Part shown: positions 1 through 64,000 of the stretch, one piece after another
How positions within the stretch are numbered: the first letter of the stretch is position 1
Layout: every line of letters begins with the position of its first letter
Origin: Cyanobacteriota bacterium
GTDB taxonomy: Bacteria > Cyanobacteriota > Cyanobacteriia > Cyanobacteriales > Nostocaceae
DNA: 64,000 bases
Direction of reading: 5' to 3'
Assembly (NCBI GenBank): GCA_046045965.1
Contig: JBJOKS010000022.1
Span: 1 to 64,000, forward strand
Notes under the pieces: generated by a model
Database searches by the model: none
Seen by the model: the letters and a program-made list of their open reading frames with translations, nothing else
What the model was told of the DNA's origin: nothing
Translations under genes and position numbers: made by a program

Positions 1-226
1 AGGCAACAAGTAAACTGTTTTTCACAGCTGATAAAATGCGAGTATCAGTGAATAGTTTTTGATACCATTCTAGGGTGAAACCCTGCCACGTGGCGCTGTA
101 GGGTGACTGGTTAAAGCTATAAAAGCCTAGTACCAGGATAGGCAGGTACATGAACACAAATACCAGCAGCGAGAAAACTGCTTGCCATGTCATAGACTTT
201 TTTTTGCTTGAGTTAGAGATATTCAT
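1..226 (-). CDS. potC: Spermidine/putrescine ABC transporter permease (PotC-like), 5' part; runs off the window
   Basis: Manual translation MNISNSSKKKSMTWQAVFSLLVFVFMYLPILVLGFYSFNQSPYSATWQGFTLEWYQKLF; the YLPI..SFN..W.GFTL.WY pattern is typical of PotC. Confidence 0.8.
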   Translation of the reverse strand, partial: MNISNSSKKKSMTWQAVFSLLVFVFMYLPILVLGFYSFNQSPYSATWQGFTLEWYQKLFTDTRILSAVKNSLLVA

Positions 227-691
227 GTTTATACTTAATTTGCAACTATTGTATTAGGTTATACGAAATATATTACAATAGTCAAGATTTTGACAGTGAG
301 TTTGCAGGTTGGGCAGGTAATTTAACAAACAAGACAATTTGGCAAAATGCCAAGGTTGAAATTACTGGTAATTTTCTCTATTTTTACCTCTAAATATTAG
401 TCAATAATAAATCGGATATTTGGGGATAAATTCGTTATTTTTGGGAATTAACCATTAATTTAAAAGACGATGATTTTGTATGTATCTAACTAATTTATGT
501 CTGGAGTAGAAGATAATTTCCCTACCTGAGATAGACAAAAAATATCTCAGTTACGGCATAAGATTTTGAAGCAATTATCTATATAGTTGGTGTTTTAAGT
601 GATTTACTGCTATAGTTAATCGCTGGTCATTAATTTACATCAGAAAAATAAACACCAATAATTTACAGTCTTACCTTTTAGGAGGTTGATC

Positions 692-1765
692 ATGCGAATT
701 GCTCAGATTGCTCCATTGTGGGAGAGAGTACCGCCTCCAGCTTATGGTGGAATAGAATTGGTAGTTAGTTTATTAACGGATGAATTAGTTCGACGCGGAC
801 ATGAAGTTACGTTATTTGCATCCGGGGATTCTCTAACTTTAGCTAAGTTAGTATCAGTTCATCCTCGTGCTTTAAGACTCGATTCTACTGTCAAAGAATA
901 CAGTATTTATGAAGTGCTGCAACTAGCTTTAGTCTATGAACGAGCCGAAGAGTTTGATATTATTCACTCCCATACTGGACACAACCCCTTAGCATACACA
1001 AATCTGGTAAAAACTCCGACAGTTCACACCTTGCATGGAATTTTTACTTCAGATAATGAAAAAATCTTTAAATATGCCAAAAAACAGCCCTATATAAGCA
1101 TTTCTGATGCTCAAAGAGAACCCAGATTAGGGTTAAATTATGTAGATACAATTTACAATGGGATTGATGTTAGTAGTTATGAATTTTATCCCGCACCGAT
1201 AGAAAAGCCTTACTTGGCATTTTTAGGAAGAATGTCTCCAGAGAAAGGTCCACATTTAGCAATTGAGATTGCGAAAAAAGCTGGTTGGCAATTGAAAATG
1301 GCAGGTAAGGTTGATGCGGTGGATGTTGAATATTTTGAAAAAGAAATTCAACCGCAGATTGATGGTAAGCAAATTCAGTATTTAGGTGAAGCTAATCATG
1401 CTGAAAAAAATGTCCTCATGGGAGGTGCTGTAGCAACATTATTTCCTATTACTTGGCGAGAACCGTTTGGATTAGTAATGGTAGAATCAATGGCTGCGGG
1501 TACGCCAGTAATTGCAATGCGAATGGGTTCGACGGAGGAAGTAATTGCTGATGGTGAAACAGGCTTCCTTTGCAATAATACACAAGATTGTGTTAATGCG
1601 ATTGAAAAGGTAGATCGATTAAACCGCTATGCTTGTCGGCGATATGTAGAAAACCATTTTAGTGTGAAACAAATGACTGATGGTTATGAAGAGGTTTATA
1701 AACAAATTCTCAAAGAGAAGTTTGCTCAAGAAAATGGACATTTTCGTACTAATCTAGTTCATTAG
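692..1765 (+). CDS. Glycosyltransferase family 4
   Basis: MRIAQIAP..PPPAYGGIE N-terminus and EPFGLVMVESMA motif; ATG 692 follows AGGAGG. Confidence 0.92.
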   Translation: MRIAQIAPLWERVPPPAYGGIELVVSLLTDELVRRGHEVTLFASGDSLTLAKLVSVHPRALRLDSTVKEYSIYEVLQLALVYERAEEFDIIHSHTGHNPLAYTNLVKTPTVHTLHGIFTSDNEKIFKYAKKQPYISISDAQREPRLGLNYVDTIYNGIDVSSYEFYPAPIEKPYLAFLGRMSPEKGPHLAIEIAKKAGWQLKMAGKVDAVDVEYFEKEIQPQIDGKQIQYLGEANHAEKNVLMGGAVATLFPITWREPFGLVMVESMAAGTPVIAMRMGSTEEVIADGETGFLCNNTQDCVNAIEKVDRLNRYACRRYVENHFSVKQMTDGYEEVYKQILKEKFAQENGHFRTNLVH

Positions 1766-2208
1766 TTAGATGGATTAAATAGGGCGCGAATTGTTTCTAT
1801 ACGTTGCCGATTTAGTCCTAAGTCACCATAACCTAAACGGGATGCAGAACGTACATGAATCTCCTGAGAGTTAGAGTCAAGAAAAAATTCTACATCATCA
1901 ACAAATCCCATTAAAGCAGTTTTGAATTCTGCATATAAATAATCCTCAGTTTCAGTAATTATCTTAGTTCTAGGTAAAGATTTAATGATACTTTTGAGTT
2001 GAGATAATGCTTGTTCTGGGGTTGATGTAAAACTCAGCGGTGCAATTTGATGTAGTGAATCTGAAGCCTGACTAGAAACACAGTTAGGACTAGCAGGACA
2101 GGGTGCTAATCTACCATTTTTAACGCCTAAATTATTGGGTCTTTTACCTGCGAAGATCATAGGATTAAGTAGGGGTAAAATAATCGAAGTTGCCGTATTT
2201 ACTTGCAT
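1762..2208 (-). CDS. DUF1499 family protein
   Basis: LAPCPASPNCVSSQ, FVDDVEF and RSASRLG..DLG.NR.R motifs. Confidence 0.85.
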   Translation of the reverse strand: MQVNTATSIILPLLNPMIFAGKRPNNLGVKNGRLAPCPASPNCVSSQASDSLHQIAPLSFTSTPEQALSQLKSIIKSLPRTKIITETEDYLYAEFKTALMGFVDDVEFFLDSNSQEIHVRSASRLGYGDLGLNRQRIETIRALFNPSN

Positions 2209-2217
2209 ATATAATAC

Positions 2218-2352
2218 AATGTTGGGTTTCCTTGCGTCAACCCAGACCTACGGCTGAAAATCATTTTGGTAAAAATAAACTAAAAACTGCATTTTCTCTA
2301 AACTTCGCTTTATAATTAATGTTGGGTTTCCTTGCGTCAACCCAACCTACGG
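2218..2352 (-). repeat. Two REP copies 100 bp apart (GTAG-headed imperfect palindromes)
   Basis: aatgttgggtttccttgcgtcaaccc(ag/a)acctacgg at 2218-2253 and 2318-2352; the minus strand starts GTAGG. Confidence 0.85.
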
Positions 2353-2402
2353 GGTATAATCAAGATTATAAAACACAACTTTAATCACAGGATATTTATA
2401 GT

Positions 2403-2945
2403 ATGGAATATCGTCGCGCTGGGGTGGAAGGTGGAACATACTTTTTTACAGTGGTGACAGAAAAAAGACAAAAAATATTATGTTTACCAAAAAATGTTTC
2501 TTTATTAAGAGATGCTTTTCGTTATGTAATGCAAAAACATCCATTTATTATAGATGCCATTGTTATTTTACCTGATCATCTCCACTGTATTTGGACATTA
2601 CCAGAAAATGATCATGATTTTTCAAATCGTTGGCGTTTGATTAAAAGTTATTTTAGTCGTAAATGTGAAACTATTGTACCAGAAAATATATCTTTATCTA
2701 GAAAAAAGAAAAAACAACGCGCAATATGGCAACATCGTTTTTGGGAGCATTTAATTAGAGATGAGATAGATTTTCAAAATCATGTTGATTATATTCATTA
2801 TAATCCCGTGAAACATGGTTTAGTAACAGCACCAAAAGATTGGGAATATTCAAGTTTTCACCGCGCTGTGCGTCAAGGTTTGTATGACATAATGTGGGGT
2901 GCAGGTGAGGATATTATTTTTGATGATCACATTGGTAACGAGTAG
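2403..2945 (+). CDS. REP-associated tyrosine transposase (RAYT/TnpA-REP)
   Basis: GGTYFFTVVT, HUH motif LPDHLHCIW, WQHRFWEH, YIHYNPVKHG, WEYSSFH; flanked by REPs. Confidence 0.93.
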   Translation: MEYRRAGVEGGTYFFTVVTEKRQKILCLPKNVSLLRDAFRYVMQKHPFIIDAIVILPDHLHCIWTLPENDHDFSNRWRLIKSYFSRKCETIVPENISLSRKKKKQRAIWQHRFWEHLIRDEIDFQNHVDYIHYNPVKHGLVTAPKDWEYSSFHRAVRQGLYDIMWGAGEDIIFDDHIGNE

Positions 2946-3047
2946 GTTGGGTTGTAGCTTGCTTCCCGTAGGGTATGAAATGAAACCCAACATTAACATC
3001 AAAATATAAGTGTGAGGTGTTGGGTTTCGTACCTCAACCCAACCTAC
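2942..3047. repeat. Inverted REP pair downstream of RAYT
   Basis: gtaggttgggttg...gaaacccaac (2942-2991) and gttgggtttcgtacctcaacccaacctac (3019-3047). Confidence 0.85.
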
Positions 3048-3053
3048 AGTTAC

Positions 3054-3302
3054 TTATGCTGTAACCATTTCTGGCACTAAATTAGGGGATGTTGGCTCAA
3101 AATGTAAAACCATAATTTGATCTGAATTTAAAGCCACAAATTCGTAAGCTTGTCCATTACTATCACTAAATTCTACTTCAAATACGGTACCATCTGCTAA
3201 TAATTCAACTATTGTACCAACCTGACCAGTCTGTAAGTTGTATTCAGGTAAATCAACTGTTAATGCTACTACGTCTAGTAATTTGGGCATAATTTTAGTC
3301 AT
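3054..3302 (-). CDS. DUF4926 family protein (putative antitoxin/immunity)
   Basis: LLDVVALTVDLP...GQVGTIVE...FEVEFSD..G pattern. Confidence 0.8.
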   Translation of the reverse strand: MTKIMPKLLDVVALTVDLPEYNLQTGQVGTIVELLADGTVFEVEFSDSNGQAYEFVALNSDQIMVLHFEPTSPNLVPEMVTA

Positions 3303-3321
3303 TTTCGATTACCTCATCATA

Positions 3322-4008
3322 TTACAATTTAATATAGCAACTCGTTAATCTTGGAAAATCAGAACCAGGATCTATAATCCAACAACTACGGATGTTCGCA
3401 TTTTTATTTTCTCTTGTTAAAGTAAAGTCTACATAGTAACGTTGTCCATGTTGATCACTTTTATTTAGGCACGCTTCTTGAATTTTAACTTGTTCCAAAA
3501 TAATCTGGCGTAATTCCTCAGCATTTTCAGCAGTCATGCCTAAAATTGATGAAAATAGACGAGCTTTATCTTTTCCTGTAGGATGATTTGGATTTAGAGA
3601 ATAATCACGCAATTTACGAATATCAACAACTGCGTTTTCAGCATTGGGAAGGAGATTTGAGTTTAGTTTGATAATTTCTTCCGGGGTGAATCCTTCCTCT
3701 TCAAGCTCAGACATCAATACACGCTTTGCATTCCAGTCCTTGGATCTCCATAATTCCTCAGTTTCTTCTTTGCCTTTAATACTTGCAAACTCCTCATAGA
3801 CTTCAGCTTCAATAATCTCTTTTTGTTTAGCAAGTTTAGCAAGTGCAAGTCCACAGTCCTGTTCTGCTGCTATCAATGTCTTTTTAATCTCTTCCTTAAG
3901 ATTCTGTTTTTCATCCTCTTCAGTGGATTCTTTTAATCTTTTCTCAAGTTCCTTAATATGGTTAATCTTTTGTTCTAAGTCGTTGCGTTTTTCCTCTGGA
4001 TTTATCAT
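3322..4008 (-). CDS. Coiled-coil N-terminus plus DUF6883-like C-terminal domain (putative toxin)
   Basis: LPNAENAVVDIRKLRDYSLNPNHP.GK.KAR.F...PRLTSCY; start assumed at ATG 4008. Confidence 0.7.
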   Translation of the reverse strand: MINPEEKRNDLEQKINHIKELEKRLKESTEEDEKQNLKEEIKKTLIAAEQDCGLALAKLAKQKEIIEAEVYEEFASIKGKEETEELWRSKDWNAKRVLMSELEEEGFTPEEIIKLNSNLLPNAENAVVDIRKLRDYSLNPNHPTGKDKARLFSSILGMTAENAEELRQIILEQVKIQEACLNKSDQHGQRYYVDFTLTRENKNANIRSCWIIDPGSDFPRLTSCYIKL

Positions 4009-4171
4009 AAGTTGTTGCAATTCTCATGTATTAGCGTGTTAATTTTATCACAGATTAAGGCAGTATTGCCTAGATATCCCTTTCAATGCGAGCAAAAGGG
4101 GAAATTTTGGTTTTCATGCCTATCTCTTATAATTGATCAAATAACTGCAAACATATCTTAGGCATGAAACT

Positions 4172-7054
4172 GTGACCGAAACTGGAAAATACAAAGATAC
4201 CGTTAACCTCCCCAAAACCAACTTTGATATGCGGGCAAACGCCATCAAGCGCGAACCCGAAATCCAAAAATTCTGGGCAGAAAACAACATTTATTCTCGC
4301 CTCTCTCAAGAAAACCCAGGCGAATTATTTATACTGCACGATGGACCACCCTACGCTAACGGTCAGTTGCATATTGGTCACGCCTTAAATAAGATTCTCA
4401 AAGATATTATTAACCGTTACCACCTCCTCCAAGGTCGTAAAGTTCGTTACGTTGCGGGCTGGGATTGTCACGGATTACCGATTGAGTTAAAAGTTCTGCA
4501 AAATATGAAACAAGCAGAACGGCAAAACCTCACTCCTTTGCAATTGCGTCAAAAAGCAAAGCAGTTTGCTCTTGATGCTGTTAATGACCAACGCAATAGT
4601 TTTAAACGCTATGGGGTGTGGGGTGACTGGGAAAATCCTTATTTAACCTTAAAGCCAGAATACGAAGCGGCGCAAATTGGCGTTTTCGGGCAAATGTACT
4701 TAAAAGGATATATCTATCGCGGTTTAAAGCCTGTACACTGGAGTCCTAGTTCTAAAACCGCTTTGGCAGAAGCAGAGTTAGAATATCCTGAAGGTCACGT
4801 TTCTCGGAGTATTTACGCCGCTTTCCCGGTGGTGAAGGTTTCCGAAAAACTAAAATCTGTTTTAGAGGCTTTCCTGCCTGATTTGGGCGTGGCTGTGTGG
4901 ACAACTACTCCCTGGACGATACCGGGTAATTTAGCGGTGGCTGTGAATGGGGCGTTAAATTATGCGGTTGTTGAGGTAGCACGCAGAGACGCGGAGACGC
5001 AGAGAGGATGCAAGTATCTGATAGTTGCGGCAGAGTTAGTAGAAAGGTTGACTGCAACTTTAGATGTTGATTTGACTGTGAAGGCGACTTTTGCGGGTCA
5101 GGATTTAGAACATACTACTTACCGTCATCCGCTTTTTGACCGTGAAAGTCCGGTGGTGGTTGGTGGTGATTATATCACTACTGAGTCGGGTACTGGTTTG
5201 GTGCATACTGCTCCTGGTCATGGTCAAGAAGATTACATTGTCGGTCAGCGTTATGGTTTACCGATTCTTGCGCCTGTTGATGATAATGGTAATTTCACGG
5301 ACGAGGCTGGTAAATTTGCTGGCTTGAATGTGTTGGGTGATGGCAATCAAGCTATCATTGATGCGTTGACGGAAGCGGGTTCTTTGTTGAAAGAGGAAGC
5401 TTATCAACACAAGTATCCTTATGATTGGAGAACTAATAAACCGACGATTTTCCGCGCTACTGAACAATGGTTTGCTTCTGTGGCAGGATTTAGGGAAGAT
5501 GCTTTAAAGGCGATCGCATCTGTGCGTTGGATTCCCGCACAAGGTGAAAACCGCATTACACCGATGGTTGCGGAACGTTCTGACTGGTGTATCTCTCGTC
5601 AGCGTTCCTGGGGTGTTCCCATTCCTGTGTTCTATGATGAGGAAACTGGGGAAGCGTTACTGAATGCAGATACCATTAACCACGTGCAAGCGATCATTGC
5701 AGAGAAGGGTTCTGACGCTTGGTGGGAGTTGTCTGTTGAAGAGTTGTTACCCGAACCTTACCGCAGTAATGGGCGTAAATACCGCCGGGGTACAGATACA
5801 ATGGATGTTTGGTTTGATTCTGGTTCATCTTGGGCGGCTGTAGCGAAGCAAAGACCAGAATTAGGTTATCCTGTTGATATGTATTTGGAAGGTTCTGATC
5901 AACATCGGGGATGGTTTCAATCTTCGCTGTTAACCAGTGTTGCGGTAAATGGAATTGCACCTTATAAAACGGTTTTAACTCATGGTTTTGTGTTAGATGA
6001 ACAAGGCCGAAAAATGAGTAAATCTGTGGGTAATGTGGTTGATCCACAAATCATTATTAATGGTGGAAAGGATCAGAAAAAAGAACCCGCTTATGGTGCG
6101 GATGTTTTGCGTTTGTGGGTGTCTTCAGTTGATTATTCTGGTGATGTGCGTTTGGGTGGTAACATCATTAAACAATTAGCTGATGTGAGAAATAAAATCC
6201 GCAATACTGCACGGTTTTTGTTGGGTAGTTTGCATGATTTTGATCCTCAAAAAGATGCGGTTGATTTTGATAAGTTACCTGATTTGGATCGGTATATGTT
6301 ACACCGTATCCGTGAGGTGTTTAATGAGGTGACAACTGCTTTTGATAGCTTCCAATTTTTCCGCTTTTTCCAAACTGTACAGAATTTCTGTGTTGTGGAT
6401 TTGTCTAATTTTTATTTAGACATTGCCAAAGATAGATTATATATCAGTGCTGCTGATAGTTTCCGTCGTCGCAGTTGTCAAACAGTTTTGCAGATTGCAT
6501 TGGAGAATTTAGCTAGGGCGATCGCACCAGTTTTATGTCATACTGCGGAAGATATCTGGCAATTTATCCCCTATCAAACTCCTTATAAATCAGTGTTTGA
6601 AGCTGGTTGGGTTAAGGTTAAGGATGAATGGGAAAATGCAGAATTAGCGGAATTTTGGGATACGCTGCGTTCACTCCGCACCGATGTTAATAAGGTGATG
6701 GAACAAGCGCGGATGGAAAAAATGATCGGTTCATCTTTGGAAGCAAAGGTCTTAGTAAATATTCCCCATCAACAGTTACGTGAAGCTATCAAAGGTTTCA
6801 ATCCTGAAAAGGGTAACGGTGTGGATGAGTTGCGATATTTATTATTAGCATCTCAGGTAGAAATAGTAGATGATGCTGCCAAAATTGCTGATGTGAAATA
6901 TACAGCAACTACAGAAGATTGGACTATTGGGGTAGTAAATGCAGATGGTGAAAAATGCGATCGCTGTTGGAATTATTCTACTCATGTAGGAGAATCACAG
7001 GAACATCCTTTATTGTGTGAAAGATGTGTTCCTGCATTAGCTGGGGAATTTTAA
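4172..7054 (+). CDS. ileS: Isoleucine--tRNA ligase
   Basis: HDGPPYANG.LHIGH, GWDCHGLP, KMSKS, C-terminal CDRCW..CERC zinc finger. Confidence 0.98.
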   Translation: MTETGKYKDTVNLPKTNFDMRANAIKREPEIQKFWAENNIYSRLSQENPGELFILHDGPPYANGQLHIGHALNKILKDIINRYHLLQGRKVRYVAGWDCHGLPIELKVLQNMKQAERQNLTPLQLRQKAKQFALDAVNDQRNSFKRYGVWGDWENPYLTLKPEYEAAQIGVFGQMYLKGYIYRGLKPVHWSPSSKTALAEAELEYPEGHVSRSIYAAFPVVKVSEKLKSVLEAFLPDLGVAVWTTTPWTIPGNLAVAVNGALNYAVVEVARRDAETQRGCKYLIVAAELVERLTATLDVDLTVKATFAGQDLEHTTYRHPLFDRESPVVVGGDYITTESGTGLVHTAPGHGQEDYIVGQRYGLPILAPVDDNGNFTDEAGKFAGLNVLGDGNQAIIDALTEAGSLLKEEAYQHKYPYDWRTNKPTIFRATEQWFASVAGFREDALKAIASVRWIPAQGENRITPMVAERSDWCISRQRSWGVPIPVFYDEETGEALLNADTINHVQAIIAEKGSDAWWELSVEELLPEPYRSNGRKYRRGTDTMDVWFDSGSSWAAVAKQRPELGYPVDMYLEGSDQHRGWFQSSLLTSVAVNGIAPYKTVLTHGFVLDEQGRKMSKSVGNVVDPQIIINGGKDQKKEPAYGADVLRLWVSSVDYSGDVRLGGNIIKQLADVRNKIRNTARFLLGSLHDFDPQKDAVDFDKLPDLDRYMLHRIREVFNEVTTAFDSFQFFRFFQTVQNFCVVDLSNFYLDIAKDRLYISAADSFRRRSCQTVLQIALENLARAIAPVLCHTAEDIWQFIPYQTPYKSVFEAGWVKVKDEWENAELAEFWDTLRSLRTDVNKVMEQARMEKMIGSSLEAKVLVNIPHQQLREAIKGFNPEKGNGVDELRYLLLASQVEIVDDAAKIADVKYTATTEDWTIGVVNADGEKCDRCWNYSTHVGESQEHPLLCERCVPALAGEF
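5510..5517. repeat. HIP1 octamer GCGATCGC (one example; many more copies across the window, e.g. 6518)
   Basis: Palindrome GCGATCGC recurs throughout; a cyanobacterial signature. Confidence 0.9.
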
Positions 7055-7077
7055 CATCGGTTCAAAATTAAAATTAA

Positions 7078-7107
7078 TGTAGAGATGTTTAATAAAACGT
7101 CTCTACA
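7078..7107. repeat. GTAG-type REP-like palindrome / possible terminator after ileS
   Basis: tgtagagatgttt-aata-aaacgtctctaca. Confidence 0.6.
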
Positions 7108-7144
7108 TCTAAATTCTAGAAACTAACACCTTGAGGTAAAAATC

Positions 7145-7732
7145 ATGAACACTGCAATAACAACTTTACCTCCTCAACTCACATTAAATCTCGATTTAAC
7201 AGATGAGCAATTTTTTCAACTATGTCAAAATAACCGGGATTTAAGATTTGAACGCACAGCAGCAGGGGAATTAATAATTATGCCACCAACTGGTAGCGAT
7301 ACTGGAAATCGTAATTTTGATCTTGCTGTGGAATTAGGAATTTGGAATAAACAAACAAAATTAGGTAAAGGGTTTGATTCTTCTACAGGTTTTAAATTAC
7401 CCAATGGAAAAGATGTTTCTCCTGATGTTGCTTGGATTAAAAAAGAACGTTGGGATAGTTTAACCCCAGAACAACAAAATAAATTTGCTCCTATTGCACC
7501 TGATTTTGTAATTGAATTGCGTTCTCCTAGCGATAGTTTAAAACCACTACAAGAAAAGATGCAAGAATATATAGGAAATGGTGTAAAATTAGCTTGGTTA
7601 ATTGATAGAAAACAACGAAAAGTATTTATTTATCGTCCTGGTAAAGTTGTGGAAGAATTAGATAACCCACAAACATTAAACGGTGAAGATATTTTACCAG
7701 GATTTGTTTTAGATTTAAGTGAAATATGGTAA
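7145..7732 (+). CDS. Uma2 (DUF820) family endonuclease
   Basis: FERTAAGELIIMPP, SPDVAWI, APDFVIELRSPSD, GEDILPGF. Confidence 0.95.
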   Translation: MNTAITTLPPQLTLNLDLTDEQFFQLCQNNRDLRFERTAAGELIIMPPTGSDTGNRNFDLAVELGIWNKQTKLGKGFDSSTGFKLPNGKDVSPDVAWIKKERWDSLTPEQQNKFAPIAPDFVIELRSPSDSLKPLQEKMQEYIGNGVKLAWLIDRKQRKVFIYRPGKVVEELDNPQTLNGEDILPGFVLDLSEIW

Positions 7733-7753
7733 TTAATATAATAACAGATCCAC

Positions 7754-7818
7754 AGATCCCCGACTTCTTTTTTTATTTTGTAAATAAATGATAAATTGAT
7801 GTCAGAAGTCGGGGGTCT
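7754..7818. repeat. Dispersed inverted repeat AGATCCCCGACTTCT...AGAAGTCGGGG(G/A)TCT
   Basis: Inverted arms here and a second copy near 29392-29432; this one lies between convergent genes. Confidence 0.7.
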
Positions 7819-7833
7819 ATATGCACGAAAATT

Positions 7834-8718
7834 TTACAACTTCCGCAATAATTCCTCAGTTAACTGCATAAAAGCTTTCGCACCAGCAGAACCCGGACTC
7901 ATTAAAGTTACCGGCATAAAACTATCAACAGCTTTCGCTACATTTACATCAACGGGAATTTGTGCCTGACAAATTGTTTCTACACCAAAATCTTCCACAA
8001 CTCGGTGCATTACCTGTTTATAATATCTGCCAGTCAATAAATTAGTATTGCACATACTAAAGACAATTCCCAACATTTTGATATTGATTTTTGCTTCATG
8101 TTCATGACTGTCTTTCAACTTAGCAATGCGTCTTTCTAATAATTGAATACCCACCACAGATAAAGGTTCTGGTTTAGCAGGAAGAAGATAAAAATCGCTA
8201 GTTGCTAAAGCACTCCGAGTCATGAGATTATAACCAGGAGCGCAATCTAATAGAATAAAATCATATTCTTCACGCACTGGTTTTAAAATGTCTCTAATTA
8301 GCACTCTTTCAAAACGATTCCAGATAGTTTCAAAATCTTGTTCACCTAAAGCTAAAGCTTGATTATGCAGCATTTCGGAGACGACAAATTCATCATATAA
8401 ATCTATATCTCCTGGTAATAAATCCAATCCTGGCAACTTACATAATTCACTTTGAATGATATCATGAATTTTGTATTGAGCATTAGGATCAGGATTAATA
8501 ACTTCATCTATCAAATATCTAAAAGTCTTTCTTTGTTTGCGACGTTTAGCAAACTCAAATGGCGACATTAAACTGAGAGTAGCACTAATTTGACTATCTA
8601 AATCGAGAACCAATACCTTTTTTCCGTGATTTTTTGCTAAACAAGTCGCTAAGTTAACGGTGAGGGTAGTTTTACCGACTCCACCTTTCATGTTTGCAGT
8701 TGCAATTACATATCCCAT
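7834..8718 (-). CDS. ParA/Soj family ATPase
   Basis: Deviant Walker A KGGVGKTT, LDLDSQ, LLDCAP; ATG 8718 preferred as start. Confidence 0.9.
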   Translation of the reverse strand: MGYVIATANMKGGVGKTTLTVNLATCLAKNHGKKVLVLDLDSQISATLSLMSPFEFAKRRKQRKTFRYLIDEVINPDPNAQYKIHDIIQSELCKLPGLDLLPGDIDLYDEFVVSEMLHNQALALGEQDFETIWNRFERVLIRDILKPVREEYDFILLDCAPGYNLMTRSALATSDFYLLPAKPEPLSVVGIQLLERRIAKLKDSHEHEAKINIKMLGIVFSMCNTNLLTGRYYKQVMHRVVEDFGVETICQAQIPVDVNVAKAVDSFMPVTLMSPGSAGAKAFMQLTEELLRKL

Positions 8719-8981
8719 TTTTATTTCCTCTGCTGACACATTCCCATCAAGGTAGCGTACATATTATCTAATAGATTTTAACTTTGGCTAATTTATTCTT
8801 TTGGTAGATGTCAAAAAATAAAAATAATGATAACCTGCAAAAGCTTGATTGAGAATCAAAATGTCAAATTAAAATACAGTAATTTCCGTAAAATCACTCA
8901 TATAAAAGCATCATATTAAGGTAAAATTAATCATGTACAAAAATTTCCACCATGATTAATGTTGCACAGAGGTAAACCACC

Positions 8982-10346
8982 TTGCTTTTTAACCCTGCAT
9001 TGTGTCGTAATGAAAGCGAAGTTGAGAGTAAACTCATAGTTCAATATTTGCTACCGCAGTTAGGGTATACTCCTGATACATGGCATCAGGAAGTAGCTGT
9101 TGGTAGCATTCGCTTAGATTTTTTAGCATTTTCAGCACAGTCCATTCCCTTTGTGTTAGATGCTGACTCACCGTTAAGTGTAGTGATGGAGGCAAAAAGC
9201 CCAAAGCAAAATTTAGACCATCATGTTTTACGACTACGGCATTATTTAACGAGTTTAAATGTGCGCTTTGGGTTGTTAACTAATGGTAAGGAAATCAGAG
9301 TTTATCAAAAGATAGGGAATGAAATTGAGTTAGTTTTTCGATGTGATGGGAATGATGTTGAAGGAAAGATTGAGGAAATTAGGGGGTTAATTGGTAGAGA
9401 AAGTTTGAAGAATAGGCAGTTAATTGATCGGTTAGAGGTTCAAGTTTCACAGTTAGAATCTAATAAGGAGCATTCTATGAAGACTATTGCAATTTATCAC
9501 AATAAGGGTGGAGTTGGTAAGACAACCGTTGCAGTAAATTTAGCAGCAGCATTGAGTAGCAAAGGTAAAAGAGTCTTATTAATTGATTTAGATTCTCAGG
9601 CTAATAGTACATTTGCGACAGGTTTGATCAAGTTCCAATTTGAGGAAGATGATAATTTACGAGATCAAAATGTTTCACACATATTAGAATCTGCTGATTT
9701 TAATTTCATACCGGAAATAATGCAACAATCTAATTATTTTAATAATCCAGAAATAGATGTTGTACCATCCCATATTAACCTTATTGATAAACAGGACAAA
9801 TTAAACCAAATAGCTGTAAGTAGAAGCAGATTAATTTCCAAACTCAAACCAATAGAAAATCAATATGATATCGTTATCATTGATACACCTCCATCAAGAG
9901 ATTATTACGCAGAAGTCGCTTTGATAGCTTCTGATTATCTACTCATACCTTCAGATTTAAAACCATTTGCTAATCAAGGTTTACCAACTGTGAAAAACTT
10001 TATTAAGCAAATAGATGAATATCGAGAAATGATTGGAAAACCTCCAATCAATATAATCGGTGTTGTTGCTTCTAAAATTTCAACTAATTCCAAGTTTTTG
10101 CAATACACATTTCCCAAACAAAGAAGCGTTATATCTGAACGGTATGATTTACCATTGATGGAAGCAGTGATTTATGATAGAAGTTCTCTATCAGAATGTA
10201 TGAATTATACCTTAACAGTTGGAGAGTTAGAATATCCTGATCCAAAATCAATTATTAAATTTGCACAAACAAAAACTAATGCTCAACAATCTGCACTAGA
10301 ATTTGAAATTTTAGCAGATGAAGTTTTACAAAAAATAGGAGGTTAA
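8982..10346 (+). CDS. HsdR-N-like (PD-(D/E)XK) nuclease domain fused to a ParA ATPase
   Basis: N-terminus ESEVE..LGY..RLDF..VMEAK..GLLTNG; C-terminus KGGVGKTT, IDLDSQAN, IDTPP. Confidence 0.8.
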   Translation: MLFNPALCRNESEVESKLIVQYLLPQLGYTPDTWHQEVAVGSIRLDFLAFSAQSIPFVLDADSPLSVVMEAKSPKQNLDHHVLRLRHYLTSLNVRFGLLTNGKEIRVYQKIGNEIELVFRCDGNDVEGKIEEIRGLIGRESLKNRQLIDRLEVQVSQLESNKEHSMKTIAIYHNKGGVGKTTVAVNLAAALSSKGKRVLLIDLDSQANSTFATGLIKFQFEEDDNLRDQNVSHILESADFNFIPEIMQQSNYFNNPEIDVVPSHINLIDKQDKLNQIAVSRSRLISKLKPIENQYDIVIIDTPPSRDYYAEVALIASDYLLIPSDLKPFANQGLPTVKNFIKQIDEYREMIGKPPINIIGVVASKISTNSKFLQYTFPKQRSVISERYDLPLMEAVIYDRSSLSECMNYTLTVGELEYPDPKSIIKFAQTKTNAQQSALEFEILADEVLQKIGG

Positions 10347-10351
10347 TTGAG

Positions 10352-11101
10352 ATGAAATTTTATACAGTTGATGTCAAAAATATTAGTTGTGATGTTCCGC
10401 GTTCTAACTTTGATCATCATGCCTTAGATACCTTAGCTGATATGATTATAGAGGGTGGGGGACTTATTAAACCTTTAGTTTTAAAACCTACTGGTTTAGA
10501 AACTTTTGCAGTGATTGATGGATATTTTGAATATTATGCTGCGGTGACTGCAAGAGAAAAAAATCCGCGTCAATGTGAAATGGTAAATGCGTTTGTTATT
10601 TCCCCAAAAATTGAAGATTTGGTTTTAAAGCAAGTTGAAGCTATTACCGGATTATTTACTTCTAATCAACCATCAACTACTCAACCTCAAATTACTCAAC
10701 CTCAAGTAACAAATTTAGATTCATCACGTCTCAATAACTTGGAAGTAAGACTAGAAAAAGTCATCAATGAGTTAAAATTAGAAATTGTACAGGAGAGAAA
10801 AAGAGTTGATGATAAGTTCAAGGAACTGAGTAATAATATTACGAAGCACCCAGAAAAAGAAAAGTCGTCTCAAGTAAATGATCCGCTAAAACTACTCAAC
10901 ACACTAACACAACAGGAATTATACCGCAAATTAAAAAATTCTCGAATCCCTACTCCTGAAGCAAAAGCTAAAGCTATTATAGAAGCAAGAAATAAAAAAC
11001 CCAATCAAGAATTTGAAGATTATCGAGATGTAAAGATTTCTGTTAAAGGATTGGGAGAAATGGGAATACTAACCATCATTGATGAGTGGTCAAGAAATTA
11101 A
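10352..11101 (+). CDS. ParB/Srx-like N-terminal domain, coiled coil and helix-hairpin-helix C-terminus
   Basis: LADMI..GGLIKPLVL..F.VIDG...YAA resembles ParB-N; VKGLGE resembles HhH; GGAGG RBS in the 3' end of the upstream gene. Confidence 0.65.
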   Translation: MKFYTVDVKNISCDVPRSNFDHHALDTLADMIIEGGGLIKPLVLKPTGLETFAVIDGYFEYYAAVTAREKNPRQCEMVNAFVISPKIEDLVLKQVEAITGLFTSNQPSTTQPQITQPQVTNLDSSRLNNLEVRLEKVINELKLEIVQERKRVDDKFKELSNNITKHPEKEKSSQVNDPLKLLNTLTQQELYRKLKNSRIPTPEAKAKAIIEARNKKPNQEFEDYRDVKISVKGLGEMGILTIIDEWSRN

Positions 11102-11144
11102 CCTTTTCTTCCTTCGTGTTCTTCGTGCCTTCGTGGTTTATTTC

Positions 11145-11252
11145 CTCGTTCCCATACTCTGTATGGGAATGAATTTCAGAAGGCTCTGCCTTCATGATAA
11201 AGTAGAGGCAGAGCCTCTATCATAACATTCCCAGTCTGAGACTGGGAACGAG
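11145..11252. mobile_element. Composite palindromic MITE/REP-like element
   Basis: Termini CTCGTTCCCA...TGGGAACGAG with nested aggctctgcct/aggcagagcct and two terminal hairpins. Confidence 0.7.
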
Positions 11253-11269
11253 AAGAAAAAACTAAATAT

Positions 11270-12256
11270 TTATGTTGCTTCCCTGACCTGCTCAGTATAA
11301 TCTTTAGGACGCACCCGACGAAAAACCTCCAAAGCAAACTTCCTTAAACCCACAGGTAAATAAGACATCATCAAACCAAGCATGATTTTCTTATCACTTC
11401 CCAAAACCTGACTTGATGCTTTTAAAACCTTCCTACCTTCCACCGTATCACCATTTTCAATTAACCTTAAACCTAAAATTTGCTGAGTACCTGCTAATTT
11501 GTGCGATCGCAATTTCTCCAACTCTACATCATCAAATTTATAACTATCAATACAAAACATCTTAGCTTTCAAAAAATGCAAATTTTGTTTTAAACTTGTC
11601 TGTCCACCATGAAACCGATATTCCATCAAAAACTCAGGTAAAAAATACCCTTGTTTCCCAGCAATAGCTAACCTCACCAACAAGTCAAAATCCTCACATC
11701 CGTCAGCTTGAGGACGCATAAAATCTACTTCTACTAAACAACTTCGCCGAAATAAAGTAGAACCAACCTGCAAACTTTGGTTAATAAAAGTTTCCCGAAT
11801 TAAATCAGGAATCACCCCTTGTTTAAGTTTATCCTTTCCCCACTTCTTAGAATTTTCCAAAGTTGCAGATTCAACTCTTTCACTATTTTGATTAATAATC
11901 CAATGATTTGTACAAACAAAATCTACACTTGGTTCAGCATCCAAAACCGCCACAGTTTTCTCTAAAAATTCAGGAGTAATCGCATCATCATCATCAAATT
12001 TAATAAAATAATCTCCTGTAGCAGCTTCAAAACCAGAACGCATATTACGACTACGGCCACCATTAACAGGTTGTCTAATATAACGAATCCTGGGATCATC
12101 CCATTTATTAACTACTTCCGCAGTATTATCTTTTGAACCATCATCACAAATAATTAACTCAAAATCTGTGTAAGTTTGAGATAATACACTATTGACAGCG
12201 TAAGGAAGTAAATTTGCTCGGTTGTAAGTGGGGATACAAACACTAACTTTAGGCAT
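11270..12256 (-). CDS. Glycosyltransferase family 2
   Basis: VSVCIPTYNR, CDDGSKD, FDDDD, EDFDL. Confidence 0.92.
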   Translation of the reverse strand: MPKVSVCIPTYNRANLLPYAVNSVLSQTYTDFELIICDDGSKDNTAEVVNKWDDPRIRYIRQPVNGGRSRNMRSGFEAATGDYFIKFDDDDAITPEFLEKTVAVLDAEPSVDFVCTNHWIINQNSERVESATLENSKKWGKDKLKQGVIPDLIRETFINQSLQVGSTLFRRSCLVEVDFMRPQADGCEDFDLLVRLAIAGKQGYFLPEFLMEYRFHGGQTSLKQNLHFLKAKMFCIDSYKFDDVELEKLRSHKLAGTQQILGLRLIENGDTVEGRKVLKASSQVLGSDKKIMLGLMMSYLPVGLRKFALEVFRRVRPKDYTEQVREAT

Positions 12257-12458
12257 AATCAAAAAATTACTGTGGGAAATGTACTTTTTAAACTAGACTG
12301 ACTAAACTGTAATTTTACTGAAGACTCAGATAAATAACAAAACTTAAAGTATAAATTTGTATTTATTCAGGAGTCTAACGAAACATAGTGCTATTATATT
12401 TTGGTAAATCTACTCTATATACAAAGTCAGCAATTTTTACCATAAAATTACCAGGTAC

Positions 12459-13679
12459 ATGAATATCTTAATGTTATCTTCAACCTTCCCCTATCCACCA
12501 ACCAGGGGAGGAACTCAAGTTAGAACCTTTAATTTACTCAAGTATCTTAGTCAAAATCATCACATTACCCTGGTAACTCAACGGGAGTCTGATGTTACAG
12601 ACTCAGAAATTGCAGGTTTACGAGATTGCGTAAATCAGCTAGTTGTTTTTGAACGTCCTTCAGAATCAGCTAACTCAGCAGGAATACTCAAAAAAATCCA
12701 GCGATTAGGTACATTTTTTATCACAGGAACACCCCCCAGTGTCGTGAACCGCTATTCACTGGAAATGCAAGCATGGGTTGACAACTTTGTAAAATCCGGT
12801 AAATGTGATGTCATTACTTGTGAACATAGCGTTAATGAAATATACATCCGTCCTGATTTTCAACAGCAAGTAAAAACTATTGTTAATGTTCATAGTTCTG
12901 TCTATGGAACTTGTTTAAATCTGTTAGCAACTGGTACATCAGAAAATCAATTAAGAGACAAAATTAATTTACCTTTATTACAGCGTTATGAAAAAAATTA
13001 CTGTTCCAAATTTACCAATATTGTAGTTACAACCCAAGAGGATAAACAACAACTCCAACAGTTTAACAAAAACGCTGAAATTGCTGTCATTCCTAATGGT
13101 GTAGATTTAGTTTCCTTTCCTAATCGTCCTACAGATCCGGGAGGAAATCGGATAATTTTTATTGGTGCAATGGATAATTTAGCTAATATTGATGCGGTAT
13201 GTTTTTTCAGCAATGAAGTATTACCAGAAATTCAAAAACTCTATCCTGATACAACCTTTGATATTGTCGGTTCTCGTCCCGATCCTCAAGTTTTAGCACT
13301 TGGGCAAAAACCCGGAATTAATGTAACAGGTCGTGTACCATCAATGGCAGAATATCTACATAAATCTACTGTGTGTGTAGTGCCAATGCGGACAGGTTTT
13401 GGTATTAAAAATAAAACTCTAGAAGCGATGGCCGCAGGTATTCCAGTGGTGGGGAGCGATCGCGGTTTAGAAGGATTAGCTGTAGATGATATCAACACAC
13501 CAAGACGAGCATTAAGAGCAAATCAAACCGCAGAATACATAAATGCTCTTAGTCAAATTTTTGAAGATTCACAACTCAGACATCAACTTTCTATTAACGC
13601 CAGACAGTTTATAGAAACTAACTTTACTTGGGAAATTGCCGGAAAGCTTTATGAGCAAGTATGCTTAGAGATAAAGTAA
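12459..13679 (+). CDS. Glycosyltransferase family 4
   Basis: FPYPPTRGG, IPNGVD, GIKNKTLEAMAAG. Confidence 0.9.
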   Translation: MNILMLSSTFPYPPTRGGTQVRTFNLLKYLSQNHHITLVTQRESDVTDSEIAGLRDCVNQLVVFERPSESANSAGILKKIQRLGTFFITGTPPSVVNRYSLEMQAWVDNFVKSGKCDVITCEHSVNEIYIRPDFQQQVKTIVNVHSSVYGTCLNLLATGTSENQLRDKINLPLLQRYEKNYCSKFTNIVVTTQEDKQQLQQFNKNAEIAVIPNGVDLVSFPNRPTDPGGNRIIFIGAMDNLANIDAVCFFSNEVLPEIQKLYPDTTFDIVGSRPDPQVLALGQKPGINVTGRVPSMAEYLHKSTVCVVPMRTGFGIKNKTLEAMAAGIPVVGSDRGLEGLAVDDINTPRRALRANQTAEYINALSQIFEDSQLRHQLSINARQFIETNFTWEIAGKLYEQVCLEIK

Positions 13680-13708
13680 TTCTAATGACATTATAGGAGC
13701 TAACATCA

Positions 13709-13918
13709 ATGAGTAATTACATCCACTGTCCTCGTAATAGCGTCACACCCCATTCAAATAGTGAGCAAATAGCAGATACAGAATTATGTGATTTTTGTTG
13801 GTATGAATACTGCTTTTGTTGGTCTGAATACTGTATGGATGAGTGGTATGAGATACAGACACAACACAAAAATCAACAGTTGCAGGAAAAAACAGGCGAT
13901 CTCCAATCTCAGTATTAA
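13709..13918 (+). CDS. Small Cys/Trp/Tyr-rich hypothetical protein (69 aa)
   Basis: ATG preceded by AGGAG; non-random CDFCWYEYCFCWSEYC core. Confidence 0.5.
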   Translation: MSNYIHCPRNSVTPHSNSEQIADTELCDFCWYEYCFCWSEYCMDEWYEIQTQHKNQQLQEKTGDLQSQY

Positions 13919-14253
13919 AGCACTGATTTTATTCAGTCATTATGCTTTAAGGGTACGTCTTGAATCGCTTAATAATCGCCGTCCCTTTATTTAGGATGAG
14001 GTTTTACTCCTGACTCCTGCTATCTTTTTTGGAGTTCCCTCATATGGTTAATTGTTAAGTTTTGTAGCTTTACCTTAACTTAAAGTTATATAAATTTATT
14101 TATATATATATAATAATATAGTGATTATTGCTTAAAATTTAAATAAAGTTTGATTTCTTAGCAACTTAAAGATGCTATTAGTTTTCCCAAATTTGAATTT
14201 GAAGTAGTGGAATTTTTGACTCAATCTCTGCAAACAAGAAGTGGGAATCCAAG

Positions 14254-15417
14254 GTGAATCTAGAAATATTTGTCCAACGAGCAGAAGCATTACACCAGTA
14301 TTTAGCAGATTTATACCAAACTGCTGCCGTATTACCTTGGATTCCCTCGGATTTACTACCGCAAGCATTTAAAGAACTGTACACTACATCAAGAATGGTG
14401 CAATTAGCGACTGAAGAACTTTACCAGCAAAACGAAGAACTCATGCAAACCCGTAACTTGCTGGAAACACAACGCCAACATTACCAAGATTTATTTGAAT
14501 TTGCACCAGTAGCTTACTTAGTAACTGATCAACAAGGTATGATCACAGAAGCCAACCGATCTGCATCACAATTACTCAACATTACCCCAAATTTTCTAGT
14601 TGGTAAACCCATAATTAATTTTATTCCACGGGAACAACACGAATACTTTTACAACGAGCTGATCCAGATATCTAAATCTGAGCAATTCCGAGAAATATTA
14701 TTACCATTAAAGCCTCGTGATGGTGATTGCTTTGATGTCTCTTTGACAGTCAAATCTGTTTCACATCTGCATGAAAAATCTCCAAAATTACACTGCTTAA
14801 TCCGAAAACTTTCTCAACATCAGCAATTAGAATCAACAGCTATTCAAAACCACATAGACTTAATTGAGAATCGTCCTACAAGTAAATATTCCAAAGGAGA
14901 AACTATTCCCCTCAACCCATTATTAATTTGGTATGTTAGACAGGGTTTAGTTAAAATCAGTACATTTTGTGAAACAGGTGCAGAAATACTCACAGGGTTA
15001 GCAACAGCAGGAATGGTTTTTAGCTCTAGTATGACATCTCTACCGATTTACCAAGCTACAGCCCTTGCAGATGTTGAATTAGTCTCAATTTACCTATCAG
15101 AAATAGAAGTTTTCCCCTCTCTAAATGAAATTCTACTACCGAAGATTAAACAGCGATTACAACAGACAGAATCTTTTTTATTTATTGCTGGTAAGCGCAA
15201 AGTACAAGATAGATTATACCAGTTATTAGAACTTTTAAAACAGCAAATTGGTGAACCAGTACCAGGAGGAACCCGCCTCACTTTTCGCCTCACCCATGAA
15301 GATATTGCCAGTGCTTGTGCTACCACCAGAGTCACAATTACACGCTTACTCAGTCAACTCCAAGAACAAGGTATAATTAGCTTTGATGCTAAAAAACATA
15401 TTATTTGCAAAGATTAG
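14254..15417 (+). CDS. PAS-domain plus Crp/Fnr-type HTH transcriptional regulator
   Basis: YQDLFEFAPVAYLVTD.QG.I.EAN (PAS); LTHEDIASACATTRVTITRLL (Crp HTH). Confidence 0.88.
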   Translation: MNLEIFVQRAEALHQYLADLYQTAAVLPWIPSDLLPQAFKELYTTSRMVQLATEELYQQNEELMQTRNLLETQRQHYQDLFEFAPVAYLVTDQQGMITEANRSASQLLNITPNFLVGKPIINFIPREQHEYFYNELIQISKSEQFREILLPLKPRDGDCFDVSLTVKSVSHLHEKSPKLHCLIRKLSQHQQLESTAIQNHIDLIENRPTSKYSKGETIPLNPLLIWYVRQGLVKISTFCETGAEILTGLATAGMVFSSSMTSLPIYQATALADVELVSIYLSEIEVFPSLNEILLPKIKQRLQQTESFLFIAGKRKVQDRLYQLLELLKQQIGEPVPGGTRLTFRLTHEDIASACATTRVTITRLLSQLQEQGIISFDAKKHIICKD

Positions 15418-15540
15418 CTTTTCATCCCCTCTCTACTTCGTTGAGGGTGGGGCATTCGGTGGCTTATGGTAAATCGGCGTGGAAAAACCGAACTATATGA
15501 AGAAATAGGTGAAAACCTACCTCAAGGACTTCCCAGTCCC

Positions 15541-15575
15541 AAATAAGAAGAGGGGCGCTCCTCAACGCCCCATCT
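15541..15575 (-). terminator. Probable intrinsic terminator
   Basis: Minus strand GGGGCG-uugaggag-CGCCCC followed by UCUUCUUAUUU. Confidence 0.55.
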
Positions 15576-15830
15576 ATGCAATCAAATAACCGTGAGCCAA
15601 ATAATCCGAGGTTTTGGCAATTTGGCAGACAAAATTTTTCCGTTACCGTTTTAATGGAAATATCAACAAAAAGAACGGGACAGTTAAGGATTGTTCCGAG
15701 GGACGGATTGCAGCCAACCCTCAGAACTTACACTTACTCGCCAGTTGTTGATGAAGCACTGTACAACACCCCTATATGTTGTCGCAGTCCATTAACTTTG
15801 TCGCCGCTTCACTACAACTGGCTAAATATC
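15541..15830 (-). ncRNA. Candidate structured non-coding RNA
   Basis: Nested helices 15740-15822, hairpin 15693-15727 and a terminal hairpin in an otherwise AT-rich intergenic region. Confidence 0.35.
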
Positions 15831-15934
15831 TCACAGGACACATATAAATCTTTTAGCAGTTCATCCATGTTTTGGTTGGGCATTTTTTGATTTGACATTA
15901 GCAGTCTAAAAAAACATTTATTGATCATTAATTT

Positions 15935-16315
15935 TTAATCGCGTAGCATTTGCGAAATGATTTTATCGGCTTGCAATCTCTGATAAGTCAAGCGGATAAT
16001 ACTTGCCTCATCGAACAAACCACGAACATAACAGGCAAAACCCAGAGCATCCAACAACATCAAGGTACTAACACCTTCGTTAGCCAGAGATAAGATAAAC
16101 TCAGTCACCCCTGGCGCACTTGTATCTAATGGCATTGTCGCCAACAGGAAGCGCAGACAATCAGCAGATACAATAGTTCCTTCTAATTCTTTGCTATCCG
16201 TCGCTAGACGAACAATACCAACCATGATTTGATTTGGTGTCATTCCTTCTTCCATGAGAAGGACAAATAAAGATGCCAGACTGTCTGGAGTATGTTTATC
16301 GAGTTTGATATTCAT
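15935..16315 (-). CDS. Hypothetical protein (126 aa)
   Basis: ATG-started ORF with ordinary helical composition. Confidence 0.75.
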   Translation of the reverse strand: MNIKLDKHTPDSLASLFVLLMEEGMTPNQIMVGIVRLATDSKELEGTIVSADCLRFLLATMPLDTSAPGVTEFILSLANEGVSTLMLLDALGFACYVRGLFDEASIIRLTYQRLQADKIISQMLRD

Positions 16316-16661
16316 CGTGCTTATATATTTACGTGTAACAATAAACTCAAAATTTTTTGCAAATCCGGAAAATTTAAGCCAATTTTTTTACTTTCTAGAT
16401 GTGAAACAATAGTCACCAAGCAAGGCATAATTGCTGAGTGAAGGAAAGTCAGCAATATATTGAGAGAGAAAAGCAAATCTTAAGTCAGCAGAACTCCAAT
16501 ATTTGCCTAAATATCCGTTGAGAATTTCCAAAATAGTAGAAATCTCTTCCCTACACCCAGACTCAAGCAAGAAACTTTCTAGTTGACTGGTACAGCACAT
16601 TCCAAGTTCCAGGAAATACAAAATCTACTTACAAATCAATGCACCCAGGGGTTTGACTGCT

Positions 16662-16690
16662 GTAGGGGTTGAGCAATGCTGAAACCCTAC
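16662..16690. repeat. GTAG-type REP-like palindrome
   Basis: gtaggggttgagcaatgctgaaaccctac. Confidence 0.55.
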
Positions 16691-16789
16691 TGATCGCTGA
16701 TCGCTACCACAATTCCCGAATCTTAAATCATCAGGCAACATCTCGGCTGTGATCTGAGTCTCTTAATCAGGGAATTTCTGAGGTAGAAT

Positions 16790-17992
16790 GTGCGTCAACG
16801 GATAAAATCAGGGTTATTTGCAGTTATATTTATGCTGAGTATGGTAGCTGTAGTCATGCTATCCTTACCATTACAAGCTCAAACTACTCCTCAAAAGCAA
16901 ACATCTGAATTAAGGGGAGTGTGGTTAACAAATATTGATAGCGATGTTTTATTTGAGAGCCAACGCTTGCTAACATCTTTACAAACTCTACATAATTTAA
17001 ACTTCAATACCGTCTATCCAACGGTATGGAACTGGGGGTATACACTTTATCCTAGCAAAGTTGCAAATCAAGTAATTGGTAAATCCCTAGATCCCACACC
17101 GGGATTACAAGGACGGGATATGCTCAAAGAAATCGTCACAGAGGGACATAAACAAGGCTTAACAGTGATTCCCTGGTTTGAATTTGGCTTTATGGCTCCT
17201 GCTGATTCCCTTTTAGCCAAAAATCGTCCCCAATGGATTACTAGCCGCAGTGACGGCGGTAAAATTGTTAAAGAAGGTACACATGATCGGGTTTGGCTGA
17301 GTCCTTTTCGTCCCGATGTCCAAAAATTTATCCAAGATTTAATTGTAGAAATCGTCAAAAACTACGATATTGACGGGATTCAATTTGATGACCATTTCGG
17401 CTTACCATCAGAACTTGGTTATGATCCCTACACAGTAGCACTCTACAAAAAAGAACACCGTGGTAAAGCACCATCTAAAAACCCCAAAGATCCAGAATGG
17501 GTGCGCTGGAGAGCTAATAAAATCACCGACTTCATGAAACGGGTGTTTACAGCGATTAAAGCCAATAACAAGAATTGTATAGTTTCCGTTGCTCCTAATC
17601 CCCAAAGATTTTCTTATGAATACTTTTTAGCAGACTGGCAGAAATGGGAACGGATGGGATTAATAGAAGACTTGGTTTTACAGATATATCGTAATGACTT
17701 GAATGTGTTTGTCAGCGAATTAGAATACCCAGAAGTGAAAGCAGCAAGGAAACATATACCAGTGAGTATTGGTATTTTGACTGGGTTAAAAAATCGCTCA
17801 GTTCCCATGCAGCAGATTCAAACCCAAGTACAAAAAACACGCAATCGCAATTTTGCTGGAGTTTCCTTCTTCTTCTATGAAACCCTGTGGAACATCAGCC
17901 AAGAAAAAGCCCTAGAACGTCAAGCCGGTTTCCAAGAACTTTTCCCCACACCAGCAACTTATCCTAGTTTACTGGCAGGGTGGAAACCGTAG
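16790..17992 (+). CDS. Exported glycoside hydrolase-like 10 (DUF187) protein
   Basis: Signal peptide; ELRGVWLT, PWFEFG, YDIDGIQFDDHF. Confidence 0.88.
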   Translation: MRQRIKSGLFAVIFMLSMVAVVMLSLPLQAQTTPQKQTSELRGVWLTNIDSDVLFESQRLLTSLQTLHNLNFNTVYPTVWNWGYTLYPSKVANQVIGKSLDPTPGLQGRDMLKEIVTEGHKQGLTVIPWFEFGFMAPADSLLAKNRPQWITSRSDGGKIVKEGTHDRVWLSPFRPDVQKFIQDLIVEIVKNYDIDGIQFDDHFGLPSELGYDPYTVALYKKEHRGKAPSKNPKDPEWVRWRANKITDFMKRVFTAIKANNKNCIVSVAPNPQRFSYEYFLADWQKWERMGLIEDLVLQIYRNDLNVFVSELEYPEVKAARKHIPVSIGILTGLKNRSVPMQQIQTQVQKTRNRNFAGVSFFFYETLWNISQEKALERQAGFQELFPTPATYPSLLAGWKP

Positions 17993-17994
17993 GA

Positions 17995-18110
17995 GATGGG
18001 GTGATGGGGTGATGGGGTGATGGGGTGAATAACCTTCTACCTGTTCCCTGTTCCCTGTTCCCTGTTCCCTGTTCCCAGTCCCCAGTCCCCAGTCCCCAGT
18101 CCCCAGTCAC
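17995..18110. repeat. Short tandem repeats (GATGGGGT)n, (CCTGTTC)n, (CCCCAGT)n
   Basis: Directly visible STRR arrays between convergent genes. Confidence 0.9.
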
Positions 18111-18113
18111 CTA

Positions 18114-19610
18114 TTACCCTATTCCCAACTTTCCAGCTAAAGCGGGAGTGAGAGGTAAAAGAGTGCTAATCATGAGAAATAGAGCCAAAAGACCCAAAGC
18201 GGCTCTTGCGTCATCGGGTTCAGTGACTTCATTCAAACTGGGGCGTTCTGCATCCCGTTGTAAAAAGAAAATCACAATTGCCCAATACATAGCCAGAGTA
18301 TTACCCAGAGAAACCAAAGCCAGCAAAATTAAAGTTGCAATTGTGGATCTTCCTGCGGTTTTGCGGCCATAAATTGCTTGAACAATGCGCCCCCCGTCTA
18401 GTTGTCCTGCTGGCATTAAGTTTAAAGCTGTGATCACCAAACCTAACCAACCAATGATCACCAGAGGATGGACATTGACCAAAGGAGCTTGGAGAGAAGA
18501 ACCCAGAACAACCCGCGCCAAACTACCTACTAAAATAGAACCTTGGAAAAACTTATTTGGTAATTGAAATAAACTGCCTGGGTGAGAAAGTAGCAAACCT
18601 GTCACCAACATGATCAAAGAAACAATACCGCCAAAAGCTGGACCTGCCAAAGCAATATCAAATAACGCCTTGCGGTTAGGTAATAGAGATTCAAAACGGG
18701 TAATTGCTCCAAAAGAGCCAATTTGCACCGCTGGGAGGAAAAAAGGCCAACTTAGACGGACTTGGTGTTTGCGAGCAAATAACCAATGACCAATTTCATG
18801 AGCTATCAAAATTGTAAATATTCCCAACCCGATGGGTAAAGCTTCAGAAAACCGTGATGGGTTGGCGAATAAATCAAAATTCAGTAGTAACCCGGCTGCT
18901 TCTAAATTGGTGGCGATAGTTGCTACTAATAGGATCACTGCAAAGACTTTTTGTGGTAACTGCAAAGGTCTGGGATCAGTGCGACTAGGCTGAACTATCA
19001 TTACTGGTTTATCGTCTGTGTTATCCACCAAAAACAGGCGATATTTATCACCTACGCGCTCTTGCAAACTTTTGGTGAGACGGTTGTGAACTTCCTCCGG
19101 TTCTCCCCGTAAATTACCTTTGAAAATTGCTCCTTCTTGGTAGGGGATGGTTTCCGTGACAAAAAATGTATCAATACCGAAAATACCTTTGATGGTATTT
19201 AAATCTGCTTCCGGTATTGTTATGGCCTCCAGTTTCACTTCTGCAACCACTACTGGTTGGTTAGCATTTTCTGGGGTGCTTGCTGCTTCTGAAGCTTGGT
19301 TAGCAAGTCTTTCCGTTGCTTTAGCTTTAAGAATGGCATCTTGTCCAGCATTGCGTAACTGTCTACCTAAGAAGATATACAGCCCAGTTGAAACCACTAG
19401 CAATAACAACACACCCGCGATATTGATATAAATTCCAGCCGCAAAAAAACCAAAGAATAATAGCCAGGGAGCCATTAATACTACAGACTGTAACCAGGCT
19501 AAGATACCCAGCTTACCAAAAGGTCTGGCGCGATAAAAGCCCCAACCCAAAATGCCGAAAGCGACCAGCAAAACAGCCGCAATTATAGGAGTTTCTGATG
19601 AAGTGAACAT
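18114..19610 (-). CDS. Site-2 protease family (M50) membrane metalloprotease
   Basis: HEIGH, IALAGP, NLMPAGQLDGG; ATG 19610 preferred as start. Confidence 0.92.
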   Translation of the reverse strand: MFTSSETPIIAAVLLVAFGILGWGFYRARPFGKLGILAWLQSVVLMAPWLLFFGFFAAGIYINIAGVLLLLVVSTGLYIFLGRQLRNAGQDAILKAKATERLANQASEAASTPENANQPVVVAEVKLEAITIPEADLNTIKGIFGIDTFFVTETIPYQEGAIFKGNLRGEPEEVHNRLTKSLQERVGDKYRLFLVDNTDDKPVMIVQPSRTDPRPLQLPQKVFAVILLVATIATNLEAAGLLLNFDLFANPSRFSEALPIGLGIFTILIAHEIGHWLFARKHQVRLSWPFFLPAVQIGSFGAITRFESLLPNRKALFDIALAGPAFGGIVSLIMLVTGLLLSHPGSLFQLPNKFFQGSILVGSLARVVLGSSLQAPLVNVHPLVIIGWLGLVITALNLMPAGQLDGGRIVQAIYGRKTAGRSTIATLILLALVSLGNTLAMYWAIVIFFLQRDAERPSLNEVTEPDDARAALGLLALFLMISTLLPLTPALAGKLGIG

Positions 19611-19691
19611 CGCTAAACCTTTGCTATTGAGATCAAGCCAGAACAAGTCCGGTTTTTTAATTACCTTAATTACTCTTTGACACTCCCCGGT

Positions 19692-20918
19692 CTAAAGACG
19701 CGGGGATTCTACATTCATAGACTCGCCGTTAGACGACAGGTTTACACCAATCGCCCAAGAGGGCAAATCTCCTGTAGCGTAAGTTCCCGTATGCCCTACG
19801 GTACTTAATCCTAATTTTAGGATATTGATGCTGGCGTTCACATCTCTATCTTCCACAAACCCACAATGATGACAAACATGAGTTCTAGTTGATAGAGATT
19901 TTTGTACTTTTTGTCCACAATGAGAGCAATTTTGGCTGGTGTTATGGGGAGGAACAGCAACAGTTACCTTTGCATATTTATGCCCAAAATATTCTAACCA
20001 TTGCCTAAAAGTAGACCAACCAGCATCAGATATTGATTTAGCTAAATGTCGGTTTTTTACCATGCCTTTCACATTTAAGTCTTCATAGGCTACCAAATCG
20101 TTAGATTGGATCACGGAATACGCTAATCTCTTGCAATATTCTTTTCGCTGCCTACTTACTCTTAAATGTTTACGTGCATACCTATTTCTAGCTTTATGAT
20201 AGTTGTTAGATTGTCGTTGCTTGGCTTTTTTACGTTCTCTACTAAACTTCTTGGATTTCTGACGATTAGCTCGATTTAATTGTTTCTCTGATTTTCTATA
20301 GAACTGTGGAGCAAATTCTACATTGCCTTTTGAATCAGCAATGAAATATTTTAACCCTACATCTAACCCAACGATTTGATTTGTTGGTTGAGACTCAACC
20401 CTAACTTGAACATCAATCGCAAATTGAGCATAATATCCATCAGCCCGACGAACTAAACGAACTCGCTTAATTTGCTTAATATCATAGAAGTTAAGATCAT
20501 AAGTCCCCTTTAACTTCAGAGTACCTATGCCTTTCTGATCAGATAAAGTAATTGCTTTTCTTGTTTCAGATAGTTTCCAACCGCTTGTTTTATATTCAAC
20601 AGAACGACAATTATTTTTGAATTTAGGGAAACCCTTTTTACCTTTAACGTTCTTTTTGCAATTATCGTAAAACCGAGCTATTGCGCTCCAAGAACGTTCA
20701 GCAGCAGATTGCCTAGCCATTGAGTTGAGTTCATCAGCAAAAGGAAATTCTGATGCTAATACTGCACAATATTTATTGAGGTCATATTTACCTACGCCTT
20801 TGTTATCCATCCAATAGCGTAAACATTTGTTTTGGATGAATTGGCTGGTACGAATAGCCTCATCTATTGCTTGATATTGCCTGTCTTTTGCTTTGACTTT
20901 GAACTCGTAAATTATCAT
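19692..20918 (-). CDS. tnpB: RNA-guided endonuclease TnpB
   Basis: RuvC residues GLDVG (D), AYEDL (E), DRDVNA (D); zinc finger CSHCG/CHHCG. Confidence 0.93.
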   Translation of the reverse strand: MIIYEFKVKAKDRQYQAIDEAIRTSQFIQNKCLRYWMDNKGVGKYDLNKYCAVLASEFPFADELNSMARQSAAERSWSAIARFYDNCKKNVKGKKGFPKFKNNCRSVEYKTSGWKLSETRKAITLSDQKGIGTLKLKGTYDLNFYDIKQIKRVRLVRRADGYYAQFAIDVQVRVESQPTNQIVGLDVGLKYFIADSKGNVEFAPQFYRKSEKQLNRANRQKSKKFSRERKKAKQRQSNNYHKARNRYARKHLRVSRQRKEYCKRLAYSVIQSNDLVAYEDLNVKGMVKNRHLAKSISDAGWSTFRQWLEYFGHKYAKVTVAVPPHNTSQNCSHCGQKVQKSLSTRTHVCHHCGFVEDRDVNASINILKLGLSTVGHTGTYATGDLPSWAIGVNLSSNGESMNVESPRL

Positions 20919-20941
20919 GGTGACGACCTAATAACCATGAT

Positions 20942-20973
20942 GTTATGCTAAACTGTAAAGCATAACCTGTCAA
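20942..20973 (-). promoter_or_regulatory. Sigma70-type tnpB promoter overlapped by a palindrome
   Basis: Minus strand TTGACA-N17-TAGCAT; inverted repeat GTTATGCT...AGCATAAC covers the spacer and -10. Confidence 0.55.
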
Positions 20974-21139
20974 GACAAAGAATGCGTCACTGAGGGAAGA
21001 CAGCCCTTAGTCGGCTTTCATCCCCGACTTAAAAGGCGTTAATCCTTAAAAACTTTTTGGGTTTTAGGGATTCTCTTCGGAGTTTTCAGCCTATTTTCTT
21101 ATAACGTTGTTTCAGGACAATGTTGTATGAGCGAGAAAT

Positions 21140-21370
21140 TTGGCTAAAGCTGCTGTGGAAGCTGCACAAGGTCGTTTGCGTCCAATTTTAATGACTGCTA
21201 TTTCTACTCTTTTGGGGATTTTTCCTTTAGCTGTGGTTACTGGTGCTGGTGCTGGTAGTCGTCAATCTTTGGGTACTGCGGTGTTTGGTGGGATGTTGGT
21301 TGTGCCAATTTTGTATATCATCATTGCTAAAATTCGTGAGGGTTTGCAACCTGTTCGTAAGTATCATTAA
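21140..21370 (+). pseudogene. C-terminal remnant of an AcrB-type RND permease
   Basis: AAVEAAQGRLRPILMT..GIFPL..GAGAGSRQSLGTAVFGG; only about 76 aa of a roughly 1000-aa family. Confidence 0.85.
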
Positions 21371-21720
21371 TGGGAAATTGGCAATTGTTACTCCTTGGTT
21401 TTACCTCTTGTCTTTTCCCACTAATGAATTATTACTTTTAATAATCACTGTCAGCTACACAAATTCCTTTGCATTTAATACCGTTTGTAGCAGTGCGCTG
21501 ACAATGGGAACATAACACTTTTTCGGTTTCTATTTCTTGATTTATTTTGGTATTTACCCTTGTCTGTAAGTTGTCTTTTTCTGTCGGAATTTTTGCGCTC
21601 ATAGGAATAGAGAAATTTTTTAATTTTTCTCAATCATATCAATTCTCTAAAATTCAGCAACATTGGTGGTTGTTACTGGCGGGATTTTTGCTCTAGTCTT
21701 TGTCATTATGGGTATTGGTG

Positions 21721-23025
21721 TCAGTTATTATTTGGGTGTTTCTGTGGTTGTGGTTTACGTCGATTTTGCCATAAATATCTGCTACCAAAATATAATCCTA
21801 GTATCATCAAGCTGAAACTTGGTGAAAATTCAAATGGTACAGCAGTAGCAGCAGAAAAGTTGAGATTAAGGCTATAAAATTGTGCAGCATCTTGGGTGCC
21901 AAAAACTCTAATAAAATAGTCTCCAGAACTTAATGAAATATTGGATAAAGTTTCAGAAACACCTAAACCACCAATATTACTTAATCCCAAAGAAGTAATA
22001 CCATCACTCCCTAGAATTTCTAGACCTAAATTATTCTGAGTGGAGGGATCAAAGAGACTTTGGATACCATCTTGTGGACCCTGATTGTAGGGGACTCCTA
22101 ATGCTTGTAGAGCCAGATCCAATACTGCATCACTACTGACGTTGAATCTCAAGAAATCTGTGTCTGACAAACCATCAATACTAATAAAATCAGTTTCAGT
22201 GGGTGCTACAACCAAATCAACTGCATCAGTACCAATGGCAAAAGAATCATTGATATTGAACGAACCGAGATCGTGTGCATCGGCAATAGTTTCATTACCA
22301 CTCTGTTTAGTTTCCAGTGCATCGCCATAAAGTCGCTGCGCCCCAAGAATATCATCAAATTGAGGTCCATCAAACCCTAGATTAAGAACCGGTTCCAGGA
22401 GGAAGTTACCATCAGATGACTCAACGTGTTCCAGACCAATGCCATGACCTAGCTCGTGGGTTAAAGTGTTGCGTAGTCCCAATGAGTTGTTTGATGTATT
22501 GTTGTAAAAACTATCGGCTGTATCTATAACCATGTCCCCTACATTAGGGAAAAAGTTATAGGCTAAAATGCCAAAATTCCCATCAATCAAATGTCCACCA
22601 ATGCGAACATCACCACGAGTTCCTAATAAGCCTGAAGTAAACCCAAGAGAAGTATTGTCATCATTCGCCTCATATTGATAGGTGATACCTGTTAATTCAC
22701 TCCAACGATTAAAAGAAGCACTAATAACATTAAACCAGGCTTTATTTTGGATATTCGGTGTTCCAGCACTGCCATATATTCCATCCAAGAATGAAATCAA
22801 ATTGCTAGGAGCATTTGGTTCTCCAGCAAAACCTGTTATGGGTGTCCCATCACCGACAATAGACCAGGTAATTGTTGTGGGATCACCTTGCACTAAACCA
22901 CTGCCATCTGTTGCAGTGCTACTCCAACGGGGACTTAGCTGAAAGGCGATCGCAGCATTTGGGCTAAAAATCGTCACAGCGGCGGAAACGGTAGTACACA
23001 GCGAGAGATTGATGTGCTTTTTCAT
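21721..23025 (-). CDS. Secreted matrixin (M10) zinc metalloprotease with PPC-like domain and PFE-CTERM sorting tail
   Basis: Signal peptide; HELGHGIGLEH; VPFEFSP plus TM helix plus basic tail. Confidence 0.85.
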   Translation of the reverse strand: MKKHINLSLCTTVSAAVTIFSPNAAIAFQLSPRWSSTATDGSGLVQGDPTTITWSIVGDGTPITGFAGEPNAPSNLISFLDGIYGSAGTPNIQNKAWFNVISASFNRWSELTGITYQYEANDDNTSLGFTSGLLGTRGDVRIGGHLIDGNFGILAYNFFPNVGDMVIDTADSFYNNTSNNSLGLRNTLTHELGHGIGLEHVESSDGNFLLEPVLNLGFDGPQFDDILGAQRLYGDALETKQSGNETIADAHDLGSFNINDSFAIGTDAVDLVVAPTETDFISIDGLSDTDFLRFNVSSDAVLDLALQALGVPYNQGPQDGIQSLFDPSTQNNLGLEILGSDGITSLGLSNIGGLGVSETLSNISLSSGDYFIRVFGTQDAAQFYSLNLNFSAATAVPFEFSPSFSLMILGLYFGSRYLWQNRRKPQPQKHPNNN

Positions 23026-23319
23026 TAGCTTGCTCTTTTTGCTTAAACTCTATTTAATCCAACTAAATAGATACTGTTTTCGCCCAAGTGGTTGTAATAT
23101 TCAAGATAAAAGTTGCACTGAAGAAATTAAGGTGATGTAAAATTATGTAACTTAAGTTTTATCTCGTAAATAATTACACGGATATAAGGCGATTCAGAGT
23201 ACATTACCTTAATCAACCATGAATATCTACCGAATATCTACTGAATATTACTTAAATTTATATTCATTTTATGTAATTTATTTATGTGAATTCACACTAA
23301 AATTATGTAACATAAATGA

Positions 23320-25443
23320 TTATGGTGTTTGTACTGATTCTGTAGGCTCTGGTGTAGGTGTTTCTGTGGGTTCTGCTGTGGGTTCTGGTGTAGGTGTTTC
23401 TGTAGGTTCTGGTTCTGGGGGATTTTCTGCGGTGACAGTTAGTTGATAATCTATAGGTTTGGAGGCTTTGGAAACTACTACAAATTCATAAAATCCGGTT
23501 TCTGGTAATGTTTTGGATACAGTACGCACTGTTGAATCTTCTAAAAATGTGACTTTACCAGAGGGAGAATAAATTGAAAGTAAAACTTGAGAATTGGCAT
23601 CTAGTTTAACTTCCATATTTTGATCTTTGGCTAGTCCAGCGATGAAAATTTTACCTCCTCCTGGTTGGAGAGTACCACTGACTGTTTTACCTGTAGCACC
23701 TTCAGGAAAAACTATTCTTTCAAATGCGCTGTTTGCAAGGATGGCGTTAAGTCTATCACTAACAAATGCGTGCCAAACTTGCCCTATGGGTTGTTCTAGG
23801 AAATTTTTACCTTGCTGTTCCGGGAATACACGCAAGAAAGCGGCATCTCCTAAGTCATACAAAGAACGACTACCAACGTTGATTTTGTTAACTTCTACTT
23901 TCCAGCGATCGCGTTCTGCTGATGTATAAGTTCCCATTAGCCTACGGGAACTATCACTTAGAGAAGAAAGCTTTTCTAGGACTTCGGAGGCGGTTTTATC
24001 CCATTCTGCACGCAAACTTTCATCTTCTGGTTTATCGCTGAGGGTTCGTCCTGTAAGACTGGGGTTTTTTTGCCAAAAGATTTGATTTACTAAACTGACA
24101 TAAAACTTATTATTTATACCTAGCTGTTGACGGCGATCGCTCAATCTTTGTTTGCGTTCTCTTTCTGCTGGTGAATAATTATCTGTAGGTTCTGGGGTGG
24201 GAGTTTCCGTAGGGGTAGGACTTAATGTAATGTCTGGGTCATTTACATCTGGATTTTTTGCACGGTTATTAACGCCCCACCACAGTAGACCTATACTGCT
24301 AAATAAGGCTACGGTGACAATAAAGACGTTTGTAGCTGTCCATACACTAGAGGTTTGAGGTGTGGGAATAACAATAGGTGGGGGTGCTGGAGTTTTGGGG
24401 GGAGAAACAGCAACGGTTTCTGCTGTGGGAATAGGTGGGGGTGTAGGAGTTGGGGGTTGAGTGGGAGGATAATAGTTAGCTGCTGGGGGGTTGAGTGCTG
24501 AAAGAACTTGACGGGTTGACTGATAGCGATCGCTTGGTTTTGGCGATAGCATTTTATCTAAGATATCTCCTAAAATGGGACTGAGGCTAATTTCCCGCCG
24601 CCATTGCCAAGTTAGATTATGAGTATCAATTAATTCTTGAGGTTGTTTACCTGTCAGTAAAACTAACACTGTCACAGCTAAAGCATATAAGTCACTGTGG
24701 GGAGAGACCACACCTGTTTGCATTTGTTCTGGAGGTGCAAACCCTATTTTTCCTAATAAAGTTCCGCCACTGCTAGATGTAATTTCACCAGATTGATAAT
24801 ATTGAGAAGCTACAGTTGCGGCGACTTGTTTGACACCACCAAAATCAATTAATACTGGTAATTTATCTGCACTGCGAAGCATTAAATTATCAGGAGAGAT
24901 ATCACGATGTATCACACCCACAGAGTGGATGTATTCCAAAACTGGTAAAATTTGCTGTAATAGCTGACGTACTTCTATTTCTGTAAATTTTAACCCCTGT
25001 TGTTTGCGGGTATTTAATAAAGAATTATAAGTTTCCCCTGCTACATAATCTTGCACCAAAAATAGAGATTCTTTACCTTGTAAGTGAATGCGTAATAGTT
25101 CCCGAAAGCGGGGAATTTGGGGATGTTGTAATTGATAAAGAACAGTAGCTTCCCGCTGAAATAGTTCCTCAGCTTTTTGGACGACGTAAGGAGTTTGAAC
25201 TTGGGGAGAAAATTCCTTTAAAACACAAGGTTCACGGAAACGGTTAATATCTTCTGCTAAATAAGTTTTCCCAAACCCACCTTGTCCGAGTAGACGAACA
25301 ATTACATAGCGATCGCCTAAAGTTTGTCCTGGTTGAATACCACTGTTGACAGTTGGAAGATCCAACATTTTCTCCCCACATTGGAGACAAAATTTACTAC
25401 CAGATGGGTTTTGATGTCCTTGAGAACAATAAATGTTAGTCAT
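23320..25443 (-). CDS. Membrane Ser/Thr protein kinase
   Basis: Zn-ribbon N-terminus, LGQGGFG, HRDISPDN, IDFG, TM helix, PT-rich linkers. Confidence 0.95.
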   Translation of the reverse strand: MTNIYCSQGHQNPSGSKFCLQCGEKMLDLPTVNSGIQPGQTLGDRYVIVRLLGQGGFGKTYLAEDINRFREPCVLKEFSPQVQTPYVVQKAEELFQREATVLYQLQHPQIPRFRELLRIHLQGKESLFLVQDYVAGETYNSLLNTRKQQGLKFTEIEVRQLLQQILPVLEYIHSVGVIHRDISPDNLMLRSADKLPVLIDFGGVKQVAATVASQYYQSGEITSSSGGTLLGKIGFAPPEQMQTGVVSPHSDLYALAVTVLVLLTGKQPQELIDTHNLTWQWRREISLSPILGDILDKMLSPKPSDRYQSTRQVLSALNPPAANYYPPTQPPTPTPPPIPTAETVAVSPPKTPAPPPIVIPTPQTSSVWTATNVFIVTVALFSSIGLLWWGVNNRAKNPDVNDPDITLSPTPTETPTPEPTDNYSPAERERKQRLSDRRQQLGINNKFYVSLVNQIFWQKNPSLTGRTLSDKPEDESLRAEWDKTASEVLEKLSSLSDSSRRLMGTYTSAERDRWKVEVNKINVGSRSLYDLGDAAFLRVFPEQQGKNFLEQPIGQVWHAFVSDRLNAILANSAFERIVFPEGATGKTVSGTLQPGGGKIFIAGLAKDQNMEVKLDANSQVLLSIYSPSGKVTFLEDSTVRTVSKTLPETGFYEFVVVSKASKPIDYQLTVTAENPPEPEPTETPTPEPTAEPTETPTPEPTESVQTP

Positions 25444-25598
25444 TAGTAATTAGTCATTAGTAATTAGTCATTAGTAATTGGTAATTGGTAATTGGTAATT
25501 GGTAATTGGTAATTGGTAATTGGTAATTGGTAATTGGGTTATTAACCTCCCCTGCTCTCTTCCCTGTCACCTGTCACCTGTCACCTGTCACCTGTCAC
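25436..25598. repeat. STRR arrays (TAATTAG/TCATTAG, TAATTGG, CCTGTCA)
   Basis: Visible heptamer arrays overlapping the start and stop of the adjacent kinase genes. Confidence 0.9.
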
Positions 25599-27279
25599 CG
25601 ACTTGATCAGAGGCGATCGCATACCAAAACTGCATAAAAGTTTGCTGATTTAGTTTCCCACGTTGTTGACCAGGAAACAATGGATCAAATTTTTGATATG
25701 TTTCCTCTCGCAGCTCCCTAAATGAACGATATTTACCTAATTTACCAGCTTTTGCCAGTCTATCCCACCTGTTGGCATCTTCTTGACTATAACTACCTAT
25801 TTTCTTGCGTGCGGACTGACTAAGATTAGCCTGTTCAATTTTCTTTAACAACTCATCTGCTGTACTATTCCAATGTTCTCGTAAAACCCTATCTTCTGGT
25901 TTATCTGTTAATACTCTTCCCCGCAGTCCTGGTCTTAAAGTATAAAAACGTTCATCAACAGTTTTAGTGAAAACCACTGAAGAAATTTCCAACTCTTGTA
26001 ACTTACTAAACACTTGTTGAATACTGCGGTTACTTCCCACACCGGAAGGATGATTAATAGATGGTATTTTGGGAACTTCAACTTTAGGTAAACTAATTGA
26101 TGTGATGCCTTTTACCATAAAATTTCCTAAAGCCCAAACACCTGCACCTGTTAAAGTCACTCCCGTAGTGATGATAAAGCTAACAGCAAAAGGACGCAAC
26201 CATACAGGCATGGGAATATTTTTGACAGCAGCGTGAGTTCTGTGATAAACCTGTTTCCCTGGTGCTGCGACCATTGTTTTCAACTTGGTAATATAAGGAG
26301 TTTGGGTATTAACTTGAGGTTGCATAGTATTTACATTATGGATAGCTGTAGAAGCAGAAGATGGTGGAGGTAAATCTTTGATCGCTTGATCAGCTGTTTG
26401 ATAGCGATCGCTGGGTTTATATGCCAACATCTTTTTTAAGATTGCTTCTAATTTTGGACTTACTTTAATTTCCTTTCCCCAGTACCAAGTCCCGTTATAG
26501 CTATCATAAAGTAATTGCGGTTCTTTGCCAGTCACTAACACCAAAGCCGTCACAGCTAACGAGTATAAATCACTATTTTTATACACCTTTCCCTGAATTA
26601 ACTGTTCTTCTGGTGCGTAGCCTTTTTTACCTAATAAAGTACCATTTCCACCTAACTGCGTTCGCCAAAAACCTTGATAAGCTGGTAATTGTTTTACACC
26701 ACCAAAATCAATCAACACAGGTAAATTATCACTTTGGCGTAAAATCAAATTATCCGGTGAAATATCGCGGTGGACTATATCTAAAGAGTGAATATAGCTC
26801 AAAATCGGCAGAATATTGTGCAGCAGGTTAATAACTTCTTCCTCACTAAAAGATTTTCCCTGACTTTGACGTTGTTCAAATAACTGATAATAATTAGCAC
26901 CTTCCACATAATCTTGGACCAAAAAGAAAAAATCTTTAGCACCAATCTTTGCTTGTATCGAATCATGAAAATGCGGAATTTGCGGATGTCGGATTTTTTT
27001 GAGTACACTTGCTTCTCGTTCAAATAATTCTTTAGCCTTTTGTAAATCTTCTGGTTTAGCTACTTGAGGCGCAAATTCTTTTAAAACACACTTTTGGCGG
27101 GCTTTTTGCCTATCAATCGCCAAATAACTCCGCCCAAAGCCACCTTGCCCCAGTATACGCGCAATTTCATAACGATTATTTATCACCTGTCCTACAGTGA
27201 GCGGTAAAGCTTCTCCGCACTGAGTACAAAAACTGTTACTGCTATTATTTGCGTGTTTCTTGCTGCAATAGACGGACAT
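25588..27279 (-). CDS. Membrane Ser/Thr protein kinase
   Basis: LGQGGFG, HRDISPDN, IDFG, APEE, TM helix. Confidence 0.95.
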   Translation of the reverse strand: MSVYCSKKHANNSSNSFCTQCGEALPLTVGQVINNRYEIARILGQGGFGRSYLAIDRQKARQKCVLKEFAPQVAKPEDLQKAKELFEREASVLKKIRHPQIPHFHDSIQAKIGAKDFFFLVQDYVEGANYYQLFEQRQSQGKSFSEEEVINLLHNILPILSYIHSLDIVHRDISPDNLILRQSDNLPVLIDFGGVKQLPAYQGFWRTQLGGNGTLLGKKGYAPEEQLIQGKVYKNSDLYSLAVTALVLVTGKEPQLLYDSYNGTWYWGKEIKVSPKLEAILKKMLAYKPSDRYQTADQAIKDLPPPSSASTAIHNVNTMQPQVNTQTPYITKLKTMVAAPGKQVYHRTHAAVKNIPMPVWLRPFAVSFIITTGVTLTGAGVWALGNFMVKGITSISLPKVEVPKIPSINHPSGVGSNRSIQQVFSKLQELEISSVVFTKTVDERFYTLRPGLRGRVLTDKPEDRVLREHWNSTADELLKKIEQANLSQSARKKIGSYSQEDANRWDRLAKAGKLGKYRSFRELREETYQKFDPLFPGQQRGKLNQQTFMQFWYAIASDQVGDR

Positions 27280-27347
27280 GGTAGGGAAGATAGATCAGTG
27301 ACTGATACAGTTCTACAATATCAAAAAGGTAATTTACGAACTATTTT

Positions 27348-27482
27348 GGTAATGGGTAATGGGTAATGGGTAATGGGTAATTGGTGACAGGGAAAATACA
27401 AATAATTTCTCCCCATCTCCCCCTATTCCTTATTCCCTGACTCCTGCCTTCTGCCTTCTGCCTCCTGACTCCTGACTCCTTC
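27348..27482. repeat. STRR arrays (TAATGGG; CTGCCTT/CTGACTC)
   Basis: Visible heptamer arrays. Confidence 0.85.
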
Positions 27483-27485
27483 CTT

Positions 27486-28982
27486 ATGAACCCAAAAACC
27501 CAAAAAGCGATTCAAGAACTAGAAAAATTTGTTTCTACTCCCCTAGCAGAAACACTGGAACAACACCAAAAAACTACACCGCAAGAAATAGCAATTAACC
27601 TATTTAAAAATGTAGCTGCTACCGTACCAGCGTACAAAGCATTTTTAGCAGAAAATGGCATCAATCCTGAAACAATTCAAACCTTAGCAGACTTCCAAAA
27701 ATTACCAGTCATTTGTAAAGAAAATTATATTTCTCTTTACTCTCTACCAGAACTATGTCAAGATGGAATATTAGGAAGCTGTGATATGATCGCGGCTTCC
27801 TCTGGCTCAACTGGTAAACCGACATTTTGGCCGCGTTTCTTCACAGATGAACTACAAATAGCCACCCGGTTTGAGCAAATTTTTCATGATAGTTTTCATG
27901 CAGATACTAAAAGCACTCTAGCAATAGTTTGTTTCACCTTGGGAACATGGGTAGGGGGAATGTTCACTACTAATTGTTGTCGGTATTTAGCTTGTAAAGG
28001 CTATCCGATTACAGTTATTACTCCGGGAAATAATAAAACCGAAATATTGCGAGTCGTGCAAGAATTAGGCGGAAATTTTGAGCAAGTTGTATTATTAGGA
28101 TATCCGCCATTTTTAAAAGATGTAATTGATACGGGAATTGCCAATAGTTTACAATGGAAACAACATCAAATTAAACTAGTAATGGCAGGAGAAGTATTTA
28201 GTGAAGAATGGCGGAATTTAGTTGGTGAAAGGATAGGATCGGAAAATCCCTGTTATGATTTTGCTTCTATGTATGGAACAGCAGACGCAGGAGTTTTAGG
28301 TAATGAAACACCTTTAAGTATTTGTATTAGAAGATTTTTAGCAGCAAATCCCGCAGCAGCAAAAGCATTATTTGGTGAGTCACGTTTACCAACATTGGTA
28401 CAGTATGATCCTTGTAGTCGGTTTTTTGAAGTTGAAGATGGTAGATTAATATTTTCTGGTAATAATGGCATTCCTTTAATTAGATATAATATCTTAGATA
28501 ATGGTGGGTTAATTAGTTATGAACAGATGCTGGAATTCTTAGCTGAATGGGGTTTTGATCCGGTTGCGGAGTTAGGTGAAAATAGAGGAATAAATCAATT
28601 ACCGTTTGTTTATGTTTTTGGACGTTCTAACTTTACAGTTTCTTATTTTGGTGCTAATATTTACCCAGAAAATGTGACAGTGGGATTAGAACAATCAATA
28701 ATTAGAGAATGGGTAACGGGTAAATTTGTGTTACAAGTAAAAGAAGATTTAGATAAAAATCGCTTTTTATCTGTGGTTGTGGAGTTAGCACCAGGGGTAG
28801 AGGGTAGCGAGGATAAAATTACACAGATAACGAATTCTATACTTTCTCAATTGTTGCGGTTAAATAGCGAGTTTGCTAATTATGTTCCTTCAGAATATCA
28901 AACACCGCAAGTAGAATTAAAACCTACAGGTGACGTTGAGTATTTTCCCGTTGGTGTTAAACATAGATATACAAGGAAATAA
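27486..28982 (+). CDS. Phenylacetate-CoA ligase family (PaaK-like) adenylating enzyme
   Basis: ASSGSTGKP, YGTAD, PLIRY, GR...GANIYP. Confidence 0.85.
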   Translation: MNPKTQKAIQELEKFVSTPLAETLEQHQKTTPQEIAINLFKNVAATVPAYKAFLAENGINPETIQTLADFQKLPVICKENYISLYSLPELCQDGILGSCDMIAASSGSTGKPTFWPRFFTDELQIATRFEQIFHDSFHADTKSTLAIVCFTLGTWVGGMFTTNCCRYLACKGYPITVITPGNNKTEILRVVQELGGNFEQVVLLGYPPFLKDVIDTGIANSLQWKQHQIKLVMAGEVFSEEWRNLVGERIGSENPCYDFASMYGTADAGVLGNETPLSICIRRFLAANPAAAKALFGESRLPTLVQYDPCSRFFEVEDGRLIFSGNNGIPLIRYNILDNGGLISYEQMLEFLAEWGFDPVAELGENRGINQLPFVYVFGRSNFTVSYFGANIYPENVTVGLEQSIIREWVTGKFVLQVKEDLDKNRFLSVVVELAPGVEGSEDKITQITNSILSQLLRLNSEFANYVPSEYQTPQVELKPTGDVEYFPVGVKHRYTRK

Positions 28983-29045
28983 TTCATAATTCATAATTCA
29001 TATTTTTTAAATTACGAATTACGAATTACGAATTACGAATTGTGA
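28980..29045. repeat. STRR arrays (TAATTCA; AATTACG)
   Basis: Visible heptamer arrays. Confidence 0.8.
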
Positions 29046-29052
29046 ATTAATA

Positions 29053-29271
29053 TTAATGATGTCTTCTGTTGCTTCTGTAGTTACGACATCTATAATACCT
29101 GCCATGATAATATCTATAACGATTTCTTCCAGTGCAGGTCCGATAACGTCTCACATGGGTAGTAGTCTGACGACGACGATAATGAGGATGTGCATCAGCA
29201 TTTTCTGTAATACCCAACACTGAAATAGACGCTATCACAGTAGCGAGAAGAAAAGAAGTAATACGTTTCAT
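29053..29271 (-). CDS. Small secreted Arg/Tyr/His-rich protein
   Basis: Sec signal peptide ending ADA, then a highly basic mature region. Confidence 0.7.
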   Translation of the reverse strand: MKRITSFLLATVIASISVLGITENADAHPHYRRRQTTTHVRRYRTCTGRNRYRYYHGRYYRCRNYRSNRRHH

Positions 29272-29391
29272 GAGGGTAATTTGAAGAATTGGTAATTATT
29301 TCTACAAACGCAGGAAGATAATGAAGCGGAGATTCCATAAGACTTTGAATATATCTTATCATCAAAATTTATTTATGAACGAAAAAATTGA

Positions 29392-29432
29392 AGATCCCCA
29401 ACTTTTTTAATTTTTTCAGAAGTCGGGGATCT
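29392..29432. repeat. Second copy of the AGATCCCC...GGGGATCT inverted repeat
   Basis: agatccccaactttt...agaagtcggggatct. Confidence 0.65.
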
Positions 29433-29453
29433 GATATTCCCCAATAGAAGAGA

Positions 29454-30842
29454 TTACCAGGGATTGCCAATAATTGTAAAAGCAGACCAATAATAAGGGT
29501 GAGAAAAAGTTTTATCTCTCAATTCTGCTAATTCTGATGGTAATTGCAAACTTCCACTAGAACGTTGTAACTCACCCATTTTTAACCCTACTTTTCCTGT
29601 TATCATAGAGATTTGTGCTGCTTGGAGTGCTTTTGCTTTCAGTGGAGTTTGTTGCAAATGCTGATAAAATTCTGTCATTAATGCGAGAGTTCCCACATCG
29701 CTGACATTCCAAATACTAGCCAAAACAGATTTCACTCCTGACTTAACTGTTAACCCGGCAAAACCTAACTCTGCTTCTTGACTTCCTAATGCAGTTTTAC
29801 AAGCACTGAGAACTAATAAATCTACTGCTGGGTTATCCAATTGCAACTTTTCGATTTCATTTAATTTGATTCTTTCATTACCCCAGAACTGAATATAAGA
29901 CTGAGCGGGTGTTCCTGGGTTAAACTCTGCGTGGGTAGCTAAATGAACAACTTGATATGGCTGTTTCTTGCGTTGTGCTTGGAAATTTTTAATAGTGAAT
30001 TCTTGATTGATAAATTTTTTATTTGCTCCCAATTCTTGAGTAATTTCACCCAATTCTACTGGTACTGCTGGTAAAGATTCAAGTTGGGAAAATTCCGATG
30101 CTCCCATAGCTAAAACTTGGGAATATTTACCTTGATGGTAGTGAGGATTCATCAAATTAAAAGCAGGAATACGAGCGATACCATACTTTTCTACTAAAAA
30201 ATGCTCTCCATCATGTAATGCTGCTATTGGCAGAGTGCGTAAACCTGCTCCCAAGCAAAAAAGTATGGTGTCGATTTTTTCGGTTACTAGAGTAGATTCT
30301 AATGGTTTTACTATCCAATTATATAGTGTTTGTGCTGGTTGCAAGTATGCTTTAGTTCTGCGTCTGCTGGGACTGGTGATGGCGATATTTAGACTTTTTA
30401 CAACATCCATTAAAGTTTTCTTGTCAGCTTCTGCCACACTAGATATCTGTGGTTTTTTTCCAGGGGTGATAATTACTAGTTGCAGTTGTTTTTTGCGTGA
30501 AACTATCCAGACTACAGCAGGTTGTGTAGCAGTTTGTTGAGATGTTTGAGCAAGTTTCTCAGCTATACCTTCAGGGGTTAATGAAAAATTTGGCAGATTT
30601 TTACCAAAATATTGTTCATAGTCTACTTCCCACTGTTGCTCAACTTTACTTACTACTTCACTAAAATTTTTGTTTTTGATAATTCTATCCAATTCTTCTT
30701 CTTTAACAGCATAGGCAGATTGATGGTGGAGGAGAGTGCTAAAGGTAATGGTACTCAAAAGTATTAAAGTAAATAATAAAGAAAATGTAATTACTTTTTT
30801 CGATTTATTGTGAAGCATGAATTTATTTCCTAACCAATTCAC
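29454..30842 (-). CDS. CHAT (caspase-like) domain protein with N-terminal TM/signal
   Basis: VHLATHA and VLSACKTA dyad; HPYYWSAF..IGNPW. Confidence 0.92.
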   Translation of the reverse strand: MNWLGNKFMLHNKSKKVITFSLLFTLILLSTITFSTLLHHQSAYAVKEEELDRIIKNKNFSEVVSKVEQQWEVDYEQYFGKNLPNFSLTPEGIAEKLAQTSQQTATQPAVVWIVSRKKQLQLVIITPGKKPQISSVAEADKKTLMDVVKSLNIAITSPSRRRTKAYLQPAQTLYNWIVKPLESTLVTEKIDTILFCLGAGLRTLPIAALHDGEHFLVEKYGIARIPAFNLMNPHYHQGKYSQVLAMGASEFSQLESLPAVPVELGEITQELGANKKFINQEFTIKNFQAQRKKQPYQVVHLATHAEFNPGTPAQSYIQFWGNERIKLNEIEKLQLDNPAVDLLVLSACKTALGSQEAELGFAGLTVKSGVKSVLASIWNVSDVGTLALMTEFYQHLQQTPLKAKALQAAQISMITGKVGLKMGELQRSSGSLQLPSELAELRDKTFSHPYYWSAFTIIGNPW

Positions 30843-30913
30843 AAAACAATCCTCCTCTTGCTTCTGCGTGAGAAAATTATGATTTTGGTGGGCATTTGCC
30901 CACCCTATAAATT

Positions 30914-32062
30914 CTACTTTTTCAAAACCTGCTTCAAAGCATCCACTAAGTGATCTACACTTTCAGGACGACTGTTAAAACCCATTAAACCCACACGCCA
31001 AACTTTACCGGCAAGTTCTCCCAAACCGCCACCAACTTCTATGTTATGCTCAAGTAATAACTGCCGTGCCACTGCTTTACCATCCACCCCTTCAGGTATG
31101 CAAACAGTAGTTAAAGTTGGTAAACGATATTCCTTATCAACGTGCATTTTTAAACCGATACTTTCCAAACTTTCCCAAAGATACTCGACATTTTTTTGAT
31201 GACGTTGCCAGCAATTTGCTAAACCTTCTGCTGCTACTAAACGCAAAGCTTCCCGTAAACCATAATATAAATTAATCGGGGCTGTGTGGTGATATGTGCG
31301 TTCAGTACCCCAATATTTTCCTAACAACAACATATCTAAATACCAGTTGGCAACCTTAGTCTCGCGTTTCTGCAATTTCTCCATTGCGCGGGGACTCATA
31401 GTAAAGGGGGAAGCACCAGGAGAACAACCTAAACCTTTTTGACTGCAACTATAAGCTAAGTCCACTCCCCACTGATCCAAAAAGATGGGAACGCCACCCA
31501 AACTGGTGACAGTATCCACTAACAGCAATGTGCCATATTTACGGCATAACTCACCCACTTCTTCCAGGGGTTGACGTGCGCCGGTGGAGGTTTCTGCATG
31601 AACTAAAGCTAAAATTGCCGGTTTGTGAGTTTCTAAAGCTGTGCTAATTTCATCTAAAGAAAAGACTTGTCCCCAGGGTTTGGTAATGGTGCGTACATCT
31701 GCGCCATATCTTCCCGCCATATCTACTAAGCGATTTCCGAAGTAACCAGCTACACCGATTAATACCACATCTCCCGGTTCTACGGTATTAGCAAGGGTGG
31801 CTTCCATTGCGGCTGTACCTGTACCGCTAACGGCAATAGTGTGGGGGTTTTCCGTTTGCCAGACGTAGCGTAGTAAAGATTGAATTTCATCCATTAGGGT
31901 TAAAAATGCCGGATCTAAATGCCCTAAAGGTGTGGTGTTCATGGCCTGCAATACCGCAGGATGGGCGTTAGAAGGTCCAGGACCGAGTAATAAACGGTTG
32001 GGAACTTCTAGGGGTGAAAGTTTTAACGCGTGACGGTCATTGATAGAAATTGTGGATGTCAT
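30914..32062 (-). CDS. Alanine--glyoxylate/serine--pyruvate aminotransferase (class V)
   Basis: LLGPGPSN, VHAETSTG, CSQKGL (PLP lysine), YHHTAP. Confidence 0.93.
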   Translation of the reverse strand: MTSTISINDRHALKLSPLEVPNRLLLGPGPSNAHPAVLQAMNTTPLGHLDPAFLTLMDEIQSLLRYVWQTENPHTIAVSGTGTAAMEATLANTVEPGDVVLIGVAGYFGNRLVDMAGRYGADVRTITKPWGQVFSLDEISTALETHKPAILALVHAETSTGARQPLEEVGELCRKYGTLLLVDTVTSLGGVPIFLDQWGVDLAYSCSQKGLGCSPGASPFTMSPRAMEKLQKRETKVANWYLDMLLLGKYWGTERTYHHTAPINLYYGLREALRLVAAEGLANCWQRHQKNVEYLWESLESIGLKMHVDKEYRLPTLTTVCIPEGVDGKAVARQLLLEHNIEVGGGLGELAGKVWRVGLMGFNSRPESVDHLVDALKQVLKK

Positions 32063-32495
32063 AATTTTTTTTGGCTAAAGGGTAATTAATCGCATGATAA
32101 AACGATTAGATTACCGATGTTTTTCATTTCCTTCAAGATTGTCTATCATTCGTAGGAAGATGCAATAGCTCTCAAGTCTTAAAGTGGATATAACAAGCTG
32201 TAGTTGATGCCTCATGATTTTACTAGATGCCATGCACCCAGCTGCTGTCTCCACTGCTCTCAGTTTTGCTTTAAGAGCAAATAACGTCAGTAATCTGGTA
32301 TTATTTGCTTGGGCGCTGGCAATCACAGCAATTTTGGTAAGTTTGGAGCGTTATGCTTTGTGGTTATTAGCACATTACGCAAGTGACAGGTGACAGAGAA
32401 GAAGATTCATGGCGATCGCTTTATATTTCTAATTATTTAATATTTAATTTAACTACCTTAATTTATCATCAGTAGTTGTAAATAGGAAAATAGCT

Positions 32496-32561
32496 ATTAG
32501 TAAAGCTCAAGCAAAAGCATGAGGAGAATTTTTTAATGTTTCTCCAGCATTGTTTATTTAA
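32496..32561 (+). repeat. 66-bp direct repeat, copy 1 (copy 2 at 34289-34354)
   Basis: 45-bp identical core aagctcaagcaaaagcatgaggagaattttttaatgtttctccag. Confidence 0.92.
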
Positions 32562-32571
32562 AGATTTAGCT

Positions 32572-32607
32572 AAACCCGCCAGAGTGAAGGGAAGAATGGC
32601 GGGTTTT
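32572..32607. terminator. Terminator-like hairpin downstream of NDH-2
   Basis: aaacccgcca...tggcgggtttt. Confidence 0.5.
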
Positions 32608-32647
32608 TCCATAAAATTCAATGCAGTGGGACTACAAACCACAAATC

Positions 32648-34009
32648 CTAGAGCTTAACTGGCTGCTTCTTTTCATTAGTCTGAGAATCACTGCTATTGT
32701 TAACAGTTTGTGGTGCTAAAAAAGCTTCTTTACCTGTAATCAATCGAGAGCGACGATTACGAGTGATATAATTCCAAGCCCATTGAATTACTACTACTAA
32801 TTTAGTATCAAACTCAATTAAGAAGTAGATGTGAATTATGAGCCAAAATACCCAAGCAAGGAAACCTGTGAGTTTAATGAAGCCTAAATCTACAACAGCT
32901 AAATTTTGTCCAATCATTGCCAAACTACCCACATCGGTGTAATGAAATTCTGGCAAAGTATGACCTTGAAGCCGGAGTTGAATTAGTCCACCTACATATT
33001 CTCCTTGTTGTTTGGCTACGGGTGCAACACCAGGTAAGGGTTTACCATTTTGATGGGAGAAGTTAGCTAAATCTCCAATTACGAAAATGTTTTTATAACC
33101 CTTGATACTCAAGTCAGGTTCTACAATTACTCTTCCAGAGAAATCGCATTCTACATCTGTTCTTTCTGCTAGGACTTTACCCAGAGCCGAACCTTGAACA
33201 CCTGCTGCCCACAATACAGTTTTTGAGGCAATTTCTGTCAATTTATCATCTTGCTTAAAAGTAACAACGTCATTTTCAATATTTGTGACTCTAGTTTGAG
33301 TGTGGATAACCACTCCCAACTTTTGCAAAGATTCTGTTGCTACTTTCGATAATTCTGGCGCAATATGTGGGAGGATGCGAGCGCCCCCTTGCAATAGTAA
33401 AATTTTCGTTTCTGAGGTGTTGATGTTGCGGAAATCTTCTTTGAGAGTTTTGTATGCCAACTCAGCGATCGCACCTGCTAATTCTACACCAGTCGGACCA
33501 CCACCCACAATCACAAAAGTTAAGAAAGCACGGCGTTTTTCGGGATCAGTTTCTTTTTCTGCTGCTTCAAATGCCGAAAATATCCGCCGACGCATTTCTA
33601 TGGCATCTTCCACCGTTTTCAAGCCAGGAGCAAATTCTTTCCAGTTATCTTTACCAAAATAGGAATGATTAGCACCTGTGGCAACAACTAATGTATCATA
33701 ATGTATTACTTCATCACCCAGAATAACTTGTTGCGCTTTTGGATCAATATAATTTACTTCCCCCAACAACACTTTTGTATTCTTGCTTTTGCTGAATACA
33801 GATCGCAATGGTGCGGAAATATCAGCAGGTGATAAAGTACCTGTGGCAACTTGATATAAAAGCGGCTGAAATAAGTGAAAGTTGCGTTTATCAATGAGAG
33901 TAACATTGACATTTGCGTTGGCCAAAGCCTTTGCTGTATACAGTCCACCAAAGCCACCACCAATGATAACAACCTCATGTGATGGCTTTTTATCAAGTGA
34001 AACTACCAT
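32648..34009 (-). CDS. Type II NADH dehydrogenase (NDH-2)
   Basis: GGGFGG, FQPLLYQVATG, GGGPTGVELAG, GD..PGVAPVA.QQG. Confidence 0.93.
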   Translation of the reverse strand: MVVSLDKKPSHEVVIIGGGFGGLYTAKALANANVNVTLIDKRNFHLFQPLLYQVATGTLSPADISAPLRSVFSKSKNTKVLLGEVNYIDPKAQQVILGDEVIHYDTLVVATGANHSYFGKDNWKEFAPGLKTVEDAIEMRRRIFSAFEAAEKETDPEKRRAFLTFVIVGGGPTGVELAGAIAELAYKTLKEDFRNINTSETKILLLQGGARILPHIAPELSKVATESLQKLGVVIHTQTRVTNIENDVVTFKQDDKLTEIASKTVLWAAGVQGSALGKVLAERTDVECDFSGRVIVEPDLSIKGYKNIFVIGDLANFSHQNGKPLPGVAPVAKQQGEYVGGLIQLRLQGHTLPEFHYTDVGSLAMIGQNLAVVDLGFIKLTGFLAWVFWLIIHIYFLIEFDTKLVVVIQWAWNYITRNRRSRLITGKEAFLAPQTVNNSSDSQTNEKKQPVKL

Positions 34010-34117
34010 AAGAAATATTTCCTTTTGTTAAGAGGCGTGTAATGTTTCTTAACAAATATGTAACAAGATTATAATATATTTTGCCGTTTATTTAGAACAC
34101 TTGAAAAAATAATAAAC

Positions 34118-34131
34118 GTAGTCAAAGTTAC
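34118..34131. promoter_or_regulatory. Possible NtcA box
   Basis: GTA-gtcaaagt-TAC between the divergent NDH-2 and urtA-like genes; no canonically spaced -10 seen. Confidence 0.3.
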
Positions 34132-34288
34132 TAATCAGTTATTATTAAAAGGGAACAAGGAGAAGAAGGAGAAGAAGTTAGACTCATCAACTCATTTGTA
34201 CTCCTGTATTCTCTTGTAAACCAGTTTTAGGTGGGGTTTCGTTCCTAGACCTAAGACTATTGGTATTTTACGGTTAATGTTGGATGCA

Positions 34289-34354
34289 ATTAGTTAAGCT
34301 CAAGCAAAAGCATGAGGAGAATTTTTTAATGTTTCTCCAGGATGGTTTATTTAA
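34289..34354 (+). repeat. 66-bp direct repeat, copy 2
   Basis: Matches 32496-32561 with 3 mismatches. Confidence 0.92.
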
Positions 34355-34444
34355 TAGTAAAATCACTCCACAGCAACTTATGACACTAACCCTCAAAATT
34401 TATCCTCCAGCATTTCTCTAGTTAATTTACAGCTTAGAAAACTG

Positions 34445-35704
34445 ATGAATAAAAAAATTATTCTTTTATTTGTAGCTTTTGGATTAGGGTTAACAATATA
34501 TTTTTTAACTCATATCCAGTTTCAACTCTCCCAAAAACCTATAAAAGTTGGTATTCTTCATTCTCTGACTGGTACAATGGCAATTAGTGAGAAATCTGTG
34601 GTAGATGCTACCTTACTCGCTATTGAAGAAATCAATAAAAAAGGCGGTATTCTCGGCAGAAAAATTCAACCAATTATTGTTGATGGTAAATCTGACTGGA
34701 ATACATTTGCGAAACAAGCTGAAAACCTAATTACTCAAGAAAAAGTAGTGACAGTTTTTGGTTGCTGGACTTCCGCTAGTCGTAAAACAGTAAAGCCTAT
34801 ATTTGAGAAATACAATCATCTCCTGATTTATCCTGTTCAGTATGAAGGACTAGAAGAATCACCAAATATTGTTTATACAGGTGCAGCACCAAACCAACAA
34901 ATTATTCCCGCTGTCAAGTGGTCTTTTGATAATTTAGGTAAACGCTTTTTCTTAGTTGGTTCTGATTATATTTTTCCGCGTACAGCCAACGCTATTATTA
35001 AAGATCAAGTAACCGCCTTGCAAGGAGAAATTTTAGGAGAAGAATATATACTTTTGGGTTCTACTAAAGTAGAAACTGTGATCAATAAAATTGTGGCGAC
35101 TCAACCAAACGTCATTTTAAATACAATTAATGGTGATAGCAATATTGCTTTTTTTAAAGCTTTGAGAAAAGCGGGAATTAGCTCTGATATCATACCTACA
35201 ATTTCCTTTAGTATTGCTGAAGAAGAATTGAAATCTCTACCAAATAAAGATGTGGTAGGTGATTATGCAGTTTGGAATTATTTTCAGAATATTAATAATC
35301 CTAAAAACAGGGAATTTATTCAAAACTTTAAAACAAAGTATGGTAAAAATAGAGTAACATCTGACCCCATTGAAGCTGGATATTTTGGAGTTTATTTGTG
35401 GGCGCAAGCAGTAAAAGACGCTGGTACAGATGAAGTTAATACAATTCGGGAATATATGAAAGACCAAAGTTTTAAAGCACCACAAGGAGTTGTCTACATA
35501 GATGCTAATAACCAACATACGTGGAAAACAGTCAGGGTAGGGAAAATTCAGTCAGACGGACAATTTAAAATTGTTTGGAATTCCGGTAAACCAATTCGTC
35601 CTGTACCTTATCCTATCTCCCGTTCTAAAGCTGACTGGGAAGTATTTATAAACAATCTTTATCAAGGCTGGAATCAAAATTGGGCTAATCTTAATAATGA
35701 TTAA
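34445..35704 (+). CDS. UrtA-like urea/amide substrate-binding protein
   Basis: VGILHSLTGTMAISE, FGCWTSASRK, YPVQYEG, GSDYIFPR. Confidence 0.9.
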   Translation: MNKKIILLFVAFGLGLTIYFLTHIQFQLSQKPIKVGILHSLTGTMAISEKSVVDATLLAIEEINKKGGILGRKIQPIIVDGKSDWNTFAKQAENLITQEKVVTVFGCWTSASRKTVKPIFEKYNHLLIYPVQYEGLEESPNIVYTGAAPNQQIIPAVKWSFDNLGKRFFLVGSDYIFPRTANAIIKDQVTALQGEILGEEYILLGSTKVETVINKIVATQPNVILNTINGDSNIAFFKALRKAGISSDIIPTISFSIAEEELKSLPNKDVVGDYAVWNYFQNINNPKNREFIQNFKTKYGKNRVTSDPIEAGYFGVYLWAQAVKDAGTDEVNTIREYMKDQSFKAPQGVVYIDANNQHTWKTVRVGKIQSDGQFKIVWNSGKPIRPVPYPISRSKADWEVFINNLYQGWNQNWANLNND

Positions 35705-35824
35705 GTAGGTTGGCGTTAAAAATTGTCGTTGGGGCAAGGGAACAGGGAACAGGGAACAGGAAGAGAGTTTTGGGTGATTTTACTTTTCTTCACATACCTT
35801 TAAATTTTTCTGTTCACCTACTTA
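35702..35824. mobile_element. 123-bp MITE-like element
   Basis: Termini TAAGTAGGT...ACCTACTTA; internal (GGGAACA)n. Confidence 0.7.
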
Positions 35825-35844
35825 GATAAATATCTAAATTTGGA

Positions 35845-37941
35845 GTGAAGGATTTGAAAAATAAAAAACTTGTTAACAAACTACTATTGTGGTTTTTATT
35901 AATTGCCTTAGTACCCCTGAGTATAGTTACCTCTATACAATATTACATTGGACGGAATTCTTTAATAAAAGAAGTTAATAATAATTTAATTTCTATTGCA
36001 GATAATAAAGCTAAATTTTTAGATTTTTATATTAACGAAAAACAAAAAAATGCTGCAACTATCGCCCAAATACCAAATATAATTGATGCATCTGAAAAAT
36101 ATCAAAAAGCTGTTAACGACAATGGAATTAATGCGAGAAAATATCAGCAGATAGACAAACAATATCGTCAATTTATTACTAATTATTTAGATATATTTGG
36201 TTATTCTGATATCTTGTTAATCTCTCAATCTGGAAATACTATCTTCTCTATCAATAACAGCAAAGAAATAGGCAAAAACTACTATAAAGGAACTTATAAA
36301 AATTCTGAAATAGCTAAAGTATTTGACCGTGCCAAAACATTAATGCAAGTGGAAATATCCAATTTCACCTATTATACATCTAATAATGAACCCACAGCTT
36401 TTATTGCTGCCCCTATCTTTAAAAATAATCTAATTATTGGTGTATTAGTGCTGCAACTGAATAATCAAGAATTTAATAAAGTAGTCAATGACTATACTGG
36501 CTTAGGTAAAAGCGGTGAAACAATTGTCAGTTCATTAGTTAATGAACGCATAATTTTTACTGCTCCCACTAGACATGATCCAAAAGCAGCTTTTCAAAGA
36601 TATATCAATATTAGCAACAATCAATCACACCCACTCAACCAAGCAAATCAGGGTATTAAAGGAAATAGTATCACAATTGATTACCGGGGTAAAGAAACTA
36701 TTGCTGCTTGGAGATATTTACCTTCTTTAAATGCCGGACTTTTGGTAAAAATGGATGTGGGAGAAGTTTTTACACCCTTAAAAACCCTGCAAAATATTGT
36801 TATTATTTTAGGAAGTATTACACTTTTGTTAGTTACATTGGCAGCTATTATAGTTGCCAAATCTATTTCTCAACCAGTTATTGAACTTACCCAAGTAGTA
36901 CAAGAATTTGCTCAAGGAAATCTCAAAAAACAAGCATCAGTTTTTAGCGATGATGAAATTGGTCAATTAGAACTATCATTTAATCGCATGGCCGCACAAC
37001 TAGAAACATCCTTTGAAACTATTCAAGAACGGGAACAGGAACTGACTACAGCTAAAGAACAATTAGAAAAAGTTTTAGCAGAAGTGCAGCAGGAGGCACA
37101 TCAATTAGCGGCTCAATTAATTCAAAGTGAAAAGATGTCAAGTTTGGGACAGTTAGTAGCAGGTGTAGCACACGAAATCAACAACCCAATTAACTTTATT
37201 TATGGTAATCTCACTCCTGCCAATGAATACATTGAAGATTTATTGAGACTCTTAAAACTTTATCAAAAACACTATCCTCACCCAGTTCCAGAAATTGAAG
37301 ATGAAGCAGAAGCAATAGATATTGATTTCTTAATGGCAGACCTGCCTAAATTGCTGAATTCAATGGGAATTGGTGCTAAAAGAATAACCGAAATTGTGCG
37401 ATCGCTGCGAAACTTTTCTCGCTTAGATGAGGCAGAAATGAAAGCAGTAGATATCCATGAAGGTATTGATAGTACACTCATGATTTTAGAAAATCGTCTC
37501 AAAGCTACATCTGAGCGTCCAGCAATTGAAGTGATTAAAAAATACGCTGATTTACCATTAGTAGAGTGTTATACAGGACAACTTAATCAAGTATTTATGA
37601 ATATTCTTGCCAATGCAATTGATGCTTTGGAAGAAAGCAAAATCAAGAACTTTGTTGGTTTAGGTCAATTACAAATTTGTATTTACACAGAATTAATTAA
37701 TGATAAACAAGTCGTTATTCGCATTAAAGATAACGGTGTTGGTATCCCAGAGAAATTAAAAAGGCTATTATTTGATCCTTTTTTTACTACTAAACCTATA
37801 GGTAAAGGAACAGGTTTAGGTTTATCTATTAGTTATAAGATTATTACTGAACAACATCAGGGAAAATTAGAGTGTATTTCTTCCCCAGGAAAGGGTACAG
37901 AATTTATCATTACCATTCCCTTGTATCAAAATATTAAATAA
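35845..37941 (+). CDS. Cache-HAMP sensor histidine kinase
   Basis: Two TMs, DEIGQL..FN.M (HAMP), AHEINNP (H box), DNGVG, FFTTK, GTGLGL. Confidence 0.95.
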   Translation: MKDLKNKKLVNKLLLWFLLIALVPLSIVTSIQYYIGRNSLIKEVNNNLISIADNKAKFLDFYINEKQKNAATIAQIPNIIDASEKYQKAVNDNGINARKYQQIDKQYRQFITNYLDIFGYSDILLISQSGNTIFSINNSKEIGKNYYKGTYKNSEIAKVFDRAKTLMQVEISNFTYYTSNNEPTAFIAAPIFKNNLIIGVLVLQLNNQEFNKVVNDYTGLGKSGETIVSSLVNERIIFTAPTRHDPKAAFQRYINISNNQSHPLNQANQGIKGNSITIDYRGKETIAAWRYLPSLNAGLLVKMDVGEVFTPLKTLQNIVIILGSITLLLVTLAAIIVAKSISQPVIELTQVVQEFAQGNLKKQASVFSDDEIGQLELSFNRMAAQLETSFETIQEREQELTTAKEQLEKVLAEVQQEAHQLAAQLIQSEKMSSLGQLVAGVAHEINNPINFIYGNLTPANEYIEDLLRLLKLYQKHYPHPVPEIEDEAEAIDIDFLMADLPKLLNSMGIGAKRITEIVRSLRNFSRLDEAEMKAVDIHEGIDSTLMILENRLKATSERPAIEVIKKYADLPLVECYTGQLNQVFMNILANAIDALEESKIKNFVGLGQLQICIYTELINDKQVVIRIKDNGVGIPEKLKRLLFDPFFTTKPIGKGTGLGLSISYKIITEQHQGKLECISSPGKGTEFIITIPLYQNIK

Positions 37942-38001
37942 GGTAACTACAAGACCTGTACTTATAATACTTCTCGTTTAATCATCGACCAATTAATTAC
38001 C

Positions 38002-39096
38002 CTAATCTAACACTTCCGAAGAGAACAGAGAAGATAATACCTGAAAATATGGCATTAAAGTATTAGCTTGTACAACAGTTAGGTGATCTTGAATTTCAAA
38101 CCTCAGTAAATGTAACATTTGCCGGATTAATTCCCATTTCACTTTTAAGGTAGGATAGAGCATCACACACAGAGGAAATAACTCTTCTTGAATAGCAGAA
38201 ATGCTGCCTTCTAAAGCACATACCCATAAATAAACTTGGAACATTTCCACATCCCGAATGCTGGAAGTTCTGACCACTTCATCAGTCAACATACCAGACA
38301 TAGTTTCATACTTGGGGAAAATTTCAATAATTCTTTTAGAAACTTTCTTGGCAATCTCTGTACTAGCTGGTAATAGTGTTTGCACTGCGGATATAACTGG
38401 AGAATTATAATCATGTTTCGCAGCTGCCAGATAAGCTCGCTGCAAAGGCATATACAAATGGTCATCAATAACTTTAAAATATGCACCTATCAGCGATCGC
38501 TCAAAACCCTCTAGCGGTGCTATCAGCATTTGTCCAGTGTAGTGAAACTGCATACTCACAAAACCAATGGCTCTAGGGTCAATGATTGTATATTTTTTTC
38601 TCATTGCTCCTAAATCTGCACCAATAACCTTCGCCAATTCGTTAGGAGCTACCTGTTCAGTATAAACCTCTAATGCCTCTTGATATATTTGATGATCTTT
38701 TTCAGCTAATTTCATCACAAAAGCAAGAGGCCGATTTACTGCTGATTGGGTGTATACATCCAAAGCTTTTTGGTAAATCTGATAACAATCCCCGGAAATC
38801 TCCCAAGGATTAATGATGTTGAAGTCTATACGGTGTTGGATGATTTGATCTGCTAGTAGCTCCTCTGTTTTATTCCAAGCTTTAGCACTGACACTTCGTA
38901 AAGATGCCATGATTTTTTGGGCTGTTTTCTTGCGTCCTGCTGGTGATACTATCTCTGACAAATTCAGCGGCTGATCATGTTCTTGAATATAAGTATCAAC
39001 CAAGAGGTTCTGCAAATACTTTTTAGCCCATTGCTGTGCTAAAGGTTCAGCGGCTAGTGTATTTTCTGTATCTGATAATGGCTCTATATCTGACAC
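38002..39096 (-). CDS. Hypothetical protein (helical, possibly globin/phycobiliprotein-like C-terminus)
   Basis: 364-aa ORF; SSIRDVEMFQVYL resembles the phycobiliprotein RD..LRY helix. Confidence 0.75.
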   Translation of the reverse strand: MSDIEPLSDTENTLAAEPLAQQWAKKYLQNLLVDTYIQEHDQPLNLSEIVSPAGRKKTAQKIMASLRSVSAKAWNKTEELLADQIIQHRIDFNIINPWEISGDCYQIYQKALDVYTQSAVNRPLAFVMKLAEKDHQIYQEALEVYTEQVAPNELAKVIGADLGAMRKKYTIIDPRAIGFVSMQFHYTGQMLIAPLEGFERSLIGAYFKVIDDHLYMPLQRAYLAAAKHDYNSPVISAVQTLLPASTEIAKKVSKRIIEIFPKYETMSGMLTDEVVRTSSIRDVEMFQVYLWVCALEGSISAIQEELFPLCVMLYPTLKVKWELIRQMLHLLRFEIQDHLTVVQANTLMPYFQVLSSLFSSEVLD

Positions 39097-39440
39097 TGCT
39101 TTTCAATCATTGCCTCAAACTTTCTTGATTACAAATATTATTTCTTTTCTGAGTAAGTTTTAAAAAAAACTTAAGAATTTTTAATACACGTAAGTCCCTT
39201 ATAAATGCTGAAAGAAACTGGGAAGCAATTGATTTTCCCGAGTCCCTAGTCCCTTCCAATACCTAACCGTTGGGAGCAATGCGAAAATGTGAGATCGGAT
39301 TTTATATCTCAATTACCAGGGCTTATTCCTAATAAACCCTGGTCGAAGTTCCTTATTTTTACCTTTTCTAAGTAGCGATCGCCAAAAAGTTGGCAACTTA
39401 TATTACAGGTTTTTAGCACTTCACAAAATCACGTTGCTCC

Positions 39441-40289
39441 CTAACCCCCAGTTTCTGGACTTGGCGGTAATTTTTCCGGCGGTGCTTCTGCTGGGGGAGC
39501 AAGTACAGCATCTGGGGCAACTTCCTCAACAGGAACGGGTTGTTTTTCCTCAGTTTCCTCTTGCGCTGCTGCTACTAACTCAGGAGTTGGAGGCGTTGGG
39601 GGTGTCAATTCCGGGACAGTTTCAGTTTTGACTTGAGTCTCACTCTCAGGTGTAACTTCCTCACTCACTTTTGTTGCTTCCGGTTCTTTGGTTTCACTCA
39701 CCTCTGCTGCTACTGCTTCCGTTTCAGCAGTGGGAATAGAGTCCACAACTGGTTCAGGTAGAGAAACATTTACCGCTTCAGCAGATGGTGTTGCTGTTTC
39801 GCTTGGTTGTTCTGGAACTGGAGTAGTTTGATCAATAATCTCCACAACAGGTTTTTCTGTAGGTGCGGCTGGCTTTTTGCTCACAGTCTGCTGTACCTTA
39901 CCTTTCACACCACTGACGACATTAGCAATTAACGCTGGTAATTGTCCCAGCTTTTCCTGGAAAGAAAACTTAGATACCTGTTCTTGGATACTCACCTTAA
40001 CTAGCTCAGGACTGGGGAGAGGCGTTTGTTGTACCTCTGGTGTAAGTTGACGACGAAGAGAAAGAGTTTGCCAACCAAACCACACCAAAAGAGCTACACT
40101 AGCTACATGACCCAGCAACAGACCCCCAGTAATCCGGGGTGCAAAAATCCATAATACCAAAGCGTAAAATAAACCTACGCCACTCCAGATAAAATCATTC
40201 TTGCGGTGGATTTCTGGGAAAAAGAAAGCCGCTAAATAAATGGCTAAACTGCCAAATCCGACTACTAACGCTAGGAGATAGGCCAGCAT
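39441..40289 (-). CDS. ycf66: Ycf66 family protein with Pro/Glu-rich tail
   Basis: LYLAAFFFPEIHRKNDFIWSGVGLFYALVLW; W+QTL.LR. Confidence 0.8.
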   Translation of the reverse strand: MLAYLLALVVGFGSLAIYLAAFFFPEIHRKNDFIWSGVGLFYALVLWIFAPRITGGLLLGHVASVALLVWFGWQTLSLRRQLTPEVQQTPLPSPELVKVSIQEQVSKFSFQEKLGQLPALIANVVSGVKGKVQQTVSKKPAAPTEKPVVEIIDQTTPVPEQPSETATPSAEAVNVSLPEPVVDSIPTAETEAVAAEVSETKEPEATKVSEEVTPESETQVKTETVPELTPPTPPTPELVAAAQEETEEKQPVPVEEVAPDAVLAPPAEAPPEKLPPSPETGG

Positions 40290-40520
40290 TTTTTCAAACT
40301 CCTTACTGTTTCATTTGTGCTACTATTTCCATTTTGCAAATTTTGTCACTAAATTGTTGACTTAGATACAAATAAAAACTAATTATTGGACATAGTTGTG
40401 ATTTTTTGTCGTTTACTTCAACTCTTAATATCTTCTTTAGGAGTGAAGCTAAAATCTCGGTTTACCCTTAAAGAGAAAGGATCTGCAAGAGTTAGCCAAA
40501 CCCAAGAAAAGATTTGAACT

Positions 40521-41951
40521 ATGACACTACAAAGCTTTGGTGTGATTGGATTAGCCGTTATGGGCGAGAATATCGCTCTCAACGTTGAGCGCAATGGCTT
40601 CCCAATTGCAGTTTACAACCGTTCTCGCGAGAAAACCGATGCCTTCATGGCGCAACGCGCTGGAGGACGGAATGTGGTTGCAGCCTTTACCTTAGAAGAA
40701 TTCGTTGCTGCACTAGAACGTCCCCGCAAAATTCTAGTGATGGTACAAGCTGGTAAGCCTGTTGATGCGGTAATTCAACAGCTTAAGCCTTTACTGCAAG
40801 AGGGTGACATCATTATTGATGGTGGTAACTCTTGGTTTGAAGATACCGAAAGACGGACTCAGGAATTAGAACCCACAGGTTTACGCTACATCGGTATGGG
40901 TGTGAGTGGTGGTGAAGAAGGTGCGCTGAATGGTCCTTCTTTGATGCCTGGTGGTACAAAAAGTTCCTATGAGTACCTATCCCCCATTTTCAACAAAATC
41001 GCTGCTCAAGTTGATGATGGTCCTTGTGTAACTTACATTGGTCCGGGTGGTTCTGGACACTATGTAAAAATGGTTCACAACGGCATTGAGTACGGCGATA
41101 TGCAGTTAATTGCAGAAGCCTACGATTTGCTGAAAAATGTCGGTGGTTTAAATGCTGCACAGCTACATGAAGTATTTGCTGAGTGGAATAAAACCGACGA
41201 ACTCAATTCATTTTTGATTGAGATTACAGCCAATATTTTCCCCTACGTTGACCCAGAAACTAAGAAACCCTTGGTTGATTTGATTGTTGACGCTGCGGGA
41301 CAAAAAGGCACCGGTCGTTGGACTGTACAAACTGCTTTGGAATTAGGCGTTGCTATTCCTACAATTACTGCTGCTGTTAATTCCCGGATTCTCTCTTCGA
41401 TTAGAGATGAACGGATTGCAGCATCTAAACAATTAACTGGTCCTGTTCCTGCTCAGTTTAAGGATACTAAGACTTTCGTGAACATGGTGCGTGATGCACT
41501 TTATTGTTCCAAAATCTGTTCTTATGCTCAAGGTATGGCGTTGATATCTACAGCTTCTACCACCTATAATTGGGGTCTAAATCTGGGTGAAATGGCTCGA
41601 ATTTGGAAGGGTGGTTGTATTATTCGCGCTGGTTTCTTGAACAAGATTAAGAAGGCGTTTGACGAAAATCCAGCATTACCTAACTTGTTGTTAGCACCTG
41701 AATTTAAGCAAACAATTCTGGATAGACAAGCTGCTTGGCGGGAAATAATTGTGACTGCTGCTAAGATGGGTATTCCTGTTCCAGCTTTTAGTGCTTCTCT
41801 TGATTATTTCGATAGCTACCGTCGGGAACGTTTACCTCAAAACTTGACTCAAGCACAACGCGACTATTTCGGCGCTCACACCTACAAACGTACTGATAAA
41901 GAAGGAACTTTCCACACTGAATGGGTTCCTATCGCTGAAGCTAAGAAGTAA
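40521..41951 (+). CDS. gndA: NADP-dependent 6-phosphogluconate dehydrogenase
   Basis: GLAVMG, KMVHNGIEY, GQKGTGRW, QAQRDYFGAHTY. Confidence 0.98.
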   Translation: MTLQSFGVIGLAVMGENIALNVERNGFPIAVYNRSREKTDAFMAQRAGGRNVVAAFTLEEFVAALERPRKILVMVQAGKPVDAVIQQLKPLLQEGDIIIDGGNSWFEDTERRTQELEPTGLRYIGMGVSGGEEGALNGPSLMPGGTKSSYEYLSPIFNKIAAQVDDGPCVTYIGPGGSGHYVKMVHNGIEYGDMQLIAEAYDLLKNVGGLNAAQLHEVFAEWNKTDELNSFLIEITANIFPYVDPETKKPLVDLIVDAAGQKGTGRWTVQTALELGVAIPTITAAVNSRILSSIRDERIAASKQLTGPVPAQFKDTKTFVNMVRDALYCSKICSYAQGMALISTASTTYNWGLNLGEMARIWKGGCIIRAGFLNKIKKAFDENPALPNLLLAPEFKQTILDRQAAWREIIVTAAKMGIPVPAFSASLDYFDSYRRERLPQNLTQAQRDYFGAHTYKRTDKEGTFHTEWVPIAEAKK

Positions 41952-42009
41952 ATTGCATCTGGTTAAGCTTTCAAGTTAGTTCTTGCTGTTTATTTTGGCA
42001 AAATTGCCT

Positions 42010-42033
42010 GTAGGGGCGGGGTTTACCCGCCCT
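42010..42033. repeat. GTAG-type REP-like palindrome
   Basis: gtaggggcggggtttacccgccct. Confidence 0.6.
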
Positions 42034-42050
42034 TAATTGTAAGATATTTA

Positions 42051-42080
42051 TTGAATTTAGCTCAAAAGCTATGCTATAAT
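42051..42080 (+). promoter_or_regulatory. Strong sigma70-type promoter with extended -10
   Basis: TTGAAT-N18-TATAAT with TGn before the -10; no credible ORF directly downstream. Confidence 0.65.
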
Positions 42081-42097
42081 TTTCAAAAAAATATCAT

Positions 42098-42379
42098 GCG
42101 GGGATAGCAGGTGTCTATGCTTTCCCAAAAGCTTCGTAATAAAGGTTCTTCTGGAAGTTTTCAATGGCTGTTCAACAGTGCAAGAGTTGTCCTCTTTCTT
42201 CGTGAACATTAAGGATAGTCTTATGATTGCACCTGTTATATACGTTATTGTCGGTTCATGCGGGGTAGCGTTGCTGCGGAGGTCTGGTGACTACCCAAAT
42301 GTACTGAAAGCAGTGCTGGAAGCTAAAAGAAATTCCTGTCGAAGAGTCAACGCTGGGGGTTCGATTCCTCCACCCCGCA
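42098..42379 (+). ncRNA. Unidentified structured RNA with a 3' tRNA-like domain (42260-42379)
   Basis: Acceptor stem GCGGGGT/ACCCCGC+A, T arm GGGGG-TTCGATT-CCTCC, helix AGCGTTG/CAACGCT; 5' domain closed by ATAGCAGGTG/CACCTGTTAT. Confidence 0.65.
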
Positions 42380-42587
42380 CTTTCCATAACATACCTGTAA
42401 AATAGAAGGTTGGGCTAACTAAAGTAAAACCAATAACCTTGCAAGAATGATTAAATACGTTAGAATAAGAGATGTATTGCGATATTTAACAATAGTGAAA
42501 TACATATATAAGGTAAAATAATTAAGCAACAATAGCAATAATATTGTCATTAAAAATCAAAAATGATCTCATAAACATAAAAAAGCT

Positions 42588-44039
42588 ATGTATATACGAA
42601 AAATTGAAATTAAAAATCTGTGGGGAAATGATTTTTTATGGACACTCAATGAAGATGTAAATGTTTTGATTGGCAAAAATGGTTCAGGAAAATCAACAAT
42701 ATTACGAATGCTTCATGAAGCAGTATTGCCTGTTGAAGATAGCAAATTAAACTTTAGGTTATTTGACCCCATTGATGAAATAATTATCGAGTTAGAAGAT
42801 GATATTGTCGTCAGAGTTAATAGTGAAAGTAGAAGTATAACGGCAAACAAAGAAATTACTAATTATAAACTGAATATAAACTTTATTAATACTTTTGATG
42901 TCGTTGAAAACGGGTTAAGCTCAGATACCACATTACTTGACTACCAACTTAATAAATTAAAATACGAGTTTGTTACTTATCAAAGAGATTTATCTAATCA
43001 AGTAGAGGAAGAATTTAAAATTAATTTTAAAACAAATAATATTAATGATCAAGCATCAAGAAAAAATCAATTAGATAAAATTGAATCTATCTATGAAACT
43101 AAAAATAAATTCATTAAGATATTAAATCAACTATTTTCTGAGACAGAAAAGAAATTTGATGAAAAGGAATTTCATTTTTTAAAAGAAGGCATACAAACAC
43201 CCATATTACCAGAGGATTTATCATCTGGAGAAAAACAGATATTGATTATTTTATTAACAACATTACTTCAAGATGCCAAAGATTATATATTGTTAATGGA
43301 TGAACCAGAAATATCCGTGCATATTGATTGGCAAAGGAGTTTAATAGCAAATATAAGAGAGATAAATCCAAATTGTCAAATTATTCTTACCACTCATTCA
43401 CCGACTGTTTGGTATCAAGGTTGGATTGAAGAAGTTACGCACATAGAAGATATTCAGTCAACTTCAGATTTAGTAACAGAAAGTACAATTCTCAAAGAAA
43501 AAACTGATCAATTAGGAGAGCGTGTAGAAGAAATAAAAGATATTTTTAGTGGCTTTTCAGGCAACAATTTACGTAAACTTTATCAATTTAATCGCAAAAT
43601 TAATGAATATACTTTATTTACAAAAGATGAATGCCTTCAATTGTTGAAATTTCTAAAAGAAAACAAGATTTATCCTGATGTCATCACATTTACTACTCTT
43701 ATTTCCAAACTCACTAATTATCAAGATGCTAAAGATATTTTCGATTTAATGGAAGCAGAAACTTATAGTAAATCATCTCATGTCAAGCCTAATGATATAA
43801 CTCTTAATACTTTGATCAAAAAAGTCAGTGGAGTTGAAGAAGGTATTGAACTTATTCAAAACATAAATGAAAACATGGAATTGCGTCCTGATATTATCAC
43901 TTTTAGCACGTTGCTTGGGAAAGCAAGAAATATGGATGAGATTACATTTCTTGAAGATGCACGAACTTACTATGGAATTAAAGCAAATAATATATACTTA
44001 AATAAATTAGCTTTTAAGGGGTTTCAGGGAGGACGATAA
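42588..44039 (+). CDS. ABC/AAA_21 ATPase (PARIS AriA-like) with C-terminal PPR-like repeats
   Basis: GKNGSGKS, LSSGE, LLMDEPE, TTHSP; repeats PDVITFTTLI, PNDITLNTLI, PDIITFSTLL. Confidence 0.85.
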   Translation: MYIRKIEIKNLWGNDFLWTLNEDVNVLIGKNGSGKSTILRMLHEAVLPVEDSKLNFRLFDPIDEIIIELEDDIVVRVNSESRSITANKEITNYKLNINFINTFDVVENGLSSDTTLLDYQLNKLKYEFVTYQRDLSNQVEEEFKINFKTNNINDQASRKNQLDKIESIYETKNKFIKILNQLFSETEKKFDEKEFHFLKEGIQTPILPEDLSSGEKQILIILLTTLLQDAKDYILLMDEPEISVHIDWQRSLIANIREINPNCQIILTTHSPTVWYQGWIEEVTHIEDIQSTSDLVTESTILKEKTDQLGERVEEIKDIFSGFSGNNLRKLYQFNRKINEYTLFTKDECLQLLKFLKENKIYPDVITFTTLISKLTNYQDAKDIFDLMEAETYSKSSHVKPNDITLNTLIKKVSGVEEGIELIQNINENMELRPDIITFSTLLGKARNMDEITFLEDARTYYGIKANNIYLNKLAFKGFQGGR

Positions 44040-44042
44040 GTA

Positions 44043-45044
44043 ATGAATTTGTATGAAGTAGCTGCCCAAAGAATGCAAGAAGAAGCTCGCTAAAAAAGGT
44101 GTGAAATTTCTGTATTGGTTGAAGATGTTTATGATGAAGAATTTTGGAGACTTATTATTGAAAATGTTAAACCGAATTTAAGAAATAAAATTTATTTCCC
44201 ATATCCCAGTAAGAAAGGAACACGCGGAAAAGATACTTTAAAAAAGTTTAGAGAGTTCGTTAATAAAAAATTTATTATTTGTATTGATAGTGATTGCGAA
44301 TACTTGTACGATAATAATGTTTGGTATATCGCTGACTATATTTACCATACAGTTGTTTATAGTAAAGAAAACTTTCAGTGTAATCATTTTTCATTAAATG
44401 AAATATGCAAAAGTTTAACCACAGAAAACTATGATTTTAGCAGTTTACTTGAAAATATTTCCCGAAGAGTTTCTCCTCTATTTTACGTTTGGTTCTACTT
44501 TAAAGAAATCAACTACAATAATGTTGAGCATCTTATAAATAATGAAGCATTTGCAAGAATTTTAAATTTTCAAGATAGTCAATTCGACAATATTGGAGAT
44601 GAAAATATCTTATTTCAAAATATTGAAGATAGAGTGAAAAATATATTACAAAATCTAAAAAATGTCATGGACAATGATAGTTGGTATGAATCAATATTTA
44701 CAATTGATATTCCTAATATACAAAATCGGTTAATAGAACAATACTCAATACATCCAGAAGATATTTTATCATTTTGCTGTGGACATGGTGTATTAGACCA
44801 ATTTGTTGAACCTTTTATGAGAAAACTCATTACAATATTAAAGAATTTAAAAATAGAAGAAGTAAAACAGGCTTTAAGTGAAGACAAAAATATTGATAAC
44901 ACAATTAGTCGTATCGAAAATATTGCCAGACGAGACATTAAGACTATGTTAAACACCAGTTTAATATATCTCCTTCTTTATAATGCTGTCGAAAATCAAC
45001 AGATGCAAGAAATTAAAGACAAACTAGCTAGAGAACTGAACTAG
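44043..45044 (+). pseudogene. DUF4435/TOPRIM nuclease (PARIS AriB-like) interrupted by an in-frame TAA at 44091
   Basis: ATG 44043 after GGAGG, in frame with ORF 44115; VLVED..D, IDSD, YSKEN motifs. Confidence 0.72.
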
Positions 45045-45257
45045 TGCGATCGTAAAGCGCATCTGCAAGCAGATCGCCCTTAGTTAATGGAAATACGTTA
45101 AGATAAGGGATGTAGTGCGGTGTTTAATAATAGTAAAATATGACAAATCAAGAGTTTTTAAAAGTAGGAATCTTAAAAATGTATCAAAAGGTGGAGATAA
45201 AGTGAAAAGATTCTATCTTTAATTGGATATAGCTTCTGTCTTTAGGGACATTAAACA

Positions 45258-45512
45258 ATGCTGAAAAAGATTAATTCTATAATCTCCAAAAATACTGAAA
45301 TTTTTCAAAAAATAACAGATGAACAAGCAGCTTTTATTAGTGGTGGTATGGAGATACCTGTAGCTCCTGATATACCTTCTATACCTTATGATGTTGGTGA
45401 GCTAACACCTCAAATTCCTAATCTTCCTAATCTTCCGGTTGATCTGCTTAATTCTGTTCCTACTACTTTTCCACTTGATATGAGTTCTTTTGGAGTTCCC
45501 GTAACTGTTTAA
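45258..45512 (+). CDS. Small protein with a double-glycine-type leader and Pro-rich core
   Basis: FQKITDEQAAFISGG followed by a Pro/acidic core; has its own terminator. Confidence 0.7.
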   Translation: MLKKINSIISKNTEIFQKITDEQAAFISGGMEIPVAPDIPSIPYDVGELTPQIPNLPNLPVDLLNSVPTTFPLDMSSFGVPVTV

Positions 45513-45561
45513 ATTTTGCTCCAGCATTAATTTTAGCAACTTACAAAATTTTCAAAAAAGT

Positions 45562-45592
45562 AAACCATCTCACTTGTGTTGATGGTTTTTTT
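45562..45592 (+). terminator. Intrinsic terminator
   Basis: aaaccatc-loop-gatggttt plus T run. Confidence 0.6.
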
Positions 45593-45782
45593 ACTTGGCT
45601 TTTTTTACTTGGTAGTTTTTAGTTTTTGTAGGTTGGGTTAAGCAATAGCGTTTAGTTGTAACCTGCATAAATTTTTCCTGATAAATACACTAGCTATCAG
45701 CATTCAGAAGTAAGCTTTTTAACGGTTAAGCTAAAAACTTTATAAAGAAAAGCATTTCTGATACAAACCAGAATAAAAATAA

Positions 45783-46931
45783 TCAACCATTCCCCAAAAA
45801 CTTAGCCTTCATCTCCTCCAATTCTTTATCTACAGCATCGTTATTATTAGGATTATTAGTAGAAACAGAAGATTGTGGTGTCACATTTTGCGGTTGCACC
45901 TTACCACCAGTAAACTGTGTTTTTAATTCCAATAATTCCTTCTCAAGTTGACTAGGAGTTTGAGGAACAACAGCAGGTGGAGAAATAGGAGATTTTTGTT
46001 TAACAGGTTGATTAATAATTGTGGGTGGGATAACTGCGGGAGATTGAATATTTAAATTATTATTTAAATCTTTAAGAACTGCATCAGTTGTTTGATAACG
46101 CTGACTAGGGATAGTTTCTACCATTTTGTCAATAATATTACCCAATTCCTTACTAACCGGACTTTTCAAATATTGTCGCCATACCCAAGCAGCGTTATGG
46201 GTATCATAACTATCAAAAGGCGATCGCACTGTTAACAAATTAATACAAGTTACCCCTAAACTATAAATATCACTGGCAAAAATTGCCCTTCCTCGCATTT
46301 GTTCTGGTGCAACATATTCAGGACTACCAATACTCGTACCTGTGCGATTTAAAGCCTCACCTGCGGTAGATTTTGCCGCTCCAAAATCAACAATTACTAG
46401 TTTATGATCACTACCCCGACGAATAATATTTTCTGGTTTAATATCTCGATGAATTACTTGTTTACCATGACAAAATTGCAACACAGGTAATAAATCATTT
46501 AATAATTGTCGAATCTGAATTTCATTAAAAGCACCTCTATTTGCTAATTCCTGAGCCAAATTTAGCCCATCAATAAATTCTTGGACTAAATACTGTCTGT
46601 CATCTTGAGTACAATAAGCCAACAGTGCGGGAATTTGCGGATGTTGTCCCAAATCATCCAACTGTACTGCTTCCTGGTTAAATAACTCTATCGCTTTTTG
46701 TACCGTATTTGTACCTTGAGCTTGGGGAAAAAATTGCTTAATTACACAGGTAGGTTTTGAGGGTTTATCCTCATCCACCGCTAAAAAAGTTCTCCCAAAA
46801 CCACCTTGTCCAATGGGTTTAATAGCGCGGTAACGTTCTTTTAACAGTAACTTAGTACCGCAAGTTAGACAAAACTTGACATCATCAGGGTTTTCCGGTT
46901 TAGAACAATGGGGGTTAAGACAGTAACTCAT
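45783..46931 (-). CDS. Cytoplasmic Ser/Thr protein kinase with 4-Cys N-terminus
   Basis: YCLNPHC..FC..CG, IGQGGFG, HRDIKPEN, DFG, APEQ. Confidence 0.95.
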   Translation of the reverse strand: MSYCLNPHCSKPENPDDVKFCLTCGTKLLLKERYRAIKPIGQGGFGRTFLAVDEDKPSKPTCVIKQFFPQAQGTNTVQKAIELFNQEAVQLDDLGQHPQIPALLAYCTQDDRQYLVQEFIDGLNLAQELANRGAFNEIQIRQLLNDLLPVLQFCHGKQVIHRDIKPENIIRRGSDHKLVIVDFGAAKSTAGEALNRTGTSIGSPEYVAPEQMRGRAIFASDIYSLGVTCINLLTVRSPFDSYDTHNAAWVWRQYLKSPVSKELGNIIDKMVETIPSQRYQTTDAVLKDLNNNLNIQSPAVIPPTIINQPVKQKSPISPPAVVPQTPSQLEKELLELKTQFTGGKVQPQNVTPQSSVSTNNPNNNDAVDKELEEMKAKFLGNG

Positions 46932-47070
46932 AGGGTGTTCGCGCTTACTTATACTTATTGTTTACTTATTGTTTATTGTGCCTTGTACTTTGTTAAATGT
47001 TAATTGTTAAGATTATTGAAGAAAGGCATAGTTTAACAAAATAGTATCAACAAACTGGATTTTGATAATC

Positions 47071-48471
47071 ATGGAAAATCAATTTTCTTGGACTCAACAA
47101 TGGTATCCTATTAGTCCCATCAGTTATTTAGATCCTACTCAACCTACTCCTGTCAACCTGCTGGGTAAAAAATTGGTAATTTGGAGAGATAAAAATCAAA
47201 ACTGGGTGGTAATGGATGATGCTTGTCCTCATAAGTTAGCGCGTCTATCTCTGGGAAAAATCAATGCAGATGGAATGTTGATGTGTAGACATCATGGTTG
47301 GTGTTTTAACAGTGAGGGAAAATGTACAAAAATTCCCATGTTAGCAGGTAGTGAAGCAGAAGAAACAGCTTGTAAAAGTGAGCGATCGCAAGTTACAACC
47401 TATCCCACACAAGTAGCACAAAACTTACTTTGGGTATGGCCTGATCATAGTTTAACAGCATTTACAGATTGTACATCTAAACAACCAGCCACCATCCCAG
47501 AAACAGAACTGGATCTTAATGCCACAGATTGGTATATGTTTGAAGCACCAGTCGGTTATACAGTATCAGTTGAAAGTAGTTTTGATCCTTCCCATGCTCA
47601 ATTTTTACATGAAGGAATTGGTAGTTTTTCACCAGAAAAAACCGTACCCATCCAGCAGTTTGAAAATATCGGAGAAATCACAGTTCAAGGAGGTTTTACC
47701 CTCAAACATAGCGGTTATAATCTTGCAAATAAAGATATGGAAGCTATGCGGAAATTTACACCACCTTCTGCAAATACGACTATATATAAATATCCTAATG
47801 GCAAAAGCAACCTATTTCAATTATATTTTGTGCCGACAAAACCAGGTTATTGTCGCTACATTGTCAAGTTTATAACTGGGATGAATTCTAGTTCTAAGAA
47901 TCTGTTTTTTAATTTGCTTCCCCAATATTTTCAAACGGGATTACAACATATATCTGGTTACAAACTTGGTGATCAAGATTTAGCCATGATGCACTCTCAA
48001 GAAACCCTGGAATCATCAATAAAAAAACCTTGGCAAAAAGCTTATTTTATGCCAGCTAAATCTGATGTAGGTGTAGTCACTTTTAGGAAATGGTTAGATG
48101 AATTTGCTGGAGGTAGTCCCGCTTGGTCAGGAGATATAAAAGCTAGTTTTCAAGAATTAGATGATCAGCAATTATTTGATAGATGGAACAGACACACAAA
48201 ACATTGTCCTAGTTGTCGTAATTCATTAATGTTGATAGAAAAAGCGCAAAGAATTTGTAATATCAGCACTGTAGTTTTTGCAATATTGGCATTACTGTTA
48301 ATTATTATCGGTGTCCCTGTACAATTAGCAGTGATATCTACAATTATTGCTGTTGTTAGTTCCTTAGCATTTTATTTATTAGATGATTTGAGACATCGTT
48401 TTTTAAGCAGTGTTCCCAAACGGGGTATACCTTGGCTAAAGCTGTATGAAAATCAGGTAAAACTTGGATAA
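47071..48471 (+). CDS. Rieske oxygenase, pheophorbide a oxygenase (PaO) family
   Basis: CPHK...CRHHGW Rieske motif, DPSHAQFLH iron motif, HTKHCPSC, two C-terminal TMs. Confidence 0.9.
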   Translation: MENQFSWTQQWYPISPISYLDPTQPTPVNLLGKKLVIWRDKNQNWVVMDDACPHKLARLSLGKINADGMLMCRHHGWCFNSEGKCTKIPMLAGSEAEETACKSERSQVTTYPTQVAQNLLWVWPDHSLTAFTDCTSKQPATIPETELDLNATDWYMFEAPVGYTVSVESSFDPSHAQFLHEGIGSFSPEKTVPIQQFENIGEITVQGGFTLKHSGYNLANKDMEAMRKFTPPSANTTIYKYPNGKSNLFQLYFVPTKPGYCRYIVKFITGMNSSSKNLFFNLLPQYFQTGLQHISGYKLGDQDLAMMHSQETLESSIKKPWQKAYFMPAKSDVGVVTFRKWLDEFAGGSPAWSGDIKASFQELDDQQLFDRWNRHTKHCPSCRNSLMLIEKAQRICNISTVVFAILALLLIIIGVPVQLAVISTIIAVVSSLAFYLLDDLRHRFLSSVPKRGIPWLKLYENQVKLG

Positions 48472-48939
48472 TTTACATATTACTTAGGGTAACATTTATA
48501 CAAGATTAAATATCTTACCCTAGTAATAATATTGAACAAAAATTTTATCCTACCAAAACTTAAACAAGTTTTTATATTAACTTGATATTATCTTTATTTT
48601 TGCAAATTTTTTCTATGTTAAGCTGACCTGCATTACTAGAAACAAAGTACCAAAATTCTTGGAGGTAATATCTTCAAGGTAAAAAGTCAGTTGATGCAAT
48701 TGGTAGGTGATTTGAAATACAAGATAATTTTCCCTGGTCAATTGACATCTAAAACCGCATCTACTCCAGTTTTTTGGTACTTAAACAGGGGCATTTTCTC
48801 AACTTGTGAGCAGTCCAAATAGCTAATGCTCATCAAGTATGAAACACATATCAACATTTTTAGCAGAATGTCTTGAATGATTTAGTAGCTGAAATATCAA
48901 AATTCCATTCACTTTTGCAAAACTATTGAGGGTTAACAG

Positions 48940-49620
48940 ATGGTTCTTACTTTTAGGAAAACAATTCGTGATATTGTATTCAGTAATCGCCAACTAGCAA
49001 AATTGTACTACTCAGTGAGCTTGAGTCAGCCTGTTTTACCACACTGGGTTGGTAATGATTACTACCGCACAAAATCCTCATGGGAATTACAACCGCACCT
49101 CTGTCCATGTGATTTGGAATTAATCGAATATTTGCAAAAGTATAATATTCAAGATCAGACAGTATTTCATTTTGGTACAGGGTCTCATCACATTTTAGGA
49201 TTAGAAAATCAGAAACTTGATAAACCCAATGAAATTATTGGTATTACTGCTTCTATTCCTGAACATGAAGCTTATGTTCAGATGTGTCGTAAAAATCGCC
49301 AATTGGCTAAATTTTACAAGGTACTTTGTACAGATATCTACACTTTAACAGATCGTTCTTTACCGATGTTAGATGTGGCTGCACTCTTTCATATTGGTGA
49401 ATTTTATATGGCTGAAGACGCTCCCTTTGTGCATCATAATGATGAATCAATGGTTGATCTATTTCTCAGAAAATTGAATCCTCACGGGAAAATACTGTTC
49501 TATACACAGTCTGTAGGTTATGCTAAAGCTGAAGAAATCATTGAATCATTTACAGCCCAAGGGAAAATTTATCTAGTTGAAAAATACAAGAGTCTTTTGG
49601 TTTATGCTAAGAGTAAGTAA
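48940..49620 (+). CDS. Hypothetical protein, possible SAM-methyltransferase fold
   Basis: VFHFGTG resembles motif I; LNPHGKILF resembles the LkpgG motif; GAGG RBS. Confidence 0.6.
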   Translation: MVLTFRKTIRDIVFSNRQLAKLYYSVSLSQPVLPHWVGNDYYRTKSSWELQPHLCPCDLELIEYLQKYNIQDQTVFHFGTGSHHILGLENQKLDKPNEIIGITASIPEHEAYVQMCRKNRQLAKFYKVLCTDIYTLTDRSLPMLDVAALFHIGEFYMAEDAPFVHHNDESMVDLFLRKLNPHGKILFYTQSVGYAKAEEIIESFTAQGKIYLVEKYKSLLVYAKSK

Positions 49621-49692
49621 GTTGAATCAAGCCGTGATGTGATATTAATTTGGAGTATGTAGGCATTCAGTTTATATTTGAATGCTTACATT

Positions 49693-49953
49693 TCAATATC
49701 CAAAGCGTTGATTTAATGGGTGTGCTGCTCGATCTTTCATTACTTCTTCTAGCATAGCGTCTACTGACTCAGGATCATCAGCAAATAATCCCAGTAAACG
49801 GTCCTTTGCTGGTTCTGCTACTGCTAGTTTATCAATTGCATAAGCAACCAACTGTGAAAAGTCTAAATTGTGGGACTTTGCCAAAGTAAGGGCTTTTTCC
49901 AGGGTTTTTTGGTCGAGTTGTAGTTCTATTTTTTCTACGTCACATTTTACCAT
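49693..49953 (-). CDS. Small antitoxin-like protein
   Basis: IELQLD...LEKA..LA...S.LV..AI (RHH-like) plus D.LLGLFAD tail. Confidence 0.5.
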   Translation of the reverse strand: MVKCDVEKIELQLDQKTLEKALTLAKSHNLDFSQLVAYAIDKLAVAEPAKDRLLGLFADDPESVDAMLEEVMKDRAAHPLNQRFGY

Positions 49954-50233
49954 GAGCTAAACCCTCCAGTGCAGATGTAAAGGCTTCTATACTAACCATT
50001 TTAGACTGAGTAAGTGCAACCTCAGCAGATTGACCTAAAACCATATCTTCTAATTCATTCAGCCGATGAATTAATTGTTGGTAGCTTTGGGCTGAGATAA
50101 TTACATGACTAGGGCGTGATTGTTTGGTGAGTAGAACTGGCTCAGTAGTGGCTTTGTCAAAAACTTCTCCGTGTTGATTGCGAGCATCTGTGAAAGTGTA
50201 GGTTTGTATAGCAATTTTGACTAATTTCGACAT
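49940..50233 (-). CDS. Phd/YefM family antitoxin (start uncertain)
   Basis: YTFTDARNQHGEVFDKA..EPVLLTKQSRPSHVIISA..Y..L. Confidence 0.8.
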   Translation of the reverse strand: MSKLVKIAIQTYTFTDARNQHGEVFDKATTEPVLLTKQSRPSHVIISAQSYQQLIHRLNELEDMVLGQSAEVALTQSKMVSIEAFTSALEGLAHGKM

Positions 50234-50321
50234 TTTGGCTATATTTATTTTAGCAGATGCGATCGCATAACTATAGTCAATGTAGAGATGCAAGTATTAT
50301 TTCATCAATGGGCTGCTAACT

Positions 50322-51515
50322 TTAATTTATCCAAAACACCCCCACCTTATCCACCTTTTCCCAAGGTAATTCTATATCACTCCTACCCACATGACCATAA
50401 GCAGCAAGCTGACGATAAAAACCACCTTTAGTTAATGAAGGTAAAAACCTTAAATTAAATTGTTTAATAATTCCTGCTAACCGAAAATCAAAATGTTTCT
50501 CTAAAATTGCCGTTATTTCCTCATCAGAAATCTTCCCAGTTCCAAAAGTTTCTACCTGCACACTTACAGGTCGAGAAAGTCCAATAGAATAACTTAACTG
50601 CACTTCGCATTCATCAGCTAATTTAGCAGCAACAACATTTTTAGCAGCATATCTGGCAGCATAAGCCCCAATTCTATCTATTCTCACAGGGTCTTTACCA
50701 CTTAACGCCGAACCGCTATGTTTAGAATATTCACCATAGGTATCAATAGCGTTTTTTCTACCTGTTAAACCTGCATGAGTAGTAGGACCACCAATAATAA
50801 ATCTGCCATCAGGATTAATAAATATTCTAGTTTTAGCATCAGGTTTAATTGCTTCATTTGCAAACACAGGAGCAATCACAGTTTCACGAATATCATCACG
50901 TAATTGCTGTAAATCAGGTTTTGCAGATTGATTTTGACTAGCAATAACTGTAATACTGTGAATTCTATAAGGTCTACGATTTTTATATTCAACACCTACC
51001 TGAGTTTTACCATCTGGTGTCAGATAGGGGAGGATTTTTTGCTTTCTCACCTCACTAATTTGTCGAGCTAATTTATGTGCTAACCAAATGGGTAAAGGCA
51101 TAAAATTATAAGTTTGATTGCAAGCAAAACCAAAAACCGTAGCTTGATTAGTAACAGTAATTTTCTCTATTTCCGCATCAGATAAAATTTTTTCATCAAA
51201 TAAATGATGTTCTTCAGGAGGCAATTCTGTTAAACTAGTTAAAATACTGCAATTTTTACCATTGAATTCCGTTTTGTGATAACCAACTTGTTCAATTACC
51301 TGCCTAGCAATATTTGTAAAATCCACATTAGCACTAGGTTCAAATCTAGCAGCAATAAAAACAATTCCTGTAGACACAGCACATTCTGTAATAATTCTCG
51401 CGTAGGGATCTTGTTGTAAAAACCTATCTACAATAGCATCACTAATCTGATCACAAAGCTTATCAGGATGCCCTTCCGTAACAGATTCCGACGTAAACAT
51501 AAAATCCTTTTTCAT
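50322..51515 (-). CDS. metK: Divergent S-adenosylmethionine synthetase paralogue
   Basis: FTSESVTEGHPDK, PDGKTQV, GLTGRK..DTYG, SGKD, AAYGH.GR; real start is MKKDF at 51515. Confidence 0.88.
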   Translation of the reverse strand: MKKDFMFTSESVTEGHPDKLCDQISDAIVDRFLQQDPYARIITECAVSTGIVFIAARFEPSANVDFTNIARQVIEQVGYHKTEFNGKNCSILTSLTELPPEEHHLFDEKILSDAEIEKITVTNQATVFGFACNQTYNFMPLPIWLAHKLARQISEVRKQKILPYLTPDGKTQVGVEYKNRRPYRIHSITVIASQNQSAKPDLQQLRDDIRETVIAPVFANEAIKPDAKTRIFINPDGRFIIGGPTTHAGLTGRKNAIDTYGEYSKHSGSALSGKDPVRIDRIGAYAARYAAKNVVAAKLADECEVQLSYSIGLSRPVSVQVETFGTGKISDEEITAILEKHFDFRLAGIIKQFNLRFLPSLTKGGFYRQLAAYGHVGRSDIELPWEKVDKVGVFWIN

Positions 51516-51532
51516 AGAAAAATCCTCTCTTT

Positions 51533-51560
51533 TCTCTGCGTTCTCTGCGCCTCTGCGGTT
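51533..51560. repeat. (CTCTGCG)-type short dispersed repeat
   Basis: tctctgcgttctctgcgcctctgcggtt; same family as the insert in ileS and similar to 11111-11138. Confidence 0.65.
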
Positions 51561-51576
51561 CGTTACCATCATGATT

Positions 51577-54546
51577 TTAATTGATTTTTTTACTCCCTTC
51601 ATTAACCAAAAGTGGCAACAAAGCACCACCAGCAATAACAGCAGCATCTCCTATATTCAATTGTGCAATCTTCAACAAACCCCGTAATTGTGGCACAGTT
51701 AAAGCTAAAATTTGAATACCAAAAGAACCAACAACAGCAGTATTTAAATAAGGATTAGATGGTAATTTTTCTTTACTAAAAATACTGTGTTTTTCAGAAC
51801 GACTGCTAATAGTATGTAGTAATTGCCCTGATGTTAAAGTCATAAAAGCTAAGGTACTAGATTTAGGACTAATTCCATATTTAAAAATACCGTAACCATA
51901 AGCAGCTAAGGTACTAATAGATATGGCAGCAGATTCAAACACAATTCTGCCGAAATCGGTATTTTTAATAATTTGTTCATTAGGGTTACGAGGAGGTTGA
52001 TTTAATACGTCTGGTTCTGGTGCTTCCATAGCTAAAGAAAGTCCAGGGAAAATATCAGTTACTAAGTTCAACCATAGCAGTTGAATTGCGTTTAAAGGTT
52101 CACCAATACCCACTGCGGTAGCGGTTGTCATCACCATAATTTCACTGAGATTTGTAGCTAGGAGAAAATGCACAGATTTTCTGATATTGTTGTAAATTGT
52201 TCTGCCTCTACTAACCGCAATCATCATTGTTTCTAATCTGTCATCTTCCAGCACGATATCAGCAACTTCACGGGCAACATCTGTACCTTCTTTACCCATT
52301 GCTACACCGACTTGGGCAGCTTTTAATGCTGGTGCGTCATTAATACCATCACCGGTCATAGAGACAACTTTACCCGATGTCTGCAATGCTTGGACAATTT
52401 GTAGCTTATTACTAGGACTAATGCGGGCAAAAACGTCAACTTTGTCGCTGAGTGCTGCTAATGCTTCGGGTGTGAGATTATTGAGGTTATTAGAGTCGAG
52501 AATTTCTAATTGAGGATGTCGATTTAATTCTAACTCTTTTGCGATCGCATAAGCTGTAGGAGTTTGATCACCAGTAATCATTACCGTATCAATTCCCGCT
52601 TGATGAAAGTCTGCAATTAATTCTTTTGCACCTTTTCTAATTGGATCAGCCATCCCCACCAAACCCAACCAAATTAAATCTGATTCATGATTATTGTTAT
52701 TTTCTACTTCCTCAATATAACCATAAGCTACACCCAAAACTCTTAACGCTTTTCCTGCCAAACGATCATTTTCTATTTCCATCTTTTGCCTATCTTCTGC
52801 TGTCAAAGGTACAACTTCACCGTTGTTGATCCACCGATGACAAATTTGTAAAACTTCCGCAGGATTTCCTTTAACTGCAACCATTTGATGACAATTATGA
52901 GTTGAATGAATTGTACTCATGAGGTTGCGATTTTCTGACCGCAAATTAGTTTGCAATAAAGGATATTTTTCTTTCAATGCCATCACATCTACACCCGCAC
53001 TAATCGCTGTGTAAATCAAAGAATTTTCTGTGGCCGAACCTGTAACTTGATATTCACCATCATGGTTTTGACTAACTTCACTTTCATTACAAAGCACTGC
53101 CACGTGAATTAATTTTAATAATTCATTATAGGTATAGGGATTAATAGATTTTTCCTCTACAATAAATTCACCATCAGTTACTTGAATGTGTTTACTGTCG
53201 GTGACAATTTCCACTACAGACATTTTATTTTCTGTGAGTGTCCCGGTTTTATCTAAGCAAATTGTTTGCACAGAACCCAAGGCTTCAACTGCATTTAAAC
53301 TGCGGACAAGAACGTGATTTTTTCGCATATCACGAATGCCTAAAGCTAGGGTTGTGGTGGCAATTGTTGGTAAACCTTCGGGTACTGCTGCGACTGCTAA
53401 AGAGATAGAAGATTGCAAAATTGCTAATAAATTATATCCTCGTAATATTCCCAAACCAAAGACTAAACCACATAATCCCATGCTAATTAAAACCAGTTGG
53501 CTACCCACTTGATCTAATTGTTTAGCAAGGGGAGTTTGGGTTGTTGTTGCTTCACTTACTAATTGCTGAATCTTGCCCATTTCGGTAAATTTGCCTGTAG
53601 CAACTACCGCAGCTATTCCCTGTCCATTAATTACTAATGTACCTTTATAAATCATATTGATGCGATCAGCTAAAGGCACATCTTCAGCATTTAAAGAAGT
53701 AGTAATTTTAGTAACGGGAACACTTTCCCCAGTTAAAGCAGATTCATCAATACTTAAATTTTCAGCTTCAACAATTCTCGCATCTGCGGCAATATAGCTA
53801 CCAGGTTTAAGGACTAAAATATCTCCTAATACTACATTTTCTGTAGGTATTTCTTGTAAGTTACTATCTCTAATTACCCAGGTTGATTTTTCTGAGCGAT
53901 TTTTTAGGGAATTAATAATGCGTTCTGACTGACTTTCTGTAAGATAACCAATGGCAGCATTTAAACCAACTACACCCAAAATTACTACAGCGTCAATAAT
54001 TCCCCCAGTGAAAATAGAAATTCCCGCAGCAACACCTAATAAAGCAACTGGTAATGATTTAAACTGCTCAACTAACATACTGATTTCTGAGCGTTTTACT
54101 GTTGCTGATAATAGATTTTTACCATATTTATTGAGGTGTTTATTGGCAGTTTCACTAGATAATCCTGAAATGTTAGAAGTATTTAATGATTGCAGAACAT
54201 TATCCGCTGTCCTTAAATGCCAGTTTTCGGTTTTTTGTTCTTGTTTGGGTACAGTAAATTTATCTTTTTTGGGAATTTTAGCTAATACTTTCACATCATA
54301 AAATCCAGCCTTATCTTTATAATCTGATAAAGCTTGATCAATGAGATATGCAATTTTTTTATAGCTAACATCCGGTTGAAAAGTTACCAGAATATTACTG
54401 GTTAACACATTAGCAGCAACAGAAAATATTTCTGGGTAACTGGCAAGCGATCGCTCCAAATATATCTTTAATGACTGCGAACGATAAAGTTCATCAATTT
54501 TATATCTAGCTCTCCCTTTGACACTGTTGTGTATTATTTGAATCAC
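51577..54546 (-). CDS. Cation-transporting P-type ATPase (P2-like) with HMA-like N-terminus
   Basis: TGES, PEGL, DKTGT, MITGD, GDGIND. Confidence 0.95.
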   Translation of the reverse strand: MIQIIHNSVKGRARYKIDELYRSQSLKIYLERSLASYPEIFSVAANVLTSNILVTFQPDVSYKKIAYLIDQALSDYKDKAGFYDVKVLAKIPKKDKFTVPKQEQKTENWHLRTADNVLQSLNTSNISGLSSETANKHLNKYGKNLLSATVKRSEISMLVEQFKSLPVALLGVAAGISIFTGGIIDAVVILGVVGLNAAIGYLTESQSERIINSLKNRSEKSTWVIRDSNLQEIPTENVVLGDILVLKPGSYIAADARIVEAENLSIDESALTGESVPVTKITTSLNAEDVPLADRINMIYKGTLVINGQGIAAVVATGKFTEMGKIQQLVSEATTTQTPLAKQLDQVGSQLVLISMGLCGLVFGLGILRGYNLLAILQSSISLAVAAVPEGLPTIATTTLALGIRDMRKNHVLVRSLNAVEALGSVQTICLDKTGTLTENKMSVVEIVTDSKHIQVTDGEFIVEEKSINPYTYNELLKLIHVAVLCNESEVSQNHDGEYQVTGSATENSLIYTAISAGVDVMALKEKYPLLQTNLRSENRNLMSTIHSTHNCHQMVAVKGNPAEVLQICHRWINNGEVVPLTAEDRQKMEIENDRLAGKALRVLGVAYGYIEEVENNNNHESDLIWLGLVGMADPIRKGAKELIADFHQAGIDTVMITGDQTPTAYAIAKELELNRHPQLEILDSNNLNNLTPEALAALSDKVDVFARISPSNKLQIVQALQTSGKVVSMTGDGINDAPALKAAQVGVAMGKEGTDVAREVADIVLEDDRLETMMIAVSRGRTIYNNIRKSVHFLLATNLSEIMVMTTATAVGIGEPLNAIQLLWLNLVTDIFPGLSLAMEAPEPDVLNQPPRNPNEQIIKNTDFGRIVFESAAISISTLAAYGYGIFKYGISPKSSTLAFMTLTSGQLLHTISSRSEKHSIFSKEKLPSNPYLNTAVVGSFGIQILALTVPQLRGLLKIAQLNIGDAAVIAGGALLPLLVNEGSKKIN

Positions 54547-55090
54547 TACTTTGTTGCTCCTGAAATTCCATTGAAACAGTATTAATTGATAAATTCGTTA
54601 ATTGAGTTTCATCCTCAAAATTCAATCTGGTAAAAATATCAAAAGCATACCAAGCCAATATATACCAAGGTATTTCTTCTAATTCAAATCCTTTTCTTAA
54701 CAATTGTCGCAGCGAAAGTAAACCTATTGCTAAAGGTAATATTACTCGTAAATCAGCAACACCATTTGTCATTCTCCCCACATCTGCATTAAGATCAGAT
54801 ACTACATTTATAAAATCTTTTGCTGCTTCTGTTTTACCATTGGTGAACCGGTTTGAATAAGTTCTAGATTTCCAACTTTCTGGTTTTTCCTTTCTAGCAT
54901 CTGCGGTTGCTTTTTCCACAGTTTCGCCCATTTCTGCAACTGCATCCTTGACCCTTTCTGATAAAAGAATACTATCTTTAATAGTATTTTGGACTACAGG
55001 TTGTTTCATAGCTGACGCAATAGGTAAAATCACAGGTGAGAAGACTATTGCTGTCAACCCTTCAAAAATAGTGTCTAATGTAGATGCCAT
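54506..55090 (-). CDS. DUF5132-like membrane-associated protein
   Basis: PVILP...P+....IK..I.L.E..K..+AE.GE N-terminus; GGAGG RBS; overlaps the ATPase start. Confidence 0.6.
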   Translation of the reverse strand: MASTLDTIFEGLTAIVFSPVILPIASAMKQPVVQNTIKDSILLSERVKDAVAEMGETVEKATADARKEKPESWKSRTYSNRFTNGKTEAAKDFINVVSDLNADVGRMTNGVADLRVILPLAIGLLSLRQLLRKGFELEEIPWYILAWYAFDIFTRLNFEDETQLTNLSINTVSMEFQEQQSSDSNNTQQCQRES

Positions 55091-55366
55091 TTTTTAACCT
55101 CCATTGTGAGTAAGTTATCTAAGTCAATCAATATAAAAGTGTAATTAAAATTATAACTATTTCCATCATCCTAAAGTCAGAGAAGTATTGGTAAGCAAAT
55201 AGCAAAATTAAAGCTTATTTTCCTCTAAAATTATTACTTTAGTAATACACTAGATGGCTTGGTGACTCACATAAGAATTACACCTCTAGACTCATGTAAT
55301 AGAAACATAAAAACCTTAATACTAAAAAGGATATTCAATAACTATGACTTACATAAAAATAGTTCC

Positions 55367-55828
55367 ATGACAAATTCAGAAAACCCAAATCAACAAATTC
55401 AAACATTGCGTACACTGATTCAAGATGTTGACTCTGCAATGTTAACCACAGTCGATGATGATGGTAGTTTGCATAGTCGTCCTATGTCTATTTTTAGCGA
55501 CATTGACACAGATGGTAGACTTTGGTTTTTTACCTTTGCGAATTCCCATAAAGTATTAGAAATTGAACGTCGTCAACAAGTAAATGTGAGTTTTTCTTCA
55601 CCTGATCAACAGCGATATGTTTCCATATCCGGTACAGCAGAACTCGTCAGAGATAGAAATAAATTACAAGAAAAATGGCAACAAAAATTACAAACTTGGT
55701 TTCATCATGGAGTAGATGATCCGAATATTGCTTTGTTGAAGGTGAATATAAACAAAGCAGATTATTGGGAAAGTCCATCAAGTTTTACACCACAAACAAT
55801 TAGTTTATTAGAACTTTCACACCGTTAA
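55367..55828 (+). CDS. Pyridoxamine 5'-phosphate oxidase-like general stress protein
   Basis: AMLTT..DG.LHSRPM, LWFFT, YVSISG.AE, WF..G.DDP.I.LL. Confidence 0.88.
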   Translation: MTNSENPNQQIQTLRTLIQDVDSAMLTTVDDDGSLHSRPMSIFSDIDTDGRLWFFTFANSHKVLEIERRQQVNVSFSSPDQQRYVSISGTAELVRDRNKLQEKWQQKLQTWFHHGVDDPNIALLKVNINKADYWESPSSFTPQTISLLELSHR

Positions 55829-55894
55829 ACTTTAATTTTTCCTAGCCCCTTTTTACCCCTTTTTAAGGGGTATCTCCATGCAAATTAAAATTGA

Positions 55895-56107
55895 TCAGCT
55901 TCTAACTTCTCTTTGACTTTGGGAATGAGTTTTTTCAATATATCCCATTAAGCTTTCCGCCATTTCTACAGACGCAATAATTAATTGCTGTTCCATATTT
56001 CCAGAACCTCCCTCATCACTAACTTGGGGGTAAATATGAGGATTAGATAGCATCGCAGCCAATAATTGAGATGCAGTCTTTTTCAATTCATCAACTTGTG
56101 TATTCAT
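55895..56107 (-). CDS. Small hypothetical protein
   Basis: ATG 4 nt after the upstream stop; A.QLLAAMLSNPHIY. Confidence 0.65.
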   Translation of the reverse strand: MNTQVDELKKTASQLLAAMLSNPHIYPQVSDEGGSGNMEQQLIIASVEMAESLMGYIEKTHSQSQREVRS

Positions 56108-56111
56108 TTAT

Positions 56112-56741
56112 CTATTCCTGCCAATCTAAAGGCGGTTCAATCATAGTTTCTGATGATTTACCAGCACGAACACCGGGTTTATCAACGATTTTTACAGAGC
56201 TTGCTTGGGGTCCTTCTTCACCTTCTTCTTGAGAAAAATGCACACCCGTACCAATTTCTAAACGGTCAAAATCATTATGTAAAACGCTATTGTGATGGAA
56301 ATATATTTCCCTACCATCTAAAGTTTTTAGGAAACCATAGCCATCTTCTCGAAATATTTTAGTGACAAAACCTGTACTTTCTTGTACTTCTTCATATCGG
56401 TGAGCTACTTCACTTGCACGTTGCATTTGCGTAAGTTTAGCTAACTGCTGACGCATAGCATCAAAGGTGTCTCTAATGACTGCATCTAGCGGTTGATATT
56501 GAATACCCTCACCAGGATTTTTTTCCGCTGCTAGTTCATGTCCTGGGGGAACAGTCAGATCAATTCTCACCCGGTAAGGAGAACCACTGCTGGGACGGTC
56601 ATGAATTTTTTCAATAGCGATATGACAGCTATTGATGTAGTTACAAATATTTTCCAGCTTGGCGATTTTTTCGTGAACTAAAGTATCAATTGCATCTGAT
56701 TTTTCTAGATTACGATAGGTGATTTCTGGTTGTATTTTCAT
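56112..56741 (-). CDS. HPF/RaiA ribosome-associated domain fused to a cold-shock domain
   Basis: ITYRN...S.AI...KI.KLE; YGFL...DGREIYFH..SV...F..L..G..V.F..E.G..GPQA. Confidence 0.9.
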   Translation of the reverse strand: MKIQPEITYRNLEKSDAIDTLVHEKIAKLENICNYINSCHIAIEKIHDRPSSGSPYRVRIDLTVPPGHELAAEKNPGEGIQYQPLDAVIRDTFDAMRQQLAKLTQMQRASEVAHRYEEVQESTGFVTKIFREDGYGFLKTLDGREIYFHHNSVLHNDFDRLEIGTGVHFSQEEGEEGPQASSVKIVDKPGVRAGKSSETMIEPPLDWQE

Positions 56742-56976
56742 GCTTTTATAGTCCAAATAGCCAATCTAAATATTTACTTGTTACAAATGCCTTGGTTCTA
56801 TATTCCATCTAAGTTTATCTTACATTCATTAAACAATTTTAAACAAAAAAATAATGATTTTCCTCTCACTCAGGGTAAGAGATTTTTACTTTAAGTATCT
56901 ACCTTGAGGATGAGTTGACCAGGCAATTATTAAGTATTATATTTAAAATGAACTTTGTTGTTATAGAAAACTTAAA

Positions 56977-58272
56977 TTGAATGCAGATTTAATCAGTAGC
57001 ATAATATGGCTAAGTGGCTGCCTTATCCTAGTTTTATTTGTACTTGCTTTATTCGTCCTTTATTTAAGGATTTCTTGGTATAAGAAAATCAAGTACAGAA
57101 TGACAGATGTTCCTAACTTTGAGGAACCTCATTTTTTTCCAGCAATGATGAGCGTGTCAAATTCACTCATTACTTCTGGTGATCCAGCAAAATTTTGGTT
57201 TGATATTGATGCTATTTATACAGCTAGACTAGAGGCAATTAAATGCGCCCAAAAAACAATTCATTTTGAAACATTTTACATGACTCCTGGGCAGCGGGCT
57301 GATGAATTTGCTAGGGCGTTAATTGAGCGATCGCAAACAGGTGTAGAAGTCCTCTTTATTGCCGATAGCGTGGGGGTAAACTCAATTTCTACCAACTATT
57401 GGCAACGGTTAAAAGCTGGAGGTGTAGCAGTCCGATTTTTTCATCAATTTAATTGGCAAACTCCCCTCACTTATAACATCCGCACCCACCGCAAATTATT
57501 ATTAATTGATGGTGAAATTGCTTTTGTTGGCGGTATGGGTGTTTCTGATCATTGGGATGGTATTATGCCTAAAAATATCACCCCCCCTTGGCTAGATTTA
57601 GAGGTTTGCTTTAGTGGGCAAATTGTTGTTACTCTAGAAGGAATTTTTATGCAACATTGGTTGTACGAAGGTGGTGTGGCCAGTCTGAGAGCAGAACTGT
57701 TTAAAACTCAAGTTGTTGGTGGTTTAACTATGTTAGTAACACCTAGTAGTTCACCATCTCCTTTTTCTTCTGTCTGCGCTCTTTTTTCTACAGCTTTCCT
57801 AGCAGCGAAAAACCGCATTTACATTGCTACCCCTTACTTTTTACCTGATAGCAACTCTCGGAGAGCTTTATTAGCAGCAAAACAAAGAGGTGTTGAGATT
57901 CGTATTCTGACAATGGGTGCAAAGAATGATAAAACTTTAGTTTACTATGCAGTCCGTCAAGGTTACGGTGAATTATTAACAGCAGGAATTAAAATATATG
58001 AATATCAGCCCAGCATGATGCACGCCAAAGTTTTGCTCATTGATGATAATTTTGTTAGTACAGGTAGTGCTAACTTAGATCCCCGCAGTATGTTCCATAA
58101 TGATGAATTGAATATTTCTTTATCTGAGTCTAAATTAGCTCAATTTGTACAACAATTCTTTGTTTATGGTTTCTCTCACAGTCATCAGATAAATATGTCA
58201 GAATGGAGAAAGCGCAGTATTTGGCAAAAGTTTTTAGGTAGATTAACTTTGTCTTTTCGTTGGCAATTATAA
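56977..58272 (+). CDS. Cardiolipin synthase / phospholipase D family
   Basis: Two HKD motifs: HRKLLLIDG and HAKVLLIDD..GSANLD. Confidence 0.92.
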   Translation: MNADLISSIIWLSGCLILVLFVLALFVLYLRISWYKKIKYRMTDVPNFEEPHFFPAMMSVSNSLITSGDPAKFWFDIDAIYTARLEAIKCAQKTIHFETFYMTPGQRADEFARALIERSQTGVEVLFIADSVGVNSISTNYWQRLKAGGVAVRFFHQFNWQTPLTYNIRTHRKLLLIDGEIAFVGGMGVSDHWDGIMPKNITPPWLDLEVCFSGQIVVTLEGIFMQHWLYEGGVASLRAELFKTQVVGGLTMLVTPSSSPSPFSSVCALFSTAFLAAKNRIYIATPYFLPDSNSRRALLAAKQRGVEIRILTMGAKNDKTLVYYAVRQGYGELLTAGIKIYEYQPSMMHAKVLLIDDNFVSTGSANLDPRSMFHNDELNISLSESKLAQFVQQFFVYGFSHSHQINMSEWRKRSIWQKFLGRLTLSFRWQL

Positions 58273-58304
58273 AAAGTAATAATTCAGTATTTAAGAGACT
58301 TTCC

Positions 58305-58373
58305 ACCCTATTCCCTATTCCCTATTCCCTATTCCCTATTCCCTGTTCCCTGTTCCCTGTTCCCTGTTCCCTG
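58305..58373. repeat. STRR array (CCTATTC/CCTGTTC)n
   Basis: Visible heptamer array. Confidence 0.9.
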
Positions 58374-58377
58374 ATAT

Positions 58378-59205
58378 ATGATCAAAATACTTTCAGAACC
58401 ATTAAGCATTGAATATTTAACTGTAGAAATTTTTGGCTTACCTCAACATTTACAAAACACTAAAATAGTTCAACTTTCTGATTTTCATTATGATGGGTTA
58501 TTACTAACAGAAGATTTACTTGCCGAAGCAATTGCTGTCACCAATCAACTAGAACCTGATTTAATAGTATTAACAGGTGATTTTGTTACTCATAATCCCC
58601 GACCCATCTATCAATTAGCAAAGCGGTTAAGGCATTTAGAAAGTCGCGCTGGTGTTTATGCTATCTTGGGTAATCATGACCTTTATTATACTCATTCAAA
58701 AACCGAAATTACCTCGGCATTAACTGCTGTAGGAATTGAGGTACTTTGGAATCAAATTTCCTATCCTTTAGGTTCAGATTTAGCATTAGTAGGACTCGCT
58801 GATTTTTGGTCTCCAGAATTTCATCCCGCACCTGTGATGAATTCTTTAGATATCAATATTCCTCGCCTTGTTTTATCTCATAATCCTGATAGTGCAGTAG
58901 TTTTGAAAAACTGGCGCGTAGATTTACAATTATCAGGACATACTCATGGGGGTCAAATTGTTATTCCCGGTGTTGGATCTGTCCCAAATTGGATTTCTTC
59001 TTCCCGTCACAAAATTCCTGAATTCTTTTGGCCTTGGATACCTTTTATGAAGGGGAAATGGCCGAAAGTAGTGGAAAATTGGCAATGGAGTCAAGGACTA
59101 CATCAAGTAGGTACAAATCAATTGTATGTAAATCGTGGTTTGGGAACTTTCCCCCCCGGACGTTGGTATTGTCCACCCGAAGTCACAGCGATTTCTCTAG
59201 TATAA
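58378..59205 (+). CDS. Calcineurin-like metallophosphoesterase
   Basis: SDFH, TGD, LGNHD, SHNPD, SGHTHGGQ. Confidence 0.93.
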   Translation: MIKILSEPLSIEYLTVEIFGLPQHLQNTKIVQLSDFHYDGLLLTEDLLAEAIAVTNQLEPDLIVLTGDFVTHNPRPIYQLAKRLRHLESRAGVYAILGNHDLYYTHSKTEITSALTAVGIEVLWNQISYPLGSDLALVGLADFWSPEFHPAPVMNSLDINIPRLVLSHNPDSAVVLKNWRVDLQLSGHTHGGQIVIPGVGSVPNWISSSRHKIPEFFWPWIPFMKGKWPKVVENWQWSQGLHQVGTNQLYVNRGLGTFPPGRWYCPPEVTAISLV

Positions 59206-59287
59206 AAACATTAGACATCTCTACTGAATTTTGCCAATATTCTCACCGAAAAATCCTCTCTTGTGGTAAAATTCTAATTCCTATGAT

Positions 59288-59468
59288 TTGGGAAACTTCG
59301 GTTAAATTCCGAGACTGTGCCGCAGCTGTAAAGCAATTTGAGATTTTAGATTGCTGATTTTAGATAGTTGATGCTGAAAAACCATCTAGTACAAAAGATA
59401 CGGGTAATCAGAAAATCCAAAATCTAAAGTCTAAAATCCAAAATTGAACAAGTCAGAATGCCAACTCT
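59288..59468 (+). promoter_or_regulatory. Cobalamin riboswitch (5' end atypical, large insert)
   Basis: GGGAAACTTCGGTTAAATTCCGAGACTGTGCCGCAGCTGTAA core and 3' AAGTCAGAATGCCAAC box upstream of cobG. Confidence 0.75.
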
Positions 59469-59521
59469 AGGAAATACATCTCAGTTCTGTCTCCGCGTCG
59501 CACGGGGAAGGAGTTATAGTT

Positions 59522-61066
59522 TTGTTAAGTGCATTTACTGCTTGTCCAGGCTTATTTTACACCACACCAGCCCAAGATGGGATATTATCTCGTCTGCGAA
59601 TACCCGGTGGTATTTTGAATAGTGAACAGTTTCGCACTATTGCTCACATAGCTGCTAATTATGGTGGGGGCTACGTCGATGTGACAAATCGCGGTAACTT
59701 GCAAATAAGAGAAATAAAAAAAGAAATAAATCTTGAAGTTCTCGAACAGTTACAAAAATTGGGTTTAGGTTCTATTAATCCCGCTGTAGATCATATTCGC
59801 AATATTATGACTAGTCCCACTGCGGGTATAGATACTCAAGAATTAATAGATACTCGTCCGCTAGTGCAAGCTTGGGACGAATATATAACAACCAACTCCC
59901 ATTTAGGAGGACTTTCGGCAAAATTTAGCGTTTGCTTTGATGGTGGTGGTAAACTTTCTCTGAAAAACTGCCCCAACGATATCACTTTTGTTGCTGTTCA
60001 GGTAGATGGGGGGGGTAGGAAAGAACCGAAGTTCCTTCCTACGGGGAAATGGGGACATAATTCAGTATACCTCATTTTGCATCTTTGTGGTGGCGAACAA
60101 GAAAAATTATCTAAAAGTACAGGAATGTTGTTAACACCAGCGGAATGTATCCCGGTTTTAGCCGCTTTAGCAGAAGTCTATTTACAACATACAGACTCTA
60201 GCAGTCGTCGGAAACCACGTTTGCGGGAAGTTATTTATAATTTAGGCTGGGAAAATTATCTACAACAAGTTAAAGAAAACTTAACCACTGCCAAACTCCA
60301 GGTAGGTACAAAGCTAGAACATCAAAATATCAACCATAGGAGCAAAGACGCAAATTTGCATATTGATAAAAATAAAAATTTATATCATCTTGGTATTCAT
60401 CGCCAAAAACAATTAGGTTTATTTTATATCGGTATTGTTTTACCTTTGGGGCGTTTGCAAAGTTGGCAAATGCGCGGTTTAGCTAATTTAGCCGCAAAAT
60501 ATGGTAGTGCTAATCTCAGACTCACACCTTGGCAGAATATACTGATCACTGATATTCCCCAGAAACACATTTCAGAAGTTGAAACAGAAATTACCCATTT
60601 AGGACTGAGCTATTCAGAACTAAACATCAAAAGCGCATTAGTATCCTGTTCTGGAAACCAGGGTTGTGCTGCTGCTGCAACTGACACCAAAAGTCATGCT
60701 TTAACATTAGGAGAATATTTAGAAACTCAAATTACCTTGGATTCTCCCATTAATATACATTTTAGTGGTTGTGTTAAATCTTGCGCTCAACATCATCAAA
60801 GTGATATTACATTGCTTGGTGTGAATATTGAGGCAGAAAATGAAACTTGGGAAGGATATCAAATGTATCTTGCTGACGATACCTTACAACAATTTGGTCG
60901 TCAAATTTATGAAAATGTGACCTTTGCTGAATTACCTCAACTCATGGAACGAATGTTAAAAGTGTATCAAATTAAACGGGTTAGTTCTCAAGAATCATTT
61001 AGAGAATTTGCCAATCGTTATGATATATCTGAACTCAAACAATTGTTCACTGTTCAATCAATTTAA
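59522..61066 (+). CDS. cobG: Precorrin-3B synthase
   Basis: ACPGLF...DG..SRLRIPGG, TNRGNLQIR, CSG..GC, HFSGC.KSCA. Confidence 0.9.
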   Translation: MLSAFTACPGLFYTTPAQDGILSRLRIPGGILNSEQFRTIAHIAANYGGGYVDVTNRGNLQIREIKKEINLEVLEQLQKLGLGSINPAVDHIRNIMTSPTAGIDTQELIDTRPLVQAWDEYITTNSHLGGLSAKFSVCFDGGGKLSLKNCPNDITFVAVQVDGGGRKEPKFLPTGKWGHNSVYLILHLCGGEQEKLSKSTGMLLTPAECIPVLAALAEVYLQHTDSSSRRKPRLREVIYNLGWENYLQQVKENLTTAKLQVGTKLEHQNINHRSKDANLHIDKNKNLYHLGIHRQKQLGLFYIGIVLPLGRLQSWQMRGLANLAAKYGSANLRLTPWQNILITDIPQKHISEVETEITHLGLSYSELNIKSALVSCSGNQGCAAAATDTKSHALTLGEYLETQITLDSPINIHFSGCVKSCAQHHQSDITLLGVNIEAENETWEGYQMYLADDTLQQFGRQIYENVTFAELPQLMERMLKVYQIKRVSSQESFREFANRYDISELKQLFTVQSI

Positions 61067-61092
61067 TTCTCAAATCCAAAATCTCAGAACTT

Positions 61093-61722
61093 ATGTTTAA
61101 TTATATACGTGATGCCAACGAAATATACAGAAAATCCTTCGCCATTATTCGCTCAGAAGCTAACTTAGATATTCTGCCCGAAGATGTATCACAAGTTGCC
61201 GTCCGTCTAATTCATGCCTGTGGAATGCCGGATATTGCCACAGATTTGGCATATTCACGCAATGCGGTAATCTCAGGGAGAAAAGCTTTAGCAGCTGGCG
61301 CACCCATTTTGTGTGATTGTCGTATGGTTGCCGAAGGTGTCACCCGCAAAAGATTACCTGCCAATAACGCCGTGATCTGCACCTTGAATGATCCAGAAGT
61401 CCCAGCAATAGCGAAACGGCTGACAAATACCCGTTCAGCAGCCGCTTTAGAACTATGGCGTTTTCATCTCGATGGGGCAGTTGTCGCTATTGGTAATGCA
61501 CCCACAGCCTTGTTTAGATTATTAGAAATGCTAGATGAGGGAGTACCACGTCCAGCACTAATTTTAGGCTTTCCCGTGGGTTTTGTCGGTGCAGCAGAAT
61601 CAAAAGCCGCTTTAGCAGCAGATAGCCGTGGTGTACCATTTTTAACTTTACATGGACGACGAGGCGGTAGTGCGATCGCTTCTGCTGCTGTTAACGCCTT
61701 AGCAACCGAGGAAGAAATATAA
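61093..61722 (+). CDS. cobH: Precorrin-8X methylmutase
   Basis: IYRKSFAII, RLIHA, IGNAPTAL, PVGFVGAAESK, GRRGGS. Confidence 0.95.
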   Translation: MFNYIRDANEIYRKSFAIIRSEANLDILPEDVSQVAVRLIHACGMPDIATDLAYSRNAVISGRKALAAGAPILCDCRMVAEGVTRKRLPANNAVICTLNDPEVPAIAKRLTNTRSAAALELWRFHLDGAVVAIGNAPTALFRLLEMLDEGVPRPALILGFPVGFVGAAESKAALAADSRGVPFLTLHGRRGGSAIASAAVNALATEEEI

Positions 61723-61724
61723 AT

Positions 61725-62429
61725 ATGAACTCAAAAGGTCGTCTGTATGGAGTCGGTGTCGGTCCTGGAGATCCAGAACTATTGACATTAAAAGCATTAC
61801 GCTTATTACGTTCGGCCTCTGTTATTGCCTATCAGTCAGCAGTAGACCGGGAAAGTATCGCCAGAAAAATTGTGTCGCCATATTTACCCGGTCATCAAAT
61901 TGAGGTTTTATATCATCTTCCCCGCGCCTTAGAACCAGAAAAAGCTCAAGCTATCTATGACAAAGAAGTTGAACCCATCGCCGAACATTTAGCCGCAGGT
62001 CGGGATGTGGTCGTATTGTGTGAAGGAGATCCGTTCTTTTACGGGTCTTTTATGTATATCTTCACTCGTTTATCTGACCAATATCAAACAGAAGTAGTGC
62101 CTGGTATTTCTTCTTTGATGGCCTGTCCAGTATCCTTGGGTGTACCCTTCACCTACTACAATGATATTCTCACCGTTCTACCCGCCACACTGCCCACAGA
62201 AATGCTCACTTCTCAACTTTTAGCCACAGATGCAGCCGCAATTATGAAACTCGGCCGCCATTTTACTAAAGTCCGTGATGTCTTGCATCAATTGGGACTA
62301 ACTTCACGGGCAAAATATATTGAACGAGCAACAACTACCCAACAACGCATCATACCCTTAGATGAAGTAGATCCAGAACAAGTACCCTATTTCTCTATGA
62401 TCGTCATACCTACTAAGCAAAGGCTTTAA
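61725..62429 (+). CDS. cobI: Precorrin-2 C20-methyltransferase
   Basis: GVGVGPGDPELLTLKA, EGDPFFYGS, MKLG, PYFS. Confidence 0.93.
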   Translation: MNSKGRLYGVGVGPGDPELLTLKALRLLRSASVIAYQSAVDRESIARKIVSPYLPGHQIEVLYHLPRALEPEKAQAIYDKEVEPIAEHLAAGRDVVVLCEGDPFFYGSFMYIFTRLSDQYQTEVVPGISSLMACPVSLGVPFTYYNDILTVLPATLPTEMLTSQLLATDAAAIMKLGRHFTKVRDVLHQLGLTSRAKYIERATTTQQRIIPLDEVDPEQVPYFSMIVIPTKQRL

Positions 62430-62495
62430 GGAGTCAGGAGTCAGGAGTCAGGATATATATTACTTCTTCCCAGTCCCCAGTAAAGAGTCCCCAGT
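62430..62495. repeat. STRR repeats (GGAGTCA; CCCAGTC)
   Basis: Visible heptamers. Confidence 0.7.
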
Positions 62496-62609
62496 CACAG
62501 CGCAATAGTAAGTTAAGACTATTGACTACGACCGAAAAACCTGATATAGTTAGTCTTGACGAGGAAGAACTATCTGGCAATAATTAAATAAAAATAATTT
62601 AAATATTAA

Positions 62610-64000
62610 ATGAAAACAAGGGTTGCACCAGCCGTTGTCATACTGGGACAAAATAGTATCGCAGTAGCCAGGCAAATTATCAGAATTTTACCAGGGGCGA
62701 AGTTATACGGTTTAGCAAGTCGCACCTGTGATGTTGATGCGAGTTATACGAATTTTGGCGATACACTGCGGGAGTTTTTTGCTGCGGGAACACCTATAAT
62801 TGGCATTTGTGCGGCTGGGATTCTCATTAGAACTTTAGCACCACTGATTACAGATAAAAGTCAAGAACCACCAGTATTGGCTGTAGCCGAAGATGGGAGT
62901 GCAGTTGTCCCGCTTTTAGGTGGACTAAGTGGGGTAAATGAATTAGCACGGCAAATAGCAGAAGCTTTAAATGTCCAAGCTGCAATTACAACTACAGGAG
63001 ATTTGCGTTTTCGCACAACGTTGTTATCTCCTCCTCCTGGATATTATTTAGCTAACCCAGAAGATGGGAAAAAATTTATAGCAGACTTATTAGCAGGAGC
63101 AAAAGTTAAATTAGTAGGAACAGCACCTTGGTTAAGTGAAAGTAACTTACCCATTGATGATGATGGTGAGTTAACCATTCAAGTGACAGAAAAAGAGGTG
63201 ATTTCTCAACCTAACTGTTTAGTTTATCATCCCAAAAAAGTTGCGATCGCCATCACTACCCCCAATTCAGAAACACTTAGCCACATTTACGAACTACTAG
63301 AAGACGCACAGGTTTCACCCAAAACAGTCGCAGTCATCCTTGCACCTCTCTACCTAGCTACTAACTCCATACTCCAAAATATTGCCAATATTTTTAAAGT
63401 ACCAAATCGGTTTTTCAAAGCCAGTCAACTAACAGAATTTACCATACAAGGATACAGTTTCCACGAAGCAGTTGTTTTTGCAGGTACAGAACCAAATAAC
63501 AAATCTTTGTGTTCTGCATTTTCCCACATTACTTTGAGCATTTCTCCCCAAATTATCGACCCTGAAACCATCGGACAACCACAGGGAAAATTAGCCATCA
63601 TTGGTACAGGACCTGGTGCATCAAAATGGATGTCACCCGAAGTTAAAGAAATTCTCAATCATGCTACAGATTTAGTAGGTTATAAAACTTATATCAATTT
63701 AATTGGTGCTTTAGCTGAAGGTAAAAAAATTCATGAATCTGATAACAGAGAAGAAGAAACACGGGCAAAAATGGCCTTAGACTTAGCCGCAGAGGGTAAA
63801 TATGTAGCGGTAGTTTCTTCAGGAGACCCCGGTATTTATGCAATGGCCACCGCAGTTTTTGAAGTCATAGATAAATATAATCAACCAGAATGGCAAACTA
63901 TTGATATTCAAGTAGCCCCTGGTATTTCTGCTATGCAAGCCACCGCAGCAGCTATTGGCGCACCTTTAGGACATGACTTTTGTGTAATTTCGCTTTCTGA
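62610..64000 (+). CDS. cobJ: CbiG-like N-terminus fused to precorrin-3B C17-methyltransferase; runs off the window
   Basis: Manual translation from ATG 62610: GICAAGILIR..DK..EPPV...VVPLLGG; in-frame GKLAIIGTGPG, VSSGDPGIY, GAPLGHDF. Confidence 0.9.
   Translation, partial: MKTRVAPAVVILGQNSIAVARQIIRILPGAKLYGLASRTCDVDASYTNFGDTLREFFAAGTPIIGICAAGILIRTLAPLITDKSQEPPVLAVAEDGSAVVPLLGGLSGVNELARQIAEALNVQAAITTTGDLRFRTTLLSPPPGYYLANPEDGKKFIADLLAGAKVKLVGTAPWLSESNLPIDDDGELTIQVTEKEVISQPNCLVYHPKKVAIAITTPNSETLSHIYELLEDAQVSPKTVAVILAPLYLATNSILQNIANIFKVPNRFFKASQLTEFTIQGYSFHEAVVFAGTEPNNKSLCSAFSHITLSISPQIIDPETIGQPQGKLAIIGTGPGASKWMSPEVKEILNHATDLVGYKTYINLIGALAEGKKIHESDNREEETRAKMALDLAAEGKYVAVVSSGDPGIYAMATAVFEVIDKYNQPEWQTIDIQVAPGISAMQATAAAIGAPLGHDFCVISLS

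Follow-up and report, generated by a model that had tools for sequence, protein, structure and literature searches.

A PARIS variant with a PPR-tailed AriA lies beside an independent tRNA-like RNA gene in a cyanobacterial genome

Do a structured, tRNA-like RNA and the ATPase-nuclease gene pair that follows it form one RNA-linked defence system, or are they merely neighbours on the chromosome? An earlier account, drawn from the DNA alone (hereafter, the sequence-only reading), regarded the promoter, the RNA and both genes as one co-oriented unit; the parts are indeed co-oriented, but the single unit was an interpretation that comparisons with other loci do not support. The idea of one RNA-linked defence system does not hold; what the locus contains is a variant of PARIS and, next to it, an RNA gene in its own right. 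The best explanation, with a probability of roughly 0.78, is an acquired abortive-infection PARIS cassette with a PPR-tailed AriA, bracketed by repeats and situated about 70 nt 3' of an RNA gene that is older, is transcribed independently and does not belong to the system. The features are collected in Table 1, and "the window" denotes the whole 64-kb stretch of DNA that was analysed.

Table 1. Coordinates of the features of the RNA gene and the PARIS cassette within the window
Feature	Position	Strand	Details
RNA-gene promoter	42051..42080	+	-35 TTGAAT, 18-nt spacer, TG-extended -10 TATAAT; 10/12 consensus positions
Conserved ~293-nt RNA	42087..42379	+	separate gene; 5' end inferred from promoter
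Possible short ORF, 60 aa here	42223..42405	+	first ~12-20 codons conserved: MIAPV(I/V)Y..VGSCGVALLRR
tRNA-like domain (120 nt)	42260..42379	+	comparative structure
Left 50-nt imperfect direct repeat	42453..42502	+	84% identical to 45091-45140
ariA	42588..44039	+	ABC ATPase, residues 1-~290; C-terminal helical PPR domain, ~327-476 (nt 43566-44015)
ariB (DUF4435/TOPRIM) pseudogene	44043..45044	+	TAA 44091-44093 = codon 17; remaining ORF from TTG 44115
Right 50-nt direct repeat	45091..45140	+	abuts start of next small ORF

The stretch from 42588 to 45044 is a predicted two-gene PARIS-type (AriA/AriB) anti-phage cassette. The published detection rule (PMC9122126, section 'Detection of PARIS') calls for AAA_15 with at least 32 bits or AAA_21 with at least 27 bits, together with DUF4435 with at least 27 bits, in genes that are present together; here, the ATPase scores 88.6 bits for AAA_21 (1e-24) and 65 bits for AAA_15 in Pfam, and the adjacent partner scores 57.8 bits for DUF4435. 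PADLOC matches were obtained for both proteins (AriA, 6e-52; AriB, 9.1e-24), and AriA chains in the PDB match the cassette's AriA at 4.6e-15 in a sequence search of solved structures. When the AlphaFold model of AriA (pLDDT 83) was submitted to Foldseek, ranks 1-10 were all AriA chains (E-values of 5e-9 to 3e-8; TM-scores of 0.36-0.57), the modest TM-scores arising because the E. coli protein contains a large insertion that is missing here and lacks the PPR tail. The identification of an AAA_21 plus DUF4435 pair as PARIS, put forward in the sequence-only reading, is thus borne out by rule, PADLOC and fold. Its description of the genes was likewise accurate: all four ABC ATPase motifs can be made out in the translation and do not vary in the homologue alignment (Walker A, GKNGSGKST; the signature, LSSGEKQ; Walker B, LLMDEPE; the H-loop, TTHS), and the closely spaced ariB begins with an ATG 3 nt past the ariA stop.

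The E. coli B185 system (8ux9, 8v45-8v49) has the same layout, with an AAA_15/21-group ABC ATPase gene followed directly by a DUF4435/TOPRIM gene, and the TOPRIM E and DxD residues are common to both. The cassette differs in that the Walker A-to-signature insertion of AriA is much shorter (query residues 160-275 align with chain residues 317-429), in the addition of a PPR tail of ~190 residues that is absent from the E. coli protein, and in its broken ariB. For AriB of the cassette clade, moreover, none of the AriB chains in the PDB could be matched by sequence; a sequence search of solved structures with an intact orthologue returned a single chance-level match only, and judging from these searches this AriB is too distant for a sequence match to solved AriB.

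In E. coli PARIS, as described in PMC11464382, a trigger sets AriB free, tRNA is cleaved and phage infection is resisted. By homology, AriA oligomers of the present type would hold AriB inactive until a phage-derived trigger makes AriA release it, whereupon the TOPRIM site (E27, D82-x-D84) would cut host tRNA and translation would stop. Those three residues are invariant in 28 AriB homologues. The sequence-only reading had spoken of ariB as a gene in need of repair, and its codon 17 is indeed an in-frame TAA in the present genome and Q in the orthologue; ariB is intact (332 aa) in two relatives' loci (L017 and L055), whereas the present locus lacks an intact effector gene. Because the nonsense codon precedes the first TOPRIM strand, the PARIS system is probably inactive in this genome, and the locus is a PARIS member by descent that is probably non-functional here. 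Restart at the downstream TTG could, nevertheless, provide an N-terminally shortened AriB with some activity.

A PPR module on the ATPase had also been proposed, and this feature is well founded: three Pfam PPR families exceed their cut-offs (PPR_2, 31.9 bits against 30; PPR_3, 29.8 against 25; PPR_1, 28.3 against 23.8), and designer PPR proteins match AriA residues 347-470 at 2.2e-53. Residues 327-476 form helix pairs in the AlphaFold model, the region being all-helical, and the tail is a predicted P-type PPR array of about 4-5 motifs. PPR motifs bind RNA, with base preference set by the fifth and the last residue of a motif, and PPR proteins are rare in bacteria. In an alignment of 31 sequences (49-91% identity), the fifth and last motif residues are invariant or at least 90% conserved (N335/D364, T369/N402, N407/D435, S440/N467 and N472). 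By the PPR base code, these motifs (N/D, T/N, N/D, S/N, N/-) would favour an RNA of roughly U-A-U-A-pyrimidine. The tail shares with P-type PPR proteins (the designer proteins dPPR10, 6een, and cPPR, 5orm; plant organelle PPRs) the ...PDVITFTTLI... motif and the helical-hairpin fold, with repeats that match over 347-470, whereas the small number of motifs and their joining to a bacterial defence ATPase set it apart.

By sequence, the PPR tail marks a populous PARIS subfamily of short, AAA_21-type AriA. Of 98 matches (clusters) in a search with the tail only, 97 also bear AAA_21; some PPR-AriA matches come from Desulfobacterales and Pseudomonadota records, and the matching AriB family was found in the same taxa. 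Short AriA proteins without the tail (PADLOC PDLC04164; 318-aa ORFs in genomes G255 and G419; Bacteroides/Phocaeicola plasmid genes) align over residues 2-290 at 37-41% identity and have a DUF4435 partner at locus L030, and the PPR C-terminal domain is the distinguishing addition of the PPR-AriA subfamily. Full-length PPR-AriA had no match in phages, and in plasmids only relatives without the tail were matched. The PARIS variant is new in its PPR-tailed AriA; no description of PPR-bearing AriA was found in the literature, just as the sequence-only reading had supposed. No other part of the protein is as good a candidate for the subfamily's sensing surface as the tail; in the mechanism outlined above it would be the part that senses, and the conservation of its motifs suggests that it most likely reads single-stranded RNA. 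PARIS is known to sense phage proteins. In a large subfamily that has spread horizontally, the sensor subunit bears a conserved RNA-binding-type array, which suggests that RNA may be read by some PARIS systems.

Composition and flanking sequences point to horizontal acquisition of the cassette. GC content is 0.24-0.31 over 42400-45000 versus 0.41-0.47 in gnd, in keeping with the strong AT-richness remarked upon earlier; the direct repeats bracket ariA-ariB, with the RNA gene falling outside them, and the same repeat pair is found in a relative's locus (L026); and PARIS shows presence/absence polymorphism at the same site. It is from these three lines, low GC, direct repeats and polymorphism, that acquisition is deduced. 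The absence of HIP1 from the genes, also recorded in the sequence-only reading, is real, since no GCGATCGC occurs from 39382 to 46220, but it was rejected as evidence that the cassette is foreign: gnd falls within the same gap, and with a mean of one site per 2.6 kb in the 64-kb window, a HIP1-free cassette of 2.5 kb is unremarkable.

The RNA gene upstream of the cassette has the strong promoter ascribed to it (Table 1), and the position of the -10 hexamer is kept in RNA homologues. Its product, foreseen as a structured RNA of ~280 nt ending in a tRNA-like domain and now delimited at slightly greater length, consists of a 5' hairpin, a long hairpin in which CAACAGUGCA is base-paired to the start-codon region of the short ORF, and a 3' domain that is supported by covariation. 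The latter comprises a 7-bp acceptor stem (42260-42266 with 42372-42378), an 8-bp second helix (42268-42275 with ~42345-42353) and a T arm (42355-42371) with a 5-bp stem and the loop UUCGAUU, followed by a discriminator A at 42379 and no encoded CCA. The structure is established because of comparative evidence and not because of the single-sequence fold, which is modest (z = -2.19, with an equally good fold in 4 of 100 shuffles). Across 20 distinct homologues, paired cells make up 98.1%, as opposed to 44-51% when partners are slid, and seven pairs have changed on both sides, a number reached by 3 of 500 shuffles; compensatory changes are seen in the second helix and the T stem.

Despite this domain, the RNA is tRNA-like in its acceptor stem and T arm only, having neither a D arm nor an anticodon arm; ARAGORN detects no tRNA or tmRNA gene in the 64-kb window, and Rfam gives nothing at gathering score and nothing at E<=10 over the RNA body. 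Identity as a tmRNA was rejected: no model matches, and the genome's tmRNA lies on another contig (G000:C1:141829-142219; 126.8 bits). With tmRNA and with tRNA-like 3' ends such as mascRNA/MALAT1 and the plant-virus TLS, RNAs whose functions are cited here as general background, it has in common that the acceptor stem stacks on a canonical T arm, that other structure takes the place of the anticodon/D region, and that this domain is joined to an mRNA-like part with a short ORF. In contrast to tmRNA, the ORF is equipped with an SD and an AUG of its own, the 5' strand of the acceptor stem is internal, at ORF codon 13, and not at the RNA 5' end, and most copies have the pair G3-C70 and not G3-U70. 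Among the genome's 40 ARAGORN tRNAs, tRNA-Gly(UCC) is closest at the ends, with 24 of 34 positions and the same T loop (the RNA having G1-C72, C2-G71 and G3-C70), although the margin is small (tRNA-Met, 23), the D and anticodon arms are missing and the discriminator is A in most copies. The RNA is a family without prior description, a separate gene conserved in scattered cyanobacteria, patchy in its distribution and horizontally moved; phage records, plasmids and viral contigs contained no match. Metatranscriptome contigs of high depth span 42105-42377 and 42163-42385 in two metatranscriptomes (lake and sediment). With its covariation-supported tRNA-like 3' domain and a short ORF whose SD-AUG region is sequestered, the family is worth a study of its own.

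The tie between RNA and PARIS was judged from 24 RNA loci and from the three other full-length PPR-AriA loci (L027, L028 and L029) found in a 401-genome sample. The sequence-only reading cast the tRNA-like RNA as a working part of PARIS that would serve as decoy substrate, antitoxin or guide and be recognised by the PPR tail. The PPR family binds RNA, the RNA and ariA are co-oriented and 208 nt apart with no terminator-like site between them, and the arrangement is kept in three loci. AriB-type nucleases also cut tRNA, as reported in PMC11464382. The distribution of the RNA, however, largely refutes that reading. The three of 24 RNA loci with PARIS all belong to a single gnd-syntenic lineage, and the other 21 are without it; a close relative (L016) has the order gnd-RNA-Uma2, with a 97% identical RNA and no PARIS; gnd-adjacent RNA without the ATPase is also found in five metagenome contigs; the three other PPR-AriA loci yielded no such RNA by BLAST or covariance model, no tRNAs by ARAGORN and no Rfam families; and the RNA lies beyond the repeats that bracket the cassette. 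Both findings that had been named beforehand as telling against an RNA component, its presence beside gnd without the ATPase and its absence from other PPR-AriA loci, were therefore made, and membership of the RNA in PARIS is now highly improbable. Elsewhere, the RNA occurs in many unrelated gene contexts, with no conserved protein neighbour across lineages outside the gnd-syntenic clade, and most of the genes around it are of the defence or toxin-antitoxin kind, among them the ATPase-nuclease defence pairs Septu near copy L024, an AbiLi/HEC-01-like pair near L020, and SMODS with HEPN near L070/L074. The adjacency to PARIS is attributed to this accumulation of defence and toxin-antitoxin cassettes in RNA flanks. 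A recombination or integration hot spot, in the manner of tRNA and tmRNA genes, would alone explain the cassettes landing beside the RNA, a proposal that has a reasonable if less than even chance of being correct: the sequence directly 3' of the RNA is different in almost every lineage (Uma2, DUF29, ParDE, PIN, HigB, PARIS and further accessory genes), some copies are 3'-partial or decayed (L024, L012), and two RNA copies of one genome have different nearest relatives. Yet no integrase was seen next to any RNA copy, an att-type duplication of the RNA 3' end was sought and rejected in the 64-kb window at up to 3 mismatches, and variation in the upstream flank as well means that the RNA, too, is mobile. 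The copies near ATPase-nuclease pairs may still reflect a looser functional tie to defence genes. It is improbable, on the other hand, that the RNA is a portable immunity-related module, a tRNA mimic of cyanobacterial defence islands, possibly RNase P/Z-processed and possibly charged, that would act with adjacent tRNA/RNA-targeting effectors (PARIS, Septu, PIN, HEPN) as decoy, sensor or antidote and have the PPR tail of the AriA subfamily as one of its readers.

Two further alternatives concern what the RNA and the tail themselves do. The RNA might chiefly be the messenger of a small hydrophobic peptide, either one resembling type I toxins or a small membrane protein, with the tRNA-like domain serving as a 3' stabiliser or processing signal. 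The SD AAGGA (42211-42215) and the AUG stand in an invariant AAGGA-N4-CUUAUG, and a conserved hairpin sequesters the start region. Conservation extends to the hydrophobic N-terminus MIAPVVYTTVGSCGVALLRR; in L095, a divergent AT-rich copy, the T arm has been lost but the SD, the AUG and a hydrophobic ORF of 25 codons have been retained; and toxin-antitoxin and defence genes are neighbours. The substitution pattern, however, does not favour the frame (0.64-0.68 in a dN/dS-type test versus 0.40-0.94 in other frames), the ORF tail varies in frame and length among homologues, with a stop at codon 13 in L072, the strongest conservation and covariation are in the tRNA-like domain, and no antisense partner was identified, all of which makes a chiefly coding role rather unlikely. 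Doubtful to a similar degree is a tail that acts as a protein-binding solenoid without reading RNA, either as a sensor of a phage-protein trigger or as an AriB/AriA docking surface, and that would replace the trigger-binding domain of E. coli AriA. An array of ~4-5 motifs is short for specific RNA binding, as generally understood, and E. coli AriA has no equivalent tail. Proteins such as Ocr are among the PARIS triggers described in PMC11464382. Against this, the motifs closely match canonical RNA-binding P-type PPR consensus proteins, and the family shows little or no variation at the two base-preference positions of each motif. A complex prediction for the tail (residues 295-483) with AriB scored 0.00, which, in a run made without controls, is evidence neither way.

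Within the preferred reading of an acquired PARIS cassette beside an older RNA gene, read-through from the RNA promoter into ariA may occur, because the genes are co-oriented without a terminator-like site between them and one metatranscriptome contig spans 42384-42620. Metatranscriptome cover of ariA and ariB is low and patchy and comes partly from relatives of 90-95% identity, with possible DNA carry-over, and nothing was drawn from it. Finally, two of four weak covariance-model matches inspected in relatives resemble tRNA genes with a UUCCAAG stretch, their isotype being putative.

The locus is a PARIS system whose ABC ATPase carries a C-terminal pentatricopeptide repeat (PPR) tail, lying beside an independent RNA gene; of the two, the RNA is the less usual. 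GC content is normal from the promoter to about 42380, after which comes a low-GC block (0.24-0.31 vs. 0.41-0.47 in gnd) holding two co-oriented genes, ariA and ariB. The 50-nt direct repeats, a pair found again in a relative's locus (L026), enclose these two genes only; the RNA lies outside, its 3' end ~70 nt left of the left copy. At the empty site, the sequence past the RNA leads to the same small ORF that comes after ariB in L017, a related PARIS-bearing locus. HIP1 (GCGATCGC) occurs at 25 sites in the 64 kb vs. 0.19 expected by chance.

Features of the interval from gnd to the genes beyond the PARIS cassette
Feature	Position	Description
Longest HIP1-free stretch of the window	39382-46220	Spans gnd, RNA and PARIS cassette
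gnd	40521-41951	Upstream of promoter; 6PGD match 4e-133
Promoter, strong	42051-42080	TTGAAT-18-TATAAT, TG extension; downstream of gnd
RNA gene	about 42087-42379 (+)	~293 nt
Possible short ORF in the RNA	from AUG 42223
tRNA-like 3' domain	42260-42379	7-bp acceptor stem, one linker base, 8-bp helix, then two small hairpins
50-nt direct repeats	42453-42502 and 45091-45140	Copies 84% identical; flank ariA-ariB on both sides
ariA	42588-44039 (+)	AAA_21 1e-24, 88.6 bits; also AAA_15
ariB	from ATG 44043 (+)	Starts 3 nt past ariA stop; DUF4435 1.8e-15, 57.8 bits
In-frame TAA in ariB	44091-44093
Remaining ariB ORF	from TTG 44115	309 aa
84-aa ORF	45258-45512 (+)
Kinase-like ORF	45783-46931 (-)	Just past the cassette

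The ariA-ariB pair is PARIS, as a sequence-only reading had proposed from its AAA_21 and DUF4435 domains. The operational definition of Rousset et al. 2022 (PMC9122126) calls for AAA_15 at no less than 32 bits or AAA_21 at no less than 27 bits, and DUF4435 at no less than 27 bits, with both genes present; the AAA_21 and DUF4435 scores found here (table) exceed these values. PADLOC likewise recovers AriA (6e-52) and AriB (9.1e-24), and solved AriA chains match residues 160-275 of the ariA product (4.6e-15). An AlphaFold model of AriA, built from 31 family members (pLDDT 83, pTM 0.78), retrieved the AriA chains of 8v45-8v47 and 8ux9 as its top ten Foldseek matches, with Retron/Septu PtuA and Rad50 ranking after them. 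In AriB, E27 and D82-S-D84 are invariant among 28 homologues. By analogy with the mechanism described in PMC11464382, where AriB is restrained by an AriA scaffold, freed by a phage trigger and then cuts tRNA, the AriA scaffold here would restrain AriB until a phage trigger released it to cut tRNA. Judged from its sequence, the effector gene ariB is probably dead in this genome. The in-frame TAA stands for the Q codon at position 17 (alignment with three orthologues) and directly precedes the conserved SVLVED..YD strand bearing the TOPRIM glutamate; because of it, ORF calling yields only the shortened frame.

The fusion of a PPR module to AriA was also borne out. Residues ~340-412 match three PPR families, each above the Pfam cut-off, designer as well as consensus PPR proteins align over 347-470 (6een_A, 2.2e-53; single stretches about 1e-9), and the model predicts paired helices over 327-476. 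E. coli AriA, in contrast, is without a counterpart of the tail, the match stopping about 35 residues short of its C-terminus, and has a long insertion absent from the product here. A tail-only query (residues 295-483) returned 98 clusters, 97 of them with AAA_21 (length 298-520 aa), from records named Dolichospermum, Anabaena, Sphaerospermopsis, Microcoleus, Nostocales, Desulfobacterales and Pseudomonadota. The family of the AriB partner parallels that of PPR-AriA and comes from the same taxa. The ATPase core also has relatives with no tail, at 37-41% identity over residues 2-291, in two comparison genomes (G255, G419) and on two Bacteroidales plasmids. With the motif register taken from the dPPR10 alignment, the fifth/last motif residues are N335/D364, T369/N402, N407/D435, S440/N467 and N472, each invariant or at least 90% conserved among 31 sequences of 49-91% identity. 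Under the PPR code, the predicted reading of these pairs is U, A, U, A, then a pyrimidine. For this reason the tail probably reads RNA rather than serving a purely protein-binding role, although four to five motifs are few. In keeping with the suggestion that no such combination had been described, a literature search that left PARIS phylogeny figures outside its scope found, among the matches listed, no paper joining AriA/AriB with pentatricopeptide. Likewise, none was found joining pentatricopeptide with DUF4435, and among the matches listed for pentatricopeptide and anti-phage, none was on PARIS by title.

Full-length copies of the RNA are scattered among cyanobacteria. With 42085-42400 as the BLAST query (E<=0.001), matches came from four of the 60 nearest genomes, three of these with full-length copies, and from 13 of 401 genomes sampled evenly across the order, which belong to only two families; the latter count includes the genome of the window and short partial matches. 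A motif pattern search of 185,579 species' genomes yielded 12 loci, all cyanobacterial (Anabaena, Sphaerospermopsis, Cylindrospermum, Scytonema, Microcoleus, Coleofasciculus, Myxacorys, Sphaerothrix and Leptolyngbyaceae), and the same search in metagenomes yielded 12 contigs; adding the window and a further genome (G407) brings the total to 26 sequences, of which 20 are distinct. No copy was present in the phage records, plasmids and viral contigs searched. Of the 151 genomes searched in the family, nine gave strong covariance-model matches, above 160 bits (among them G451, its locus outside the comparison below), and there was also a weak tier; of four weak matches inspected, two resemble ordinary tRNA genes and two are divergent copies. 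One of the latter (L095 1501-1666, in G005) is AT-rich (GC 0.34) and without a recognisable T arm, and retains AAGGA-N-AUG and a 25-codon hydrophobic ORF (MIITVVYVIDLWFIHGNIIAIFWRL). The other (L096, in G303) is the converse, with a divergent tRNA-like domain retaining the acceptor stem, second helix and T arm.

On the 20 distinct sequences, RNAalifold predicted 43 pairs, with 98.1% of cells paired vs. 44-51% with slid partners; both-sided changes affect seven pairs (reached by 3/500 shuffles) and 20 cells (0/500). By these measures the structured RNA is real, and the proposal that it ends in a tRNA-like domain stands. The acceptor stem includes G1-C72, C2-G71 and G3-C70, the 8-bp helix shows C-G to U-A exchanges in two sequences and G-C to A-U in three, and the T arm has a 5-bp stem (G-C to A-U in three sequences) and the loop UUCGAUU, followed by discriminator A; CCA is not encoded. 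The domain has neither D arm nor anticodon arm, and for this reason ARAGORN and Rfam give no tRNA/tmRNA or family match. A tmRNA is ruled out, the genome's own being on a different contig. Among the genome's 40 ARAGORN tRNAs, tRNA-Gly(UCC) on contig C40 comes closest to the acceptor/T-arm ends (24/34 positions), by a small margin over tRNA-Met (23).

Upstream of the tRNA-like domain, AAGGA-N4-CUUAUG is invariant, and the start region of the short ORF pairs with a conserved CAACAGUGCA, an A-U to G-C exchange being read once from the alignment, in the Cylindrospermum copy. Only the first 12-20 codons are kept (MIAPVVYTTVGSCGVALLRR); the tail varies in frame and length, with a stop at codon 13 in one copy (L072), and synonymous/nonsynonymous counts do not single out the frame. 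The RNA family, which combines a tRNA-like domain with this short ORF, is apparently undescribed. Metatranscriptome contigs, each with one depth and from libraries in which DNA may occur, give a weak hint of expression. Specifically, a 294-nt contig of run X3 is identical to the window over 42105-42377 and has word depth 700.5, against depth 3 for the pieces of that run on ariA; in X1, from a separate study, a contig over 42163-42385 has depth 70.7 and the next (42384-42620) 3.5. The high-depth contigs of both studies end at about 42377-42385, the predicted RNA 3' end.

The RNA had been proposed to work in PARIS. This link is not supported, and both observations named beforehand as refuting it were made: the RNA occurs beside gnd without the ATPase, and PPR-AriA occurs without the RNA. 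Among 24 RNA loci compared over +/-5 kb or up to the contig end (metagenomic L069 and L071, with identical RNA, lie outside the count), the AriA/AriB pair is present in three (the window, L017 and L055), all with gnd upstream. Six loci of the same gnd-RNA synteny (L016 and five metagenome contigs) carry, in place of PARIS, a small ORF immediately past the RNA; in five of them Uma2 comes next. Conversely, full-length PPR-AriA occurs in five genomes of the 401-genome sample: that of the window, G002, G035, G419 and G148 (the last with one in-frame TAA). At the loci of the latter three, neither BLAST nor the covariance model finds the RNA within 1.5 kb, and there are no tRNA genes or Rfam families. 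Genome-wide, BLAST finds no RNA in G419 or G148, and in G035 it matches only 29 nt, on another contig; the model finds none in G035 and a 24-bit match 2 Mb off in G148. On sequence grounds, the RNA is a separate gene and not part of PARIS; the sequence features, PARIS and PPR elements of the original proposal stand, and its RNA link does not.

Outside the gnd clade, the RNA has no constant protein-gene neighbour, and its neighbours are mostly accessory genes, including Uma2 (PADLOC PDC-S03), DUF29, a PIN toxin-antitoxin pair, HigB, ParDE with TnpB, DUF433, HNH, PDC-S32 and a phage-type lysozyme. For example, in a Cylindrospermum-type genome (L020 8468-10323), an AAA_21 ATPase (PADLOC AbiLi, 1.9e-20) and its DUF4276/HEC-01B-like partner lie divergently, 167 nt from the RNA 5' end. 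In L024 (7929-10684), a complete Septu pair (PtuA 4.9e-167, PtuB 2.1e-82) lies 700 nt from a decayed copy that has lost the acceptor 5' strand and ORF start and retains the 3' ~110 nt, with XisH 50 nt on. In two metagenome contigs, the usual 5' part is replaced by an unrelated one and the SD-sORF-tRNA-like core is kept; directly upstream of the core lie a SMODS (CBASS-type cyclase) gene and a HEPN-type gene in L074 (504-2477), and a HEPN-type gene in L070 (502-1603; only 1,840 bases held), the HEPN-type products being 265-270 aa with a Cthe_2314-like match. A Scytonema-type genome (G496) has two copies, L091 (G496:C1:~1086117-1086303) and L064 (4001-4058 region), one of which shares 89% identity with a Microcoleus-MAG copy (L060) from another family of the order but only 77.5% with the other copy in G496, which suggests horizontal movement of the RNA gene. 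In our reading, the RNA is an accessory gene of defence/toxin-antitoxin islands, the flanks of the RNA gather cassettes, and this would be why PARIS adjoins it.

Beyond ariB, the 84-aa ORF, with no Pfam match, has a proline-rich tail after an N-terminal part ending ...EQAAFISGG, which we take to resemble the double-glycine leader peptide of a bacteriocin/RiPP precursor. Finally, the Ser/Thr protein kinase-like ORF has a Cys-rich (zinc-ribbon-like) N-terminal start, and its L017 counterpart has a Pkinase match of 2.2e-42.

What the first reader, a model, noticed from the sequence alone, without database searches (positions are those of the whole stretch)
42260..42379. 120-nt tRNA mimic with acceptor stem and T arm but no D or anticodon arm
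Seen: a 7-bp acceptor stem (42260-66/42372-78) with discriminator A and no encoded CCA; a T arm GGGGG-UUCGAUU-CCUCC; a third helix AGCGUUG/CAACGCU joined with no linker, enclosing about 74 nt that include GUACUG-AAAG-CAGUGC. It has no G3-U70 pair or recognisable tag ORF (so not tmRNA) and no 7-nt anticodon loop on a stem. Inference: an RNase P/RNase Z-processed tRNA-like RNA of unknown family.
Basis: partly seen in the sequence, partly recalled or inferred. Interest (0 to 1): 0.72.

Follow-up and report, generated by a model that had tools for sequence, protein, structure and literature searches.

The report
Cyanobacterial RNA with tRNA-like end
The tRNA look-alike is real, but it is only the 3' end of a larger, well-expressed RNA of about 273 bases that occurs sporadically in filamentous cyanobacteria, also carries a tiny hydrophobic reading frame, and matches no described RNA family.

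Summary
Bases 42260-42379 (+) fold into a 7-bp acceptor stem, a 9-bp third helix and a canonical T arm. ARAGORN and Rfam find nothing. Relatives show compensatory changes.

The element is not a stand-alone 120-nt RNA. It is the 3' module of a conserved unit with its own promoter (42051-42080). Metatranscriptome contigs cover about 42106-42378, starting at 42105/6 in three runs.

The unit has three further features:
- A 5' domain zippers onto the interior of the tRNA-like module.
- An SD+AUG (42211-42225) sits in a hairpin.
- A small hydrophobic ORF runs into the acceptor strand; it is present in 27 of 27 members and is 16-73 aa long.

The nearest true tRNA is tRNA-Gly(UCC). The family is a sporadic, single-copy accessory cassette: 8 strong and 3 divergent hits in 151 Cyanobacteriia genomes. 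It often lies among defence genes, here PARIS, but has no constant neighbour.

My best reading (about 0.4) is a self-silenced, type-I-toxin-like or dual-function small mRNA whose tRNA-Gly-derived cap sets and protects its 3' end. A purely non-coding tRNA mimic is nearly as likely. RNase P/Z cleavage, CCA addition, translation and toxicity are all untested. Five literature searches found no earlier description.

The parts
42051..42080 (+). Promoter-like site: TTGAAT, 18 nt spacer, TATAAT with TG before the -10 box
   Evidence: scores it 10 of 12. A TAnAAT box is aligned in 14 of the 18 full-length A4-set rows present in the alignment (my count; L055 is not in that alignment). In same-genus genomes that lack the unit, similarity to G000 ends just before it.
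42106..42379 (+). The expressed RNA, about 273 nt (whole unit)
   Evidence: The X1 contig is 100% identical, has depth 700 and covers 42105-42377, with adapter-like loose letters directly before 42105. Contigs of relatives in X3 and X4 start at 42106. The X2 contig covers 42163-42385 at depth 70.7, then depth falls to 3.5 downstream. Conservation stops at 42379.
42106..42121 (+). 5'-terminal hairpin (AGC.../...GCU)
   Evidence: helix 1 has 5 of 6 pairs with changes on both sides.
42132..42182 (+). 5' domain: the 5' strands of four long-range helices (42132-36, 42143-45, 42156-62, 42171-82)
   Evidence: They pair with 42340-44, 42335-37, 42318-24 and 42300-10. At column pair 47/288 the counts are GC 14, CG 5 and 0 unpaired. 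The 5'-domain/interior duplex is more stable than nearly all shuffles in 20 of 22 members (at most 9 of 200 shuffles as stable).
42207..42225 (+). Hairpin CAUUAAG/CUUAUG that occludes part of the SD (AAGGA 42211-15) and the AUG (42223-25)
   Evidence: 6 pairs, invariant in 19 of 19 rows. Six of those rows were retrieved with a pattern covering this site, so for them the invariance is by construction.
42223..42405 (+). Small ORF, 60 aa here (MIAPVIYVIVGSCGVALLRRSG...). The conserved core is the first 16-22 codons. The stop codon lies 26 nt beyond the mature 3' end.
   Evidence: an SD+ATG ORF entering the acceptor strand is present in 27 of 27 members. The mean Kyte-Doolittle hydropathy of the first 20 residues is 0.68-1.93. 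No Pfam or NCBIfam family matches. Related proteins are 13 clusters that are either unannotated or named only 'hypothetical protein'.
42228..42258 (+). Hairpin inside the ORF (codons 2-12)
   Evidence: helix 7 is 95.8% paired. Column pair 170/180 reads GC 10, AU 7. Column pair 172/178 reads CG 14, AU 2.
42260..42379 (+). tRNA-like module: acceptor 42260-66/42372-78; helix 3 42267-75/42345-54; hairpin H4 42278-95; T arm 42355-71; discriminator A42379
   Evidence: In 10 of 10 cases checked, the only true tRNA that the model picks up is tRNA-Gly(UCC).

Best explanation
This is a stand-alone accessory gene for a highly structured RNA of about 273 nt. The RNA is at once a small mRNA and a tRNA mimic.

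Shown:
- It has its own promoter and a discrete transcript covering about 42106-42378.
- The 3' module is an acceptor stem, a T arm and helix 3, and its closest tRNA relative is tRNA-Gly(UCC).
- A 5' domain base-pairs along the interior of that module.
- The SD and AUG lie in a hairpin.
- A hydrophobic ORF starts 36-49 nt upstream of the acceptor stem and reads through its 5' strand and the 5' strand of helix 3.

Inferred:
- With no terminator present, the acceptor/T-arm minihelix is taken by the cell's tRNA 3'-end machinery. This sets the 3' end and shields it from exonucleases, as t-elements do.
- The long-range rod and the SD/AUG hairpin hold the message in a stable, translationally closed state, as in type I toxin mRNAs such as hok or aapA1.
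- Ribosomes that do enter must melt the acceptor stem and helix 3. Translation and the tRNA-like fold therefore exclude each other.
- RNase P, if it cuts at 42259/60, would sever the ORF after codon 12.
- The product would be a membrane-active peptide of about 20-30 aa. The cassette would behave as a selfish or stress/defence-island module.
For: Transcript:
-. 22 runs on record as RNA libraries (the 24 runs listed come from 15 studies) hold part of it. Four runs were laid.
- Contigs begin at 42105/6 in 3 of the 4 laid runs and end at 42377-85 in 2 of the 4.
- Depth is 700 against 36-85 over the gnd 3' end in X1. The tool warns that contig depth cannot rank genes.
- No terminator is found.

Structure:
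- A 57-pair model, with the acceptor stem written as a pseudoknot, is 95.1% paired against 42-50% when partners are slid.
- 16 pairs change on both sides against 5-9 when slid, and 0 of 500 shuffles reach the observed values.
- Helix 3 has compensatory changes at positions 10, 14 and 15.
- The long-range duplex beats nearly all shuffles in 20 of 22 members (at most 9 of 200 shuffles as stable). This includes 3 divergent members whose sequences differ.

ORF:
- An SD+ATG ORF is present in 27 of 27 members, including the divergent L079-L081, which have a different N-terminus and SD context, and L075, which has an unrelated 5' domain.
- The N-terminal stretch is hydrophobic and is followed by LR(R/S).

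Accessory nature:
- There is one copy per genome.
- BLAST finds it in 4 of 61 relatives. Full length occurs in 8 of 401 genomes of the order. The model finds 8 strong and 3 divergent hits in 151 genomes of the class.
- Two same-genus genomes carry other cargo at the same site.
- G170 holds a truncated relic.
- No recurrent neighbour is seen, but defence genes are often nearby.
Against: - There is no codon-position bias in codons 2-13. Variable sites number 8, 10 and 8 at positions 1, 2 and 3 (my count on the alignments).
- Much of that variation is explained by a covarying RNA hairpin.
- ORF length varies from 16 to 73 aa through frameshifts and early stops. In 8 of 27 members the stop lies beyond the mature 3' end, which would make the message non-stop.
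- No antisense antitoxin RNA or conserved minus-strand promoter was found (contigs give no strand).
- The peptide belongs to no known family. Toxicity and translation are untested.
- Contigs cannot show whether a processed 120-nt species also exists.
- Part of the invariance around the SD/AUG and around the acceptor stem comes from the search patterns used.
Confidence: 0.4

Rival explanations
1. It is a purely non-coding structured RNA and the ORF is incidental. The particle of about 273 nt displays a tRNA-Gly-like acceptor/T-arm cap on a long rod. It acts through tRNA-binding proteins such as RNase P, the CCA-adding enzyme, EF-Tu or modification enzymes. Alternatively it serves as a decoy or sensor for tRNA-targeting nucleases in defence islands.
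For: - Covariation covers the whole RNA, including the 'coding' stretch.
- There is no codon-position signature and the stop position varies.
- Contig depth is high in RNA libraries, as for stable non-coding RNAs.
- Defence genes are frequent neighbours: PARIS, Septu, an AbiL-like ATPase and PD-T4-6-like kinases.
Against: - A strong SD at 5-8 nt from an AUG, plus an open hydrophobic frame, is kept in 27 of 27 members. This holds even in subfamilies whose sequence there is unrelated.
- No protein partner recurs beside it.
- G277 keeps the RNA at the same locus without PARIS.
Confidence: 0.33
2. It is a tmRNA-like, ribosome-directed device. RNase P cleavage at 42259/60 would give two pieces held together by the rod. 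One is a tRNA-like piece. The other carries SD, AUG and 12 codons with no stop. Together they would act in ribosome stalling or rescue.
For: - The RNA has both tRNA-like and mRNA-like parts.
- The rod would keep the two pieces together: duplex energies run from -34 to -60 kcal/mol in the 20 members where the duplex is supported.
- The cut would leave a non-stop mini-message.
- G1-C72, C2-G71 and G3-C70 match what I recall as GlyRS acceptor determinants.
Against: - No tag frame lies inside the loop.
- G3-U70 is present in only 2 of 17 distinct members.
- The discriminator is A in most members, not U.
- RF00023 and ARAGORN -m give no match.
- A normal tmRNA exists in the genome.
- The contig spans the proposed cut site.
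Confidence: 0.07
3. It is a decaying tRNA-Gly pseudogene, or the leftover attachment site of an integrated island.
For: - tRNA-Gly(UCC) is the closest tRNA.
- Conservation stops exactly at the 3' end.
- G170 holds only the 3' 88 nt beside a Septu system.
Against: - Compensatory changes and conservation span at least 7 families of the class.
- It has its own conserved promoter and is well expressed.
- No integrase was seen among the ORFs scanned. The 25-base T-arm/3' acceptor end is not repeated anywhere in the 64-kb window.
- The whole unit, not a fragment, is what recurs.
Confidence: 0.03
4. It is a cis-regulatory leader of the downstream gene (AriA here).
For: - The next gene is on the same strand and begins 22-432 nt after the 3' end of the RNA unit in 7 of 10 loci.
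- X2 shows low read-through downstream.
Against: - The downstream genes are unrelated to one another: AriA, Uma2, DUF29, XisH, an AraC-family regulator and others.
- Conservation ends at 42379.
- Depth drops about 20-fold after the unit in X2.
Confidence: 0.04

Closest known systems
tmRNA (SsrA; Rfam RF00023)
   Same: One RNA combines a tRNA-like acceptor/T-arm domain that lacks a D arm and an anticodon arm, a long helix in place of the anticodon stem, pseudoknot-type long-range pairing, and a short reading frame.
   Different: - The acceptor stem is formed inside the 3' 120 nt, not by the two RNA ends.
- The ORF has its own SD and AUG. It lies upstream of the tRNA-like domain and overlaps its 5' strand.
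- There is no G3-U70 in 15 of 17 distinct members and no alanine-rich tag.
- RF00023 and ARAGORN give no match.
- The genome has a true tmRNA at C1:141829-142219.
t-elements of plant mitochondria, and the mascRNA-type tRNA-like 3' modules of MALAT1. For Forner et al. 2007 (PMC1920247) I read the abstract only. The MALAT1 comparison is recalled.
   Same: A tRNA-like fold with an acceptor stem and T arm but no working anticodon arm sits at the end of a longer transcript, exactly where the RNA end maps. No terminator is present.
   Different: - This one is bacterial and chromosomal.
- The mimic is overlapped by the coding frame, and its interior pairs with the 5' UTR.
- Cleavage by RNase Z or RNase P has not been shown here.
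Type I toxin mRNAs (hok, aapA1, tisB and others; recalled) and the candidate Microcystis msoT1/msoA1 system (PMC12390103; abstract and outline read)
   Same: - A sporadic, single-copy accessory cassette.
- A stable, highly folded message of about 250-300 nt.
- Long-range pairing between the 5' domain and the 3' part of the RNA, with the SD and AUG occluded.
- A small hydrophobic peptide followed by basic residues.
   Different: - No antisense RNA antitoxin was found.
- ORF length is not conserved.
- No type I toxin known to me ends in a tRNA mimic.
tRNA-Gly(UCC)
   Same: - The first five acceptor pairs (GCGGG/CCCGC) match.
- The T loop UUCGAUU matches, and in many genomes so does the T stem GGGGG/CCCCC.
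- A CCAAG stretch aligns with the 3' side of the anticodon loop.
- It is the only tRNA that model R1 retrieves, in 10 of 10 cases checked.
   Different: - There is no D arm and no anticodon stem-loop.
- About 65 nt are inserted.
- The discriminator is A, not U, in most members.
- The score is 30-35 bits against 94-135 bits for family members.
Dual-function RNAs such as RNAIII/hld and SgrS/SgrT (recalled; the review PMC12612679 was seen only in the search listing)
   Same: An abundant structured RNA that also encodes a very small peptide.
   Different: No base-pairing target is known here, and none of those RNAs carries a tRNA-like domain.

Membership tests
Canonical tRNA | Cloverleaf with a D arm and an anticodon stem bearing a 7-nt loop | tested here: not met
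   ARAGORN at default finds 0 genes. With introns allowed it still finds none. Only at 70-80% thresholds does it give a forced tRNA-Leu with a 49-nt intron and a 3-bp D stem. Position 8 is A, not U.
Canonical tRNA | 7-bp acceptor stem stacked on a 5-bp T stem with a UUCRAnn loop | tested here: met
   The acceptor stem is paired in 97.7% of cells and the T stem in 100%.
tmRNA | G3-U70 alanine identity pair | tested here: not met
   Position 3-70 is G-C in 15 of 17 distinct members and G-U in only two, the Scytonema copies G009 (Scytonema sp. HK-05) and L055.
tmRNA | Match to the family model, and a tag ORF inside the loop closed by the long helix | tested here: not met
   RF00023 does not match at E<=10. 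ARAGORN -m finds none. The interior frames are broken by 1-nt indels between relatives. A true tmRNA lies elsewhere in the genome.
t-element / tRNA-like 3' processing signal | The transcript end coincides with the edge of the tRNA-like fold | tested here: met
   Contigs end at 42377 (X1) and 42385 (X2, followed by a 20-fold drop in depth). The acceptor stem ends at 42378/9. No terminator is found. Contig ends are weak evidence for RNA ends.
t-element / tRNA-like 3' processing signal | Cleavage by RNase Z and/or RNase P | not testable with these tools
   This needs enzyme assays or end-mapping of raw reads.
Type I toxin-antitoxin | Small hydrophobic ORF with an SD on a folded mRNA that has long-range inhibitory pairing | tested here: met
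Type I toxin-antitoxin | Antisense or adjacent small RNA antitoxin | tested here: inconclusive
   The scan finds no minus-strand promoter-like site inside the ORF or the tRNA-like module. The only minus-strand sites lie at the unit's 5' edge or upstream of it (42117-42088 and 42065-36). Contigs carry no strand information.
Type I toxin-antitoxin | The peptide is toxic when expressed | not testable with these tools
   Not tested.
Any Rfam 15 family (including YrlA/Y RNA and other tRNA-like RNAs) | Score at or above the gathering threshold | tested here: not met
   The only hit overlapping the element is on the minus strand, at 14.2 bits against a gathering score of 65.7.

The most novel reading that the evidence does not exclude
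The tRNA mimic may be the built-in antidote of a toxin message. When the acceptor/T-arm fold forms, RNase P would cut at 42259/60, after codon 12 of the ORF. That would leave a harmless non-stop stub still tethered by the rod to a free tRNA-Gly-like RNA. When tRNA processing is overloaded or blocked, for example by phage infection in a defence island, intact message would accumulate, open up and be translated into a membrane peptide. This would be a toxin system whose 'antitoxin' is the cell's own tRNA-processing machinery. It would also yield a natural two-piece assembly of a tRNA-like RNA and a mini-mRNA.
Probability: 0.12. Interest if true: 0.9.

Novelty: new variant of a known kind. Interest (0 to 1): 0.68.

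Why it matters
Bacterial RNAs that are both tRNA-like and mRNA-like have so far meant tmRNA. This is a second, unrelated design. It is a tRNA-Gly-derived cap fused to a small-ORF message, and the coding frame runs through the acceptor strand, so translation and tRNA mimicry cannot coexist on one molecule.

The RNA is expressed in natural freshwater communities and is conserved with covariation across several cyanobacterial families. It is absent from Rfam and from the papers I could search.

Several things would follow if the readings hold:
- It would give cyanobacteria a well-defined candidate for a type-I-like toxin or a dual-function RNA.
- It would be a bacterial counterpart of t-elements and viral 3' tRNA-like structures.
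- It would be a handle for asking how tRNA-processing enzymes are used outside tRNA biogenesis.

If it proves to be only a stable non-coding RNA, it is still a new structured RNA family with a testable pseudoknot architecture.

Tried and rejected
- **tmRNA or a second ssrA.** Rejected.
- **tRNA with an intron.** Only forced ARAGORN calls appear at lowered thresholds.
- **Island attachment site.** The 25-base 3' end (T arm plus 3' acceptor strand) is not repeated in the window, and no integrase was seen among the ORFs scanned.
- **Functional link to PARIS.** G277 has the RNA, 98% identical and at the same locus, without PARIS, and other loci have other neighbours.
- **Acceptor pairing by the upstream copy GCGGGGA (42098-104).** The pairing is not conserved in G002, G049 and G009 (my reading), and that stretch lies outside the RNA contigs.
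- **Local inner hairpins of the MFE fold.** They are paired in only about 69.5% of cells in relatives.
- **Phage or plasmid origin.** There were 0 hits in viral contigs, in plasmids and in phages.
- **Peptide family.** Pfam, NCBIfam and a protein search gave nothing named.
- **Earlier findings of this scan.** Nothing was found on this genome or sequence.
- **Literature.** Five searches and passages of PMC6202907 and PMC12873609 gave no description of this RNA. Supplements were not opened.
- It failed because I gave a wrong frame. It was redone with correct coordinates.

Full report
**1. The observation**

- The acceptor stem is 7 bp: GCGGGGU (42260-66) with ACCCCGC (42372-78).
- The discriminator is A42379 and the next bases are CTT, so no CCA is encoded.
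- The T arm is GGGGG-UUCGAUU-CCUCC (42355-71).
- A third helix follows the acceptor stem without a linker.

The minimum-energy fold reproduces this structure at -45.9 kcal/mol (z = -2.68; 1 of 200 shuffles folds as well). It lengthens the third helix to 9 pairs with one bulged U.

The standard detectors find nothing:
- ARAGORN finds no tRNA or tmRNA in the 64-kb window.
- With introns allowed and thresholds lowered to 70-80%, it gives only a forced tRNA-Leu with a 49-nt intron and an overlapping opposite-strand call.
- Rfam 15 has no match at gathering score in the window.
- At E<=10 in 41900-42700, Rfam has no + strand match on the element.

**2. The conserved unit is larger**

BLAST against relatives found the stretch in 4 of 61 genomes. 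In a sample of 401 genomes of the order, 23 had some match.
- 8 matches were near full length: G000, G277, G002, G049, G218, G183, G250 and G407.
- One, G170, covered only the 3' 88 nt.
- The rest were under 40 nt.

Alignments show that conservation begins about 200 nt upstream, at a promoter-like TTGAAT-18-TATAAT (42051-80). It ends exactly at the discriminator.

Two pattern scans added more copies:
- A pattern on the acceptor region found 11 genome contigs. They include Sphaerospermopsis, two Anabaena, two Scytonema, Cylindrospermum, Microcoleus, Myxacorys, a Leptolyngbyaceae MAG and Coleofasciculus.
- A pattern on the SD/start region found 13 metagenome contigs. All 13 carry the tRNA-like module downstream.

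The first pattern found nothing in viral contigs. BLAST found nothing in plasmid or phage records.

**3. It is transcribed as one RNA**

22 runs on record as RNA libraries hold part of the stretch (the 24 runs listed come from 15 studies). Four were laid.
- In X1, a 294-base contig at depth 700 is identical to 42105-42377. Twenty-one loose letters directly before 42105 look to me like a sequencing adapter. That identification is recalled, not tested.
- Contigs of relatives in X3 and X4 start at 42106.
- In X2, a contig covers 42163-42385 at depth 70.7, and the next contig downstream has depth 3.5.
- Nothing covers 41970-42071 in any of the four runs, although the end of gnd is covered.

Contigs give neither strand nor true ends, and contig depth cannot rank genes. 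What they do show is one piece spanning the 5' domain, the ORF and the tRNA-like module, with the same left edge in three studies and a right edge at the acceptor end. No intrinsic terminator follows.

**4. Structure**

RNAalifold on 19 full-length rows (A4) predicts these elements:
- a 5'-terminal hairpin;
- four helices joining the 5' domain (42132-82) to the interior of the tRNA-like module (42300-44);
- a hairpin, CAUUAAG/CUUAUG, that buries part of the SD and the AUG;
- a hairpin inside the ORF;
- the T arm.

I added the acceptor stem as a pseudoknot and counted pairs.
- 57 pairs are 95.1% paired, against 42-50% when partners are slid.
- 16 pairs change on both sides, against 5-9 when slid.
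- 0 of 500 shuffles reach the observed values.
- The pair C/G at columns 47/288 switches to G/C in 5 rows with no exception. Those 5 rows are one clade.

MAFFT misaligns the 3' strand of helix 3, so I scored that helix by script on 17 distinct sequences. Both-side changes occur at position 10 (U-A in 2), position 14 (A-U in 3) and position 15 (U-A in 2). That script picks the linker and bulge that maximise pairing, which favours the helix.

Other structural results:
- The acceptor stem varies only by wobble changes, at five positions, plus three mismatched cells.
- An alternative helix that would sequester the 5' acceptor strand is 95.8% paired, but with one-sided changes only.

Helix 3 abuts the first long-range helix on a continuous strand (42340-54). 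The rod and the tRNA-like junction could therefore coexist as a pseudoknot, or they could be two states of a switch. I cannot tell which.

A duplex calculation supports the rod in 20 of 22 members, where at most 9 of 200 mononucleotide shuffles are as stable, and none is in 12. The two exceptions, L060 and L075, have a different 5' domain.

**5. Wider family and origin**

A covariance model of the module (R1) was run on 151 genomes of the class.
- It scored 94-135 bits in 8 genomes, including G000.
- It scored 37-45 bits on elements of 121-126 nt in 3 further genomes.
- It scored 30-35 bits on 71-nt hits in about 30 genomes.

All 10 of the 71-nt hits that I checked are tRNA-Gly(UCC). The tRNA shares these features with the module:
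- acceptor pairs 1-5;
- the T loop;
- often the T stem;
- a CCAAG stretch aligned to the 3' side of its anticodon loop.

The three divergent members keep helix 3 with further compensatory changes, a T arm and a weaker acceptor stem. Their 5' domains are unrelated in sequence, yet they again pair with the module interior. In L080 this pairing is 17 nt long.

**6. The ORF**

An AUG with an SD lies 36-49 nt upstream of the acceptor stem. It opens a frame that reads through the 5' strands of the acceptor stem and helix 3 in 27 of 27 members. This includes the divergent members and L075.

In favour of coding:
- The first 16-22 residues are hydrophobic (MIAPVVYTTVGSCGVALLRRSG in the main group) and are followed by basic residues.
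- A 31-aa form recurs in the main group.

Against coding:
- Variable sites in codons 2-13 fall 8, 10 and 8 at codon positions 1, 2 and 3 (my count).
- Much of that variation is covariation in the ORF hairpin.
- Length ranges from 16 to 73 aa.
- In 8 of 27 members, this window among them (stop at 42403-05), the stop lies beyond the mature 3' end.

No protein family matches. The 13 related protein clusters are either unannotated or named only 'hypothetical protein'.

**7. Context**

- Upstream lies gnd (6PGD) with its hairpin.
- Downstream in G000 and G002 lie a PARIS pair (AriA 42588-44039, AriB 44115-45044) and a PD-T4-6-like kinase.
- G277 has the RNA at the same site, 98% identical, followed instead by a Uma2 gene.
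- Same-genus genomes G001 and G003 carry unrelated DNA after the gnd hairpin.
- Other loci have other neighbours, often with PADLOC hits, and none recurs.
- G170 holds only the 3' part, beside Septu.

The unit is therefore an autonomous accessory cassette in variable, defence-rich regions.

**8. Reading**

I commit to a self-silenced small message with a tRNA-Gly-derived 3' cap that sets and protects its end. It would work like a type I toxin mRNA or a dual-function RNA (0.4). A purely non-coding tRNA mimic is close behind (0.33). A tmRNA-like device, a pseudogene or attachment-site relic, and a leader of the downstream gene are unlikely.

Shown here are the fold, its conservation, the transcript, the ORF's presence and the tRNA-Gly affinity. 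Inferred are processing by RNase Z or RNase P, stabilisation, translational silencing, and peptide function.

Five literature searches and the passages read gave no earlier description.

Noticed in passing
window 42588-46931: There is a PARIS pair here: AriA at 42588-44039 (E 6e-52) and AriB/DUF4435 at 44115-45044. A PD-T4-6-like Ser/Thr kinase lies on the minus strand at 45783-46931. The AriA C-terminus (aa 347-412) gives weak PPR-repeat hits, seen also in G002. That is unusual for a bacterial ATPase. PPR repeats are RNA binders, as I recall.
   Followed up: partly
window 42040-42450, compared with L091 and L092: The site just after the gnd hairpin is a swap point. G001 and G003, of the same genus, carry unrelated DNA there. 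G003 regains similarity to G000 only at about 42449-42500.
   Followed up: partly
window 42098-42105: The 8 bases before the RNA's 5' end (GCGGGGAU) nearly repeat the 5' acceptor strand and could pair with the 3' acceptor strand. They lie outside the RNA contigs. They are either a GC-rich discriminator after a second -10-like box (TATCAT, 42092-97) or a removed leader.
   Followed up: partly
L021/L046 (G170:C8, about 8943-9029): This is a truncated copy holding only the 3' 88 nt of the unit. It has no ORF and no 5' acceptor strand. It lies next to XisH and a Septu PtuA/PtuB pair.
   Followed up: partly
L078 (G518:C1:255041-255158 and upstream): One base is missing in the acceptor strand and one extra base lies 20 nt later. 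The downstream frame (DYPDVLGAV, then stop) is therefore restored after a scrambled stretch. This could be chance, or a hint that the 31-aa frame matters.
   Followed up: no
L004 (G009 = Scytonema sp. HK-05) and L055 (Scytonema sp. NIES-4073): These two copies alone have G3-U70 in the acceptor stem and a C discriminator. G009 also has an in-frame 6-nt duplication just after the AUG.
   Followed up: no
window 45258-45512: An 84-aa ORF between AriB and the kinase has no Pfam or PADLOC match.
   Followed up: no

Follow-up and report, generated by a model that had tools for sequence, protein, structure and literature searches.

The window analysed here, a 64,000-nucleotide stretch of DNA from a cyanobacterium of the family Nostocaceae, encodes a protein in which PPR-like repeats follow an AriA-like ATPase. 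The locus raises the question of what plant-style repeats might recognise in a bacterial defence protein. According to a sequence-only reading of the same DNA, the repeats probably bind single-stranded RNA, with UAUA as the sequence specified by the plant PPR code.

A PARIS-type gene pair with an extended AriA

The ariA-PPR gene (42588..44039, + strand) is an intact open reading frame of 483 codons. Its ABC ATPase domain (residues 1–295, 42588..43472, + strand), supported by Pfam, AF2 and Foldseek, contains a two-helix coiled-coil insert at residues 116–184 and matches the Pfam families AAA_21 (1e-24) and AAA_15 (1.3e-17). The proposal of an AriA-like ATPase carrying repeats was borne out by the PADLOC model of AriA (PDLC04164, 6e-52 on residues 2–290), by AriA sequences in the PDB (4.6e-15) and by Foldseek, in which AriA was the top match (5e-12). 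The best Foldseek matches of the full-length AF2 model, which has a pTM of 0.78, are the AriA chains 8v45, 8v46 and 8ux9. Residues G29, N31, G32, G34 and K35 of Walker A, S212, G214, E215, K216 and Q217 of the signature, D238 and E239 of Walker B, and H270 are invariant in the 53 family members. Assignment to the Avs/STAND NTPases was rejected, since the protein is an ABC ATPase and STAND models matched it with E-values of only 0.11–0.18, below the cut-off. The resemblance to Avs/STAND proteins is confined to the PPR domain and their sensor arrays.

Three nucleotides separate the stop codon of ariA from the start of ariB (44043..45044, + strand), whose start is supported by an alignment of the gene junction and which encodes a DUF4435/Toprim-type nuclease (Pfam DUF4435 1.8e-15; PADLOC AriB 9.1e-24). 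Codon 17 of ariB is an in-frame TAA (44091..44093, + strand), at the position where an alignment with the four closest relatives shows CAA, CAG, CAC or CAT. Of 20 copies compared, that of the window alone has this stop; the frame is intact in the 19 relatives. The stop could reflect either real inactivation or an assembly error. The remaining open reading frame starts from TTG at 44115 and encodes 309 residues. Its acidic residues E3, D7, D58, D60 and E85 vary little or not at all across 16 sequences, and their spacing resembles that of E26, D30, D88, E90 and E122 reported for AriB of E. coli, to which they probably correspond. In all 19 PPR-clade relatives, ariB starts 23–29 codons before the catalytic glutamate. 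Sequence searches of the PDB with AriB and with the AriB family profile found no matching chain. A predicted complex of the PPR domain with AriB scored 0.00, a value that speaks neither for nor against a contact, as the AriB alignment used lacked the N-terminal 23–29 residues. In the RNA runs, parts of ariA and ariB are without contig cover, which is no sign of silence, and cover of low depth may be DNA.

The gene pair resembles the PARIS system of E. coli B185 (8ux9, 8v45–8v49), in which an AAA_15/21-type ABC ATPase is likewise followed on the same strand by a DUF4435/Toprim nuclease, and PADLOC calls the two genes AriA and AriB. In contrast to ariA-PPR, the 464-residue AriA of E. coli has no PPR domain and contains a longer coiled-coil insert. 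Sequence similarity between the two proteins is limited to residues 160–275, and the TM-scores are 0.37–0.43 for the query and 0.47–0.60 for the target. PtuA chains of Retron-Eco7 (Ec78) are also among the fold and sequence matches of the ariA-PPR protein. Retron-Eco7 PtuA/PtuB is described as an ABC ATPase–nuclease pair that is held by nucleic acid and degrades tRNA; however, it is controlled by msDNA and a reverse transcriptase, and neither a reverse transcriptase nor an ncRNA is conserved beside the ariA-PPR family.

The ariA-PPR fusion family comprises 101 protein clusters, its members are 448–505 residues long, and 21 of its loci are spread over five phyla. AriB adjoins ariA-PPR in 19 of the 21 loci, and the contigs of the remaining two end too early. 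In the tree of the ATPase domain, the PPR-bearing rows are all located on one side of a branch, and the nearest ATPase-only relatives are only 263–357 residues long, with AriB adjacent in 49 of 59. As judged from these sequences, the AriA ATPase gained its C-terminal PPR domain in this clade specifically. We found no description of the fusion in the literature searched.

Fold and register of the repeats

The PPR domain (residues 327–477, 43566..44018, + strand), supported by Pfam, a PDB sequence match, AF2, Foldseek and VIA-align, consists of 4.5 helical hairpins. The sequence-only reading had placed four tandem repeats and a partial fifth at 43578–44010, which corresponds to residues 331–474, and this layout held: repeats of 34, 38, 33 and 32 residues are followed by a half repeat. 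The Pfam families PPR_2, PPR_3 and PPR_1 all scored above their cut-offs, although by small margins (31.9 against 30, 29.8 against 25 and 28.3 against 23.8 bits, respectively), and there is no TPR family among the 18 Pfam families matching the protein at E ≤ 1. A profile search of the genome with PF13041 was uninformative, as it missed ariA-PPR itself as well as the controls. An HMM built from the repeats has 35 columns. In the PDB sequence search, residues 318–483 matched the designer PPR 6een (E 1.7e-60; best single stretch 8.1e-11), and the repeats are far beyond chance.

The alignment to 6een fixes the register of the repeats, all encoded on the + strand. Position 5 and the last position are occupied by N335 and D364 in repeat 1 (residues 331–364, 43578..43679; kept in 52 and 50 of the 53 members), by T369 and N402 in repeat 2 (365–402, 43680..43793; 47 each), by N407 and D435 in repeat 3 (403–435, 43794..43892; 50 and 49) and by S440 and N467 in repeat 4 (436–467, 43893..43988; 51 and 47), which is the most conserved of the repeats. 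Repeat 2 has a longer loop between its helix b and the next repeat. Half repeat 5 (468–477, 43989..44018) contains only helix a, spanning residues 468–476 in the AF2 model, and carries N472 (39/53). The pairs N/D, T/N, N/D and S/N are those that had been read from the sequence.

The AF2 model of the domain alone (pLDDT 93.0, pTM 0.87) has nine helices, and its Foldseek matches of ranks 1–35 are all PPR proteins. In a VIA-align comparison with 48,161 chains, the top five matches are PPR proteins (Z 13.8–13.0), ranks 1–27 are nearly all PPR or PPR-like (Z 13.8–7.5), and the first TPR-type chain appears at rank 28 with a Z of 7.4. A TPR or HEAT fold, which with code residues out of line with a groove would have spoken against the sequence-only reading, is not what the models show. 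Residues 331–477 are thus confirmed as true homologues of plant-style PPRs with, according to the models, a PPR fold. In its register, two-helix repeats, solenoid and polar residues at the two code positions, the domain agrees with P-class and designer PPRs (6een, 5i9d/5i9f, 4m59 PPR10), including the RNA-bound designer PPR 5i9d (Z 13.1). It differs from them in having only 4.5 repeats of 32–38 residues, in the shorter turn that leads from helix a to helix b, and in being bacterial, fused to a defence ATPase and only a putative RNA binder.

Among the closest fold matches is the PPR domain of PRORP1 in complex with tRNA (6lvr; Z 13.2 over 147 residues, Foldseek TM 0.60), a second PRORP1 structure (4g23) reaching a Z of 11.7. 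PRORP recognises tRNA by shape. The ariA-PPR domain might bind tRNA in the same manner, independently of the code, and either present the substrate to AriB or monitor tRNA. Both PPR domains are small, with a similar number of repeats (five in PRORP), and both would serve a tRNA-acting nuclease if AriB here cleaves tRNA, as that of PARIS is reported to do. However, PRORP1 combines its PPR domain and nuclease in one chain and shares only 14% identity with ariA-PPR, compared with 27–30% for the code-using designer PPRs. The code-type residues are conserved in the ariA-PPR family, and E. coli AriB is reported to act after its release from AriA. Recognition of tRNA by shape appears to us the least likely of the explanations considered here.

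Conservation of the code residues and the candidate ligand

The sequence-only reading took the presence of four canonical pairs as an argument for RNA binding. This argument fails, because 89% of 113 full repeats in 55 related PPR-array proteins have a canonical pair, so that four of four are expected about 63% of the time and are uninformative alone. What newly supports a specific, conserved ligand is the constancy of the residues. At every one of the eight code positions, 47–52 of 53 members have the residue proper to that position, down to 28–39% identity, and the exact code quartet is kept in 36. When only the 20 members with less than 50% identity are compared, the code positions fall between ranks 1 and 34 of 152 in conservation. 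Position 5 of the related arrays, by contrast, accepts N, S or T alike (55, 29 and 26, respectively). A ladder of lysines on or near helix a is conserved as well (K374 in 45, K411 and K412 each in 50, K445 in all, K473 in 51 and K477 in 48 of the 53 members). K412 aligns with the lysine of the "KAG" turn of designer PPRs. In the designer PPR-U10 (5i9f), which targets U10, all the aligned repeats carry the N/D pair of repeats 1 and 3. Conservation of the PPR domain (0.48) is close to that of the ATPase (0.46), which fits a constant ligand, whereas the E. coli pore residues are reported to be poorly conserved (Burman 2024).

From homology, fold and conservation together, we consider it plausible, with a probability of roughly 0.45, that the PPR domain is the clade's recognition module for a conserved feature of single-stranded RNA or tRNA. 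PARIS effectors are reported to act on RNA. Several observations count against the RNA reading. The net charge of the domain is near neutral (+1 in this protein and a median of +2 in the family, whose members range from −10 to +11), there is no conserved RNA partner in the ariA-PPR loci, and canonical pairs are the default of this repeat type. With only 4.5 repeats, the specificity would extend over 4–5 nucleotides at most.

The sequence-only reading also pointed to a UAUA sequence at 42237–42240 in the RNA encoded upstream of ariA, while calling a 4-mer match weak evidence. This evidence was rejected, as TATA occurs 292 times in the window (4.6 per kb) and five times in the 636-nucleotide upstream region. 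The RNA upstream of ariA is abundant and stands by itself. It is present beside unrelated genes in two genomes without a match to the PPR domain (G049, 82% identity; G009, 74%), and in another locus of the family (L001) the gene pair has no such RNA upstream of ariA. It has a distribution of its own and, after being considered as the ligand of the PPR domain or a component of the system, was rejected as an obligatory partner. An interpretation of the upstream element as a tmRNA or integration scar was also rejected, because the real tmRNA is located on another contig and shares no similarity with it. With ARAGORN and Rfam, neither tRNA or tmRNA genes nor members of known RNA families were detected at 38–50 kb or at 41900–42650.

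The closest sequence relatives outside the family are bacterial PPR arrays (30–37% identity, E 4.5e-66 to 1.2e-35 summed over 4–8 stretches) attached to SIR2_2 (P0111, P0112), TIR_2 (P0113, P0115) and nSTAND3 (P0117) domains. They share with ariA-PPR the defence context and the repeat subtype: 78 of the 113 repeats have a lysine at position 10, and most units are 32 residues long. The arrays are long (4–12 matched stretches) and sit on SIR2 or TIR effectors, with one weak STAND match, whereas ariA-PPR has a short fixed domain on an ABC ATPase. Of the related arrays, PADLOC recognised only the SIR2 and TIR heads, and none of its Avs models matched. The view that PPR proteins are rare in bacteria is only roughly right: a search of a representative library with the domain matched 1341 proteins at E ≤ 1e-3, with several SIR2- or TIR-fused arrays among the top matches.

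This kinship allows for a protein sensor, in which the binding of a phage protein to the PPR domain releases AriB, as with the C-terminal repeat arrays of STAND/Avs proteins. PPRs are predicted in the sensor domain of PaAvs5-3, the one defence protein described with sensor repeats of this type, which is reported to be activated by the phage protein JADA (Muralidharan 2026, PMC12931631), an observation that counts against the RNA reading, and AriA of E. coli PARIS is reported to sense the protein Ocr. PaAvs5-3 is likened to ariA-PPR here by its published description. In the same report, direct binding of JADA is described for the TPR/Sel1-type PaAvs5-1, not for the PPR-type PaAvs5-3, and PaAvs5-3 is stated to protect also against the ssRNA phage PP7. 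Furthermore, a sensor engaged in an arms race should diversify, whereas the PPR domain is conserved like the ATPase, with near-constant residues on its putative ligand-facing side over the five phyla of the 21 loci. We regard a protein sensor as unlikely, although less so than the recognition of tRNA by shape.

Proposed mechanism of RNA recognition

Sequestration of AriB by an AriA hexamer, its trigger-dependent release, tRNA cleavage and phage defence are described for PARIS of E. coli B185 only. By homology, we infer that the two genes, ariA followed by ariB, form a PARIS-type abortive-infection system in which AriA oligomers would hold the Toprim nuclease AriB inactive. A trigger sensed by AriA would lead to the release of AriB, which would cut tRNA and thereby stop translation. 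The PPR domain may serve as the module that recognises the ligand, presumably a conserved feature of single-stranded RNA or of tRNA. The RNA would be contacted by the helix-a face, with N, T or S at position 5, D or N at the last position, and the conserved lysine ladder. Several PPR domains per oligomer could provide avidity.

The domain might instead have a structural or regulatory role with no external ligand, mediating oligomerisation of AriA, autoinhibition of the ATPase or an additional contact with AriB. Repeat 4 and its neighbourhood contain the invariant residues P434, F439, K445, E456 and R459, and half repeat 5 contains Y470, K473 and L474. E456, R459 and Y461, which lie in helix b of repeat 4 and are invariant or almost so, suggest that the outer face of the domain contacts a protein, which also counts against the RNA reading. 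The two-helix coiled-coil insert is smaller than the four-helix bundle described as the CC interface in E. coli AriA, so that another oligomerisation surface could be needed. The pTM of the full-length model suggests a defined arrangement of the domains, and the strong conservation also fits a constant partner. However, the nearest ATPase-only relatives pair with AriB without such a domain. AriB of the PPR clade keeps an N-terminal extension of 23–29 residues, where E. coli AriB is described to have the docking helix of the head–head interface, and a new dock is thus not required. A structural role also leaves unexplained why polar N, S or T and D or N are each fixed at their own repeat. We consider it somewhat unlikely, but less so than a protein sensor.

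Returning to RNA recognition, the four full repeats read U-A-U-A under the plant code, which is a weak prediction from the analysis of the pairs. We speculate that several 4.5-repeat domains on an AriA oligomer could read a short single-stranded U-A-U-A-pyrimidine motif in a conserved phage or host RNA or in tRNA and control the release of AriB. Such a code-reading sensor is doubtful, slightly more so than a protein sensor, but it is more probable than the recognition of tRNA by shape. If it exists, no earlier natural example of an immune sensor employing modular PPR–RNA recognition would be known from prokaryotes, and the PPR code would either predate eukaryotic organelles or have evolved outside them. 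A natural module this short, with constant code residues and a presumably oligomeric scaffold, is easily tested.

In PARIS, the coiled-coils of AriA are known to sense a phage protein. A clade whose AriA has a conserved domain of the RNA-reader type instead would extend this class of ABC-ATPase defence systems by the sensing of nucleic acids or the handling of tRNA. Together with the SIR2-, TIR- and STAND-fused arrays, the ariA-PPR family strengthens the case that PPR repeats function in bacterial immunity, and this bears on the origin of the eukaryotic PPR family. The conservation of putative base-reading residues across several phyla hints at RNA recognition in PARIS-type defence.

A PPR domain on an AriA-like ATPase

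The ariA-PPR reading frame (positions 42588..44039, forward strand) is intact and encodes a 483-residue protein, in which an ABC ATPase is followed by PPR repeats (positions 43578-44010, residues 331-474). The Pfam model AAA_21 matches residues 24-273 (1e-24), PADLOC identifies residues 2-290 as AriA (6e-52) and the next open reading frame as AriB (9.1e-24), and the latter contains a DUF4435 domain (Pfam, 1.8e-15). The sequence match to AriA in the PDB is limited to residues 160-275 (4.6e-15). The best Foldseek matches of the full-length AF2 model (pLDDT 86.9, pTM 0.78) are the E. coli AriA chains 8v45, 8v46, and 8ux9 (E 5e-12 to 3e-10), with PtuA of Septu and retrons ranking next. The AriA-like ATPase proposed in the sequence-only reading is thus confirmed by PADLOC, the PDB sequence match, and the structural comparison. 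The Walker A, signature, and Walker B motifs and the H-loop histidine are invariant across the 53 aligned family members. The G+C content at 42-46 kb is 30%, compared with 32-42% in the flanking 6 kb on each side.

All three multi-repeat PPR models of Pfam exceed their curated thresholds (PPR_2 31.9/30, PPR_3 29.8/25, PPR_1 28.3/23.8). Designer PPR proteins in the PDB match residues 318-483 (166 residues) with an E-value of 1.7e-60, and of 8.1e-11 for the best single stretch. The alignment to designer proteins sets the repeat register, placing position 5 at N335, T369, N407, and S440, and the last position at D364, N402, D435, and N467. The resulting pairs N/D, T/N, N/D, and S/N are those originally read from the sequence. 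The AF2 model of the domain, calculated from a 56-row alignment, contains nine helices forming 4.5 hairpins (pLDDT 93.0, pTM 0.87). In a Foldseek comparison with the PDB, the 35 best matches of this model are PPR proteins (E 1.1e-4 to 3.6e-2, TM 0.41-0.62). Among 48,161 chains compared by VIA-align, ranks 1-27 are nearly all PPR or PPR-like (Z 13.8-7.5), with scores of 13.1 for dPPR with RNA, 13.2 for the PRORP1 PPR domain with tRNA, and 10.1 for PPR10. The highest-placed TPR-type chain is at rank 28 (Z 7.4). The tandem repeats are therefore real, and the domain models as a PPR fold rather than as a TPR or HEAT fold.

Distribution and relatives of the fused protein

Of 534 candidates from a word-indexed search with residues 318-483, 109 proteins had E<=1e-3. 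ABC-ATPase Pfam domains are present in 101 of the 109 (P0002-P0102), the lengths of which are mostly 460-485 residues; the last eight are PPR-only proteins, two from plants among them. PPR-domain matches occur in 21 of the best 80 ariA-type loci (L001-L021) in one-genome-per-species contigs. Judged from record titles and the origin labels of the tree, these loci belong to Nostocales, Oscillatoriales-type cyanobacteria, Desulfobacterales, Thiomargarita, a Pseudomonadota MAG, Cytophagales, Saprospiraceae, and Bacteroidia. By the same titles, the hosts appear to be mainly bacteria of filamentous, gliding, or giant form (Nostocales, Microcoleus, Tychonema, Thiomargarita, Desulfobacterales HSG2, Saprospiraceae, Cytophagales). 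In the remaining 59 loci, largely from Bacteroidales, the match covers only residues 2-289 or little more; the reading frames have 263-357 residues, apart from four of 611-641 residues that continue into AriB. The gene directly after ariA encodes an AriB relative in 19 of the 21 PPR loci and in 49 of the 59 loci lacking the domain; the remaining two PPR loci, L006 and L017, lie on contigs that stop too early to tell. Members of the PPR clade combine a minimal ATPase core with a PPR domain that is specific to the clade.

A quick maximum-likelihood tree of the ATPase (78 rows, SH-aLRT support; L004, L006, and L019 left out) placed all 19 PPR-bearing rows on one side of a branch with support 72, and a set of 22 rows comprising these 19 and three short ones received support 96. 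Since the PPR-bearing rows share one side of the branch and phyla are intermixed among them, the tree fits a scenario in which the domain was gained once and then spread horizontally. The four run-on loci (L022, L031, L049, and L077), in which the short AriA frame continues into AriB, are either recent fusions or products of frameshift or stop differences; three of them neighbour near-identical two-gene loci in the tree (L025, L052, and L045 were compared). The source genome contains a single copy of the PPR domain, which was found in 4 of its 60 relatives (genus 1/3, family 4/36) and in 0 of 24 genomes from other families of the order.

When 1.84 billion representatives were searched exhaustively with the PPR domain by HMMER, 1341 proteins reached E<=1e-3, of which 215 reached 1e-10 and 10 reached 1e-30. 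The best matches outside the family are long arrays of 4-12 matched stretches located behind SIR2_2 (P0111, P0112) or TIR_2 (P0113, P0115) domains, and, in P0117, behind a weak nSTAND3 match, as determined by a Pfam scan of 14 of the matches. PADLOC identifies only the SIR2 and TIR heads of the SIR2 and TIR proteins. These fusions share the architecture of bacterial NLR-like defence proteins. A SPARHA paper mentions an association of HNH nucleases with PPR domains. Our literature search on AriA, AriB, DUF4435, and anti-phage defence with PPR retrieved no paper describing an AriA-PPR fusion, and "PPR" occurs 0 times in the main text of Burman 2024. Database entries titled "AAA family ATPase" already display Pfam PPR domains. 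The fusion is thus visible in databases yet unremarked; its parts are known, and their combination is undescribed in the literature searched.

Code residues and the possible ligand of the PPR domain

The four canonical pairs had been taken to indicate RNA binding. A 35-column repeat HMM built from the family was run on 139 non-family PPR matches, and 113 full-length repeats from 55 proteins were kept, 408 of 521 aligned pieces being discarded as incomplete at an end. Position 5 of these repeats is N in 55, S in 29, T in 26, and G in 3, and the last position is N in 66 and D in 47. Canonical pairs (ND, NN, NS, TD, TN, SN) constitute 89%. Four out of four canonical pairs are therefore expected with a probability of about 0.63 and provide no evidence of RNA binding. 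The informative signal in the sequences is instead that every repeat retains its own pair: among the 53 members, the residue is kept in 52 for N335, 50 for D364, 47 for T369, 47 for N402, 50 for N407, 49 for D435, 51 for S440, and 47 for N467, and 36 have the exact quartet. Among 20 members with less than 50% identity, the eight code positions rank 1, 13, 13, 21, 21, 21, 28, and 34 of 152 columns. A divergent subgroup of the family (P0229, P0236, and P0242) differs at the code positions, for example with the pairs NN, NN, HD, and YD, and could bind a different ligand.

T/N and S/N pairs read A in the PPR code, and recognition of U by N/D at least agrees with the dPPR-U10 entry. Conserved lysines are located at or near repeat position 10 (K374, K412, K445, K477; also K411 and K473), and K412 takes the place of the turn lysine in the alignment to designer PPRs; in PPR proteins, this turn lysine contacts phosphate. 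The UAUA motif upstream of the gene, previously listed as weak evidence, carries no weight, as the forward strand of the window contains 292 TATA tetramers (4.6 per kb), five of them in 41952-42587. This region encodes a discrete, abundant RNA of about 280 nucleotides (about 42098-42385, forward strand), with a promoter-like site approximately 10-40 nucleotides upstream and a 3' end that resembles the T-arm and acceptor of a tRNA; ARAGORN and Rfam gave no match to it. The RNA forms a discrete contig in two RNA libraries, at word depth far above the ariA pieces: in run X3 it spans 42105-42377 at depth 700, with adapter sequence abutting 42105, and in X1 its depth is 70.7 compared with 2-5 for ariA. 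The X3 sequence diverges downstream of 42380, and the 3' end may border a variable region. The element is single-copy in the genome, and copies of 94%, 82%, and 74% identity occur in three relatives with differing gene neighbourhoods. The 82% and 74% copies lie next to unrelated genes in G049 and G009, genomes in which the PPR domain was not found, and a 427-bp stretch containing the element is absent upstream of ariA in the PPR locus L001. Therefore, the RNA is real, yet not tied to the ariA-ariB pair.

We estimate at roughly 0.45 the probability that the domain recognizes a conserved feature of single-stranded RNA or tRNA; within this reading, literal use of the code appears unlikely, and shape-based tRNA binding of the PRORP kind more unlikely still. 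The approximately neutral net charge (+1; family median +2, range -10 to +11) and the short array count against RNA, as do three invariant or nearly invariant residues on the outer repeat-4 helix (E456, R459, and Y461) and the precedent of Avs5. According to Muralidharan et al. 2026 (PMC12931631), PPRs are predicted in the C-terminal repeats of PaAvs5-3, and all three Avs5 clades tested are activated by the phage protein JADA, with direct binding shown for PaAvs5-1 only; protection by PaAvs5-3 extends to the ssRNA phage PP7. A sensor of phage proteins is rather improbable here: the high conservation of the domain, about equal to that of the ATPase (0.48 compared with 0.46), speaks against an arms-race sensor. 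An assembly or regulatory role is slightly less improbable.

State of ariB and proposed mechanism

In 19 of 19 PPR-clade relatives, the start of AriB precedes the catalytic glutamate by 23-29 codons. The matching ATG here is at 44043 (forward strand), 3 nucleotides past the ariA stop, and is followed by an in-frame TAA at codon 17 (44091-44093), where the four closest relatives have CAA, CAG, CAC, or CAT. The residual frame from TTG 44115 retains E3, D7, D58, D60, and E85, all of them invariant or almost invariant among 16 sequences, and lacks the N-terminal stretch. According to the preprint by Deep et al., the first helix of E. coli AriB is an anchor docking at the AriA head-head interface. 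The strain may thus carry an inactive PARIS-type system, or the stop may be an assembly error; the RNA runs used contain no identical-sequence cover at 44091-44093. Downstream of ariB, the N-terminal third of an 84-residue reading frame (45258-45512, forward strand), which has no Pfam match, ends in a double glycine, like a bacteriocin-type leader peptide.

Based on homology with E. coli PARIS, a mechanism can be proposed for the clade. AriB would be sequestered by AriA oligomers, and sensing of a trigger by AriA would lead to the release of AriB, which would then cut tRNA. The PPR domain probably serves as the ligand-recognition module of the clade.
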